A DNA stretch of 33,680 bases from positions 1-33,680 of IMG/VR virus record IMGVR_UViG_2526164670_000016; one strand, written 5' to 3'. The position numbers and the translations under genes were made by a program. The DNA is from a virus. Taxonomy: Duplodnaviria; Heunggongvirae; Uroviricota; Caudoviricetes. Below, in pieces: positions 1 through 33,680 of this stretch. The notes below the pieces were generated by a model. The model was not told where the DNA came from, made no database searches, and worked only from the letters and a program-made list of their open reading frames with translations. Each line of letters opens with the position of its first letter. Positions within the stretch are counted from its first letter, which is position 1.

Positions 1-1362
1 ATGTTTAAACCGGAACTCCTTTCCCCGGCGGGAACGCTGAAAAATATGCGTTACGCTTTCGCTTATGGCGCAGATGCTGTTTATGCGGGCCAGCCGCGTT
101 ATTCCCTGCGTGTGCGCAACAACGAATTCAACCACGAAAATCTTCAGCTCGGCATCAATGAAGCCCACGCGCTGGGGAAAAAGTTTTATGTCGTGGTCAA
201 CATTGCACCGCACAACGCCAAGCTGAAAACCTTTATCCGTGACCTGAAACCGGTGGTGGAAATGGGGCCGGATGCGCTGATTATGTCCGATCCAGGGCTG
301 ATTATGCTGGTGCGTGAGCACTTCCCTGAAATGCCGATCCACCTTTCGGTGCAGGCTAACGCCGTGAACTGGGCGACGGTGAAATTCTGGCAGCAAATGG
401 GCCTGACCCGCGTGATCCTCTCTCGCGAGCTGTCGCTGGAAGAGATTGAAGAGATCCGCAATCAGGTGCCGGATATGGAGATCGAGATCTTCGTTCACGG
501 CGCGCTGTGCATGGCCTACTCCGGTCGCTGCCTGCTCTCTGGCTATATCAACAAGCGCGACCCGAACCAGGGCACCTGCACCAACGCCTGCCGCTGGGAG
601 TACAACGTCCAGGAAGGGAAAGAAGATGATGTTGGCAACATCGTACACAAGTACGAGCCGATTCCGGTGCAAAATGTTGAGCCGACGCTGGGTATCGGCG
701 CACCAACCGACAAAGTGTTTATGATCGAAGAGGCCCAGCGTCCGGGCGAGTATATGACCGCGTTTGAAGATGAGCACGGCACTTACATCATGAACTCGAA
801 AGATCTGCGCGCCATCGCCCATGTAGAACGCCTGACCAAAATGGGCGTGCATTCGCTGAAAATCGAAGGTCGTACCAAATCTTTCTACTATTGTGCACGC
901 ACCGCACAGGTTTACCGCAAAGCTATCGATGACGCCGCTGCGGGAAAACCGTTCGATACCAGCCTGCTGGAAACTCTGGAAGGTCTGGCGCATCGTGGCT
1001 ATACCGAAGGTTTCCTGCGTCGTCATACTCACGACGATTATCAGAACTACGAATACGGTTATTCAGTTTCTGACCGCCAGCAGTTTGTTGGTGAGTTTAC
1101 CGGTGAGCGCAAGGGGGACCTCGCGGCGGTAGCGGTGAAAAATAAATTCTCCGTTGGCGACAGCCTTGAGCTGATGACGCCGCAAGGCAACATTAATTTT
1201 ACCCTTGAGCACATGGAAAACGCCAAAGGCGAAGCTATGCCGATAGCACCAGGCGATGGTTATACTGTGTGGCTCCCGGTCCCGCAGGATCTTGAGCTCA
1301 ATTACGCGCTGCTGATGCGTAATTTCTCCGGGGAAACCACGCGTAATCCCCACGGTAAGTGA
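1..1362 (+). CDS. yegQ: U32-family peptidase-like protein YegQ (tRNA hydroxylation protein TrhP family), 453 aa
   Basis: Full-length ORF from ATG at position 1; protein recognised as E. coli YegQ from memory; high-GC host-like composition; followed by cyaR as in E. coli K-12. Confidence 0.9.
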   Translation: MFKPELLSPAGTLKNMRYAFAYGADAVYAGQPRYSLRVRNNEFNHENLQLGINEAHALGKKFYVVVNIAPHNAKLKTFIRDLKPVVEMGPDALIMSDPGLIMLVREHFPEMPIHLSVQANAVNWATVKFWQQMGLTRVILSRELSLEEIEEIRNQVPDMEIEIFVHGALCMAYSGRCLLSGYINKRDPNQGTCTNACRWEYNVQEGKEDDVGNIVHKYEPIPVQNVEPTLGIGAPTDKVFMIEEAQRPGEYMTAFEDEHGTYIMNSKDLRAIAHVERLTKMGVHSLKIEGRTKSFYYCARTAQVYRKAIDDAAAGKPFDTSLLETLEGLAHRGYTEGFLRRHTHDDYQNYEYGYSVSDRQQFVGEFTGERKGDLAAVAVKNKFSVGDSLELMTPQGNINFTLEHMENAKGEAMPIAPGDGYTVWLPVPQDLELNYALLMRNFSGETTRNPHGK

Positions 1363-1446
1363 TTAATTTCGATTATTTTTCCCGGATGGAAAATTCTTAG
1401 AAACCGATCACATACAGCTGTATTTATTAAGGTTATCATCCGTTTC

Positions 1447-1533
1447 GCTGAAAAACATAACCCATAAAATGCTAGCTGTACCAGGAACCACCTCCTTAGC
1501 CTGTGTAATCTCCCTTACACGGGCTTATTTTTT
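1447..1533 (+). ncRNA. cyaR: CyaR (RyeE) Hfq-dependent small RNA, about 87 nt
   Basis: Sequence GCTGAAAAACATAACCCATAAAATGCTAGCTGTACCAGGAACCACCTCCTTAGCCTGTGTAATCTCCCTTACACGGGCTTATTTTTT matches my recollection of CyaR, including the CCUCC seed-like motif and the terminator hairpin (CCTGTGTAA / TTACACGGG) plus U-run. Confidence 0.8.
1507..1533. other. P2-type attachment core (attL/attR copy), 27 bp, overlapping the 3' end of cyaR
   Basis: AATCTCCCTTACACGGGCTTATTTTTT is the reverse complement of the 27-nt P2 att core AAAAAATAAGCCCGTGTAAGGGAGATT as I recall it; prophage genes begin immediately to the right. Confidence 0.6.
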
Positions 1534-1573
1534 GCCTGTAATCTACTGAAATAAATGGATTTATTTCTTACAA

Positions 1574-1611
1574 TGTCCACACATTGACCACATCAAACAA
1601 ACCCCGTCCAC
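1574..1611. promoter_or_regulatory. Candidate integrase arm-type binding sites (direct repeats TGTCCACA at 1574-1581 and GTCCACA at 1605-1611)
   Basis: Two direct copies of the reverse complement of TGTGGACA, which I recall as the P2 Int arm-site consensus, about 30 bp apart next to the att core. Confidence 0.35.
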
Positions 1612-1626
1612 AAACGGGGTTTTTTA
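1600..1626 (+). terminator. Rho-independent terminator-like hairpin (AACCCCGT / ACGGGGTT, then TTTTTT)
   Basis: 8-bp GC-rich stem, 6-nt loop and a run of six T on the plus strand, about 70 bp downstream of cyaR. Confidence 0.5.
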
Positions 1627-1678
1627 ATACTTTCCCCTCCCCCTTCGCTGTAGATCCTTTTATTAAAACTTCATGCAT

Positions 1679-1980
1679 CATTTTGCAAAACCCAGAGCAC
1701 AGCAAACCAGCCGCCAGCCCGCGCCGCGCAAGGCTTCGACATATCCGCGACCCAAAACTACCAGATGCCACCGAGTCATTTTGATCGTCACGAAAACCAA
1801 AACGATCCTTTTAAAAACATCATGTTATCCAGTCGGTTAGCGACTGGCGACGCGGTGACTTTTGCAAAGTGCTGCAAATCTTTGCGCAGCGTGCAAACGC
1901 CCGCAGGATACAAAAGCCCAGCAGCGGCGCAGGCTGGCGGGGTGCTTTGCGCAAAATTTCTTTTGCAAAATTTTTATGAT
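1679..1980. repeat. Non-coding att-adjacent region with repeated TTTGCAAA / TTTGCGCAAA palindromic motifs
   Basis: TTTTGCAAAA near 1681, 1860 and 1961, TTTGCGCAAAA near 1946, plus related TGCAAA units; the ORFs predicted here overlap each other and lack ribosome-binding sites. Confidence 0.4.
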
Positions 1981-2071
1981 CCAAACTGCGCAGGCGGGTG
2001 CGGTGTAGTGCCGTTTCCGTCTTGGATCCGCTTCCGTCTGCCTGCTGTCGCTTACGCTGTGGGCCGCTGTT

Positions 2072-2108
2072 GAACGAACGAAAGAAAGGCCGCACGGTGG
2101 CGGCCTTT
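2072..2108 (-). terminator. Rho-independent terminator at the end of the minus-strand tail operon (possibly bidirectional)
   Basis: Hairpin AAAGGCCGC-ACGGTG-GCGGCCTTT at 2085-2108; on the minus strand it is followed by TTTCTTTCGTTCG, about 65 bp after the stop of the 2175-3899 gene. Confidence 0.55.
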
Positions 2109-2174
2109 AATATTTGCGCCTGCTGTGGCGCGTTCTGTGGTGTCTGGTGAGATCTGCGGTACTGCCGCTTTTTG

Positions 2175-3899
2175 TCAGGCTATCAGGGGACCGTATTTGC
2201 TTTTCAATGTATCGGTTTTAGTGGCCGCTGCGGTGAACTGCGCAGCCTGCCCGCTGGCCCCTGTATTGGGGTGAGTATGTGACGCGGCGGTCTCTGCCAG
2301 TTCCCTCACCACGTCCAGGGTGTCAGTGAGTAGTGTCAGTACGTTAATTTCTTCGCTTCCCAGTTTTACCACCGGGGCAATCAGCTGTTGCGCCTGGGCC
2401 ACACTTCGGCGGATACCGCTGATTTTCTCAGTCAGTGCGCCGCTGACGTTTGACGTGACATTCCCTTTCACGTCGTCTGTAACATCGCCCGCGACGTCCC
2501 GTTTTGCGTTCCGGCCAACACTGACGGAATTGTCCTTGCTGCAGGTTACTGTCAGGTTGCCGGATGTGCCGATACTGTAATCACCCTCGCTGATATGGAC
2601 CACCGCCCCGGCCAGAAGAGTGGCCGTGCCAAGCACGGTTGTTTTATCCGTTGCCTGGACCGTAGTTTCACGGACAACCACTTTGCGGATCTCTTCGTCG
2701 GTGGTGACTTCGCGCATCATGGAGTTTTCGCGGATTGTCTGGTCCGTCTGGCGTTCCCAGTCTCCGGCAACCGTCACGCGCTGCGATACACCATCGCGCT
2801 GTTGCTGCAACTGCTCGCCGGGTTTAACCGCTGGCAGGTTATGACCCTCCGCCATAATCTGGCGCACGAAGGGCTTATCCTGCCGCCCCTCAGTGAACCC
2901 GATTTCAACCAGCGTGCCAGGGGGCGGAAACTGGAACATTCCCGACTCGCTGCCCGCCATTGGTACAGGTAGCGGAACGGCAGAATAAACCGGCGTATTT
3001 GCGGCTGGCTTGCCGTATTCGTCAAGCAGCTGGAGATCCACGGCATAGCGCGGGCGGAATGGATCGGCAATATTACCCCCTGAAACATCCTCGCTTGGCG
3101 CTTCCACCCTGGCGAATTTTGGAAGATGCAGGCCGCTTGCCAGCTCCGGGAATGCGTTTTCAATCTGCCGCTGAATGGGTGATTTTTGCAATGGCTGGCC
3201 GTTGGCTTTGTTGCGTGGCTGCCAGGTGATTGTCATGTCGTCGTTATTTAGCCGGACCTGGTTTAACCGCTGGCCGTTCACCTCAGCACCCGGGCGCAGG
3301 CTCTGAATCATCGGCACAACCATTGAATTGCCGCCTGCCGATGCCTGGCTAAATTCGTGCGGGATCTCTACTGGTTTACCCGCAAAAAGACTGTGCTCAG
3401 CAGCACCGACGAAGACATCCCCGTCCGGCAGCTGATACCAAAGATAATCCGTCATTGAAAATGCTCGGCCCAGACTGGCAAAAAGCTGGTAGCCCGTGCC
3501 GCTGTGCGTAAAGTGGGGGATCGGTTTATCTGCATAAGCAGCGCCGACCGGCGTTGTGACGGTCAGCCCGCTTTGCTCACTTATCCAGTCAGTAATCTGG
3601 CGCAACGTTGGATGCTGGAAAGAACACGGCCACAATTTATCAAAGATGCCGACCAGCTCACGCACGAACAACCGGCATGTTCCATTATCAGCAGGCTGTG
3701 ACCGTTCGACGTACCCGGTAAACCAGCGCAGGACCAGACCATCATAACCAACATCGATACGCACCATTTTGCCGGTGTAATCTGTCTCTGTCCCCGCCGT
3801 AATAAACCCCCGACCGCACGCGTTCAGCTCCAGCACGATATTGCAGTCAATCAGATGGACCGGATCAGAGGAAAGGTACAGGCGTTTAATTGGTTTCAT
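2175..3899 (-). CDS. Baseplate hub-spike fusion protein (gpD/gp27-like hub fused to gpV/gp5-like spike), 574 aa
   Basis: Last gene of the tail operon next to att; length is roughly P2 D plus V; C-terminal segment (GTLVEIGF..., ...HTHPNTGASGQ) resembles spike proteins from memory. Family assignment not confirmed by search. Confidence 0.55.
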   Translation of the reverse strand: MKPIKRLYLSSDPVHLIDCNIVLELNACGRGFITAGTETDYTGKMVRIDVGYDGLVLRWFTGYVERSQPADNGTCRLFVRELVGIFDKLWPCSFQHPTLRQITDWISEQSGLTVTTPVGAAYADKPIPHFTHSGTGYQLFASLGRAFSMTDYLWYQLPDGDVFVGAAEHSLFAGKPVEIPHEFSQASAGGNSMVVPMIQSLRPGAEVNGQRLNQVRLNNDDMTITWQPRNKANGQPLQKSPIQRQIENAFPELASGLHLPKFARVEAPSEDVSGGNIADPFRPRYAVDLQLLDEYGKPAANTPVYSAVPLPVPMAGSESGMFQFPPPGTLVEIGFTEGRQDKPFVRQIMAEGHNLPAVKPGEQLQQQRDGVSQRVTVAGDWERQTDQTIRENSMMREVTTDEEIRKVVVRETTVQATDKTTVLGTATLLAGAVVHISEGDYSIGTSGNLTVTCSKDNSVSVGRNAKRDVAGDVTDDVKGNVTSNVSGALTEKISGIRRSVAQAQQLIAPVVKLGSEEINVLTLLTDTLDVVRELAETAASHTHPNTGASGQAAQFTAAATKTDTLKSKYGPLIA

Positions 3900-3906
3900 C
3901 GTTTAA

Positions 3907-4449
3907 TTACCCCAGCGCATCGTTGACCGGCTTTAAGACCTTTTCTTCAAACCAGCTCATTTTGTCGGCTGGTTCATCAGCACCTGCAGCCGGACCCGCG
4001 CCCTTTGCCCCTGTTTGCCTGGTGGTGGCCGTCGCGTTGCCTTTTCTGGCCTGTCGTTTTTCCGGGACGCTGCCTTTTTCACGCAGGGTGAAACTTACCT
4101 GCCAGGCAAGGCGATCCTCCTGCGGTACGGCATCAATCTGACCGGTGAACGTGGCTTCACGAAGGTTGATAGCCGTTGCCGTCGCATTGGCAACACGGTA
4201 CTTTTTCAGTGCGCCGCTGGCTTCGGTTGCGGATGCCAGCTGGAAAAGCCGCTGTAAAACGGCTTCATCGTCGAATGTCACCAGACCCGACACGCGCAGC
4301 TCTTTGGCCTTGATACCCTGTTCAGCATTGGCCGTGCTCGATGTCTGGCCCGACTGGTCCTTCTCCTGAAACTGCATGGAAGGTGAAACCAGCATGTTCT
4401 GCATGGCGATCCCTTCACCATCAAGCGCGAGTAATGCGGTCTGGCTCAT
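3907..4449 (-). CDS. Tail/baseplate-associated protein, function unassigned, 180 aa
   Basis: ORF in the tail operon between Tfa-like and hub-spike genes; GC content matches the surrounding structural genes; no family recognised. Confidence 0.4.
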   Translation of the reverse strand: MSQTALLALDGEGIAMQNMLVSPSMQFQEKDQSGQTSSTANAEQGIKAKELRVSGLVTFDDEAVLQRLFQLASATEASGALKKYRVANATATAINLREATFTGQIDAVPQEDRLAWQVSFTLREKGSVPEKRQARKGNATATTRQTGAKGAGPAAGADEPADKMSWFEEKVLKPVNDALG

Positions 4450-5143
4450 GTAGCATCCTCCCTAAGTCAGATAACGAATCCCCGATAAACATCATCGCGG
4501 CGGTATGCACTGCCGTTGTTTGCGGGATGCATTTCAGCAATTCAGCGGCAGCAACGGCATAACTCCCGCTGTAACTGAATGAAAAAATATTCGCACTGGC
4601 GGCTTTCAGGTCGTCCAGTCCCTGGCTGAGTGAGGACAGCAAACCGGCCCGTTCCTGAATAAATCCCGTCACCTGGTTTTTTAGATCTGTTGTGGTGGTA
4701 CTGACTGCGGCGGCCAGCTGCGCGGCGGCAACACGCTGGGCATTCAGCGCCAGCCGGTTGGTTGAGACTGATAACGGCGCACTGGCTGGCAATACATCGG
4801 CTTTAACCGGCAACTGCATTTTTACCGTGCTGAGTTCTGCGGCGGCTGCCGCCATGCGGCTTACCTGCGTAAAAGCGGGGGCAGGAAATACGGTGGACAG
4901 TTTATTCAGCCCCTGCATAAATGCGTCGTGGGTATTCTCCGCTACCATCATGACGATGACATCGCCGCTACCGCCACCGGATAACAGCTTTTTAGCAAGA
5001 TATTCCATCGCATTGGCCGGACTAAGATAAGCGCCTGAATCCGTGGACTGACCCAGCCCATACACCCACGGATGGGCCGGAATGATTGAACAGGATAATG
5101 CCGACATATCATCGGCAATCCTTATAATTGAATCACGCCACAT
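4421..5143 (-). CDS. Tail-module protein, function unassigned (about 240 aa from the ATG at 5143; track ORF extends to a TTG at 5191)
   Basis: Long ORF in the tail operon; ATG at 5143 has GGAG about 10 nt upstream and overlaps the Tfa stop by 11 nt; no family recognised. Confidence 0.35.
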   Translation of the reverse strand: MWRDSIIRIADDMSALSCSIIPAHPWVYGLGQSTDSGAYLSPANAMEYLAKKLLSGGGSGDVIVMMVAENTHDAFMQGLNKLSTVFPAPAFTQVSRMAAAAAELSTVKMQLPVKADVLPASAPLSVSTNRLALNAQRVAAAQLAAAVSTTTTDLKNQVTGFIQERAGLLSSLSQGLDDLKAASANIFSFSYSGSYAVAAAELLKCIPQTTAVHTAAMMFIGDSLSDLGRMLHEPDRITRA

Positions 5144-5570
5144 CGGCAGGTTGCTCCGGCCAGACAATATCTGTCGCTGAGTCGGTATCAATGCGCATCA
5201 GCGATACCCTGTATTCACGCCAGGCAGTAAAAAGCGCTTTTTCTGCGTCCGTCGCTTTACCCAGATCAACGGCATCCTGCAAAGGTGCCAGGATATTGCT
5301 GGCCGCAGCCATCAGGGCAGATTTTTGCGTCTCAGCCCTTACGATTGATTCTTCTTCAGAAAGCGGCAGGGGGTCAGAAAGGACCGGCTGACCATATTCA
5401 TTTGGGATGATGATACGCCCTGAACTCTTATCAATCAGATACTGATACCAGCGCTCAGAAATCAACAAGGCGTCAGCAGGCCAGCCCAGTTCCGATTTTT
5501 CATAATCTGGCTTCAACGAAAGGAAGAAAAATCCATTCATGGAAGCACTGTAATAATATTGCTCATCCAT
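5133..5570 (-). CDS. Tail fibre assembly protein (Tfa / P2 gpG-like chaperone), 145 aa
   Basis: Small ORF directly downstream of the tail fibre gene (4-bp gap); sequence resembles Tfa-family proteins; position is conserved. Confidence 0.7.
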   Translation of the reverse strand: MDEQYYYSASMNGFFFLSLKPDYEKSELGWPADALLISERWYQYLIDKSSGRIIIPNEYGQPVLSDPLPLSEEESIVRAETQKSALMAAASNILAPLQDAVDLGKATDAEKALFTAWREYRVSLMRIDTDSATDIVWPEQPADVA

Positions 5571-5573
5571 TTT

Positions 5574-7496
5574 TTAATATCCCGTTGCCAGCCAGAACAA
5601 AGGAAAGCCCTGGTTTGCGTTAAGCCTTGCCGTCGTATTGGAATATTGCGACACCGAACATTCGAGCGTCCCGGCCACATTCGAGGTAAAAGGCGTGACC
5701 TGAATATTCCGGCACGCATTCGGGAATGCGATCGGGAACGTAATATTTTGATAACCGGACGTCTGGTTCGTGTAACCCCACTGACGGATCCTTCCTGTTG
5801 TTCCGTCGCGCTCCCAGCCGTTTTGCCCCAGGCTGGCCGTATTTTTCAGGTTATAGCGTGCGTCGCTCTCGGCTTTTGTATACGACCCAATCGACCCCGC
5901 CGAAATGGTGATGTTTGCTGTACCGTTAAATGCCACGCCGTTGATGGTGCGGGCGGTTTGCAATTGTGACGCTGAAACCGCATTACCATTTGACGCAAGA
6001 GCGCCAATCTCTGCCGGGGTGGGCTTGTTCGCCACATCATAGGCTTTTGTCCATGCAGACCAGGTGCCACCATAAAGCGTTCGGGCATAACTGCGGGAAT
6101 TGTTGTACACGCGATAAATTTGCGTGATTCCGGCATGCTTAAGGACTTCAAGAGAACCCGCGATCGCCTCCGGATAATTCGTCCCGGTTTGCGCCTGCGC
6201 GTTCGCGGGCTGGTAATAAAGCCCTGGCGTGGTGTAGTTGTTCAGATTTGCTGCATTACCAATCCCTTCGGCCAACCGAAAAATATCAGACGGGAAAAGA
6301 TCGATATTACTCGATAGCGCTCGACCGTTAACCGTTCGTGTTGAGGGCACGCGACTATTAGCATTATCGTTAGCCGCCTTAACTGCTTTCGGCGTCGCGG
6401 CGACGGCTTCCGACTCGCTGTCGGTGGCGCTGCTCAGTTGAATAATCCCTTTCTGCGCTGTCGTAGCGTCCTGCGCGGTGTATTTACCTTTCGCCAGGTC
6501 ATAGGTTGCCTTAACCGCTTTCGGCGTTGCCGCTACTTCTTCAGAATCGCTATCCGTGGCGCTGCTTAATTGCGTGAATCCCTTTGCGGTTGTGGTGGCG
6601 TCCGGGTGGTTGCGTGATTGTTCGTGTTTTTTCAGCGCATCACTGGCCTGTTGCTCGTTCAGCGTACCTTTTGGACGAAGATCGGTAATGACGCCGTTTG
6701 CGTCGATACTCGCAAGGGCAAACACGAAATGTTGCTCACCATTCTGCACGTAATCTTTAAGGTCGGCGGCAACCGTGATTTTGCTTTGTACCGCCCAAAT
6801 GCTCGTAAGCGTTCCCATCCACGCCACATCCAGCCAGACCTTAACCGGCTTTGTTGACACGGTAATATTCTGGTTTGCGGCCAACACTGAACGCAGACCG
6901 GCAAGGTATCCAGTACCTTTAGTGACAAAATACTGGGTGCCTGTTTTCGCGACCAGATAACCCGCATCAAAGAACGACGCCGCACCATACAGATCGATAT
7001 TTTCGCGGCGCTGGCGTTCATCCATTGCCGCCAGACGGGCAGTAAAATCAATCTGCCATGTCTCTGCCGGGGTGGTAATTTCCGTTGCTTCCCTGGCTCC
7101 GCTGTATTCCATCAGCATGGAACGGACCAGAACGTTTCCCTGCTGGCCGTTCGCATTTTTGATTTTACGCTGGGTCGGGGCATGAATAATCATCGCCAGT
7201 GTACCGGTGGCTTTATTTGCCAGACCGATCCAGTTGAAATCAAAATCACCCACATCTGCCCCCATCGTGACGGAATAAACGACAGAGTTTTCATTCACAA
7301 CACCGGATTTACTCACCACCTGACGATAAACAATTTTATCCGCTGCGGGTGCTGTCTCGGTATTATCAATCGGCTTATCAGCATCCAGCCCCGGAATATA
7401 CGCGAAAATAAATTCATCCAGCGCGACGGGCTGATTATTAATAGCCTGCTGGGCTTTCCACTCTGTAAATGCTTTTGTAATAACAGCCTGTGACAT
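5574..7496 (-). CDS. Tail fibre protein (P2 gpH-like), 640 aa
   Basis: Contains the duplicated motif HEQSRNHPDATTTAKGFTQLSSATDS...AATPKAVKA that I recall from P2 gpH; Gly/Asn/Thr-rich C-terminal receptor-binding region. Confidence 0.8.
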   Translation of the reverse strand: MSQAVITKAFTEWKAQQAINNQPVALDEFIFAYIPGLDADKPIDNTETAPAADKIVYRQVVSKSGVVNENSVVYSVTMGADVGDFDFNWIGLANKATGTLAMIIHAPTQRKIKNANGQQGNVLVRSMLMEYSGAREATEITTPAETWQIDFTARLAAMDERQRRENIDLYGAASFFDAGYLVAKTGTQYFVTKGTGYLAGLRSVLAANQNITVSTKPVKVWLDVAWMGTLTSIWAVQSKITVAADLKDYVQNGEQHFVFALASIDANGVITDLRPKGTLNEQQASDALKKHEQSRNHPDATTTAKGFTQLSSATDSDSEEVAATPKAVKATYDLAKGKYTAQDATTAQKGIIQLSSATDSESEAVAATPKAVKAANDNANSRVPSTRTVNGRALSSNIDLFPSDIFRLAEGIGNAANLNNYTTPGLYYQPANAQAQTGTNYPEAIAGSLEVLKHAGITQIYRVYNNSRSYARTLYGGTWSAWTKAYDVANKPTPAEIGALASNGNAVSASQLQTARTINGVAFNGTANITISAGSIGSYTKAESDARYNLKNTASLGQNGWERDGTTGRIRQWGYTNQTSGYQNITFPIAFPNACRNIQVTPFTSNVAGTLECSVSQYSNTTARLNANQGFPLFWLATGY

Positions 7497-7507
7497 AGGT
7501 TTTTCCT

Positions 7508-8107
7508 CTACTTCAAACTTGCGCTGTATGTTATTTGGGGCTGGTTATTCACATCGCCCAGGGTGGCAGGCCAGCAAATATATTCCCCCTGATACCAGCC
7601 AATATTGATATTCAGTGGCAGGGATGTGATCACTTCAAACTGGTAACGGCGGCATGTACGCCCATATTTACGGATGATTTCCAGCAGGAGATCGCCATTT
7701 TCCGCAATCTGGCTGTTTGTCACCCGAACAACAATCACGTCCCAGTCGAGTCCGTCCTGCCGCTCCAGCAATTCAACGTAACCAATCCCCAGTCGCTCAA
7801 AAATGGCAATAAAGCCCGCCACCTCTCCGGCCTGCTGCGCATTGATAAATGCGTAGCTCACCCGTTTGCGGAAGATGTCGAGCGGCTCCCCCTTAAACCG
7901 ATCGATATCGCGTTCCCAGGCAATCAGGTTTAACAGCGGTTCGGGGCAGACCAGCGGGTCAAACTGCTTTAACGGCCAGGAGATCCACCCGTACACCTGC
8001 GACCAGAACTTCACGCAGGCCCGCACCAGCCTGGCGGGGTCGCCTTTGTTCAGCCACGACGGCAATTTCAGACCGGCAAGCAACTTTGAAAACTCAGTCA
8101 TTCTCAA
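7508..8107 (-). CDS. Baseplate/tail protein (P2 gpI-like or Mu gp48/DUF2313-like), 199 aa
   Basis: Position between the J-like baseplate gene and the tail fibre gene; overlaps the J-like stop; size and position fit gpI/gp48-type proteins. Confidence 0.5.
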   Translation of the reverse strand: MRMTEFSKLLAGLKLPSWLNKGDPARLVRACVKFWSQVYGWISWPLKQFDPLVCPEPLLNLIAWERDIDRFKGEPLDIFRKRVSYAFINAQQAGEVAGFIAIFERLGIGYVELLERQDGLDWDVIVVRVTNSQIAENGDLLLEIIRKYGRTCRRYQFEVITSLPLNINIGWYQGEYICWPATLGDVNNQPQITYSASLK

Positions 8108-9278
8108 TCTCCACCGTTAACCCTGACAGGCGCGGGACCGACAGTTCGCTGACAATATCCGTCAGTGAAAAATGCAGTGAATCGACAACCGGAAAAGCTT
8201 TGTGGATCTCGCGGCCCAGATTCGAAAAGGAATAGCGCGAATAGGGCTGCGTCTTCTTAACGTCGTAATTGGCGTTCTCGCGAAACGCGCAACGAATCAG
8301 GTCGGTAATACCGGTTTTTAACGCGCTCAGGTCTTCCGCTTCCATGTTTTCCACGCTTTTGACGTATACCGTTACCGTCAGGGTGTGGCTGGTTTCCGGC
8401 ATGGTATAACACTGCAAATCATCACCGTGTCCGTGGTGGCCCTGGGTATTCACATAGTCGTTAACCGCATCAATAAAGGGTTGTGATATTTCGCCACTGT
8501 CCAGCAACAGGTAAGCATTTGCCGTACCCGGTCCCCGTGGGGCATCGTGCAAAAAGTAAATGCGATCAACGCTCAGGCCCAGCACGCTGGCAATCATGCT
8601 GCGGTAAATAGCGTCAGAGTGATAATTCCCCACCAGATTAAACTGGTTGCGGGTACGGTCGCGCAGCTCGTCGTCGCTTTCCTCGTTGGCTCCCGGCGTA
8701 ATCAGCCATTCGTCCTCATTGACCGCGCTGGCAATCCCGGCCACCGCAACGGGTAAAATCCGGTAATAGCCTGGCGCAAGGTTATAGCCGCTGCCGGTGC
8801 CGGTCGCCGTGACGGTAACCAGCCCGCTTTCAACCCCGGCAGGCAGCGTCACGTCTTCATTCACCGCCAGCACATAAACCACGCCGTTAATGCGCTCGGT
8901 TTGCACCAGTGTTCCGGCAGGCACGACGACCACATCCGCCGCGTTCAGCTTGTAGAACCGCAGCACGCCAGCGGCAGCGCTGGCCGGTTTAGGCACGATA
9001 TGAACCGCCCAGGCCAGCAGGCGCAGCATGGGACCGGTGGCCGTCGCAACAAACATATTGCGCAGGACCACATCGATCATCGCCGCCCGCAGCCATAACA
9101 CCGGCGTGGTGACAATCTTCGAAATCAGCCGCCAGAAAGGCGACATCCTCGACGTGTTTGTAACGAACCCTTCCGCCTGCACGGTGGCTTTAAACGCTGC
9201 CGTAATTTCGGCCTCTGTCGCGGGCATCCCGCTGTCATTCAGTACCTTTTCGAAATCAACGTCGGGTTTCTCAGTCAT
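8094..9278 (-). CDS. Baseplate J-like protein (P2 gpJ / Mu gp47 family), 394 aa
   Basis: Size and position immediately after the small W/gp46-like gene (ATGACTGA start/stop overlap). Confidence 0.65.
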   Translation of the reverse strand: MTEKPDVDFEKVLNDSGMPATEAEITAAFKATVQAEGFVTNTSRMSPFWRLISKIVTTPVLWLRAAMIDVVLRNMFVATATGPMLRLLAWAVHIVPKPASAAAGVLRFYKLNAADVVVVPAGTLVQTERINGVVYVLAVNEDVTLPAGVESGLVTVTATGTGSGYNLAPGYYRILPVAVAGIASAVNEDEWLITPGANEESDDELRDRTRNQFNLVGNYHSDAIYRSMIASVLGLSVDRIYFLHDAPRGPGTANAYLLLDSGEISQPFIDAVNDYVNTQGHHGHGDDLQCYTMPETSHTLTVTVYVKSVENMEAEDLSALKTGITDLIRCAFRENANYDVKKTQPYSRYSFSNLGREIHKAFPVVDSLHFSLTDIVSELSVPRLSGLTVEIEND

Positions 9279-9607
9279 AGTTAACCTCTGTACTGACAGG
9301 GCCGAAATCGTAGGTTTCCGCCGTGATATACAACCTCGAAAGGGTTTCTTCGGTGATCACTATGGTTCCTGGGACCAGACGTTCGTCGCTTTCCACCAGT
9401 AAGGACAGTTGTGTCAGCACGTCACCGCGCATTGTCGGGCTACGTTCACCGATCAGGCGGGTGGTGATACCGCTTTCCAGAATGCTGTGAATAATGTCCT
9501 GGGTGATGCTGTCGCGGTTATCGCAACGGCGCGGCTCGTTGCCCGCTGTCCAGCGTGAAATCGCCGTCAGTGATCAAAAGGTCGATGTATAACGGTTCGG
9601 TACTCAT
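9271..9607 (-). pseudogene. Small baseplate protein gene (gp46/W-like, about 111 aa) interrupted by a 1-nt frameshift
   Basis: ATG at 9607 overlaps the tape-measure stop (ATGA); frame 0 reads MSTEPLYIDLLITDGDFTLDSGQRAAPLR then stops; the +1 frame continues NEPRRCDNRDSITQDIIHSILESGITTRLIGERSP...TEVNYD and ends in a TGA overlapping the J-like ATG. One extra base near the GGGC run (about 9540) explains it. The track shows no ORF of 60 aa or more here. Confidence 0.5.
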
Positions 9608-11718
9608 CCTGCGTTAAGCTCCTGCCATTCAGCCAACTGGGCCGGGGTGATTCCATTGGGGGCGTTGATGTAGGTATCGCCCCACGTTTTACGGTTATCA
9701 ACAGCGGTTTTGCTGTCGCTTTTAACTTGACTCATCAGGCCGCCGCGTGGGATGCCTGCATTAATTCGGTTCCCCGTCAGCACGGACGGGCTGTTCAGCT
9801 TCGATGAACCTGCAGCACTGTCAGGAATGACCGCATTTGCCGGAACGGCAGCCGCTGCCGATGGCGAAACGGTTTTCAGGTCGATGTTGACGCCGGGGAT
9901 CTTGTTTAACTTCTCAACAATCCAGTTATAGGTAGACGCAAAGGTATTTTTGAGGACGTCAAAAAGTTTGCTGAATACCCCGCCGATGGTTTGTGCGAAC
10001 CCTTCAAAGGTGGCAAGCGGGGAAAGACCGGCAAAGAAATCAACCACCACGGCCCAGCCGTCTGTGATGGACTGCCAGACCTGCGCAAACACCTGGCCTA
10101 CCTGTTCAGCGACCGACATCACCCAGGCAAAAGCCGACGTATCCATGATTGCTGCTGCCAGTTCTTCCCAGTGGGTGATGACGTACCAGACCCCCACGGC
10201 CAGAAGTGCCAGCCCGGCAACGATCAGGGTGATCGGACTCATCAGGAGTTGCATTGCCGCCCCGGCAAACATGGTCGCCGCACCGTAAACCCGCATGGCA
10301 ATGGCTCCGGCCTTTAACGCGATATTCCATGCAGCAAGCGCGATGCGGCAGACGCCAGTCCACAGCGCCAGTAATTTTGACTGGATCCACAATGCAGCCA
10401 GACCGATGCGCGTCGTCAGCAGGGACAGACGCAACAGGTTTAGCGTCCATAACAGGAGTTTCCATGCCCCGCCCAGCACTTTTGCAATTGCGGCCAGCCC
10501 TGTCATGGTGAAGCCAAAGCCCCCCATCACGATATTGACCGCCGCCCCGGCCAGCCCGAAGGACAACACGCCCAGGGTGATGTAACCCAGCCAGCGGGCA
10601 ATATTCGGGAACATATCCAGCCAGCGGGCAAATTTTGTCCCCACGTCGGCAATACGGTTCATCAGCGGCGACAGGATAGGGATCAGCGTGTTACCAATCG
10701 CCACACGAATGGCAAAGAATGTCGCTTTGATACGTTCCCACGGCTCGGCCATTCGTTCGGCCATTTCCTGGGCGCGTTTCATCCCGTCATTTCGGCCCAG
10801 TTCGGTAATGCTGCGATTTAATTTATCCTGCTGGCCGTACAGCTTTTTGATAACGTCAGCGCCGCCACCGAATGCGGCGTCCAGCGCCTGTTGTGCCTTG
10901 ACGTTCCCTTCAATGCTCTGCCCGTATTTGCTCTGGAGTTTTTGCAGAATGTCACCCATCGGCAGCATTTTGCCGGTGGCATCGACAAAGCTCATACCCA
11001 GCTTTTCAGCGGCAGCCGGGGCGCTGCGTAAAAACTGCTCGTAGATCCCGCTGGCCTCAGTACCCAGCGTGCGCGAAAGTGTCCCCAGGACGACGAACTG
11101 TTCATCCAGGCTGACGCCAAAGTCAGCACCGGCGCTTTTCGTCCCCTCGATAAGCTCCTGCATGGTCTGCATTTTCACGCCAAAGTTTTGCACCATGTAC
11201 GCCGTTTTCCCTGCCAGCTCTTCGGCAAAACGCACATGGCCCAGACTGGACAGCTCCGCGTTGAAGCGTGACGCCATCGCGCCGATGTATTCGCCTGCCT
11301 CTTCGCCGCTGGCCTTGACGCCTGCGGCCAGGGTATTGGCCGCGATGGTAACGCGGGGCAGGTCCAGATCGGACAGGCCCGCCATTGCGCCTTTCATCGC
11401 GTAGCTTGACCGGACCACATCAACGGCCCCTTTGCCGTAGCGCATACTGAATCGCATGGCTTCGCCGGACAGACGCTTCAGCGCGTCCTCTGCCACGCCT
11501 TTGGAACCCACTTCTGCAAGCGCGGCGTTCATCTCATACGCCGGACCCACCACGCCCGCGATGGACTGCGCCACGCCCCAGACAGCAGCCGCACCGATCC
11601 CGATTTTTGTAAAAGACGCCTGCGATTTTTCGGCAAAGCCGGACAGCGAAGACTGGGCCGTCTTTAATGGCCGCGTCAGCTTATCGATCAGGCTCAGGGT
11701 AAAATCCAGGTGGCTCAT
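9604..11718 (-). CDS. Tail tape measure protein, 704 aa
   Basis: Largest ORF in the tail module; Ala/Gly-rich with a long hydrophobic central segment; preceded by a frameshifting chaperone gene pair. Confidence 0.8.
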   Translation of the reverse strand: MSHLDFTLSLIDKLTRPLKTAQSSLSGFAEKSQASFTKIGIGAAAVWGVAQSIAGVVGPAYEMNAALAEVGSKGVAEDALKRLSGEAMRFSMRYGKGAVDVVRSSYAMKGAMAGLSDLDLPRVTIAANTLAAGVKASGEEAGEYIGAMASRFNAELSSLGHVRFAEELAGKTAYMVQNFGVKMQTMQELIEGTKSAGADFGVSLDEQFVVLGTLSRTLGTEASGIYEQFLRSAPAAAEKLGMSFVDATGKMLPMGDILQKLQSKYGQSIEGNVKAQQALDAAFGGGADVIKKLYGQQDKLNRSITELGRNDGMKRAQEMAERMAEPWERIKATFFAIRVAIGNTLIPILSPLMNRIADVGTKFARWLDMFPNIARWLGYITLGVLSFGLAGAAVNIVMGGFGFTMTGLAAIAKVLGGAWKLLLWTLNLLRLSLLTTRIGLAALWIQSKLLALWTGVCRIALAAWNIALKAGAIAMRVYGAATMFAGAAMQLLMSPITLIVAGLALLAVGVWYVITHWEELAAAIMDTSAFAWVMSVAEQVGQVFAQVWQSITDGWAVVVDFFAGLSPLATFEGFAQTIGGVFSKLFDVLKNTFASTYNWIVEKLNKIPGVNIDLKTVSPSAAAAVPANAVIPDSAAGSSKLNSPSVLTGNRINAGIPRGGLMSQVKSDSKTAVDNRKTWGDTYINAPNGITPAQLAEWQELNAG

Positions 11719-11719
11719 A

Positions 11720-11917
11720 TCAGTTTCCGTTAAATGCGATTGCTATCCCTTCCGCCGTCTTACTGGCGCGGGTCTGGGCGAAATATTCATCCAGCCACAG
11801 GGCGCGGGCGATGCTTTCTTCGTCGTCGTCTTCGTGCGGGAGGTAATAGCGGCGCAGGGCAAGGTATTGCTCAAGCACATTCTTGCGAATGGCCGCCACC
11901 CGCGCCGTCAGTTTTTT
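11720..11917 (-). other. E'-like extension frame reached by programmed -1 ribosomal frameshift at slippery heptamer A_AAA_AAC (minus strand, 11911-11917)
   Basis: The -1 frame is open for 64 codons (KKLTARVAAIRKNVLEQYLALRRYYLPHEDDDEESIARALWLDEYFAQTRASKTAEGIAIAFNGN) from the heptamer, placed just before the stop of the 89-aa ORF, to a TGA one nucleotide before the tape-measure ATG. Confidence 0.55.
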
Positions 11918-12177
11918 ACTTCGATCTCAAGTTTGGGGGAGTAAATCTCGTTCACCTTCTCGACGATCTGCATTTCGCAACCCGGATAATCTTCCATCAG
12001 CTTGTTGAGCGCCTCTTTACACTCGGCATCAACAATGCGGCCCAGATAAGTCACCATCGGGGCAACCTTATTGGTCATGGTCATTTCGTTAAGCAGGTTG
12101 TTAAACGCGGTTTTATTCGGCTCAAAGCTCAGATTTACGCCCGCCACGGTCATGGCGATTTTTTTCGATTTGCTCAT
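11908..12177 (-). CDS. Tail assembly chaperone (P2 gpE-like / lambda G-like), 89 aa
   Basis: Small ORF immediately upstream of the tape measure gene; ends ...EIEVKN with the slippery heptamer inside its last codons. Confidence 0.55.
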   Translation of the reverse strand: MSKSKKIAMTVAGVNLSFEPNKTAFNNLLNEMTMTNKVAPMVTYLGRIVDAECKEALNKLMEDYPGCEMQIVEKVNEIYSPKLEIEVKN

Positions 12178-12470
12178 TGTGCTAATTCCTTACGTTGTCG
12201 AATTATGCCCACCAGGGCGTTATGTCGGGCGGCGCAGTCGGTATACATCAGCCGGTAGGCTTTCAGCGCCGCGTCAAAGTCATTTCCGGTCGGTCCGGCC
12301 AGACGTGGCAGCGTGACCGGGCAAAGTGTCAGCTGGTTTTCCTGATAATTTTCGTTCGGCTTGATCTGCACTTTCGTTGAACAACCGGACGTAATCATCA
12401 GAAGCGCAAACGTTGCTAAAAACCGGCTTAATGGTTTCCGTGCGGATAACCCGTTCCGTGTGAATTTCAT
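12174..12470 (-). CDS. o-spanin (Rz1-like outer-membrane lipoprotein), up to 98 aa
   Basis: N-terminal signal-like segment with lipobox-like LMITSGC; overlaps the 3' half of the i-spanin gene in another frame; start uncertain. Confidence 0.5.
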   Translation of the reverse strand: MKFTRNGLSARKPLSRFLATFALLMITSGCSTKVQIKPNENYQENQLTLCPVTLPRLAGPTGNDFDAALKAYRLMYTDCAARHNALVGIIRQRKELAQ

Positions 12471-12663
12471 TGGCCCTCAGCTCCGCGAGTTTTGCTTCCA
12501 GCGCTTCACCAGACTGCTGTGTCACCTCAACAACAATCTGGCGCGTTTGTTCTGCCGCTTCACTGGCAGCGAGTTTCAGCTTTGCGTCGTGCCAGTCATG
12601 CGCCTGCCAGCCCGCTGACATCGCAGCGACGAGAATCAGCAAAAGACCCAGCAAATTGCGCAT
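12280..12663 (-). CDS. i-spanin (Rz-like inner-membrane protein), 127 aa
   Basis: N-terminal transmembrane helix (LLGLLLILVAAMSAGW) followed by a charged coiled-coil-like periplasmic domain; directly downstream of the endolysin gene. Confidence 0.55.
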   Translation of the reverse strand: MRNLLGLLLILVAAMSAGWQAHDWHDAKLKLAASEAAEQTRQIVVEVTQQSGEALEAKLAELRANEIHTERVIRTETIKPVFSNVCASDDYVRLFNESADQAERKLSGKPADTLPGHAATSGRTDRK

Positions 12664-13001
12664 CAGCGAACCCCGTTATGCTCAAGACTGAAATGGTTGC
12701 CGTCCGGCTTACTGAAACGTCCACCCCACGATCCGCCGATAGATTCCCAGTATTCGCCCAGGGGGCGGTATGCGGCGCTGTCGGCCTGGTATTCGCCGTT
12801 AATAAACAGGTTAAAATCCACCGCGAGGCGCTGGGTATGCAGGCTGTTAGCAATGCCACTCCCTTTTTTTGCGTTAAGCGCGGCCTGTTCCGGCGTGCGG
12901 TACGCTTCGCCAAACGTCAGGCGATAGCCCTTTTCTTCGGCAAAATGAATCAGGCTGGCGATCATCACCGTGAAAAGTTGCTGTTTTTCACTCAGTTTCA
13001 T
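12663..13001 (-). CDS. Endolysin, L-alanyl-D-glutamate peptidase-like (peptidase M15 family), 112 aa
   Basis: Small protein with Zn-binding-like motifs (SLHTQRLAVD, DGNHFS) typical of M15 phage endolysins; sits between holin and spanins. Confidence 0.65.
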   Translation of the reverse strand: MKLSEKQQLFTVMIASLIHFAEEKGYRLTFGEAYRTPEQAALNAKKGSGIANSLHTQRLAVDFNLFINGEYQADSAAYRPLGEYWESIGGSWGGRFSKPDGNHFSLEHNGVR

Positions 13002-13299
13002 TGCGCTTGCTCTCCCATCGCTTGATATACATATCCAGGCAGCGCTTTAACCCTGCCTCAATAAACGCGCTTCCCAGAATGCCCAGGGCGCAGGCCAGCC
13101 CAATGACGACCAGTTCCGGCATATCGGGGAATTTCAGCAGAGGGATTGCGGCCAGCGGTGCGACCGCAGATCCCAGAATCATCCGCCCGACCAGCAGGCG
13201 GGTTGTGATTCGCTCATTGCCGACCATCAGTTGCCCCAGGCCAATCACGGCCCCGATAAGCAACAGCTTTTCAAGCAGTGACGTTTCTCCGTTCATCAT
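12988..13299 (-). CDS. Holin, 103 aa
   Basis: Three predicted hydrophobic helices and a charged C-terminus (KRWESKRNETE); immediately upstream of the endolysin, overlapping by 14 nt. Confidence 0.6.
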   Translation of the reverse strand: MMNGETSLLEKLLLIGAVIGLGQLMVGNERITTRLLVGRMILGSAVAPLAAIPLLKFPDMPELVVIGLACALGILGSAFIEAGLKRCLDMYIKRWESKRNETE

Positions 13300-13303
13300 C
13301 GTG

Positions 13304-13759
13304 TCAGCCTTTCAAATCGCGAGTGTCGCGGGCTGACAGGTACGGCACGCCGTCAATCGCGACAAAGTCCGGGCTTGTCACCATGAATTTAATTTTCTTC
13401 GTGGTTTTGCTGGCCTCGTTGGGGTTGATGTTGACGATGTCGGACAGCGTCGGAACGCAGCCAAACACCTCGATTTTTTCTTCGTCGTCCCCGGCGTTGG
13501 CGTAGAACAAAAAGTCCTTTGCCGGAATGGATCGCCAGGAACCTGCGGCACGGGCCACGGCGGTAAACTTTTTAAAGTTCTGGGAGTCGACTTCGACTTC
13601 CACATCCGCCGAAACTGACCCTTTCGTGTGGCCGTTCGGGATGCCACGCGACTGCGCAACGGCGCTGTTATCCGTAATGGTGACGGTGGCGTTTTCGACG
13701 TGAATCATGATGCTGTCGTAGTTCACATCGAACGATCCACCGCTGATACGTTCAGTCAT
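13304..13759 (-). CDS. Putative tail tube protein, 151 aa
   Basis: Position directly downstream of the putative sheath gene; size fits tube proteins; no strong motif recognised. Confidence 0.45.
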   Translation of the reverse strand: MTERISGGSFDVNYDSIMIHVENATVTITDNSAVAQSRGIPNGHTKGSVSADVEVEVDSQNFKKFTAVARAAGSWRSIPAKDFLFYANAGDDEEKIEVFGCVPTLSDIVNINPNEASKTTKKIKFMVTSPDFVAIDGVPYLSARDTRDLKG

Positions 13760-13762
13760 TGA

Positions 13763-14905
13763 TTAGCTCTCCAGTGAGGTGTCCAGTTCGATGCTGACGC
13801 TGATTTCTTTCGCGCTCTCATACGGTCGAACCACAAGGTAAATCTGCACCGCTTCGCTACTGGTCCAGGTGATGGTGATGTCGCCGTCCTTTGGTGGCTT
13901 CACTTCGCCCGGAAATTCGACGCCATTGATCTGGGTTGAAATCGCCATTTCGCGCAGCGGCTTGCCGAAATAGGTTTCATGCGCGGCGATGCTGCCCGGT
14001 GTGCTGTTCAGTGAACGATCGGCAATTTTTGGGATTGCACGCAGACGGACGCGGCGGGAGGCTTTATCAACCACGCGCACGTTTTCAATCACCTGATAAT
14101 CACCGCCTTCAACGTCCAGGGTGCGACCGTCAGCCCAGTAGATGCCGTCATAATCGTGATACCACATCGGCACGCTGTAGCGGTTCGCCTGCAAGGACTG
14201 CAACACGGCCAGATCAATTTCGGCCCCCGTCCCGTCGACCGGCAGGCCGTCGCTCCCCAGCGCGGTGACTGCGCCGGTTGCGACGCGGGCGGGGCTGTCT
14301 GCCACCGTCACCGAACGGTTACACAGGCGACCGACCAGGACGCCGGGTTCGTTACCCCACAGACGCGGGACCAGTTGCACCCCAGGCGATGCAATACCGT
14401 CCTGGAGTGCTGCCAGACGCGTCACATAGTCGCTCCACGCTTCGTCCTTTTCCGGCCCACCCACAGCAAGGGCAAACCAGATAAAACGCCCAAAACTGGC
14501 CTGTAAGGTGACGCGCATTTCCGTTGCACGGTTGATGGTGGCCTTGTCGGTGGTATCAAAAGCCAGAAGGATCCCTTCCACGGATGCCACGCTCTGGGCC
14601 TGTTTGACCGCGCTCATCCAGTCTTCGTCTGGTTTATAGCCCTCGGCTTCCGTGTCCGGTTGTTCCAGTACGTGCACATAAGCAAACCAGTTCTGACCGG
14701 CGTTATTGGCCGCAGCGGCCACAATGCTTTTTAACAGGCTGTCTTTGTCGCCCAGGGCTTTATCCAGATCGCTGTCGGTATTCAGCGACTGGGTTTTCCC
14801 GATGTTAGTGTCGCCGTAACCCACAAAGAGGATGACGCGCTCGACGTCGTTCGTTGTGCCGTTGAAGCGGTTTTTCTGACTGACGTTGACTGTAGGCCAG
14901 GTCAT
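13763..14905 (-). CDS. Putative contractile tail sheath protein, 380 aa
   Basis: Position after the R/S-like tail completion genes and before the tube gene; size fits small sheath proteins; family not verified. Confidence 0.45.
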   Translation of the reverse strand: MTWPTVNVSQKNRFNGTTNDVERVILFVGYGDTNIGKTQSLNTDSDLDKALGDKDSLLKSIVAAAANNAGQNWFAYVHVLEQPDTEAEGYKPDEDWMSAVKQAQSVASVEGILLAFDTTDKATINRATEMRVTLQASFGRFIWFALAVGGPEKDEAWSDYVTRLAALQDGIASPGVQLVPRLWGNEPGVLVGRLCNRSVTVADSPARVATGAVTALGSDGLPVDGTGAEIDLAVLQSLQANRYSVPMWYHDYDGIYWADGRTLDVEGGDYQVIENVRVVDKASRRVRLRAIPKIADRSLNSTPGSIAAHETYFGKPLREMAISTQINGVEFPGEVKPPKDGDITITWTSSEAVQIYLVVRPYESAKEISVSIELDTSLES

Positions 14906-14907
14906 TT

Positions 14908-15603
14908 TTACCCCCTGATATGCTGCGCGTTGACGTCCCAGCCGAAGCCGATTGCCTGCATTTGCCGCGCAATAATTTGGTTAAATTCGTCGTTGCTCAC
15001 CCCCAGAAAAACGCGTCCAGGAATATCAATGGTCCATGTGCGTTTTGAGGGTGTGCCTTTCAGTTTTCGAATCAGTAATCCCGCCTGGGCCATGCTCATG
15101 GTTTCCATGATTTGCCTGCTGGACGGCTTAACCCAGCGCTTGCCCTTGCGGGTTTTGTAGCCCAGCGCCCGCAGGCGCTTGGCCTGTCGCGGTAGCGCGG
15201 GCTTGTCAGCCTGCGGCTTGCGCGGGGCGTTACTGGCTTTCATCTGGATCCGTGCGCCGTCCTGCTGGACCGCACCGACCAGACCCGCCGCAATGGGCTT
15301 CGTCCCGTTCCGGTAGTTCCCGCCCTTGAGGTAAATTCTTACCCCCTGAATCTCCGGCATTTCACGCACGGCCAGCAGTTTGGGCAGCCCTTTTAGCATC
15401 TTCCCTTTGCCACGCTTGCGCGGCTCCCACGACGTACCGTCCGGGGCCGCCTGCTGGCGCTGGTGACGTTTTGCCGCTGCAACAATGCCCAGCTTTGCAA
15501 TACGCCATAAAAGGCGCTGGCGCTTACGCGGGGGAAGGTCAGCTTTTGCCAGCGTTTCCCGCATCTGCTTTAGCTGTTGCTGGTTCAGCTCCCCACGGAT
15601 CAC
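14908..15603 (-). CDS. Virion morphogenesis / tail completion protein (P2 gpS-like or Mu G-like), 231 aa
   Basis: Position after the R-like gene; basic, Lys/Arg-rich central insert; weak motif similarity (DGTSWEP) to virion morphogenesis family proteins. Confidence 0.45.
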   Translation of the reverse strand: MIRGELNQQQLKQMRETLAKADLPPRKRQRLLWRIAKLGIVAAAKRHQRQQAAPDGTSWEPRKRGKGKMLKGLPKLLAVREMPEIQGVRIYLKGGNYRNGTKPIAAGLVGAVQQDGARIQMKASNAPRKPQADKPALPRQAKRLRALGYKTRKGKRWVKPSSRQIMETMSMAQAGLLIRKLKGTPSKRTWTIDIPGRVFLGVSNDEFNQIIARQMQAIGFGWDVNAQHIRG

Positions 15604-16076
15604 GACGCGTCACCACGCTGGACAATAAATTCCAGTTGCGACGCCTCCCAGATTTCGGGGTTTACGATGTCCCATTTCTTGCCCTTGAAAGGGATCGGTC
15701 CTTTTTCCACTTCACGCAGGACCAGCGGATCAACCAGCGGGACAACCACATCCAGAATACATGACCCTTCGTCGTCGAACTCCGGGTCCACGGTGGGATC
15801 GGCTAACTTCAGCTCGTCGCGCAGTTCGTTGGCGAATTCATCCACCCAGGCCAGCACCAGGGCATAAATCAGCCCCGGCGAATATTTGCGGTAGGGGAAG
15901 TCATCCCACGACAAACGGGCGGTATAAGTCAGCACCCCGATCCGGCGCTGGTTGTTCCCCAGCGCTTTGGCGTTGCGTACCAGCTCGCAATCCTCCATTG
16001 AACTGGAAAACATCTGCATGGCATCAGGCGGCAGATTTGCCGTAATAAACGCCGTCAGGCTTTCAAGCTGGCTCAT
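15600..16076 (-). CDS. Tail completion protein (P2 gpR-like), 158 aa
   Basis: Immediately after the head completion gene; size and a VLAW-containing motif are similar to gpR from memory. Confidence 0.45.
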   Translation of the reverse strand: MSQLESLTAFITANLPPDAMQMFSSSMEDCELVRNAKALGNNQRRIGVLTYTARLSWDDFPYRKYSPGLIYALVLAWVDEFANELRDELKLADPTVDPEFDDEGSCILDVVVPLVDPLVLREVEKGPIPFKGKKWDIVNPEIWEASQLEFIVQRGDAS

Positions 16077-16606
16077 ATCAAATGCACCCCAACGCGTGGT
16101 TGTCGCAGCATGTTTCGCATCACGTTGGCCGCCTCGGCCAGCAGGCTGGCGCGGGTGTCCTGGCTTTCCTGCCCCGGATGCGATTCACGCCGCCCGATGG
16201 TGGCGAACTCCCCCAGTAAATCGGCCTTTGCGCGGGCGTAGACCGCTTTTTTGTACTGGGCTGTTAACTGGGTTTCGTCGCCCATCTTTGCACCCGGTAC
16301 ATCTGCGGCCCGCTCGCAGGCTTTCGCGTTCCAGTACGTCACCACGTCGGCCAGCGCGTCGTTTACCTCCGCAATAGCGGCCAGCAGGGCCACGCCTGCG
16401 GTTTCTGGCGGCAGATCAGCGGGCAGCGTGCGCACCTTCTGAAACTCGGCCAGATCGAGATCGGGCCAGAACGTCACGCCGTTGGTGATCGCTGTTGGCG
16501 TCACCGTCACTGGCTTGCCGCTGATACTGAAACTTGGGCCACTCATTGGCGTACCTCGGTTTTGCAATAGAAACGGGCTAACGGGTTCCACGGCCAACAA
16601 CCGCAT
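16073..16606 (-). CDS. L: Head completion/stabilisation protein (P2 gpL-like), up to 177 aa
   Basis: Follows the small terminase gene as in the P2 head operon; true start may be the internal ATG (MSGPSF...). Confidence 0.6.
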   Translation of the reverse strand: MRLLAVEPVSPFLLQNRGTPMSGPSFSISGKPVTVTPTAITNGVTFWPDLDLAEFQKVRTLPADLPPETAGVALLAAIAEVNDALADVVTYWNAKACERAADVPGAKMGDETQLTAQYKKAVYARAKADLLGEFATIGRRESHPGQESQDTRASLLAEAANVMRNMLRQPRVGVHLI

Positions 16607-16648
16607 GGTTGATGCCTCCCCCGCGCCCGTCCCGGCTAGCGGGAGTCT

Positions 16649-17350
16649 TTAAAGCTGGGTCAGGCCGTTAATCCGGGCGCGGATTTTTTCGCGCATGGTC
16701 TTAACTCCGGCGTTTTTGTTGTACGCCGCCGCCTGGGCCAAAAGGGCGTCGGCCTGCTCCAGCGTGTTCACATCATCCACGGCAGTGGCTCGCGGCTGCC
16801 CCTTCTCGTCGCGCAGCAGGTAAAGACCGGCGAACTTGAACCACTTCGCGTTAATGTCTTCGTGCAAACGCCACTTTTCGCGGATGTTTTCAAAGGTGCG
16901 GCTGAAATAGGGCTCGATGCTGTGACCGGCTTCCGCCTGCATGATCGCCCACTCCAGCACCGTGTCGGCCACAAAGGCAGGCAGGTTGCTTTTGAAGTTT
17001 TCCGGCGTGGCCTGGCTCTCACTGATAGCCACATCAGCCCAGTCCAGCGCCTTGCCCATTTCCCCCGTATCGAACAGCCAGATCACGCAGTAAACCAGGG
17101 CCGGATTGGCAAAGCGGGCATCACCGGAAAGGTATGCTTCAACGGTTGGCATCCAGCGCGGCAAAAGAACATCGCACTTCATGTCCATACGGTCAGCGCG
17201 TGTCAGATTGCGAAGCCGTTCAACATCCTTTTCCAGTTCCAGCATTTGAATGTGAAAGCTGACCGGCGATGCCGTCAGGGCTTCGCACTTATCCAGCGCC
17301 TTTGCGGCTTTAATGCGTGCTCGGTGTCGCTGACACGGGGTCATAGCCAT
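16649..17350 (-). CDS. M: Terminase endonuclease (small) subunit (P2 gpM-like), 233 aa
   Basis: Conserved P2 order O-N-M-L; sequence resembles gpM-family proteins. Confidence 0.7.
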   Translation of the reverse strand: MAMTPCQRHRARIKAAKALDKCEALTASPVSFHIQMLELEKDVERLRNLTRADRMDMKCDVLLPRWMPTVEAYLSGDARFANPALVYCVIWLFDTGEMGKALDWADVAISESQATPENFKSNLPAFVADTVLEWAIMQAEAGHSIEPYFSRTFENIREKWRLHEDINAKWFKFAGLYLLRDEKGQPRATAVDDVNTLEQADALLAQAAAYNKNAGVKTMREKIRARINGLTQL

Positions 17351-17352
17351 TT

Positions 17353-18375
17353 TTACGCGCCCCCTCCCGGTGCAACTTCGCCGGTCGCAAGGGTGATTTT
17401 GTCGAATGCCGCATACAGCTCGTCATGCTCGACGCCGTAACCTTCCATGCGCAGATAGTTGTTCTCGAAGCGCTTGCGGTCGTCGTTCCATTCCGCTTTA
17501 CGCTTACGTGTACCCTGCTGGGTGTAGATATGCAGGTTGTCCAGCGTGGTGACGATAAGGCGACCCTCCGGCATAAACGGCGGGGTGTACACGGTACGGC
17601 CAGCAACCTGGCGGCCAATAAGCTGCGCGGCAACTTTCTCAGTCGGGCGATCAATCTTATTCATCATTGTGGTGGCGTCGTTGCCGATAAGGTCAGCGGA
17701 AGCCAGCACGACCAGGCGTGGGTCATTGCGGAATGGCTCATAAATGCAGGTGTGCACAAGGTCCGTGACTGCCGCGTCCAGCCCAATAAAGTCAGCCCCT
17801 GACGCACCGATAGTGACGGCATCAGAAATAATCTGCTCAGATGAACGGTCTTTAACGATTTTGTGCCAGCCGATGTTGACGTCTTCGCCGTTCGGGTTAG
17901 CTTCCGGGTCGGTGTCTTCTGCAACACTCGTACCGTTGAACGCCACGCGTAACATGTCCAGCGCGAAAGATTCGTTGCTGAATGCCTGAATACGCTGGAA
18001 AAACTCCTCTTCGCTGCCCGCGTTCGCCCAGACAACCAGCAGGGAGTAAGGCAGATACGAACCAGAATCCGTTTCTACCAGCTTGTACTCGTTACCGGAC
18101 ACACCCAGGGCGCGAGAGAAACGACCGTCTTTTTTACGTCCGGTATAAATACCCGGTTTACCGGTGCTGACCACCTGGCCGGTGATCTGGTCCACATCCA
18201 GCACGTTAGGCAGCAGACGCAGGAACTCAGAACTTTGCAGCAGGGCATTGCGCAGCTGGGTTTCTTTCGGATTGGTCAGCGAGAAGTAGCGCGACGTGTC
18301 CACCTGGCCGTTAGCTTTCGCCAGGCCTGCGGCAAACTTACGCAGCATCTGCTCTGCTTTTGGGGTTAATTGCAT
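17353..18375 (-). CDS. N: Major capsid protein (P2 gpN family), 340 aa
   Basis: Size and position between scaffold and small terminase; motifs comparable to P2 gpN (for example the DPRLVVL region) from memory, but diverged. Confidence 0.8.
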   Translation of the reverse strand: MQLTPKAEQMLRKFAAGLAKANGQVDTSRYFSLTNPKETQLRNALLQSSEFLRLLPNVLDVDQITGQVVSTGKPGIYTGRKKDGRFSRALGVSGNEYKLVETDSGSYLPYSLLVVWANAGSEEEFFQRIQAFSNESFALDMLRVAFNGTSVAEDTDPEANPNGEDVNIGWHKIVKDRSSEQIISDAVTIGASGADFIGLDAAVTDLVHTCIYEPFRNDPRLVVLASADLIGNDATTMMNKIDRPTEKVAAQLIGRQVAGRTVYTPPFMPEGRLIVTTLDNLHIYTQQGTRKRKAEWNDDRKRFENNYLRMEGYGVEHDELYAAFDKITLATGEVAPGGGA

Positions 18376-18403
18376 AATCTTTTATTCCTGAAAAGAATGG
18401 CTG

Positions 18404-19465
18404 TTAAACAAACTCAAACGGTTCTTTGCTTCCGCCTGGCGCACTGCCAGGGCGGCGCGTATTGCCGTTTTCCATCGCTGACAACTTGGTCAGGACGGTA
18501 GTCAGCTGCGTGGTAAGGTTGTCCATCTGGTTGCCAGCTGGCTGGCGACGGGCGGAAAAGTCACGGCGACGGCTGGCGCGTGGGCGCTTCGCTGGCGTCA
18601 CATTGAATGACTTCATGACTTTTGCCAAGTTGGCTTTGGCGGCGCTGAATTCTTCTGCTTTGACTTCGTCTTCCGGGTTTTCGATAACGTCCTGCGCCAG
18701 CTCGGCCACCTCGTCGGCAGCATCAGCGATCTGGGCGGCAACATCTGCCACCACATCAGCGGCCTGTTCCGGGGTATCAACCGTGTCAGCATCACCCGTT
18801 GCGGCGTCTTTACCGCTTTTAAGCAGATCCAGCATTTGCTGAATGAGCGCTTTTAATTCTTCCATTTTTTCTCCGTCGCCCTCGGTGGGCTTATCAGTGT
18901 TTGGCTCTGGCGTTGGCGTAAAATCTTTACTGGCCGAAAATAAACGCGACCAGAAAGAATCTTTTTTATCCGGTTTACTTGTCTGTAATTTTCCTAAGCT
19001 GAATGTTTCCAGACTCCCGCGCTCGGCGTCTTTTTCTTCACCGGCTAAAACAAATTTAATTTTTTCCGTTCCCAGACTTGCCGGAATATCCGTCACAGCC
19101 AGCCCGAAAAGATATTCACGACCACTGCCTGCAAAATCAGTGACAAATTCGGCTGACGTAAATAACTTTTGCCCCATACGGTTGGCATCAATTAAAAATT
19201 GATTCGGGATTAACTGGGCATATAACTTCGTGACGTCACCTTCCGTTTCCACTTTCAGCGCGTCCACTTCACCCAGGTTGCAGGTAAATTCACGCTCGCC
19301 GATATCGTATTGCGGGTGGTGCGGCCAAATCATGGCGGTGTAGGTTTTGCGGGTGTAGGTTTCTGCCGCATCAATCAACCATTGCGGTTCAATGGTGCGA
19401 CCGTCCACAGCCTGTCCAGATGTGGCAATACATAGCCAATCCGTGCGGTAATGAGATTGCGGCAT
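18404..19465 (-). CDS. O: Capsid scaffolding protein (P2 gpO family), 353 aa
   Basis: First gene of the minus-strand head operon, divergent from P; acidic Ala/Asp/Glu-rich central region typical of scaffold proteins. Confidence 0.75.
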   Translation of the reverse strand: MPQSHYRTDWLCIATSGQAVDGRTIEPQWLIDAAETYTRKTYTAMIWPHHPQYDIGEREFTCNLGEVDALKVETEGDVTKLYAQLIPNQFLIDANRMGQKLFTSAEFVTDFAGSGREYLFGLAVTDIPASLGTEKIKFVLAGEEKDAERGSLETFSLGKLQTSKPDKKDSFWSRLFSASKDFTPTPEPNTDKPTEGDGEKMEELKALIQQMLDLLKSGKDAATGDADTVDTPEQAADVVADVAAQIADAADEVAELAQDVIENPEDEVKAEEFSAAKANLAKVMKSFNVTPAKRPRASRRRDFSARRQPAGNQMDNLTTQLTTVLTKLSAMENGNTRRPGSAPGGSKEPFEFV

Positions 19466-19642
19466 AGCTGACCTTTAATAATGAATTTAAATAACAATAA
19501 TTCGTTTGTGGTGGTCAGTATTGCGAATTGATTAAAACAGCGCGACCGCTTTATTTCTTATGTATTCGGTTATAACTGGATAGCCACTTTATACCGATAT
19601 TTAATCATCAATTTTGCAAAATAATCCCGCCATAATAGCCGC
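19466..19642. promoter_or_regulatory. Divergent intergenic region between the O-like and P-like genes; expected site of Ogr-dependent late promoters
   Basis: 177-bp AT-rich spacer between divergently transcribed late operons; I did not find a perfect TGT-N12-ACA dyad by eye. Confidence 0.3.
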
Positions 19643-21454
19643 ATGGCTAAATATTCCGATGAATTAAAAGAAGCGGCCCGCACGCTTTATATAAAAAGCT
19701 GGACGCCGAAAGATATTGCGCAGGAACTGAATATTCCACCGCGTACAATTTACCACTGGGCTGACGTCGGGAAGTGGGCATCACTGCAGCCTGTTGAATC
19801 GGTGGAAAATGTCATCGCCCGCCGTATCGACCAGCTCTCCCGCCGCGAGAAAAAAACAGCGCTGGAACTGGAAGAACTGCGCGATCTAATTGCTCACCAT
19901 GTGAAACTCATGGCGCAGCGCAACAAGCACGCCGAAAAGCTGGCAGAAATTCAGGCCCAGAAAACGGCTTATGATGGTGAAGGGTACTGCCTCAGCAGCG
20001 CAGGCGGGGAACCAGGGGAAAGAAAGCGCCGGTATAAGAAAAACGACGTTTCCGGTATTACAGCGGAAATGCTCGACACCTGGGCGCAGGAACATCTCTT
20101 CGAGTACCAGCTGCACTGCCGCGAACATAAAGGCGAAGACTGGCGCTTCATTCTGAAAAGCCGCCAGGTGGGTATGACCTATTATTTCGCCTGGGAAGCA
20201 TTCGAAGACGCCGTCATTACCGGTGACAACCAGGTCTTTTTCTCTGCAAGCCGATCCCAGTCGGAAATCTTCCGCGAATACATCGTCCAGATCGCCCAGA
20301 ACCATTTCGGCGTGACGCTGACGGGTAAAAATATCCGCCTCAGTAACGGCGCAATACTGCGCTTTTTGTCCACGAACGCCAGCACCGCGCAGGGCTTTAA
20401 CGGCCACCTGTATGGCGATGAGGTTTTCTGGATCCCGAAATTCACGCGCCTGCATGAAGTTGCCAGCGCAATGGCAACGCATAACAAATACCGCACGACC
20501 TACTTTTCGACGCCCAGCGCGAAAACGCACCAGGCTTACCCGGTCTGGACTGGCGAAGCCTGGCGCGGGGACGACCCGAAACGCAAAGGTGTGAAGTTCC
20601 CGAACGAAAGCGAAATGTGCCAGGGCATTCTTTGCCCGGACCAGATCTGGCGCTACATCATCACGATGGAAGACGCTATCGAAGGCGGCCTCGGGGCGCT
20701 TGTCGATATTGAACGGCTGCGCAACAAATACAGCCCGACCGCGTTCGCCATGCTCTACATGTGCCAGTTTGTTGACAGTAAGGACGCGGTTTTCAAGTTC
20801 TCCGCGCTTGTCGGCTGTGAAGTGGACCGGGCCACATGGGGCGACTTTGATCTGACCGCTACGCGGCCTTTCGGCAATCGCGAAGTATGGGCAGGTTTTG
20901 ACCCGTCGCGCTCCGGCGACAACTCAACATTTGTGTTAATCGCGCCCCCTATAGAGGACGGCGAGCGCTTCCGCGTGCTGGCCGTCTGGCAATGGCAGGG
21001 TTTTAACTTCAGCTGGCAGGCCGACCAGATAAAGCAGCTTATGCGCCGCTTTAACATCACTTACATCGGGATCGATACAACCGGCATAGGTAAAGGCGTT
21101 TATGACCTTGTCAGCAAATTTGCGCCACGCGAAGCCACACCAATTCTTTACAGCGTCGAAAGCAAAAACCGCCTGGTGATGAAGATGATCGACGTTGTCG
21201 AGCGTAAGCGCATCGAATGGGCAAAAGACGCCGTAGACGAAACGAACAAGGAGCGCGTCGAAATTCCGGCCAGCTTTATGGCTATCCGGCGCACGACAAC
21301 CAACAGCGGCAATGCGCTGACGTTTGTTGCCGAACGTTCAGACGCGACCGGCCATGCAGATGTTTTCTTCGCTATCTCGCACGCCGTAATTAACGAACCT
21401 ATCGATCACGAATATGACCGCCCATCGGGCTGGTACTTTGGGAAAGCAGCATGA
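19643..21454 (+). CDS. P: Terminase ATPase (large) subunit (P2 gpP family), 603 aa
   Basis: Length and P2-like position, divergent from O and followed by the portal gene with an ATGA overlap. Confidence 0.85.
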   Translation: MAKYSDELKEAARTLYIKSWTPKDIAQELNIPPRTIYHWADVGKWASLQPVESVENVIARRIDQLSRREKKTALELEELRDLIAHHVKLMAQRNKHAEKLAEIQAQKTAYDGEGYCLSSAGGEPGERKRRYKKNDVSGITAEMLDTWAQEHLFEYQLHCREHKGEDWRFILKSRQVGMTYYFAWEAFEDAVITGDNQVFFSASRSQSEIFREYIVQIAQNHFGVTLTGKNIRLSNGAILRFLSTNASTAQGFNGHLYGDEVFWIPKFTRLHEVASAMATHNKYRTTYFSTPSAKTHQAYPVWTGEAWRGDDPKRKGVKFPNESEMCQGILCPDQIWRYIITMEDAIEGGLGALVDIERLRNKYSPTAFAMLYMCQFVDSKDAVFKFSALVGCEVDRATWGDFDLTATRPFGNREVWAGFDPSRSGDNSTFVLIAPPIEDGERFRVLAVWQWQGFNFSWQADQIKQLMRRFNITYIGIDTTGIGKGVYDLVSKFAPREATPILYSVESKNRLVMKMIDVVERKRIEWAKDAVDETNKERVEIPASFMAIRRTTTNSGNALTFVAERSDATGHADVFFAISHAVINEPIDHEYDRPSGWYFGKAA

Positions 21455-22512
21455 CAAAGAAACAGCGTAAAAATAAAAAATTCGGGTCCATGACCGGCAG
21501 CCGGGTTGAAACCTTCACGCCAGGGCGCGGAAGCGTGATCACATTTGGCGAACCAGAACCCATCCTGACGACCGGCACGGATTATCACAATATCTGGTAT
21601 GACAATGAGTATGACCACTGGCGACTTCCGATTGATCGCCTGGCGCTGGCCCAGTTGCCGAACCTTAACGGCCAGCATGGTGGTGTACTGTATGCGCGGC
21701 GCAATATGGTGGCCGGTGGCTACATCGGCGGCGGCCTGACGCCTGACCAGGTCGAACAGGCTGTCTTTGATTACCTGCTGTTTGGTGACGTTGCTATCCT
21801 GAAAATTCGTAACGTATTCGGGGAAGTGATCGACCTGCTGCCGCTGCCGTCGCTGTATCTTCGCTGCCGAAAAGACGGGTCGTTTGCTGTTTTGCAGGAA
21901 GGGCCAGCACTTATCTATGACCCGGAAGACATCGTCTTTTTTAAAATGTACGACCCGCGCCAGCAGGTGTATGGCCTGCCTGACTATATTGGCGGCATCC
22001 ATTCGGTGTTACTCAACAGTGAGGCAACCATCTTCCGACGCCGTTACTACAACAACGGGGCGCACATGGGCTTTATTCTCTATACCAGCGATCCGAATCT
22101 TACTCTGGAAATGGAAAACGAAATCAAAGAGAAGATCGCCCAGTCCAAAGGGCTGGGTAACTTCCGAAATATGTTTATCAACATCCCGAAGGGCGACCCG
22201 GAAGGGGTTAAAATCCTGCCGGTGGGCGAAGTCAGCGCAAAGGACGAATTTGCCAACATCAAAGGGATCACCGCACAGGATATCTTTACCGCTCACCGTT
22301 TCCCCGCTGGCCTGGCGGGTATCATCCCGACCAACGGCGCGGTAATGGGCAACCCTGAAACCGCCCGCACAACCTATCGCAAGGATGAAGTTATCCCCTT
22401 GCAGCGCAAGCTAATGAACGGCGTCAACAATGACCCGGAGATCCCCGCACACTTGCACCTGGTTTTTGACGTGGATATCCCGGCAATTACCACCGAAAAG
22501 GGCGAAAAATGA
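21451..22512 (+). CDS. Q: Portal protein (P2 gpQ family), 353 aa
   Basis: Size and position after the large terminase gene, with translational coupling. Confidence 0.85.
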   Translation: MTKKQRKNKKFGSMTGSRVETFTPGRGSVITFGEPEPILTTGTDYHNIWYDNEYDHWRLPIDRLALAQLPNLNGQHGGVLYARRNMVAGGYIGGGLTPDQVEQAVFDYLLFGDVAILKIRNVFGEVIDLLPLPSLYLRCRKDGSFAVLQEGPALIYDPEDIVFFKMYDPRQQVYGLPDYIGGIHSVLLNSEATIFRRRYYNNGAHMGFILYTSDPNLTLEMENEIKEKIAQSKGLGNFRNMFINIPKGDPEGVKILPVGEVSAKDEFANIKGITAQDIFTAHRFPAGLAGIIPTNGAVMGNPETARTTYRKDEVIPLQRKLMNGVNNDPEIPAHLHLVFDVDIPAITTEKGEK

Positions 22513-22568
22513 ACGCAGTTAAGTTAAAATCATCCCCACTGTTAGCAATGGCGTGCGGGATGGTGAAC

Positions 22569-22835
22569 ATGCGAGTTTTTAAAATTAAATGTCCTGAATG
22601 CGGCTCACCGGCCATCATTCGTAAATCTGACTGGAAAGACAAAAAACTGGCTGATTTATACTGCGCCTGCACGGAAGTTGAATGCGGCCACACCTTTGTT
22701 TTTAACGCCCAGTTTTCACATACCCTCAGCCCCAGCGGGCTGACCGGCAACAAGCTGGTTAAATTCCTGATTGACCGACTCAAGCCGGAAGAACGGCAAT
22801 TCGCGCTGGACCTGCTCAACGGCCAGACGGCATAA
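22569..22835 (+). CDS. ogr: Ogr/Delta-family zinc-finger late-gene transcriptional activator, 88 aa
   Basis: MRVFKIKCPECGSPAIIRK...YCACTEVECGH gives a C-x2-C-x22-C-x4-C motif as in P2 Ogr; ATG at 22569 with GGGATGG upstream (track ORF starts earlier at 22509). Confidence 0.75.
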   Translation: MRVFKIKCPECGSPAIIRKSDWKDKKLADLYCACTEVECGHTFVFNAQFSHTLSPSGLTGNKLVKFLIDRLKPEERQFALDLLNGQTA

Positions 22836-22837
22836 AC

Positions 22838-22869
22838 GAAGCCCGCATAAAGCGGGCTTCTTTTCATTT
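22838..22869 (+). terminator. Rho-independent terminator after ogr
   Basis: GAAGCCCGC-ATAAA-GCGGGCTTC hairpin followed by TTTTCATTT, starting 3 nt after the ogr stop. Confidence 0.65.
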
Positions 22870-22943
22870 AGAGTGATGTAATGTTATCCGCTATTTTGTT
22901 ACATTCATGGTGGATTTTGCCCTAATATCTGAGGAAAGAAGAT

Positions 22944-24299
22944 ATGCGAATGACCGCTCCAACCAAATCCTTTACTGATGGATTTTGTGAGAATGATGAT
23001 ATTTTTGAAAGAAAAAAACTCCACGATATCATTATGCGGGTTGCCACTAACGCCCCTGATAAAAGTTTAGTTTTAGCATTAGATGATAAATGGGGTAATG
23101 GGAAAACTTCATTTGTAAAAATGATGGAGTCAGAGATAAACAAAAACCACTCCGACGATTTCGAAGTCATCTATTTTGATGCTTTTAAAAGTGATTATCA
23201 GTCTGATCCATTTGTGGCATTAACTTCTAGCATATATTCTCTTATAAACAAAAGTGATGGAAAGTTAAAAACGCTATGTAAGGAACTGTTAGACATTGGA
23301 AAAAAACTTGGTGCCTCATTTGCTATAAATGGTGCGAAGTTTGCAATCAGTACACTTTCAGGTGGGTTACTATCTGGAACCGTTTTTGATAAGGCTACAG
23401 ACACAATAACTGACTCTATCTCTTCGCCCGTAGAGGAATATATAGAAAGCAAAATAAAAAATAGTGAAAGTGAAATCGCGATTATTGAGCGGTTTGGTGA
23501 TTTATTAACTAAAATTTGTGAACAAAGTGGTAAGAAAATATTTTTTATAATCGATGAGCTTGATCGTGCCCGCCCTGACTTTTCATTAGACTTATTAGAG
23601 AAAATAAAACATATATTTTCGGTTAAAGGTGTTATTTTCCTGTTGGTTGTTAATCGTGAACAATTTGAAAAAAGCATTGAATGTCGATATGGCAATATTA
23701 ACGCAAGGCTGTACCTTAATAAATTTGTCCATTACTGGTTTAGTCTTCCGAAGAGAAGCTATCTTTCTGAGGATTGTTTAAATAGATTTAAGCACTCCAC
23801 TATAAAACAATACCTTCTCACTATAGATAATGGTAATAATTTCTTCGTTCGCAATGGCTCCCTTGTAAATACGCTGGCGTATTTGTTAGAAGTCAATGGT
23901 TGTTCACTACGAGAGGCTGAGCGTTGTTACTCTGTGTTTGCAGTTATTGCAAATCCGAATAAAATAAACGAGTACAGTACCGATGCTTATAAAGTTGCAA
24001 TGGGACTAGTTGCATTTCTGAAAGTTCATAACCCTCAAATTCTATCTGATATCATATATAAGCGATATGAATTAAAAGAAATTCTACCAAAGCTATCAAT
24101 CAAAAGAGAACATTTAGAATATATCTCGGAGGTCTACTTACTTGATCACTTACTACAGTACCACTACAAATCAGATGAAGAATTAAAAAACCCTGAGAAC
24201 CAAAATCAATTTTCTGACTTACAAGGTTATTTTGGTCGAAGAGCCCCTGTTTTAGAAATGATGTTTGAAACAGTTGAAGGGTTTAATATTAGTTATTAA
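22944..24299 (+). CDS. KAP-family P-loop NTPase (PifA-like), 451 aa; candidate phage-exclusion protein
   Basis: Walker A WGNGKTS (aa 50-56) and Walker B IFFIIDELDRARPD (about aa 200) in the KAP style, with a hydrophobic insert between them (ASFAINGAKFAISTLSGGLLSGTVF); low-GC gene with its own RBS (GAGGAAAG) in the cargo island. Confidence 0.6.
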   Translation: MRMTAPTKSFTDGFCENDDIFERKKLHDIIMRVATNAPDKSLVLALDDKWGNGKTSFVKMMESEINKNHSDDFEVIYFDAFKSDYQSDPFVALTSSIYSLINKSDGKLKTLCKELLDIGKKLGASFAINGAKFAISTLSGGLLSGTVFDKATDTITDSISSPVEEYIESKIKNSESEIAIIERFGDLLTKICEQSGKKIFFIIDELDRARPDFSLDLLEKIKHIFSVKGVIFLLVVNREQFEKSIECRYGNINARLYLNKFVHYWFSLPKRSYLSEDCLNRFKHSTIKQYLLTIDNGNNFFVRNGSLVNTLAYLLEVNGCSLREAERCYSVFAVIANPNKINEYSTDAYKVAMGLVAFLKVHNPQILSDIIYKRYELKEILPKLSIKREHLEYISEVYLLDHLLQYHYKSDEELKNPENQNQFSDLQGYFGRRAPVLEMMFETVEGFNISY

Positions 24300-24346
24300 A
24301 CCGTAAAAACATTATTTGCAGGCTCTTTGCCGCCCGCACCCGCAGA

Positions 24347-24389
24347 ATCCTGCAGGCCGACGCAAACAGTTGCGACGTCCTGCAGGATT
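24347..24389. repeat. GC-rich inverted repeat (AATCCTGCAGG ... CCTGCAGGATT with a partly palindromic 22-nt centre)
   Basis: Perfect 11-bp arms at 24347-24357 and 24379-24389 between the convergent KAP gene and the 24394-25104 ORF. Confidence 0.5.
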
Positions 24390-24393
24390 GCAT

Positions 24394-25050
24394 TCATTCT
24401 TTTGGGGGGCGACCTTCTGCACCCGCCAGCATTTTTTGATACTCCCCGACCGGATCAAACCGCAGACGCGTGGCATCTATGCCGTGGTTTTCCCGCAGAC
24501 GTTCCCATAATTTATTCACCATCCGTGACTCGTCGGGTAATTGACGCGTTATCAACTGGCCGCCAGCACTGGCCCGATAAACTTTTCCGCCAATCTCCAG
24601 ACGGCTCCCCATTAACAGCGAAACGGCCTGAATCTCTGAAATCTCAACCGAACACAACACCGCATCTGCCAGCAGACTGGCAACCGCAGGGGCAAGCGCT
24701 GCCTGCCTAGCTTTTTCAGCCTCCGATCTGGCCTCGGTTTTTTCAACGGCAGAACGCCAGGCGACATCTAATTCGCTTCCTGGCTCATAAGGTGATCCGC
24801 TTTGCCGCCTTTTGAATGGTGTTTCACGTAGTCGCCGCATCAATTTGCGCCGCGTTGGCTGGTCCATATCTTCAAAATCGACGATTTCATCGTCTGAATC
24901 TTCTGTCGTTAACTCTCCGTCAGCTGGCACAGCCATTTCTGACATTGAAAAATCGGTGATTTTTTCGTCTTCCGTAGAGTTATTGACAGAACTCGAACTC
25001 AAACACTCTGTACATTTTTGTGCAGTATAAAAAGTCTTCATGTTGATCAT
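24394..25050 (-). CDS. Hypothetical protein, acidic N-terminal region; start uncertain (ATG at 25050 or 25041; track ORF starts at a GTG at 25104)
   Basis: Single open frame across a GC-rich segment that contrasts with the AT-rich flanking cargo genes; no strong RBS; no family recognised. Confidence 0.3.
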   Translation of the reverse strand: MINMKTFYTAQKCTECLSSSSVNNSTEDEKITDFSMSEMAVPADGELTTEDSDDEIVDFEDMDQPTRRKLMRRLRETPFKRRQSGSPYEPGSELDVAWRSAVEKTEARSEAEKARQAALAPAVASLLADAVLCSVEISEIQAVSLLMGSRLEIGGKVYRASAGGQLITRQLPDESRMVNKLWERLRENHGIDATRLRFDPVGEYQKMLAGAEGRPPKE

Positions 25051-25118
25051 CAGTGCATAGACTTTTATGATTAGTTCAAAATGGCATTGTGCAGTATGCT
25101 CCACAACGGGTGAGACTT

Positions 25119-25682
25119 ATGAACATTCAAACCGAGACAATTTTTAGCATTGGGCATGGTGCTCGCAGGCTAGAAGAATTTATAGCTTTGTTGAAAAAAT
25201 ATCATATCAGATATGTTATAGACGTTCGTTCAAAACCCAGATCTAGGTTTCACCCACATTTTAATCGTGAAGCTTTGACTCTTCATTTGAAAGAAGCAGG
25301 CATTCGATACGTATTCATGGGAGAACAATTAGGTGGTATTCCTAAAGATGATCAATGTTACGATGAAGACGGACGGGTTGATTACGAAAAAATAAAAAAC
25401 AAAGCTTTTTTCCATGAGGGAATTGAGAGAATAAAAACGGCTCATTCAAAAAATTTAAAAATTGCATGTATGTGTAGCGAGCTATCCCCTTGCGATTGCC
25501 ATAGAAGTAAATTAATTGGTGATTACTTGCAATCACTCGGGATAGAAATGCAGCATATAGATAAGAAAGGAGATATTAGTTCACAAAATGACGTAATGAA
25601 GGAAGTGCTCGGCTCAAACGGTGAATTGGACCTATTTTCGGACAACACCAAAAAATTAAAATCAAGAAAATCGTATCGTTGA
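25119..25682 (+). CDS. DUF488-like protein, 187 aa
   Basis: N-terminal IFSIGHGARRLEEFIALLKK...VIDVRSKPRSRFHPHFNRE and later CMCSE..PCDCHR match what I recall as the DUF488 signature; ATG at 25119 with GGTGAG upstream (track ORF starts at a GTG at 25089); low GC. Confidence 0.55.
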   Translation: MNIQTETIFSIGHGARRLEEFIALLKKYHIRYVIDVRSKPRSRFHPHFNREALTLHLKEAGIRYVFMGEQLGGIPKDDQCYDEDGRVDYEKIKNKAFFHEGIERIKTAHSKNLKIACMCSELSPCDCHRSKLIGDYLQSLGIEMQHIDKKGDISSQNDVMKEVLGSNGELDLFSDNTKKLKSRKSYR

Positions 25683-25697
25683 ATAAAGGGTATTGAG

Positions 25698-26309
25698 ATG
25701 AATACTGATGTAATAATTCTTTCCAGAACAAAAATGTCTGGAGATAAAATTTGCGTAGGTGGATTAGATCTTAATAGTGGGAAGATGTTAAGATTATTGG
25801 ATAATAGAGCAAGTGCTTTGACTTCAGCTTATCCATATAGTATTGGCGAAACATACTCAATAGAGTTTGCTGAAAGGTATCAAGTAGCAGCCCCACATGT
25901 TGAAGATGTAGCTGTTTATGACTACAGCTTAGCGAAAAGTTTTAATAAAGTAGATCTAGATACTATCGTCCATAAACACTCTGGTACATATAACAATCTT
26001 AGTGAACTCTTCTCTGGAAAACTTCACTGGCAAAACTCCAAGGGATATGCTTTGGAGTCAGACCCTCCGGAATTTAGCGTTCAAATAGCAAAAATTAATA
26101 AAATCCTAGTTAGAAATGGAACTGACTTTCAAGAGTTCGGCTCACTCAATCCGCGCAAAGTTAAATATGTTGGCGAACTTGATATAAATAGACTCCCTAG
26201 TAGAATAAATCCTGGCACACCTATTAGATTTTCTTTAGCTCGACCTTGGGATAAGGATAATAATGGTATTAAAGTGTGTTATTTACAACTATCTGGAGTT
26301 TACATTTAA
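25698..26309 (+). CDS. Hypothetical protein, 203 aa, co-operonic partner of the DUF488-like gene
   Basis: ATG 15 bp after the DUF488 stop with AAAGGG..GAG upstream; AT-rich; no family recognised. Confidence 0.5.
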   Translation: MNTDVIILSRTKMSGDKICVGGLDLNSGKMLRLLDNRASALTSAYPYSIGETYSIEFAERYQVAAPHVEDVAVYDYSLAKSFNKVDLDTIVHKHSGTYNNLSELFSGKLHWQNSKGYALESDPPEFSVQIAKINKILVRNGTDFQEFGSLNPRKVKYVGELDINRLPSRINPGTPIRFSLARPWDKDNNGIKVCYLQLSGVYI

Positions 26310-26428
26310 AAATTATTTAATATTAGAATAACGCGCTCAGCATTAACTTATTTTATAAAATGCAGAGCGCCTTATGAAATATAACTATTCAAACCTTTCG
26401 TTGAATCAATATCATTTATATTCGAAAA

Positions 26429-28927
26429 TTACTCTATCGCCTTTCTCCAGCGACTGAGCAACTCATCAACTCTATGCCTTGCCAGCGTTTTACGCCAGTT
26501 CATATCCGCACCGGTCACAATCAACTCCCCTGTAATTTGGTTGGCACGGTAAGTAGTATCAAGCGCAGTCACTTCTCTCCCTTGTACCAGCTTTAGCACT
26601 TGCACAGGTGTGATTTGGATCTTTCTTAACTTCGCCCAATCCAGTACCTGAGCAACTAGGGCTGTAACGTTCTTATCTACTACGCTTTCTTCCTGGCGGA
26701 GCGCATACGCGGCTTTTAAATAGCTTTCCGCTCTAGCTCGGTTATATTCGGTGCACTCACCCACAGTGATACTGTACGCAAGTGACTCAAACTCATCTGC
26801 TGCTGAAACACGCTGCGTTTGTTTGTGGATTTTCAGGCCTTCAGCAATCTCTTTTTTCTGTTCCCACCTTAATTTGCCGATTTCAAATTGCTCTGGAGAT
26901 TCATCCCTAGTCGGCAAAGTCAGATCTGGCCGATAAACAACCTGGCAATCTGTTTGTTTTTTGTACTCAGTACAGTTATTGACACGAGTCCTAGAGGGCG
27001 CAGACGCGCCCTTAAGGTCAACAGCAAGGTCAACGGCCTTGCCTGAATCGTTAATAATCTCCGGTTTCTTACGCACAATCCGATAAGAATGTAGGCGGGT
27101 TTCAACTGGCGGCATGAAGATGTGAGGCATCACCAGTCCTTTAATTAAGGTCTGGTATTCACCGTGATCGTTTGGCTGGTCTTTTTGTTGATACCAGATG
27201 CGCAGTGGCAGATCACAACGGGCAACCAACGCCCCACCCTGCAATTGGGTGTATTGCTGCCAGTCGCCAGCATCCGCTGCACGGTGCAGCTCGGCAAACA
27301 ACGGGTTAATCTGGTCTGCCTTTTCCTGATTGCGGAATCGACGTAGCTCGCGCCAGACTGAAACAGGCGCACCACCAAGGAACTGGAATTGACGAATACC
27401 CCAGCATGATGCCCAGGCCGTCGCATGTTTTGAGGTTTCTTTTAATGGTCTGCCGTTCTCGTCATCTGTTTCACCGTCGAGCGCGTAACCATCAATATTC
27501 TTGCTGATATACTTCACCACATAACCGGTGGCGCTTCCGATTTCATGATCGATAGGCTTCATTTCGAAACGTGGACGAATGCCATGCTTACCCTGCAATT
27601 CGTCCTCATCCTCGCGGGTGGCGTAGTCCTTCATCACTTCCAACAATTCAGCTGAATGTTCTGGTAAGGAAAACAGAAGACCATGCCAGTGTGGCGTTCC
27701 GTCGTGGTGAGATTCAGCCACGCGAAGCCCAAACACCTGAATATCGCGGCGGGCCAACTCAGCGCGGATCTGTTGCCAGACTCGATTAAGATAACGTTGC
27801 GTGGTTCTTGGACTGGCCCCGTTCCATTTGCCATTACGATGACCGAAGACGGTATAGGCATGATATTTGGAAGGTGCTGTCATGGTGAAAAACTGCCCTG
27901 CATAGCCACTTTCGGTAGCGACTTTCTCGAAGCCACCGATGCGAGTCATAAGCTCAACGCGGCGCAAAGCTGGGTTAGATATGCTCTTATCTATTTGCTC
28001 AATGAGTGAAATGCGTTCTTTGGTTTCCTGATCTTCCAGCTCAAGCCTGGCCATAATCGCCCGGCTGCGTTTCCGCCTAGTGTCCCACTCTTCAACATGA
28101 TGCTTACTGCAATATGGCGCAGCGCCTCGCTTCACATCACCAAAAGCGATGTGCAGATGTTCACGCCAGCGCGTGCCGTACTTTTTAAGATTTCGGTGCC
28201 AGTAGCGATCATCCAGCATCTTGCTGATACCGGTCGTCGCCTCATCAATAAACAATTTACCCCGGCAATACTTTTCCCAGTTCGGTGGCGTTAGAAAGAA
28301 AAGACGCGCAAGTTGTGCCGCCTCGGTGTAAAGGTATTCGGCATACCGGCGATCACTTTGCGTCTCTACCGTTTCGTGTACCTCGCTCAGCACCGACCGC
28401 ATATAGATCGCAATATCCTGCGCTAATAGTTCAACATCTTCCGGCGTGTAGTCCGGCAGCCTGTTGAATCTCTCAACTAAACCGTTAAGGGTATCAAATA
28501 CATGGTAAAGCGGGTTTAACTTTTTGAATGCTGTTTCAGCTTGTGATTTTGCGTCTTCGGTCATCGCAATTGCGTATTGAGCATTCACCATATTGATGGG
28601 CGGCAGCTCTCTGCGGATGATGTCTCTTACTGCCTGACGGGCAATATGTCGGCCCTTCATCGTGTGAATACTGTCAATGCGAGAAGCCAAGCGCAGGCGT
28701 ATAAAGCGAGGAAGTCTCGAAAGGGTAAGTTTCACCCACGACAAAAACTCTTGTTCTTGACCCAATTCGAATAGATCAACAACAGGAGTCTTATCAACAT
28801 AAATAGCTGCATTAGGCTTTTGCCACTCGTAATCGTAATTGATATCAGCAGCAGAATTAGACATACCCCTGCCGCCAACTAACTGGCGGCGATTGTTACT
28901 CGGCCGAACAAACGCGGAGTCTGTCAC
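26429..28927 (-). CDS. A: Replication initiation endonuclease (P2 gpA-like rolling-circle initiator), 832 aa from the GTG at 28927
   Basis: HUH motif (DGTPHWHGLLF) and catalytic tyrosine motif (GYVVKYISKNIDGYALDG) as I recall from P2 gpA; GTGA overlap with the Dam stop, alternative ATG at 28864. Confidence 0.85.
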   Translation of the reverse strand: MTDSAFVRPSNNRRQLVGGRGMSNSAADINYDYEWQKPNAAIYVDKTPVVDLFELGQEQEFLSWVKLTLSRLPRFIRLRLASRIDSIHTMKGRHIARQAVRDIIRRELPPINMVNAQYAIAMTEDAKSQAETAFKKLNPLYHVFDTLNGLVERFNRLPDYTPEDVELLAQDIAIYMRSVLSEVHETVETQSDRRYAEYLYTEAAQLARLFFLTPPNWEKYCRGKLFIDEATTGISKMLDDRYWHRNLKKYGTRWREHLHIAFGDVKRGAAPYCSKHHVEEWDTRRKRSRAIMARLELEDQETKERISLIEQIDKSISNPALRRVELMTRIGGFEKVATESGYAGQFFTMTAPSKYHAYTVFGHRNGKWNGASPRTTQRYLNRVWQQIRAELARRDIQVFGLRVAESHHDGTPHWHGLLFSLPEHSAELLEVMKDYATREDEDELQGKHGIRPRFEMKPIDHEIGSATGYVVKYISKNIDGYALDGETDDENGRPLKETSKHATAWASCWGIRQFQFLGGAPVSVWRELRRFRNQEKADQINPLFAELHRAADAGDWQQYTQLQGGALVARCDLPLRIWYQQKDQPNDHGEYQTLIKGLVMPHIFMPPVETRLHSYRIVRKKPEIINDSGKAVDLAVDLKGASAPSRTRVNNCTEYKKQTDCQVVYRPDLTLPTRDESPEQFEIGKLRWEQKKEIAEGLKIHKQTQRVSAADEFESLAYSITVGECTEYNRARAESYLKAAYALRQEESVVDKNVTALVAQVLDWAKLRKIQITPVQVLKLVQGREVTALDTTYRANQITGELIVTGADMNWRKTLARHRVDELLSRWRKAIE

Positions 28928-29910
28928 CGCTCAGACTCCACGCCACATGTCGCAGCCGTTGCCAGCATTTCGTTATAGGTCGCGTTACCCATTACAGGGC
29001 CACAATCAGGGCAACCACCACCACCGGCACGACCACAGCCGCTACACAATTTGAGGACGCCGATCACTTCACTGGCGGCCCCTCGGGTAATGGCGTTCGC
29101 GCTAACAGAACGGTTAACGCTGATTTCCTGGAAGTTGAAACAGCGATAAATCTCGCGGGTGACTGGGGTGTCGCTATTGGACAGGATCACCGGCGAACCA
29201 GTAAGGCGGTTAATATCCAGCAGGACGGCAGCTAACTGGCGATGTTCTTTAATGCCAAACGGGGCTGTGTGATATTGGGTGAAATTAGCTGTTTCGCTTG
29301 TTGGCAGGTATGGCGGATCGCAGTAGATAACCGCGTCACTACCAATCATGATTTTTAACGTGCTCTGGAAATCGCAGCACACGAAAATGGCTTTCGTGTC
29401 GTTAGCTTTTTCAGAGAATAAACGGATCTGTTCTTCCGGGAAGTAAGGCGGGGTTTTGTGACGCCCAAAGGGAACGTTATATCCACCCTGTTGGTTGTAG
29501 CGTACTACGCCGTTATATCCGTGACGGTTCAGGTAAAGAAATTGTGCTGCACGAAGAATCTTGCCCGCGTCCGGCCCATCTTCAAACACACTGCGCAATG
29601 ACAGTAGGTCACGTGCGCGGGCGTTGAAATCATCGCGGATCCATTTATAGCCGTCTTTATCGCCGTACACTTTAAACAGTGGGCGAGCAGCGTCGATCAC
29701 CGCATCAGGCCAGCGGGTTATCTGGCGATACAGGTTAATTAAATCTGGGTTGATATCACCCAGGATATAACGGCGATATTCAGTATTGAGGAAAACAGAA
29801 GCACCGCCGACAAACGGTTCCACCAGGCAATCGGCTTTCGGCAGAATCGGCAGCAAATCAGGCATAACGCGGCCTTTACCACCGGGCCATTTAACGAGAG
29901 ATCGAATCAT
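28924..29910 (-). CDS. DNA adenine methyltransferase, Dam-like, with a Cys-rich C-terminal extension, 328 aa
   Basis: WPGGKGRV...EPFVGGASVF (SAM-binding) and IYCDPPY (catalytic DPPY) closely resemble E. coli Dam from memory; extra tail CSGCGRAGGGGCPDCGP; GGAG RBS before the ATG at 29910. Confidence 0.85.
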   Translation of the reverse strand: MIRSLVKWPGGKGRVMPDLLPILPKADCLVEPFVGGASVFLNTEYRRYILGDINPDLINLYRQITRWPDAVIDAARPLFKVYGDKDGYKWIRDDFNARARDLLSLRSVFEDGPDAGKILRAAQFLYLNRHGYNGVVRYNQQGGYNVPFGRHKTPPYFPEEQIRLFSEKANDTKAIFVCCDFQSTLKIMIGSDAVIYCDPPYLPTSETANFTQYHTAPFGIKEHRQLAAVLLDINRLTGSPVILSNSDTPVTREIYRCFNFQEISVNRSVSANAITRGAASEVIGVLKLCSGCGRAGGGGCPDCGPVMGNATYNEMLATAATCGVESER

Positions 29911-29980
29911 TTTTACTTTCTCCAGGGTGCAAGAAGCCCGACGCGTTAGCGCCTGTTTCTTTTTTGTGGGTAGTTAGTTG

Positions 29981-30376
29981 TTAATTTACTGCGTTATCTG
30001 GCGCGGGTGGTTTGTCGCGTATCGCCTGAATTTCGGCGCGTGGTGCGGCGTAGTCCTCAAATTCCCACGGCATTGATGCTGCAAATTCGGAAAGGCGCTT
30101 AATGCCCATCAAAAGGCACGTTTGCTCCTTTTCGGTTAGATTTTCGTAAGTACAACCCAGCTGTTTGGCGGTCAGCTTCGGCATTCCGACTATGTATCTG
30201 GACGCATCGTTTGCCAGGATGAAAATCACCTTTTTGCAGGCATCATCCAGGCGGTTAAAACGGGTTGCAGTGTCATTCACGCGTGAGGCGTTCAAACTGG
30301 CTTGCAGCCGCGCCCGTTGCTCTAAGAACTGGCGGCGACCTGGCTGTTGTTCTGTCTTATCCATCAACATAACCAC
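29981..30376 (-). CDS. Hypothetical early-operon protein, up to 131 aa (sits where P2 has gene B, but not recognised as B)
   Basis: ORF in the early operon between the 97-aa ORF and the Dam gene; several candidate starts; no family recognised. Confidence 0.4.
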   Translation of the reverse strand: MVMLMDKTEQQPGRRQFLEQRARLQASLNASRVNDTATRFNRLDDACKKVIFILANDASRYIVGMPKLTAKQLGCTYENLTEKEQTCLLMGIKRLSEFAASMPWEFEDYAAPRAEIQAIRDKPPAPDNAVN

Positions 30377-30385
30377 CTCCCCGAA

Positions 30386-30679
30386 CTACGCAAAGATGCC
30401 CATTAAGCGGGAAAACCAGCGGCGCTTATTACGCGGGCGCGACATGAACGGTACACGGTAGTTTTTAACAAATTGAACATCTAACGCTTTCGGCTGGAAG
30501 AACCTCCCGTCCGGGGTTTCAATCCAGCCACGTTGATGCTGACGGTGGGTGATCTGCTGGCCGTGGGTGAGCAGGCTGGCGAGTGAAGGGCACTGTGTTA
30601 AGTCCATGATGATCTCCGTCATATTGAAAAGATGCCGGGATATAACCCCACGCCCGGCACGTGTTTCCTGTGATAACAT
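30386..30679 (-). CDS. Hypothetical early-operon protein, 72-97 aa depending on start
   Basis: ORF with an internal ATG (MDLTQ...) preceded by GGAG; basic C-terminus; no family recognised. Confidence 0.3.
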   Translation of the reverse strand: MLSQETRAGRGVISRHLFNMTEIIMDLTQCPSLASLLTHGQQITHRQHQRGWIETPDGRFFQPKALDVQFVKNYRVPFMSRPRNKRRWFSRLMGIFA

Positions 30680-30745
30680 CGCTATGCCTGTGAAACTTTG
30701 GAGAGTGAATCAGGCATAACAATCACCAACACAGAAGGAGTTGTA

Positions 30746-31225
30746 ATGAAATTCAATGTATTTTTTAAAAAAGACCACGGATCACACTGGGTGCTTTCCG
30801 ATGGTGCCCCCCTCTTTGAAAGTCCACTATTTGAAACAAGACCTAAAGCCATTGATGACCTTGAGAACTTTGTAGGCCTTATGGAATCGCCAATCTTTAT
30901 TAAGGCTGGTGACGATATTAATTCTGGCGATACAGAAAACTGTCCATCTGTAGTTATTTCTTTAAAACAGCATGAATCGCTATGGGGCTGGGAATTATTT
31001 ATCTCAAAAAATGGACAACTGTCTAAAGTTACCGAAAGTTCAGGAAATGGCTTTGACTCATTAGAATTAGCAAAGCAAAATGCCCAGTTTTTCCTTAATG
31101 CCATTATCGACGCTCCTATTCTGGATCAAGCCGATGTCGCTATCCCCAGCATGCACTTCTCAAAATCTTTCGAGGAAACGCACCACATTGGTGACACTCA
31201 CCCATCTAGTAAATGGTTCAAATAA
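30746..31225 (+). CDS. YegP-like protein with two DUF1508-like repeats, 159 aa
   Basis: Strong RBS AAGGAG 6 nt before the ATG at 30746; two repeats (...HWVLSDGAPLFESPLFETRPKAIDDLENFV and ...WGWELFISKNGQLSKVTESSGNGFDSLELAKQNAQFF) resemble YegP from memory; low GC; opposite strand to the early operon. Confidence 0.5.
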   Translation: MKFNVFFKKDHGSHWVLSDGAPLFESPLFETRPKAIDDLENFVGLMESPIFIKAGDDINSGDTENCPSVVISLKQHESLWGWELFISKNGQLSKVTESSGNGFDSLELAKQNAQFFLNAIIDAPILDQADVAIPSMHFSKSFEETHHIGDTHPSSKWFK

Positions 31226-31229
31226 TCCA

Positions 31230-31586
31230 TCACTGTGGCGTTATCGTTTTTCTTGTGCGAGGTGGTACATCTCGCACGGTTTCTTCATCAACAATCAACT
31301 CATAAACTCTGATGCTGTTATCACCTTTTGATACGTCATCAAATACCTGAAAAAGAAAACTCATGAATTGCTCATAAGTGACGCTGGGTTCAACATACCC
31401 ACCTGTAACCTCAATTAATGGTGTTAGTCCTGAATTATCTGCTAACGAAACGCAGTCCAACTTATCCAAACGGAAAAAGTAATTACCGCAAGGTGTTCTT
31501 TTATCCTTAATCCGTATAAACACATTTGATAACGCTGTATGACTATCTGAGAGTTTAAAGATTTTTGCCGTGTCCATTTTATTCAA
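31230..31586 (-). CDS. Hypothetical protein, 118 aa, immediately downstream of cox
   Basis: AT-rich ORF in the position occupied by orf78 in P2; no family recognised. Confidence 0.35.
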   Translation of the reverse strand: MNKMDTAKIFKLSDSHTALSNVFIRIKDKRTPCGNYFFRLDKLDCVSLADNSGLTPLIEVTGGYVEPSVTYEQFMSFLFQVFDDVSKGDNSIRVYELIVDEETVRDVPPRTRKTITPQ

Positions 31587-31599
31587 CCCTGTAAGTTGC

Positions 31600-31875
31600 T
31601 TATGATGGATTGCCCAGACCCAACCACATTAACCACCCTTCCCTAATTTCCTTCGGGCGGCTCTCATACGCCATTTTCATGCCGTTGTTCCAGGCTGGAA
31701 GATAGACCCAGTACTCACCTGCCCGCCCGGAAGTTGATTGCGGATCGGTCATTTCAACTACAGGTAGCTTTCCTTTTTCAATCATCCCCTTCACCGCTGC
31801 CGGTGTTTTACCAATGAGTTTTGCGAACTCCTGATATGGGACGGCATCTGTGCTTAACGCGATCTGTTTAACCAT
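31600..31875 (-). CDS. cox: Cox (P2-type excisionase and transcriptional regulator), 91 aa
   Basis: Near-identical by memory to P2 Cox (...DAVPYQEFAKLIGK...GKLPVVEMTDPQSTSGRAGEYWVYLPAWNNG...AYESRPKEIREGWLMWLGLG); divergent from C. Confidence 0.85.
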   Translation of the reverse strand: MVKQIALSTDAVPYQEFAKLIGKTPAAVKGMIEKGKLPVVEMTDPQSTSGRAGEYWVYLPAWNNGMKMAYESRPKEIREGWLMWLGLGNPS

Positions 31876-31937
31876 TTAAGGCCCTCACAAGTTTAAGAAT
31901 CGTCACCAATGGCTTATAGTTGCTTTTGATGTTCATT

Positions 31938-31991
31938 TCTAAACATCAAACAGTCTACATCTAAATCAAATAGTATTGAGATCTAAACACC
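31938..31991. promoter_or_regulatory. Immunity switch region: three direct repeats of TCTAAA(C/T) spaced exactly 22 bp (starts 31938, 31960, 31982); candidate C-repressor operators overlapping the Pe/Pc promoters
   Basis: Direct repeats with two-helical-turn spacing in the cox-C intergenic region; P2 C is known to bind paired direct repeats flanking the early promoter -10. Confidence 0.45.
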
Positions 31992-32291
31992 ATGTCAAAC
32001 GCCTTAAACGAGAAAATTGTACTCATCAGAAAGTCTGAGTATCTCAGCAGACAGCAACTTGCTGATTTAACAGGCATTCCCTATGGCACTTTAAGTTATT
32101 ACGAAAGTGGTCGTTCTACACCGCCCACGGACGTAATGATGAGGATTTTGCAAATGCCCCAGTTCAGCAAATACACGTTGTGGTTTATGACCGATCAGGT
32201 TGCTCCCGAAGCCGGTCAGATAGCACCGGCCCTCGCACACTTTGGGCAAGATGTAACAACATCGCAGCACTCAGACCAAAAGATTGGTTAA
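31992..32291 (+). CDS. C: Immunity repressor C (P2-type), 99 aa
   Basis: Near-identical by memory to P2 C (MSN...EKIVL.RKSEYLSRQQLADLTG.PYGTLSYYESGRSTPPTDVMM); 99 aa as in P2; followed by int. Confidence 0.85.
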   Translation: MSNALNEKIVLIRKSEYLSRQQLADLTGIPYGTLSYYESGRSTPPTDVMMRILQMPQFSKYTLWFMTDQVAPEAGQIAPALAHFGQDVTTSQHSDQKIG

Positions 32292-32436
32292 CCATTCACC
32301 AGGCGCATCTTTATTACAAAATTTGTTTACTTGTTGCCAAATACAACAAGCACAACAAGTTTGTGAAATCTAAGCGCAAGGGAAAATTAACAGCAGCAAA
32401 GAAAACTCAACCTAGCACCATTCATTTGGGGGTCTT

Positions 32437-33221
32437 ATGACAATTAAGAAACTCGATGATGGTCGTTATGAAGTGGATATCAGACCTGCAGGGCGCAACG
32501 GAAAGCGCATCCGCAGGAAATTTGACAAGAAAAGTGAGGCTGTAGCTTTTGAGAAACACACTCAATACAACCATCACGATAAAGAATGGCTAGCTAAACC
32601 GACAGATAAGCGGCATCTGTCTGAATTAACAAAAGTCTGGTGGGATCTGAAAGGCAAGCATGAAGAACACGGAAAATCCAATTTGGGTAAGATTGAAATC
32701 TTTACCCGGATCACTGATGACCCTTGCGCGTTCCAGATAACCAAAGCGCTTATTAGCCAGTACAGCATGACTCGCAGAGGGCAAGGCATAAAACCGGCCA
32801 GTATTAACCGCGACCTTACCTGCCTGAGTGGTATGTTTACTGCGCTAATTGATGCGGAACTGTTTTTTGGCGAACACCCTTTCAGAGGGATGAAAAAGCT
32901 CAAGGAGCAGAAACCAGAAACAGGCTATCTGACGCAGGAAGAAATAACATTGTTACTTGCCAATCTTGACGGGGACAACAAGAAAATCGCGATCCTCTGT
33001 TTAAGTACCGGCGCTCGATGGGGTGAAGCCGCGAAACTGAAAGCTGAGAACGTAATACAGAATCGGGTGACGTTCGTTAAAACAAAGACGAACAAACCGC
33101 GCACAGTCCCTATCTCTGAGGAAGTTGCTGTAATGATTGCGGGTAAAGGTTATCTGTTCCCTGATGCCTCATATCCGAAGTTCAGGCGAACAATGAAAGA
33201 TGTAAAACCAGATCTACCGAG
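32437..33221 (+). pseudogene. int: Tyrosine integrase (P2 Int-like), 3'-truncated by IS insertion; about 261 of an expected ~337 aa retained
   Basis: N-terminal 260 aa strongly resemble P2 Int from memory up to ...KDVKPDLPS; after about 33221 the frame reads unrelated sequence (LYIDLCNCLILICS...) into the IS; the C-terminal catalytic region is absent. Confidence 0.8.
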
Positions 33222-33680
33222 CCTGTACATAGATTTGTGTAATTGCCTGATTTTGATATGTTCAATCCAGCATCAAATGAAGGTTAATTTATGGACGAAA
33301 AACAGTTACAGGCTCTGGCTAACGAACTGGCCAAAAACCTCAAAACCCCTGAAGACCTCAGTCAGTTTGATCGGCTGCTGAAAAAACTCAGCGTTGAAGC
33401 CGCTCTCAATGCTGAGATGACACACCATCTTGGGTATGAGAAAAATCAGTCCAGACCAGGAGCTAACTCCCGCAACGGTTATTCCACAAAGACCGTTATC
33501 ACAGGCGACGGTCCACTGGAACTGCGTACTCCGCGCGATCGTGACGGTACCTTCGAACCGCAACTGGTAAAGAAAAATCAGACCCGTATTACCGGGATGG
33601 ATAACCAGATCCTGTCGTTGTATGCCAAAGGGATGACCACCCGTGAGATAGCTACTGCGTTCAAAGAACTGTATGACGCA
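33221..33680 (+). mobile_element. IS256-family insertion sequence (IS1414/IS285-like), left end and 5' part; continues beyond the window
   Basis: Transposase ORF begins at 33291, about 70 bp inside the inferred left end; the boundary is placed where the integrase homology stops (plus or minus 10 bp). Confidence 0.7.
33291..33680 (+). CDS. IS256-family transposase, N-terminal 130 aa (partial, runs off the window)
   Basis: MDEKQLQALANELAKNLKTPEDLSQFDRLLKKL...NSRNGYSTKTVITGDGPLELRTPRDRDGTFEPQLVKKNQTRITGMDNQILSLYAKGMTTREI is the typical IS256/Mutator-like transposase N-terminus; no stop before the window end. Confidence 0.8.
   Translation, partial: MDEKQLQALANELAKNLKTPEDLSQFDRLLKKLSVEAALNAEMTHHLGYEKNQSRPGANSRNGYSTKTVITGDGPLELRTPRDRDGTFEPQLVKKNQTRITGMDNQILSLYAKGMTTREIATAFKELYDA

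What the first reader, a model, noticed from the sequence alone, without database searches (positions are those of the whole stretch)
31876..31991. Immunity switch with three TCTAAA(C/T) direct repeats at exact 22-bp spacing
The cox-C intergenic region has three direct repeats starting at 31938, 31960 and 31982, two helical turns apart. This matches the known P2 arrangement in which C binds direct repeats flanking the early promoter. The third repeat abuts the C start codon, which could mean autoregulation.
Basis: partly seen in the sequence, partly recalled or inferred. Interest (0 to 1): 0.35.

Follow-up and report, generated by a model that had tools for sequence, protein, structure and literature searches.

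The report
P2-type immunity switch, extra operator repeat
This is the lysis/lysogeny control region of a P2-like prophage: two of the three repeats are the known binding sites of the P2 repressor, and the third is an extra in-phase copy that also forms the top of a conserved RNA hairpin, so most of the finding is ordinary with one modest new twist.

Summary
TCTAAAC, TCTAAAT and TCTAAAC start at 31938, 31960 and 31982, exactly 22 bp apart, in the 116-bp spacer between cox (31600-31875, -) and C (31992-32291, +). It is the only equally spaced 6-mer triple in the window.

The region is a P2-type Pe/Pc switch. C is 84% and Cox 80% identical to P2. The repeats at 31981-31988 and 31959-31966 correspond position for position to P2 O1 and O2 (GTTTAGAT on the Pe strand). 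They flank the Pe -10, and the Pe -35 overlaps the C start codon, as annotated in P2.

The repeat next to the C start is therefore O1, a Pe operator, not an autoregulatory site. The extra element is the distal repeat, 31937-31944 (7/8 match), at about Pc +10..+17. P2 has only a 6/8 match there. Four of five related lineages keep the core. Two other immunity classes carry a third copy of their own half-site at the same position.

The same DNA is the top of an 11-bp hairpin (31925-31950) in the early-transcript leader, and it shows compensatory changes, including in P2.

Best reading: a known kind of switch with a probable auxiliary third C site, which is unproven. int is cut by IS1414.

The parts
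31600..31875 (-). cox gene (91 aa): repressor of Pc and excisionase, first gene of the early operon
   Evidence: Pfam Phage_Cox E 5.9e-43; PHROG 272; 80% identical to P2 Cox
31992..32291 (+). C immunity repressor gene (99 aa)
   Evidence: 84% identical to P2 C over all 99 aa; HTH_3. R13, R20 and helix 3 (Y31-S39) plus R41 are identical to P2 (residues from PMC2995052)
31993..31998 (-). Pe -35 hexamer TTGACA, overlapping the C start codon
   Evidence: Promoter scan, 10/12 match. Same position as the annotated P2 Pe -35 (ungapped alignment)
31970..31975 (-). Pe -10 hexamer TACTAT; Pe +1 inferred at about 31962
   Evidence: annotated P2 Pe -10 at the aligned position. The +1 is transferred from P2 footprint and primer-extension numbering in PMC1904263
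31981..31988 (-). O1 half-site (GTTTAGAT on the Pe strand), in the Pe spacer
   Evidence: Identical to annotated P2 O1 at the aligned position. Invariant apart from a C/T change at the last base, the only change the pattern allowed
31959..31966 (-). O2 half-site (ATTTAGAT on the Pe strand, 7/8), covering Pe +1
   Evidence: Aligned with annotated P2 O2. In P2, single point mutations in one half-site are tolerated in vivo (PMC1904268)
31937..31944 (-). Third in-phase repeat, 'O3' (GTTTAGAA on the Pe strand, 7/8), at about Pc +10..+17 and Pe +19..+26; a candidate auxiliary C site
   Evidence: P2 has ATCCAAGC (6/8) here. The core YTAAAC is kept in 4 of 5 lineages. An analogous third site occurs in two other immunity classes. 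Binding was not tested
31925..31950 (-). Conserved hairpin: an 11-bp stem with a GAAA loop at nt 13-38 of the predicted early (Pe) transcript. On the + strand the same palindrome gives a 6-bp hairpin at the predicted 5' end of the C mRNA
   Evidence: dG -13.2 kcal/mol, z -3.7; P2 has -13.7, z -3.6 at the same position. Compensatory changes occur in 3 of 5 core pairs. 87% of cells are paired against 23-51% when the partner is slid, and 0/500 shuffles reach the score. No Rfam family
31915..31920 (+). Pc -10 hexamer TATAGT; Pc +1 inferred at about 31928
   Evidence: aligned with annotated P2 Pc -10 TATAAT. CTTATA lies at -79 from the C ATG in all five lineages. The +1 is inferred from the ~35-nt transcript overlap in P2 (PMC1904263)
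31893..31898 (+). Pc -35-like hexamer TTAAGA (weak)
   Evidence: Promoter scan, 9/12. The P2 record annotates its -35 two bases further right
31901..31935 (.). Presumed Cox-binding region over Pc (positions aligned with P2 cox-boxes)
   Evidence: P2 boxes at L001 587-595 and 606-614 match TTAAA(G/C)NC(A/C) at 8/8 and 7/8 (consensus from PMC3936717). By my own count from the sequence, the window matches only 4-6 of 8 at the aligned positions. Inferred, weak
32437..33219 (+). Integrase gene, truncated (equivalent to P2 Int residues 1-263 of 337)
   Evidence: tblastn with P2 Int: residues 1-263, 86% identity, ending at 33219; Pfam Int_N plus a partial catalytic domain
33219..33680 (.). IS1414 (IS256-like) insertion that interrupts int, running to the window end
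   Evidence: 100% identical to annotated IS1414 copies on E. coli plasmids

Best explanation
The cox-C spacer is the lysis/lysogeny switch of a P2-like prophage that uses the same repressor-operator code as phage P2.

Two promoters face each other. Pe (-35 at 31998-31993, -10 at 31975-31970, start about 31962) drives cox and the early genes leftward. Pc (-10 at 31915-31920, start about 31928) drives C and int rightward. The two transcripts overlap by about 35 nt.

C dimers bind cooperatively to direct 8-bp half-sites, GTTTAGAT on the Pe strand, spaced 22 bp apart on one face of the helix. O1 (31981-31988) lies between the Pe -35 and -10, and O2 (31959-31966) covers Pe +1. Occupying them shuts off Pe, which also relieves interference with Pc. 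This part is inferred from one-to-one correspondence with P2, where it has been shown experimentally.

The third repeat (31937-31944, 7/8 match, again exactly 22 bp on) is most likely an auxiliary half-site. It would let a third C dimer join the array. If each dimer protects about 12 nt beyond its half-site, as in the P2 footprint, the array would then reach roughly 31925 and cover Pc +1..+17. That would strengthen the down-regulation of Pc at high C concentration, much as OR3 does in lambda, and would add a roadblock just downstream of Pe. This step is inference and no binding has been shown.

The same DNA also encodes a conserved hairpin in the early-transcript leader, so the element probably serves two purposes.

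Sub-confidences: identity of the switch and of O1/O2, about 0.95; the third repeat binds C, about 0.6; it acts on Pc, about 0.4.
For: - Genes and layout.
- The alignment with P2 is ungapped from the Pc -10 to the C ATG. The annotated P2 O1, O2, Pe and Pc elements fall on the window motifs, and an independent promoter scan finds the same Pe and Pc hexamers.
- The published half-site is GTTTAGAT with 22-nt spacing (PMC1904263).
- All DNA-contacting residues of C are identical to P2, and the recognition helix is identical in all 219 related loci.
- The triple is the only one of its kind in the window.
- The third repeat resembles O1 over 11 nt. It is in phase and keeps the core YTAAAC in 4 of 5 lineages that share O1/O2. 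No within-lineage polymorphism falls in its 8 columns, against 15 extra alleles in the adjacent 14-column spacer.
- Comparative support: a heteroimmune class (C about 71% identical to the window's, helix VPYSSLTYYESGRT) has three phased TTAGAG-N6-YGA sites at -17, -36/-37 and -56/-57. The third is present in 33 of 38 distinct sequences, amid strongly diverged spacers and with no conserved hairpin.
- A sub-class with a changed helix (S33T) has TTAAAG...CTAGA at both site 1 and site 3.
- A third class has two direct copies and one inverted copy of ATAGGTGA, the inverted one at -58.
- In P2, C represses Pc at high concentration, and the footprint runs toward this region (PMC3448106; PMC1904263).
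Against: - P2, the only member studied experimentally, has two mismatches at the third position. Its reported footprint stops at about Pe +16, short of +19..+26 (PMC1904263).
- P2 C does not bind an isolated half-site.
- The third repeat lies inside a hairpin whose pairing is maintained by compensatory changes. One of P2's two substitutions in the repeat falls in the stem and is compensated in the opposite arm. Conservation of this stretch therefore does not require C binding.
- Conservation extends leftward into TGTTCA, so the block is not confined to the half-site.
- WPhi has no third copy.
- The five lineages are few and partly recombinant, for example L048.
- The promoter start sites in the window are transferred from P2, not measured.
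Confidence: 0.6

Rival explanations
1. The third repeat is not an operator. The stretch 31925-31950 is conserved because it encodes an RNA hairpin: in the 5' leader of the early (cox) transcript, and as a 5'-terminal stem-loop on the antisense C mRNA. The hairpin could affect mRNA stability, or pairing of the two overlapping transcripts. Its likeness to the C half-site would be a relic of an old 22-bp duplication, or coincidence.
For: - The stem is 11 bp at the same transcript position in the window and in P2 (dG -13.2 and -13.7 kcal/mol, z -3.7 and -3.6), although 7 stem positions differ.
- Three of the five core pairs show double compensatory changes. On the Pe strand all five core pairs are paired in all 20 distinct sequences, with G.U intermediates. 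No shuffle of 500 reaches the covariation score, and slid controls give 23-51% paired against 87%.
- One of P2's two departures from the half-site in this repeat falls in the stem and is compensated across it; the other lies in the loop.
- The P2 footprint does not reach this position.
Against: - A hairpin constraint does not explain why the arm and loop sequence matches the C half-site at 7/8, extends to 11 nt of similarity with O1, and sits exactly 22 bp from O2, in 4 of 5 lineages.
- Other immunity classes keep a third copy of their own half-site at this position without any conserved hairpin.
- The two functions are not mutually exclusive.
- The compensatory events are few, about four, and the sequences are closely related.
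Confidence: 0.27
2. The third repeat is a Cox-binding box at the edge of the cox-box array over Pc, rather than a C site.
For: - The C half-site plus its flank resembles the cox-box consensus TTAAA(G/C)NC(A/C). O1 plus flank, CTAAACACC, scores 7/8.
- By my count from the sequences, the third repeat plus flank scores 6/8 in the window and 8/8 (TTAAACACC) in lineage E.
- It lies next to the region aligned with the P2 cox-boxes (consensus from PMC3936717).
- At high concentration P2 Cox extends toward Pe.
Against: - It is only 6/8 in the window and was not reported by the 7/8 scan.
- Its orientation is opposite to the P2 Pc boxes, and it is not in the 10-11-bp register, which would put the next box start at about -52.
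- In the TTAGAG sub-class, site 3 changes together with site 1 and with the C helix, while the putative Cox array stays the same.
Confidence: 0.07
3. The third repeat is a chance or vestigial match with no function of its own.
For: - The region is AT-rich.
- P2 works with two half-sites.
- The repeat units look as if they arose by duplication: TCTAAA..TCAAA(C/T)AGT occurs twice.
Against: - The expected number of such equally spaced triples is 0.17 per whole window, and this one lies in the switch and matches the known half-site.
- No polymorphism is seen within lineages.
- A third site recurs in other classes.
- The stretch is at least under hairpin constraint.
Confidence: 0.06

Closest known systems
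Bacteriophage P2 Pe/Pc transcriptional switch (C repressor, Cox, operator half-sites O1 and O2)
   Same: - Same gene order (cox <- Pe/Pc -> C-int) and same 99-aa C and 91-aa Cox (84% and 80% identical).
- Same half-site sequence and 22-bp spacing.
- Same placement around the Pe -10, with the Pe -35 over the C start codon.
- Same Pc -10 position and the same leader hairpin.
   Different: - The region is only about 76% identical in DNA.
- O2 carries one mismatch (ATCTAAAT).
- The position 22 bp beyond O2 is a 7/8 half-site here (TTCTAAAC), against 6/8 in P2 (ATCCAAGC).
- The aligned cox-boxes are weaker.
- The genes downstream of cox differ (PHROG 10410 and 9021 instead of orf78 and B).
- int is cut by IS1414.
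Heteroimmune P2-like switches WPhi and P2 Hy dis
   Same: Small dimeric C repressors that read two direct repeats at the early promoter, with face-to-face Pe and Pc (PMC1904263, PMC1904268, PMC2995052).
   Different: - The half-site sequences differ. Spacing is 34 bp in WPhi and 2.5 turns in P2 Hy dis, and placement also differs.
- WPhi shows no third copy in its spacer.
Lambda OR1-OR2-OR3 tripartite operator (analogy only)
   Same: In both, a low-affinity or distal third site over the repressor's own promoter would give negative autoregulation at high repressor concentration, while the first two sites repress the lytic promoter.
   Different: - Lambda has palindromic sites, divergent promoters and an unrelated CI protein.
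- Here there are direct repeats and convergent promoters, and the role of the third site is untested.
Uncharacterised TTAGAG-type immunity class of P2-like prophages (L004, L253-L300)
   Same: Homologous C (about 71% identical to the window's C) and the same spacer geometry. There are three phased direct repeats of the class's own half-site, the third at the position equivalent to 31937-31944.
   Different: - The half-site is different (TTAGAG-N6-YGA) and the period is 20 bp rather than 22.
- There is no conserved hairpin.
- No cultured phage has a C protein more than 76% identical to it.

Membership tests
P2-type C/Cox lysis-lysogeny switch (Peduovirus) | A C-family HTH immunity repressor of about 99 aa | tested here: met
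   84% identity to P2 C over 99 aa; HTH_3; PHROG 147
P2-type C/Cox lysis-lysogeny switch (Peduovirus) | A Cox protein encoded divergently from C, as the first gene of the early operon | tested here: met
   Pfam Phage_Cox E 5.9e-43; 80% identity to P2 Cox; gene positions
P2-type C/Cox lysis-lysogeny switch (Peduovirus) | Face-to-face promoters Pe and Pc in the ~110-bp spacer, with overlapping transcripts | tested here: inconclusive
   Consensus hexamers are found on both strands at the positions annotated in P2. Start sites and the ~35-nt overlap are transferred from P2 (PMC1904263), not measured
P2-type C/Cox lysis-lysogeny switch (Peduovirus) | Non-palindromic direct-repeat half-sites at the early promoter | tested here: met
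   ATCTAAAC and ATCTAAAT lie 22 bp apart, flanking the Pe -10
P2-type C/Cox lysis-lysogeny switch (Peduovirus) | C binds the half-sites and represses Pe; Cox represses Pc | not testable with these tools
   Needs EMSA, footprinting and reporter assays
P2 immunity class (homoimmune with P2) | Same operator half-site sequence, spacing and placement as P2 | tested here: met
   O1 is identical and O2 is 7/8, at the aligned positions
P2 immunity class (homoimmune with P2) | Same DNA-specificity residues in C (Y31, T33, S35, Y36, Y37, E38, R41, R13, R20; PMC2995052) | tested here: met
   All are identical
P2 immunity class (homoimmune with P2) | At least 95% C identity within a class, as observed for the seven described classes (PMC3448106) | tested here: not met
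   The identity is 84%. The differences lie outside helix 3, mainly at the N-terminus and in the C-terminal half. By the functional definition (same binding site), membership is predicted but not shown
P2 immunity class (homoimmune with P2) | Mutual immunity in superinfection tests | not testable with these tools
   Needs plating of P2 on a lysogen or on a strain expressing this C
Tripartite operator with an autoregulatory third site (lambda-OR3-like logic) | A third repressor-binding site overlapping the repressor's own promoter or initial transcribed region | tested here: inconclusive
   A 7/8 in-phase half-site lies at predicted Pc +10..+17, and analogous sites occur in two other classes. 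However, the P2 footprint stops short of it, and the sequence is also under hairpin constraint

The most novel reading that the evidence does not exclude
C-family switches of the P2 geometry may really be three-site operators. The third site would lie over the first 10-20 nt transcribed from Pc, and P2, the model phage, would be a degenerate case. In the P2 immunity type, that third site is also built into a covarying hairpin. The hairpin sits in the roughly 35-nt stretch where the early and repressor transcripts are antisense to each other. This would add an RNA-level layer, through stability or antisense pairing, to a switch so far described only in terms of two proteins and two promoters.
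Probability: 0.4. Interest if true: 0.45.

Novelty: new member of a known kind. Interest (0 to 1): 0.3.

Why it matters
For annotation, the region can be labelled with confidence as a P2-type Pe/Pc switch, with O1 and O2 located to the base. The prophage is predicted to confer immunity against P2-type phages even though its integrase is broken.

For P2 biology, there are two small testable points. First, most relatives that share the P2 operator code carry a better third in-phase half-site than P2 itself. This could be the physical basis of the known but mechanistically vague negative autoregulation of C. Second, a hairpin with compensatory changes lies in the transcript-overlap region. I found no description of it in the papers I could read, and it has no Rfam family.

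Neither point changes the general picture of how such switches work.

Tried and rejected
- Motif enrichment: TCTAAAY is not enriched in the window (5 against 6.15 expected). Only the arrangement is unusual.
- Genome-contig scan with C: it returned only heteroimmune relatives (71% identity or less) and unrelated HTH proteins. These served as outgroups, not for operator conservation.
- Metagenome pattern scan: three hits (L216, L236, L241) were chance matches with no C gene and were excluded.
- Cox-box reading of the third repeat: the window matches are weak and out of register (and my own counts), so it is kept only as a minor rival.
- Hairpin as a general feature of the family: rejected. There is no conserved structure in the TTAGAG class, and z-scores are unremarkable in 12 of 13 other leaders.
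- Third half-site in WPhi: none in the spacer, so the three-site layout is not universal.
- Rfam: only a chance miRNA hit, E 3.2.
- Intrinsic terminator reading of the hairpin: by reading the sequence, no U-run follows it on either strand, and the scan reported only one terminator-like site, elsewhere, at 32035-32047.
- Papers not held, so their footprints and repeat maps could not be checked: Saha 1987 (PMC553466), Ljungquist 1984 (PMC345353) and Karlsson 2006 (PMC1482927).
- Within-lineage polymorphism as proof of a third site: it is suggestive only, because low polymorphism extends leftward to the Pc start as well.

Full report
**1. The observation**

The + strand reads ...TTCATTTCTAAACATCAAACAGTCTACATCTAAATCAAATAGTATTGAGATCTAAACACCATG.... 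TCTAAAC, TCTAAAT and TCTAAAC start at 31938, 31960 and 31982, with spacing of 22 and 22. They lie in the 116-bp spacer between an ORF on the - strand (31600-31875) and one on the + strand (31992-32291).

The 7-mer itself is not enriched in the window: 5 copies against 6.15 expected. The arrangement is what stands out. It is the only place in 33.7 kb where any exact 6-mer recurs three times at equal spacing of 8-40 bp. Dinucleotide shuffles give 0.17 such places per window.

**2. What the region is**

- The left ORF is Cox (Pfam Phage_Cox, E 6e-43). The right ORF is an HTH repressor.
- They are 80% and 84% identical to P2 Cox and C, with the same lengths of 91 and 99 aa.
- Downstream of C is a P2-type integrase.
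- BLAST against phage genomes finds P2 and relatives at about 76% DNA identity across cox, the spacer and C.
- The P2 GenBank record annotates Pe, Pc, O1 and O2. The window aligns with P2 without gaps from the Pc -10 to the C start codon, so the annotations transfer base for base (locus L001 coordinate + 31314).

The transferred positions are:

| Element | Window position | Sequence | Note |
|---|---|---|---|
| O1 | 31981-31988 | ATCTAAAC | identical to P2 |
| O2 | 31959-31966 | ATCTAAAT | 7/8 match |
| Pe -10 | 31970-31975 | TACTAT on the - strand | |
| Pe -35 | 31993-31998 | TTGACA on the - strand | overlaps the C ATG |
| Pc -10 | 31915-31920 | TATAGT | |

An independent consensus scan picks out exactly these Pe and Pc hexamers.

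The literature gives the P2 half-site as GTTTAGAT with a 22-nt centre-to-centre distance spanning the Pe -10 (PMC1904263; PMC2995052). This is the reverse complement of the window motif.

Residues proposed or shown to contact DNA (R13, R20, Y31, T33, S35, Y36, Y37, E38, R41; PMC2995052) are all identical in the window protein. They are also identical in all 219 related loci collected. The region is therefore a P2-type switch that uses the P2 repressor-operator code.

**3. Which repeat is which**

The P2 arrangement has two half-sites. They correspond to the window repeats at 31982 (O1) and 31960 (O2).

The repeat that abuts the C start codon is O1. It sits in the spacer of Pe, because the Pe -35 overlaps the C ATG. 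It is a Pe operator, so its closeness to the ATG says nothing about autoregulation.

The extra repeat is the distal one, TTCTAAAC at 31937-31944.

I used the P2 numbering in PMC1904263: the footprint extends about 12 nt beyond O2 to about Pe +16, and the transcripts overlap by about 35 nt. This puts Pe +1 at about 31962 and Pc +1 at about 31928. The third repeat then lies at Pe +19..+26 and Pc +10..+17. These start sites are inferred, not measured.

**4. Is the third repeat more than chance? Relatives with the same operator code**

Searches with the C protein in IMG/VR, with an O1-containing DNA pattern and with an O2-N14-O1-ATG pattern in metagenomes gave 219 loci. Three chance hits were removed.

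The loci fall into five spacer lineages, all ungapped relative to each other from the Pc -10 to the ATG. At the third position they read:

| Lineage | C identity to the window | Third-position sequence |
|---|---|---|
| window lineage | 100% | TTCTAAAC |
| second lineage | 86-89% | TTCTAAAC |
| third lineage | 93-95% | TACTAAAC |
| fourth lineage | 86% | TTTTAAAC |
| P2 itself | 84% | ATCCAAGC |

Four of the five lineages keep the core YTAAAC, and P2 is the outlier.

Within lineages there is no polymorphism in the eight third-repeat columns. The 14-column spacer toward O2 carries 15 extra alleles. However, low polymorphism continues leftward into TGTTCA and the Pc start, so this alone is not decisive.

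**5. Other immunity classes**

- *TTAGAG class.* This heteroimmune class has a C about 71% identical to the window's and recognition helix VPYSSLTYYESGRT. It has 38 distinct spacers. Its spacers are very diverged, yet there are three phased sites TTAGAG-N6-YGA at -17, -36/-37 and -56/-57 from the C start. The motif is present at site 1 in 38/38 sequences, at site 2 in 31/38 and at site 3 in 33/38.
- *A sub-class of it.* In three sequences with a changed helix (S33T), site 1 and site 3 both read TTAAAG..ATCTAGA, while the upstream AATG array is unchanged. This indicates that one protein reads both sites.
- *ATAGGTGA class.* Another class (L305, L306) has two direct copies of ATAGGTGA(T) 20 bp apart, and an inverted copy at -58.
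- *WPhi.* WPhi has a wider Pe-Pc distance and no third copy.

A third copy of the class-specific half-site at the position equivalent to 31937-31944 therefore recurs in three classes with the P2 spacer geometry. This is the main argument that the window's third repeat is a real C site.

**6. A second feature in the same DNA**

The repeat finder reported a perfect 9-bp inverted repeat, 31925-31933 / 31942-31950.

- On the - strand, the predicted early transcript, nt 13-38 fold into an 11-bp stem with a GAAA loop (dG -13.2 kcal/mol, z -3.7).
- P2 folds into an 11-bp stem at the same position (dG -13.7, z -3.6), although 7 stem positions differ.
- Across 20 distinct P2-type sequences, three of the five core pairs show double compensatory changes (AU/GC/UA, GC/AU, UA/CG).
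- On the Pe strand all five core pairs are paired in every sequence, with G.U intermediates. Overall 87% of cells are paired, against 23-51% when the partner is slid. No shuffle of 500 reaches the covariation score. The + strand is weaker.
- One of P2's two departures from the half-site in the third repeat falls in the stem and is compensated in the opposite arm (GTGTT -> GTGCC). The other lies in the loop.
- On the + strand the palindrome gives a short hairpin at the predicted 5' end of the C mRNA.

The hairpin matches no Rfam family. It is not conserved in the TTAGAG class or in most other classes.

The hairpin explains why this stretch is conserved, including in P2. It does not explain why the sequence is the C half-site, in phase, in four of five lineages.

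**7. Mechanism**

*Shown in P2 and transferred here by one-to-one correspondence.* C dimers bind O1 and O2 cooperatively and block Pe. Cox binds an array of boxes over Pc. C raises its own expression at low concentration and lowers it at high concentration (PMC3448106). The P2 authors attribute the latter to the closeness of bound C to RNA polymerase at Pc. Single mismatches in one half-site are tolerated in vivo (PMC1904268), so the O2 variant here should work.

*Inferred.* The third repeat lets a third dimer extend the array by 22 bp, over Pc +1..+17. This would sharpen negative autoregulation and add a block downstream of Pe. The hairpin may stabilise one or both transcripts, or promote pairing of the 35-nt antisense overlap.

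My estimates are about 0.95 for the identity of the switch and of O1/O2, about 0.6 that the third repeat binds C, and about 0.4 that it acts on Pc.

**8. Rivals**

- Hairpin-only constraint: 0.27.
- Cox box: 0.07. O1 plus its flank matches the cox-box consensus at 7/8. By my count the third repeat plus flank is 6/8 in the window and 8/8 in one lineage.
- Chance or relic: 0.06.

**9. Comparison and novelty**

This is a new member of a known kind.

Membership in the P2-type switch family is met on every sequence-testable feature. Membership in the P2 immunity class is predicted from the identical operator and recognition residues. However, the 84% C identity falls below the 95% or more seen within the described classes (PMC3448106), and immunity itself is untested.

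I found no description of the third in-phase half-site or of the covarying hairpin in the papers I could read. Three key older papers were not available, so earlier mention cannot be excluded.

**10. Context**

The integrase matches P2 Int only to residue 263. It is interrupted at about 33219 by IS1414, so the prophage is probably unable to excise, while its immunity region looks intact.

Noticed in passing
window 31925-31950 (both strands): A conserved hairpin with compensatory base changes. It lies in the predicted leader of the early (Pe) transcript, within the ~35-nt stretch antisense to the C mRNA. It is also present in P2, has no Rfam family, and I found no description of it in the papers I could read.
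   Followed up: yes
window 32437-33219 and 33219-33680: The integrase gene is cut after the equivalent of P2 Int residue 263 by an IS1414 (IS256-like) element that runs to the window end. The prophage is probably defective for excision, and the host is probably Escherichia.
   Followed up: partly
L004 1124-1200; L253-L300 about 320-400: An uncharacterised immunity class of P2-like prophages. Its recognition helix is VPYSSLTYYESGRT, and no cultured phage has a C protein more than 76% identical to it. It has three phased TTAGAG-N6-YGA sites at 20-bp spacing. A sub-class with helix change S33T reads TTAAAG at sites 1 and 3.
   Followed up: partly
L305 and L306, about 340-390: Another C class with two direct copies of ATAGGTGA(T) 20 bp apart, plus one inverted copy about 25 bp further toward Pc. 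This is a mixed direct/inverted three-site layout.
   Followed up: no
window 31983-31991; L001 669-677: The C half-site plus its 3' flank (CTAAACACC) matches the cox-box consensus TTAAA(G/C)NC(A/C) at 7 of 8 positions. C and Cox may therefore compete for partly similar sequences at Pe.
   Followed up: partly
window 31230-31586 (-) and 30698-31225 (+): Downstream of cox, where P2 has orf78 and B, there are two convergent ORFs of unknown function (PHROG 10410 and PHROG 9021). One lies on the strand opposite to the early operon.
   Followed up: no
window 31945-31954 and 31965-31974: A second direct repeat, ATCAAA(C/T)AGT, 20 bp apart, follows the third repeat and O2. The 22-bp units look like diverged tandem duplicates with a 2-nt shift.
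   Followed up: no
L308 270-300 (phage WPhi spacer): Direct repeats CTAGAAAGGAC and CTAGAAGGGAC lie 20 bp apart between O2 and Pc. They may be WPhi Cox boxes. A 9/10 copy of the WPhi half-site lies inside the C gene at L308 44-53.
   Followed up: no

Follow-up and report, generated by a model that had tools for sequence, protein, structure and literature searches.

The window, by which we mean the whole 33,680-nucleotide stretch of DNA that was analysed, holds a Peduoviridae prophage of about 32 kb. The prophage occupies the P2 attachment site, which lies within the terminator of cyaR and has yegQ and yegR as its neighbours. Its structural genes are approximately 96% identical to those of Salmonella phage SI7 (Peduoviridae, Irrigatiovirus), and its int-C-cox module is P2-type. 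The left end of the prophage and the adjoining chromosome carry the following features.

1–1362, + strand: host yegQ (trhP), the chromosomal flank left of the prophage; matched in 5424 of 5426 complete E. coli genomes
1445–1530, + strand: cyaR (ryeE) sRNA gene, with the att core in its 3′ terminator; Rfam RF00112, 100.7 bits (gathering score 47), E = 3.2e-19
1507–1533, + strand: attL core, 27 bp; all 27 positions match the annotated attP core of P2 in reverse complement
1574–1592, + strand: Int arm-binding repeats of the P-arm type, TGTCCACA and TGACCACA; reverse complement of the consensus tgTGGaCa, in a layout that parallels the P arm of P2 attP

The consensus used for the arm sites is a published one (PMC3448106), and the att core is present as a single copy within the window. 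Integration of the prophage regenerates the terminator of the cyaR sRNA at attL. The opposite end of the window contains the regulatory genes, the 5′ part of the integrase gene and the left part of an insertion sequence.

31600–31875, − strand: cox (excision directionality factor and Pc repressor), intact; PF10743 Phage_Cox, profile positions 1–87 of 87, E = 5.9e-43
31893–31920 (+ strand) and 31998–31970 (− strand): face-to-face Pc-like and Pe-like promoter sites, which are consensus matches only and no more numerous than in shuffled sequence
31992–32291, + strand: P2-type C immunity repressor, 99 aa, intact; HTH_3 match, full-length and 77% identical to C of the GN06156 prophage
32437–33218, + strand: 5′ part of int, 782 nt (codons 1–261), encoding the arm-binding domain, the core-binding domain and the first part of the catalytic domain
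32437–33381, + strand: chimeric ORF of 314 aa, made of 261 Int residues and 53 IS1414-encoded residues; database entries EFW73407.1 / WP_000152890.1, ‘phage integrase’
33211–33218, + strand: predicted target-site duplication GATCTACC, the 8 bp adjoining the IS end; a second copy would fall beyond the window
33219–33680, + strand: left 462 bp of IS1414 (IS256 family), ended by the end of the contig; 462/462 identical to a complete copy
about 33219–33248, + strand: imperfect left terminal inverted repeat of IS1414, beginning GAGCCTGTACATAG
33291–33680, + strand: IS1414 transposase gene, first 130 of 402 codons; PF00872 Transposase_mut, E = 6.3e-27

The positions of the Pc-like and Pe-like sites parallel the annotation of P2.

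The native int sequence stops where IS1414 begins

The int gene starts with an ATG at 32437, and the protein encoded by its first 261 codons is identical (261/261 residues) to an intact 335-aa integrase, WP_000152889.1, whose locus (L001) was our comparison homologue for int. Direct comparison with this gene and with a complete copy of IS1414 (L002) places the last native int base at 33218. The G at 33219 is the first base of IS1414 and by coincidence completes codon 261 (CCG, Pro). The element is therefore positioned after nt 782 of the 1008-nt int gene. It has the same orientation as int, and its transposase ATG at 33291 is 72 nt inside it. These measurements bear out the initial annotation, which had described an int frame that stays intact for about 261 codons and then enters unrelated sequence about 70 bp upstream of an IS256-type transposase gene.

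Translation of the interrupted gene would continue through 53 IS-encoded codons to a stop at 33379–33381, giving the 314-aa product. The deposited ‘phage integrase’ WP_000152890.1 is thus an Int-IS1414 fusion ORF and should carry a flag for a disrupted gene.

The junction appears to be confined to one strain. In a megablast search of 32300–33680 against 5,426 complete E. coli genomes, the int portion had many matches that all ended at query base 920 (33219), and no record spanned the junction. Nor was an exact match to the junction found elsewhere in the genome contig collection. An exact look-up of the 314-aa chimeric protein among approximately 15 billion proteins returned a single contig, AERU01000033.1 (276,939 bp) of assembly GCA_000193995.2. 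Base 33680 of the window is the last base of this draft contig. Because the contig ends inside IS1414, the window stops short of the right end of the element, a second copy of the predicted duplication, the 3′-terminal 226 nt of int and attR. A contig end inside an insertion sequence is expected where a repeat breaks a draft assembly.

Catalytic residues are missing from the truncated integrase

The intact homologue is 86% identical (291/337) to P2 Int (NP_046786.1), and the solved structures that best match the integrase are those of P2 Int (5C6K, 5DOR), followed by HP1 Int. Its assignment as a P2-type integrase, made initially from sequence inspection, is thereby confirmed. The N-terminal profile PF24624 (Int_N; arm-binding and core-binding domains) is complete in the truncated protein (profile positions 1–100 of 100, E = 2.3e-24). 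In contrast, the Pfam Phage_integrase profile PF00589 is covered only at positions 2–79 of 172, compared with 2–169 in the intact homologue.

Tyrosine recombinases are defined by a catalytic RKHRH pentad and a tyrosine nucleophile (PMC8138268), and the catalytic site of P2-like integrases resides in the C-terminal domain (PMC3448106). The corresponding motifs of the intact protein are R194 (ARWGE), the lysines at 215, 217 and 220, H267 and R270 (HALRH), H293 (LGH) and Y302 (VYAHF). The truncated Int keeps R194 and the β-hairpin lysines K215, K217 and K220. After P261 the reading frame lacks four of the six catalytic residues (H267, R270, H293 and Y302), which means that the HxxR motif, the second histidine and the tyrosine are gone, as had been predicted for the C-terminal catalytic part. 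With these residues removed, the truncated Int should be catalytically dead. It is a tyrosine recombinase by descent that is presumably inactive, able neither to cleave DNA nor to religate it.

Across its 782 nt, the 5′ part differs from the nearest intact int (that of L001) at 18 nucleotides, and every one of these changes is synonymous. This absence of decay in the 5′ part of int makes a recent event likely, and suggests that int was under purifying selection until recently. Together with the distribution of the junction, we infer that the insertion is both recent and strain-specific.

The interrupting element is IS1414

The element had been assigned to the IS256 family, and both protein and nucleotide matches now name it more specifically as IS1414, an insertion sequence that is common in E. 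coli. The transposase fragment aligns through residues 16–128 with positions 15–128 of the 379 in PF00872, only the N-terminal 130 aa of the protein being available; the full-length transposase of reference IS1414 copies is WP_000343728.1. For the interval 33215–33680, about 4,000 genomes have matches of up to 100% identity, on chromosomes as well as plasmids, at a locus described as ‘IS256-like element IS1414 family transposase’; the L002 copy bears the same description in RefSeq. IS1414 is a member of the IS256 family (McVeigh et al., 2000, as cited in PMC12585946). Intact copies are often present in multiple copies per genome, and the element has the astA/EAST1 ORF embedded in it (PMC12585946). 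In reference copies, the astA (EAST1 enterotoxin) ORF occupies nt 788–904 of the element, and here it would fall beyond the end of the window.

Three complete IS1414 copies (L002, L006 and L007) were used to define the element. Each is 1315 bp long, with the ends GAGCCTGT...ACAGGCTC, and contains both terminal repeats, which match each other at 22 of 30 positions without gaps. Direct duplications of 8 bp, CCCACTCC and TATATTAC, border two of the three (L002 and L007). The third, L006, has no target duplication and abuts another insertion sequence. These ends and duplications establish 33219 as the left boundary of the IS in the window and GATCTACC as the predicted duplication. Chance is not a concern, because the int homology breaks at the exact terminal nucleotide of an element whose ends are defined by 8-bp duplications in other copies.

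Probable simple insertion and its alternatives

The architecture of the locus is best explained if a copy of IS1414 transposed into int of the prophage after nt 782, in the same orientation as int. A simple insertion would duplicate the 8 bp GATCTACC. Beyond the right end of the IS one would then expect a second GATCTACC, followed by GGACGGGCAAGC (the 3′ part of int, 226 nt including the stop codon), the P′ arm repeats (TGTCCACA twice), the core (CCCTTACACGGGCTTATTTTTT) and yegR, all approximately 1.3 kb further out than in an uninterrupted prophage. We consider a simple insertion of IS1414 with displacement of attR by 1,323 bp to be highly probable.

The best-surviving alternative is that the IS1414 copy at int marks one end of an IS-mediated rearrangement, for example a deletion next to the element, or a deletion or inversion that involves two IS1414 copies. 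If this were the case, the 3′ part of int and attR would no longer adjoin the prophage, and the lock on excision would be physical and not only enzymatic. The contig stops inside the IS, as such a rearrangement would allow, and the L006 copy without a duplication demonstrates that IS1414 copies of this kind exist. Furthermore, we predicted the ORFs that a remnant of int should yield from a simulated simple-insertion product, and none of 14 predicted fragment proteins (start variants combined with five C-terminal variants) could be assigned to the source assembly; the only fragment that the look-up recovered, of 58 aa, belongs to a different assembly (GDP54943.1). The missing ORFs say little, however, since short ORFs may go uncalled and the true C-terminus may differ by one residue. 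Moreover, transposition by default yields a simple insertion, and clean 8-bp duplications accompany two of the three reference copies. A rearrangement is thus unlikely.

We also weighed whether the junction might be an assembly artefact, in which a chimeric contig end joins int reads to IS reads. In favour of this are the age and draft status of the source assembly, the repeat at the contig end, and a difference in homopolymer length in the same window that may be a sequencing error. Against it, one would not expect a misjoin to coincide with the very terminal nucleotide of the IS, and int and the IS have just one base in common at the junction, so that an artefact is very improbable. It is hardly tenable that the integrase is full length or functional after all, or that the transposase-like ORF is a native phage gene, findings that the initial annotation had named as refuting its reading. 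Int homology is lost at residue 262, with four of six catalytic residues missing. The downstream DNA is 100% IS1414, an element that occurs in thousands of unrelated settings on chromosomes and plasmids, and neither related prophages nor phage SI7 carry such a gene at this position.

Among Int partials from other assemblies, three of 72–74 aa (P0019, P0023 and P0024) lie at contig edges and start at D262, G263 or Q264, almost precisely where the IS is inserted in this window. As candidates for right-junction contigs they were rejected: they lack the residues DLP that the target-site duplication would encode, and they overlap by approximately 100 nt with the paired 295-aa N-terminal partial P0006. 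They probably represent assembly breaks at a short repeat common to two int paralogues, in which case the match in position would be coincidental.

Attachment sites and excision

Intact relatives of the prophage indicate what should lie beyond a simple insertion. In L001 and in the GN06156 prophage (L008), int is followed by 85 bp, the same core as at attL (22 bp; attR), and then yegR and yegS; in the latter, the 22-bp core forms a direct repeat at both ends of the prophage (L008 positions 432 and 33566). The P′ arm repeats are located in the last 30 nt of int in these relatives. Both the P′ arm repeats and the core are distal to the insertion point, and attR is therefore probably intact. The initial annotation had described the att site on this side as displaced or lost; with a simple insertion, attR would most likely be an otherwise intact site that has moved outwards by about 1.3 kb.

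Excision of P2-type prophages requires Int together with Cox and IHF, acting at attL and attR (PMC3936717; established knowledge and the P2 annotation). The Int product encoded here would retain its arm-binding and core-binding domains, R194 and the β-hairpin lysines, with catalysis lost. Because P2-type excision needs Int with Cox and IHF, and this Int is predicted to be dead, excision by the prophage’s own genes should be impossible. The earlier proposal that the prophage is locked in place is therefore probably right, as judged from its sequence, in that it could no longer excise through its own int. If attR is intact, Int supplied in trans by a related co-resident or superinfecting P2-type phage could still excise it.

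P2-type phages that carry a C repressor are not known to be SOS-inducible. For this reason induction may be uninformative with respect to excision, and overexpression of Cox would be a better trigger.

We considered whether the insertion might have effects beyond the loss of int. The C-int operon of a P2-type lysogen is transcribed from the constitutively active Pc promoter, and IS1414 has the same orientation as this operon. Owing to this co-orientation, read-through from Pc could drive the IS1414 transposase, as well as astA/EAST1 if the copy carries it. In addition, the truncated Int could act as a dominant-negative protein, using the binding domains that it keeps to occupy att sites and so disturb integration or excision of related P2-type phages. 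Such additional effects seem quite doubtful.

State of the remaining prophage genes

The P2-type head, terminase, portal, replication and regulatory genes are full length when compared with SI7 or the GN06156 prophage. Leaving aside the variable modules (tail fibre and assembly protein, the gpA allele and cargo), the exceptions are int and a frameshifted DUF2590 gene. The latter encodes a 111-aa baseplate protein (9274–9607, − strand) and has an extra G/C at 9542–9544 (CCC on the + strand, within the stretch 9538–9548). This extra base (GGG versus GG on the coding strand) causes a +1 frameshift at about codon 22. SI7 does not have it, and in 19 of the 19 relatives among complete genomes the corresponding stretch is shorter by one base. 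The frameshift is possibly a second inactivating lesion or possibly a homopolymer sequencing error. If it is real, the prophage may already be defective, and being locked in place would matter little for phage production.

A cargo hotspot extends from 22509 to 26309, between an ogr/delta-like gene and gpA, and carries three candidate defence genes.

22944–24299: KAP-family NTPase, candidate defence cargo; PADLOC candidate PDC-S20, E = 6.7e-70
25089–25682: DUF488 protein, candidate defence cargo; PDC-M45B, E = 1.4e-54
25698–26309: DuOB-domain protein, candidate defence cargo

At the same hotspot, the GN06156 prophage encodes a 925-aa hypothetical protein instead, and it carries an AbiH gene adjoining attL. 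The gpA replication endonuclease (26429–28927, − strand) is full length and only approximately 34% identical to gpA of SI7 and of the GN06156 prophage. The cargo region also contains a 199-aa remnant of the C-terminus of an SI7-type gpA (24397–24993, − strand; 94% identical). The remnant and the divergent gpA look like the scar of a replication-module replacement. Overlapping the start of gpA is a 328-aa ORF (28924–29910) that encodes a Dam-type methyltransferase (29032–29910, − strand) with a C-terminal extension rich in Cys and Gly; its GN06156 homologue has 296 aa.

Prophages of this type are present in 19 of the 5,426 complete E. coli genomes, and all 19 have an integrase CDS annotated at the int region. 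An intact int of 335 aa is present in both of the relatives that were examined in full (L001 and L008). Among other genomes represented in the same 90%-identity Int cluster, one member is truncated (P0011, 316 aa, Citrobacter braakii) and another is split (P0030, 203 aa, and P0022, 83 aa). Independent truncation or splitting of these cluster members indicates that disruption of int recurs.

Comparison with known systems

The event described here is an ordinary and strain-specific one. IS1414 has already been described, and disruption of the integrase by an insertion sequence is a well-known route to the grounding of prophages. For this strain, the probable consequence is that a prophage of approximately 32 kb with candidate defence cargo (the KAP NTPase and the DUF488/DuOB genes) has become a permanent part of the chromosome, from which Int supplied in trans could still release it. 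The locus also adds one further example of active IS1414 copies grounding prophages.

Knockout of a recombination gene by an insertion sequence in an otherwise largely complete prophage is a standard way in which prophages become grounded, as exemplified by the IS629-hit prophages of E. coli O157 Sakai. Relative to those prophages, both the insertion sequence and the phage lineage differ, and the event reported here is a singleton with no sign of spread.

The interrupting DNA has the same left terminal repeat, 72-nt leader and transposase N-terminus as IS1414, and its 462 bp are identical to complete 1315-bp copies; only the left third of the element is visible in the window.

The prophage resembles P2 in its arm-site repeats, its 27-bp att core and its int-C-cox order with face-to-face promoter-like sites. 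In contrast, the rest of the prophage is not P2: the structural genes are SI7-like, and gpA is a divergent allele. The Int copy in this prophage stops at residue 261 and is extended by 53 residues encoded by the insertion sequence.
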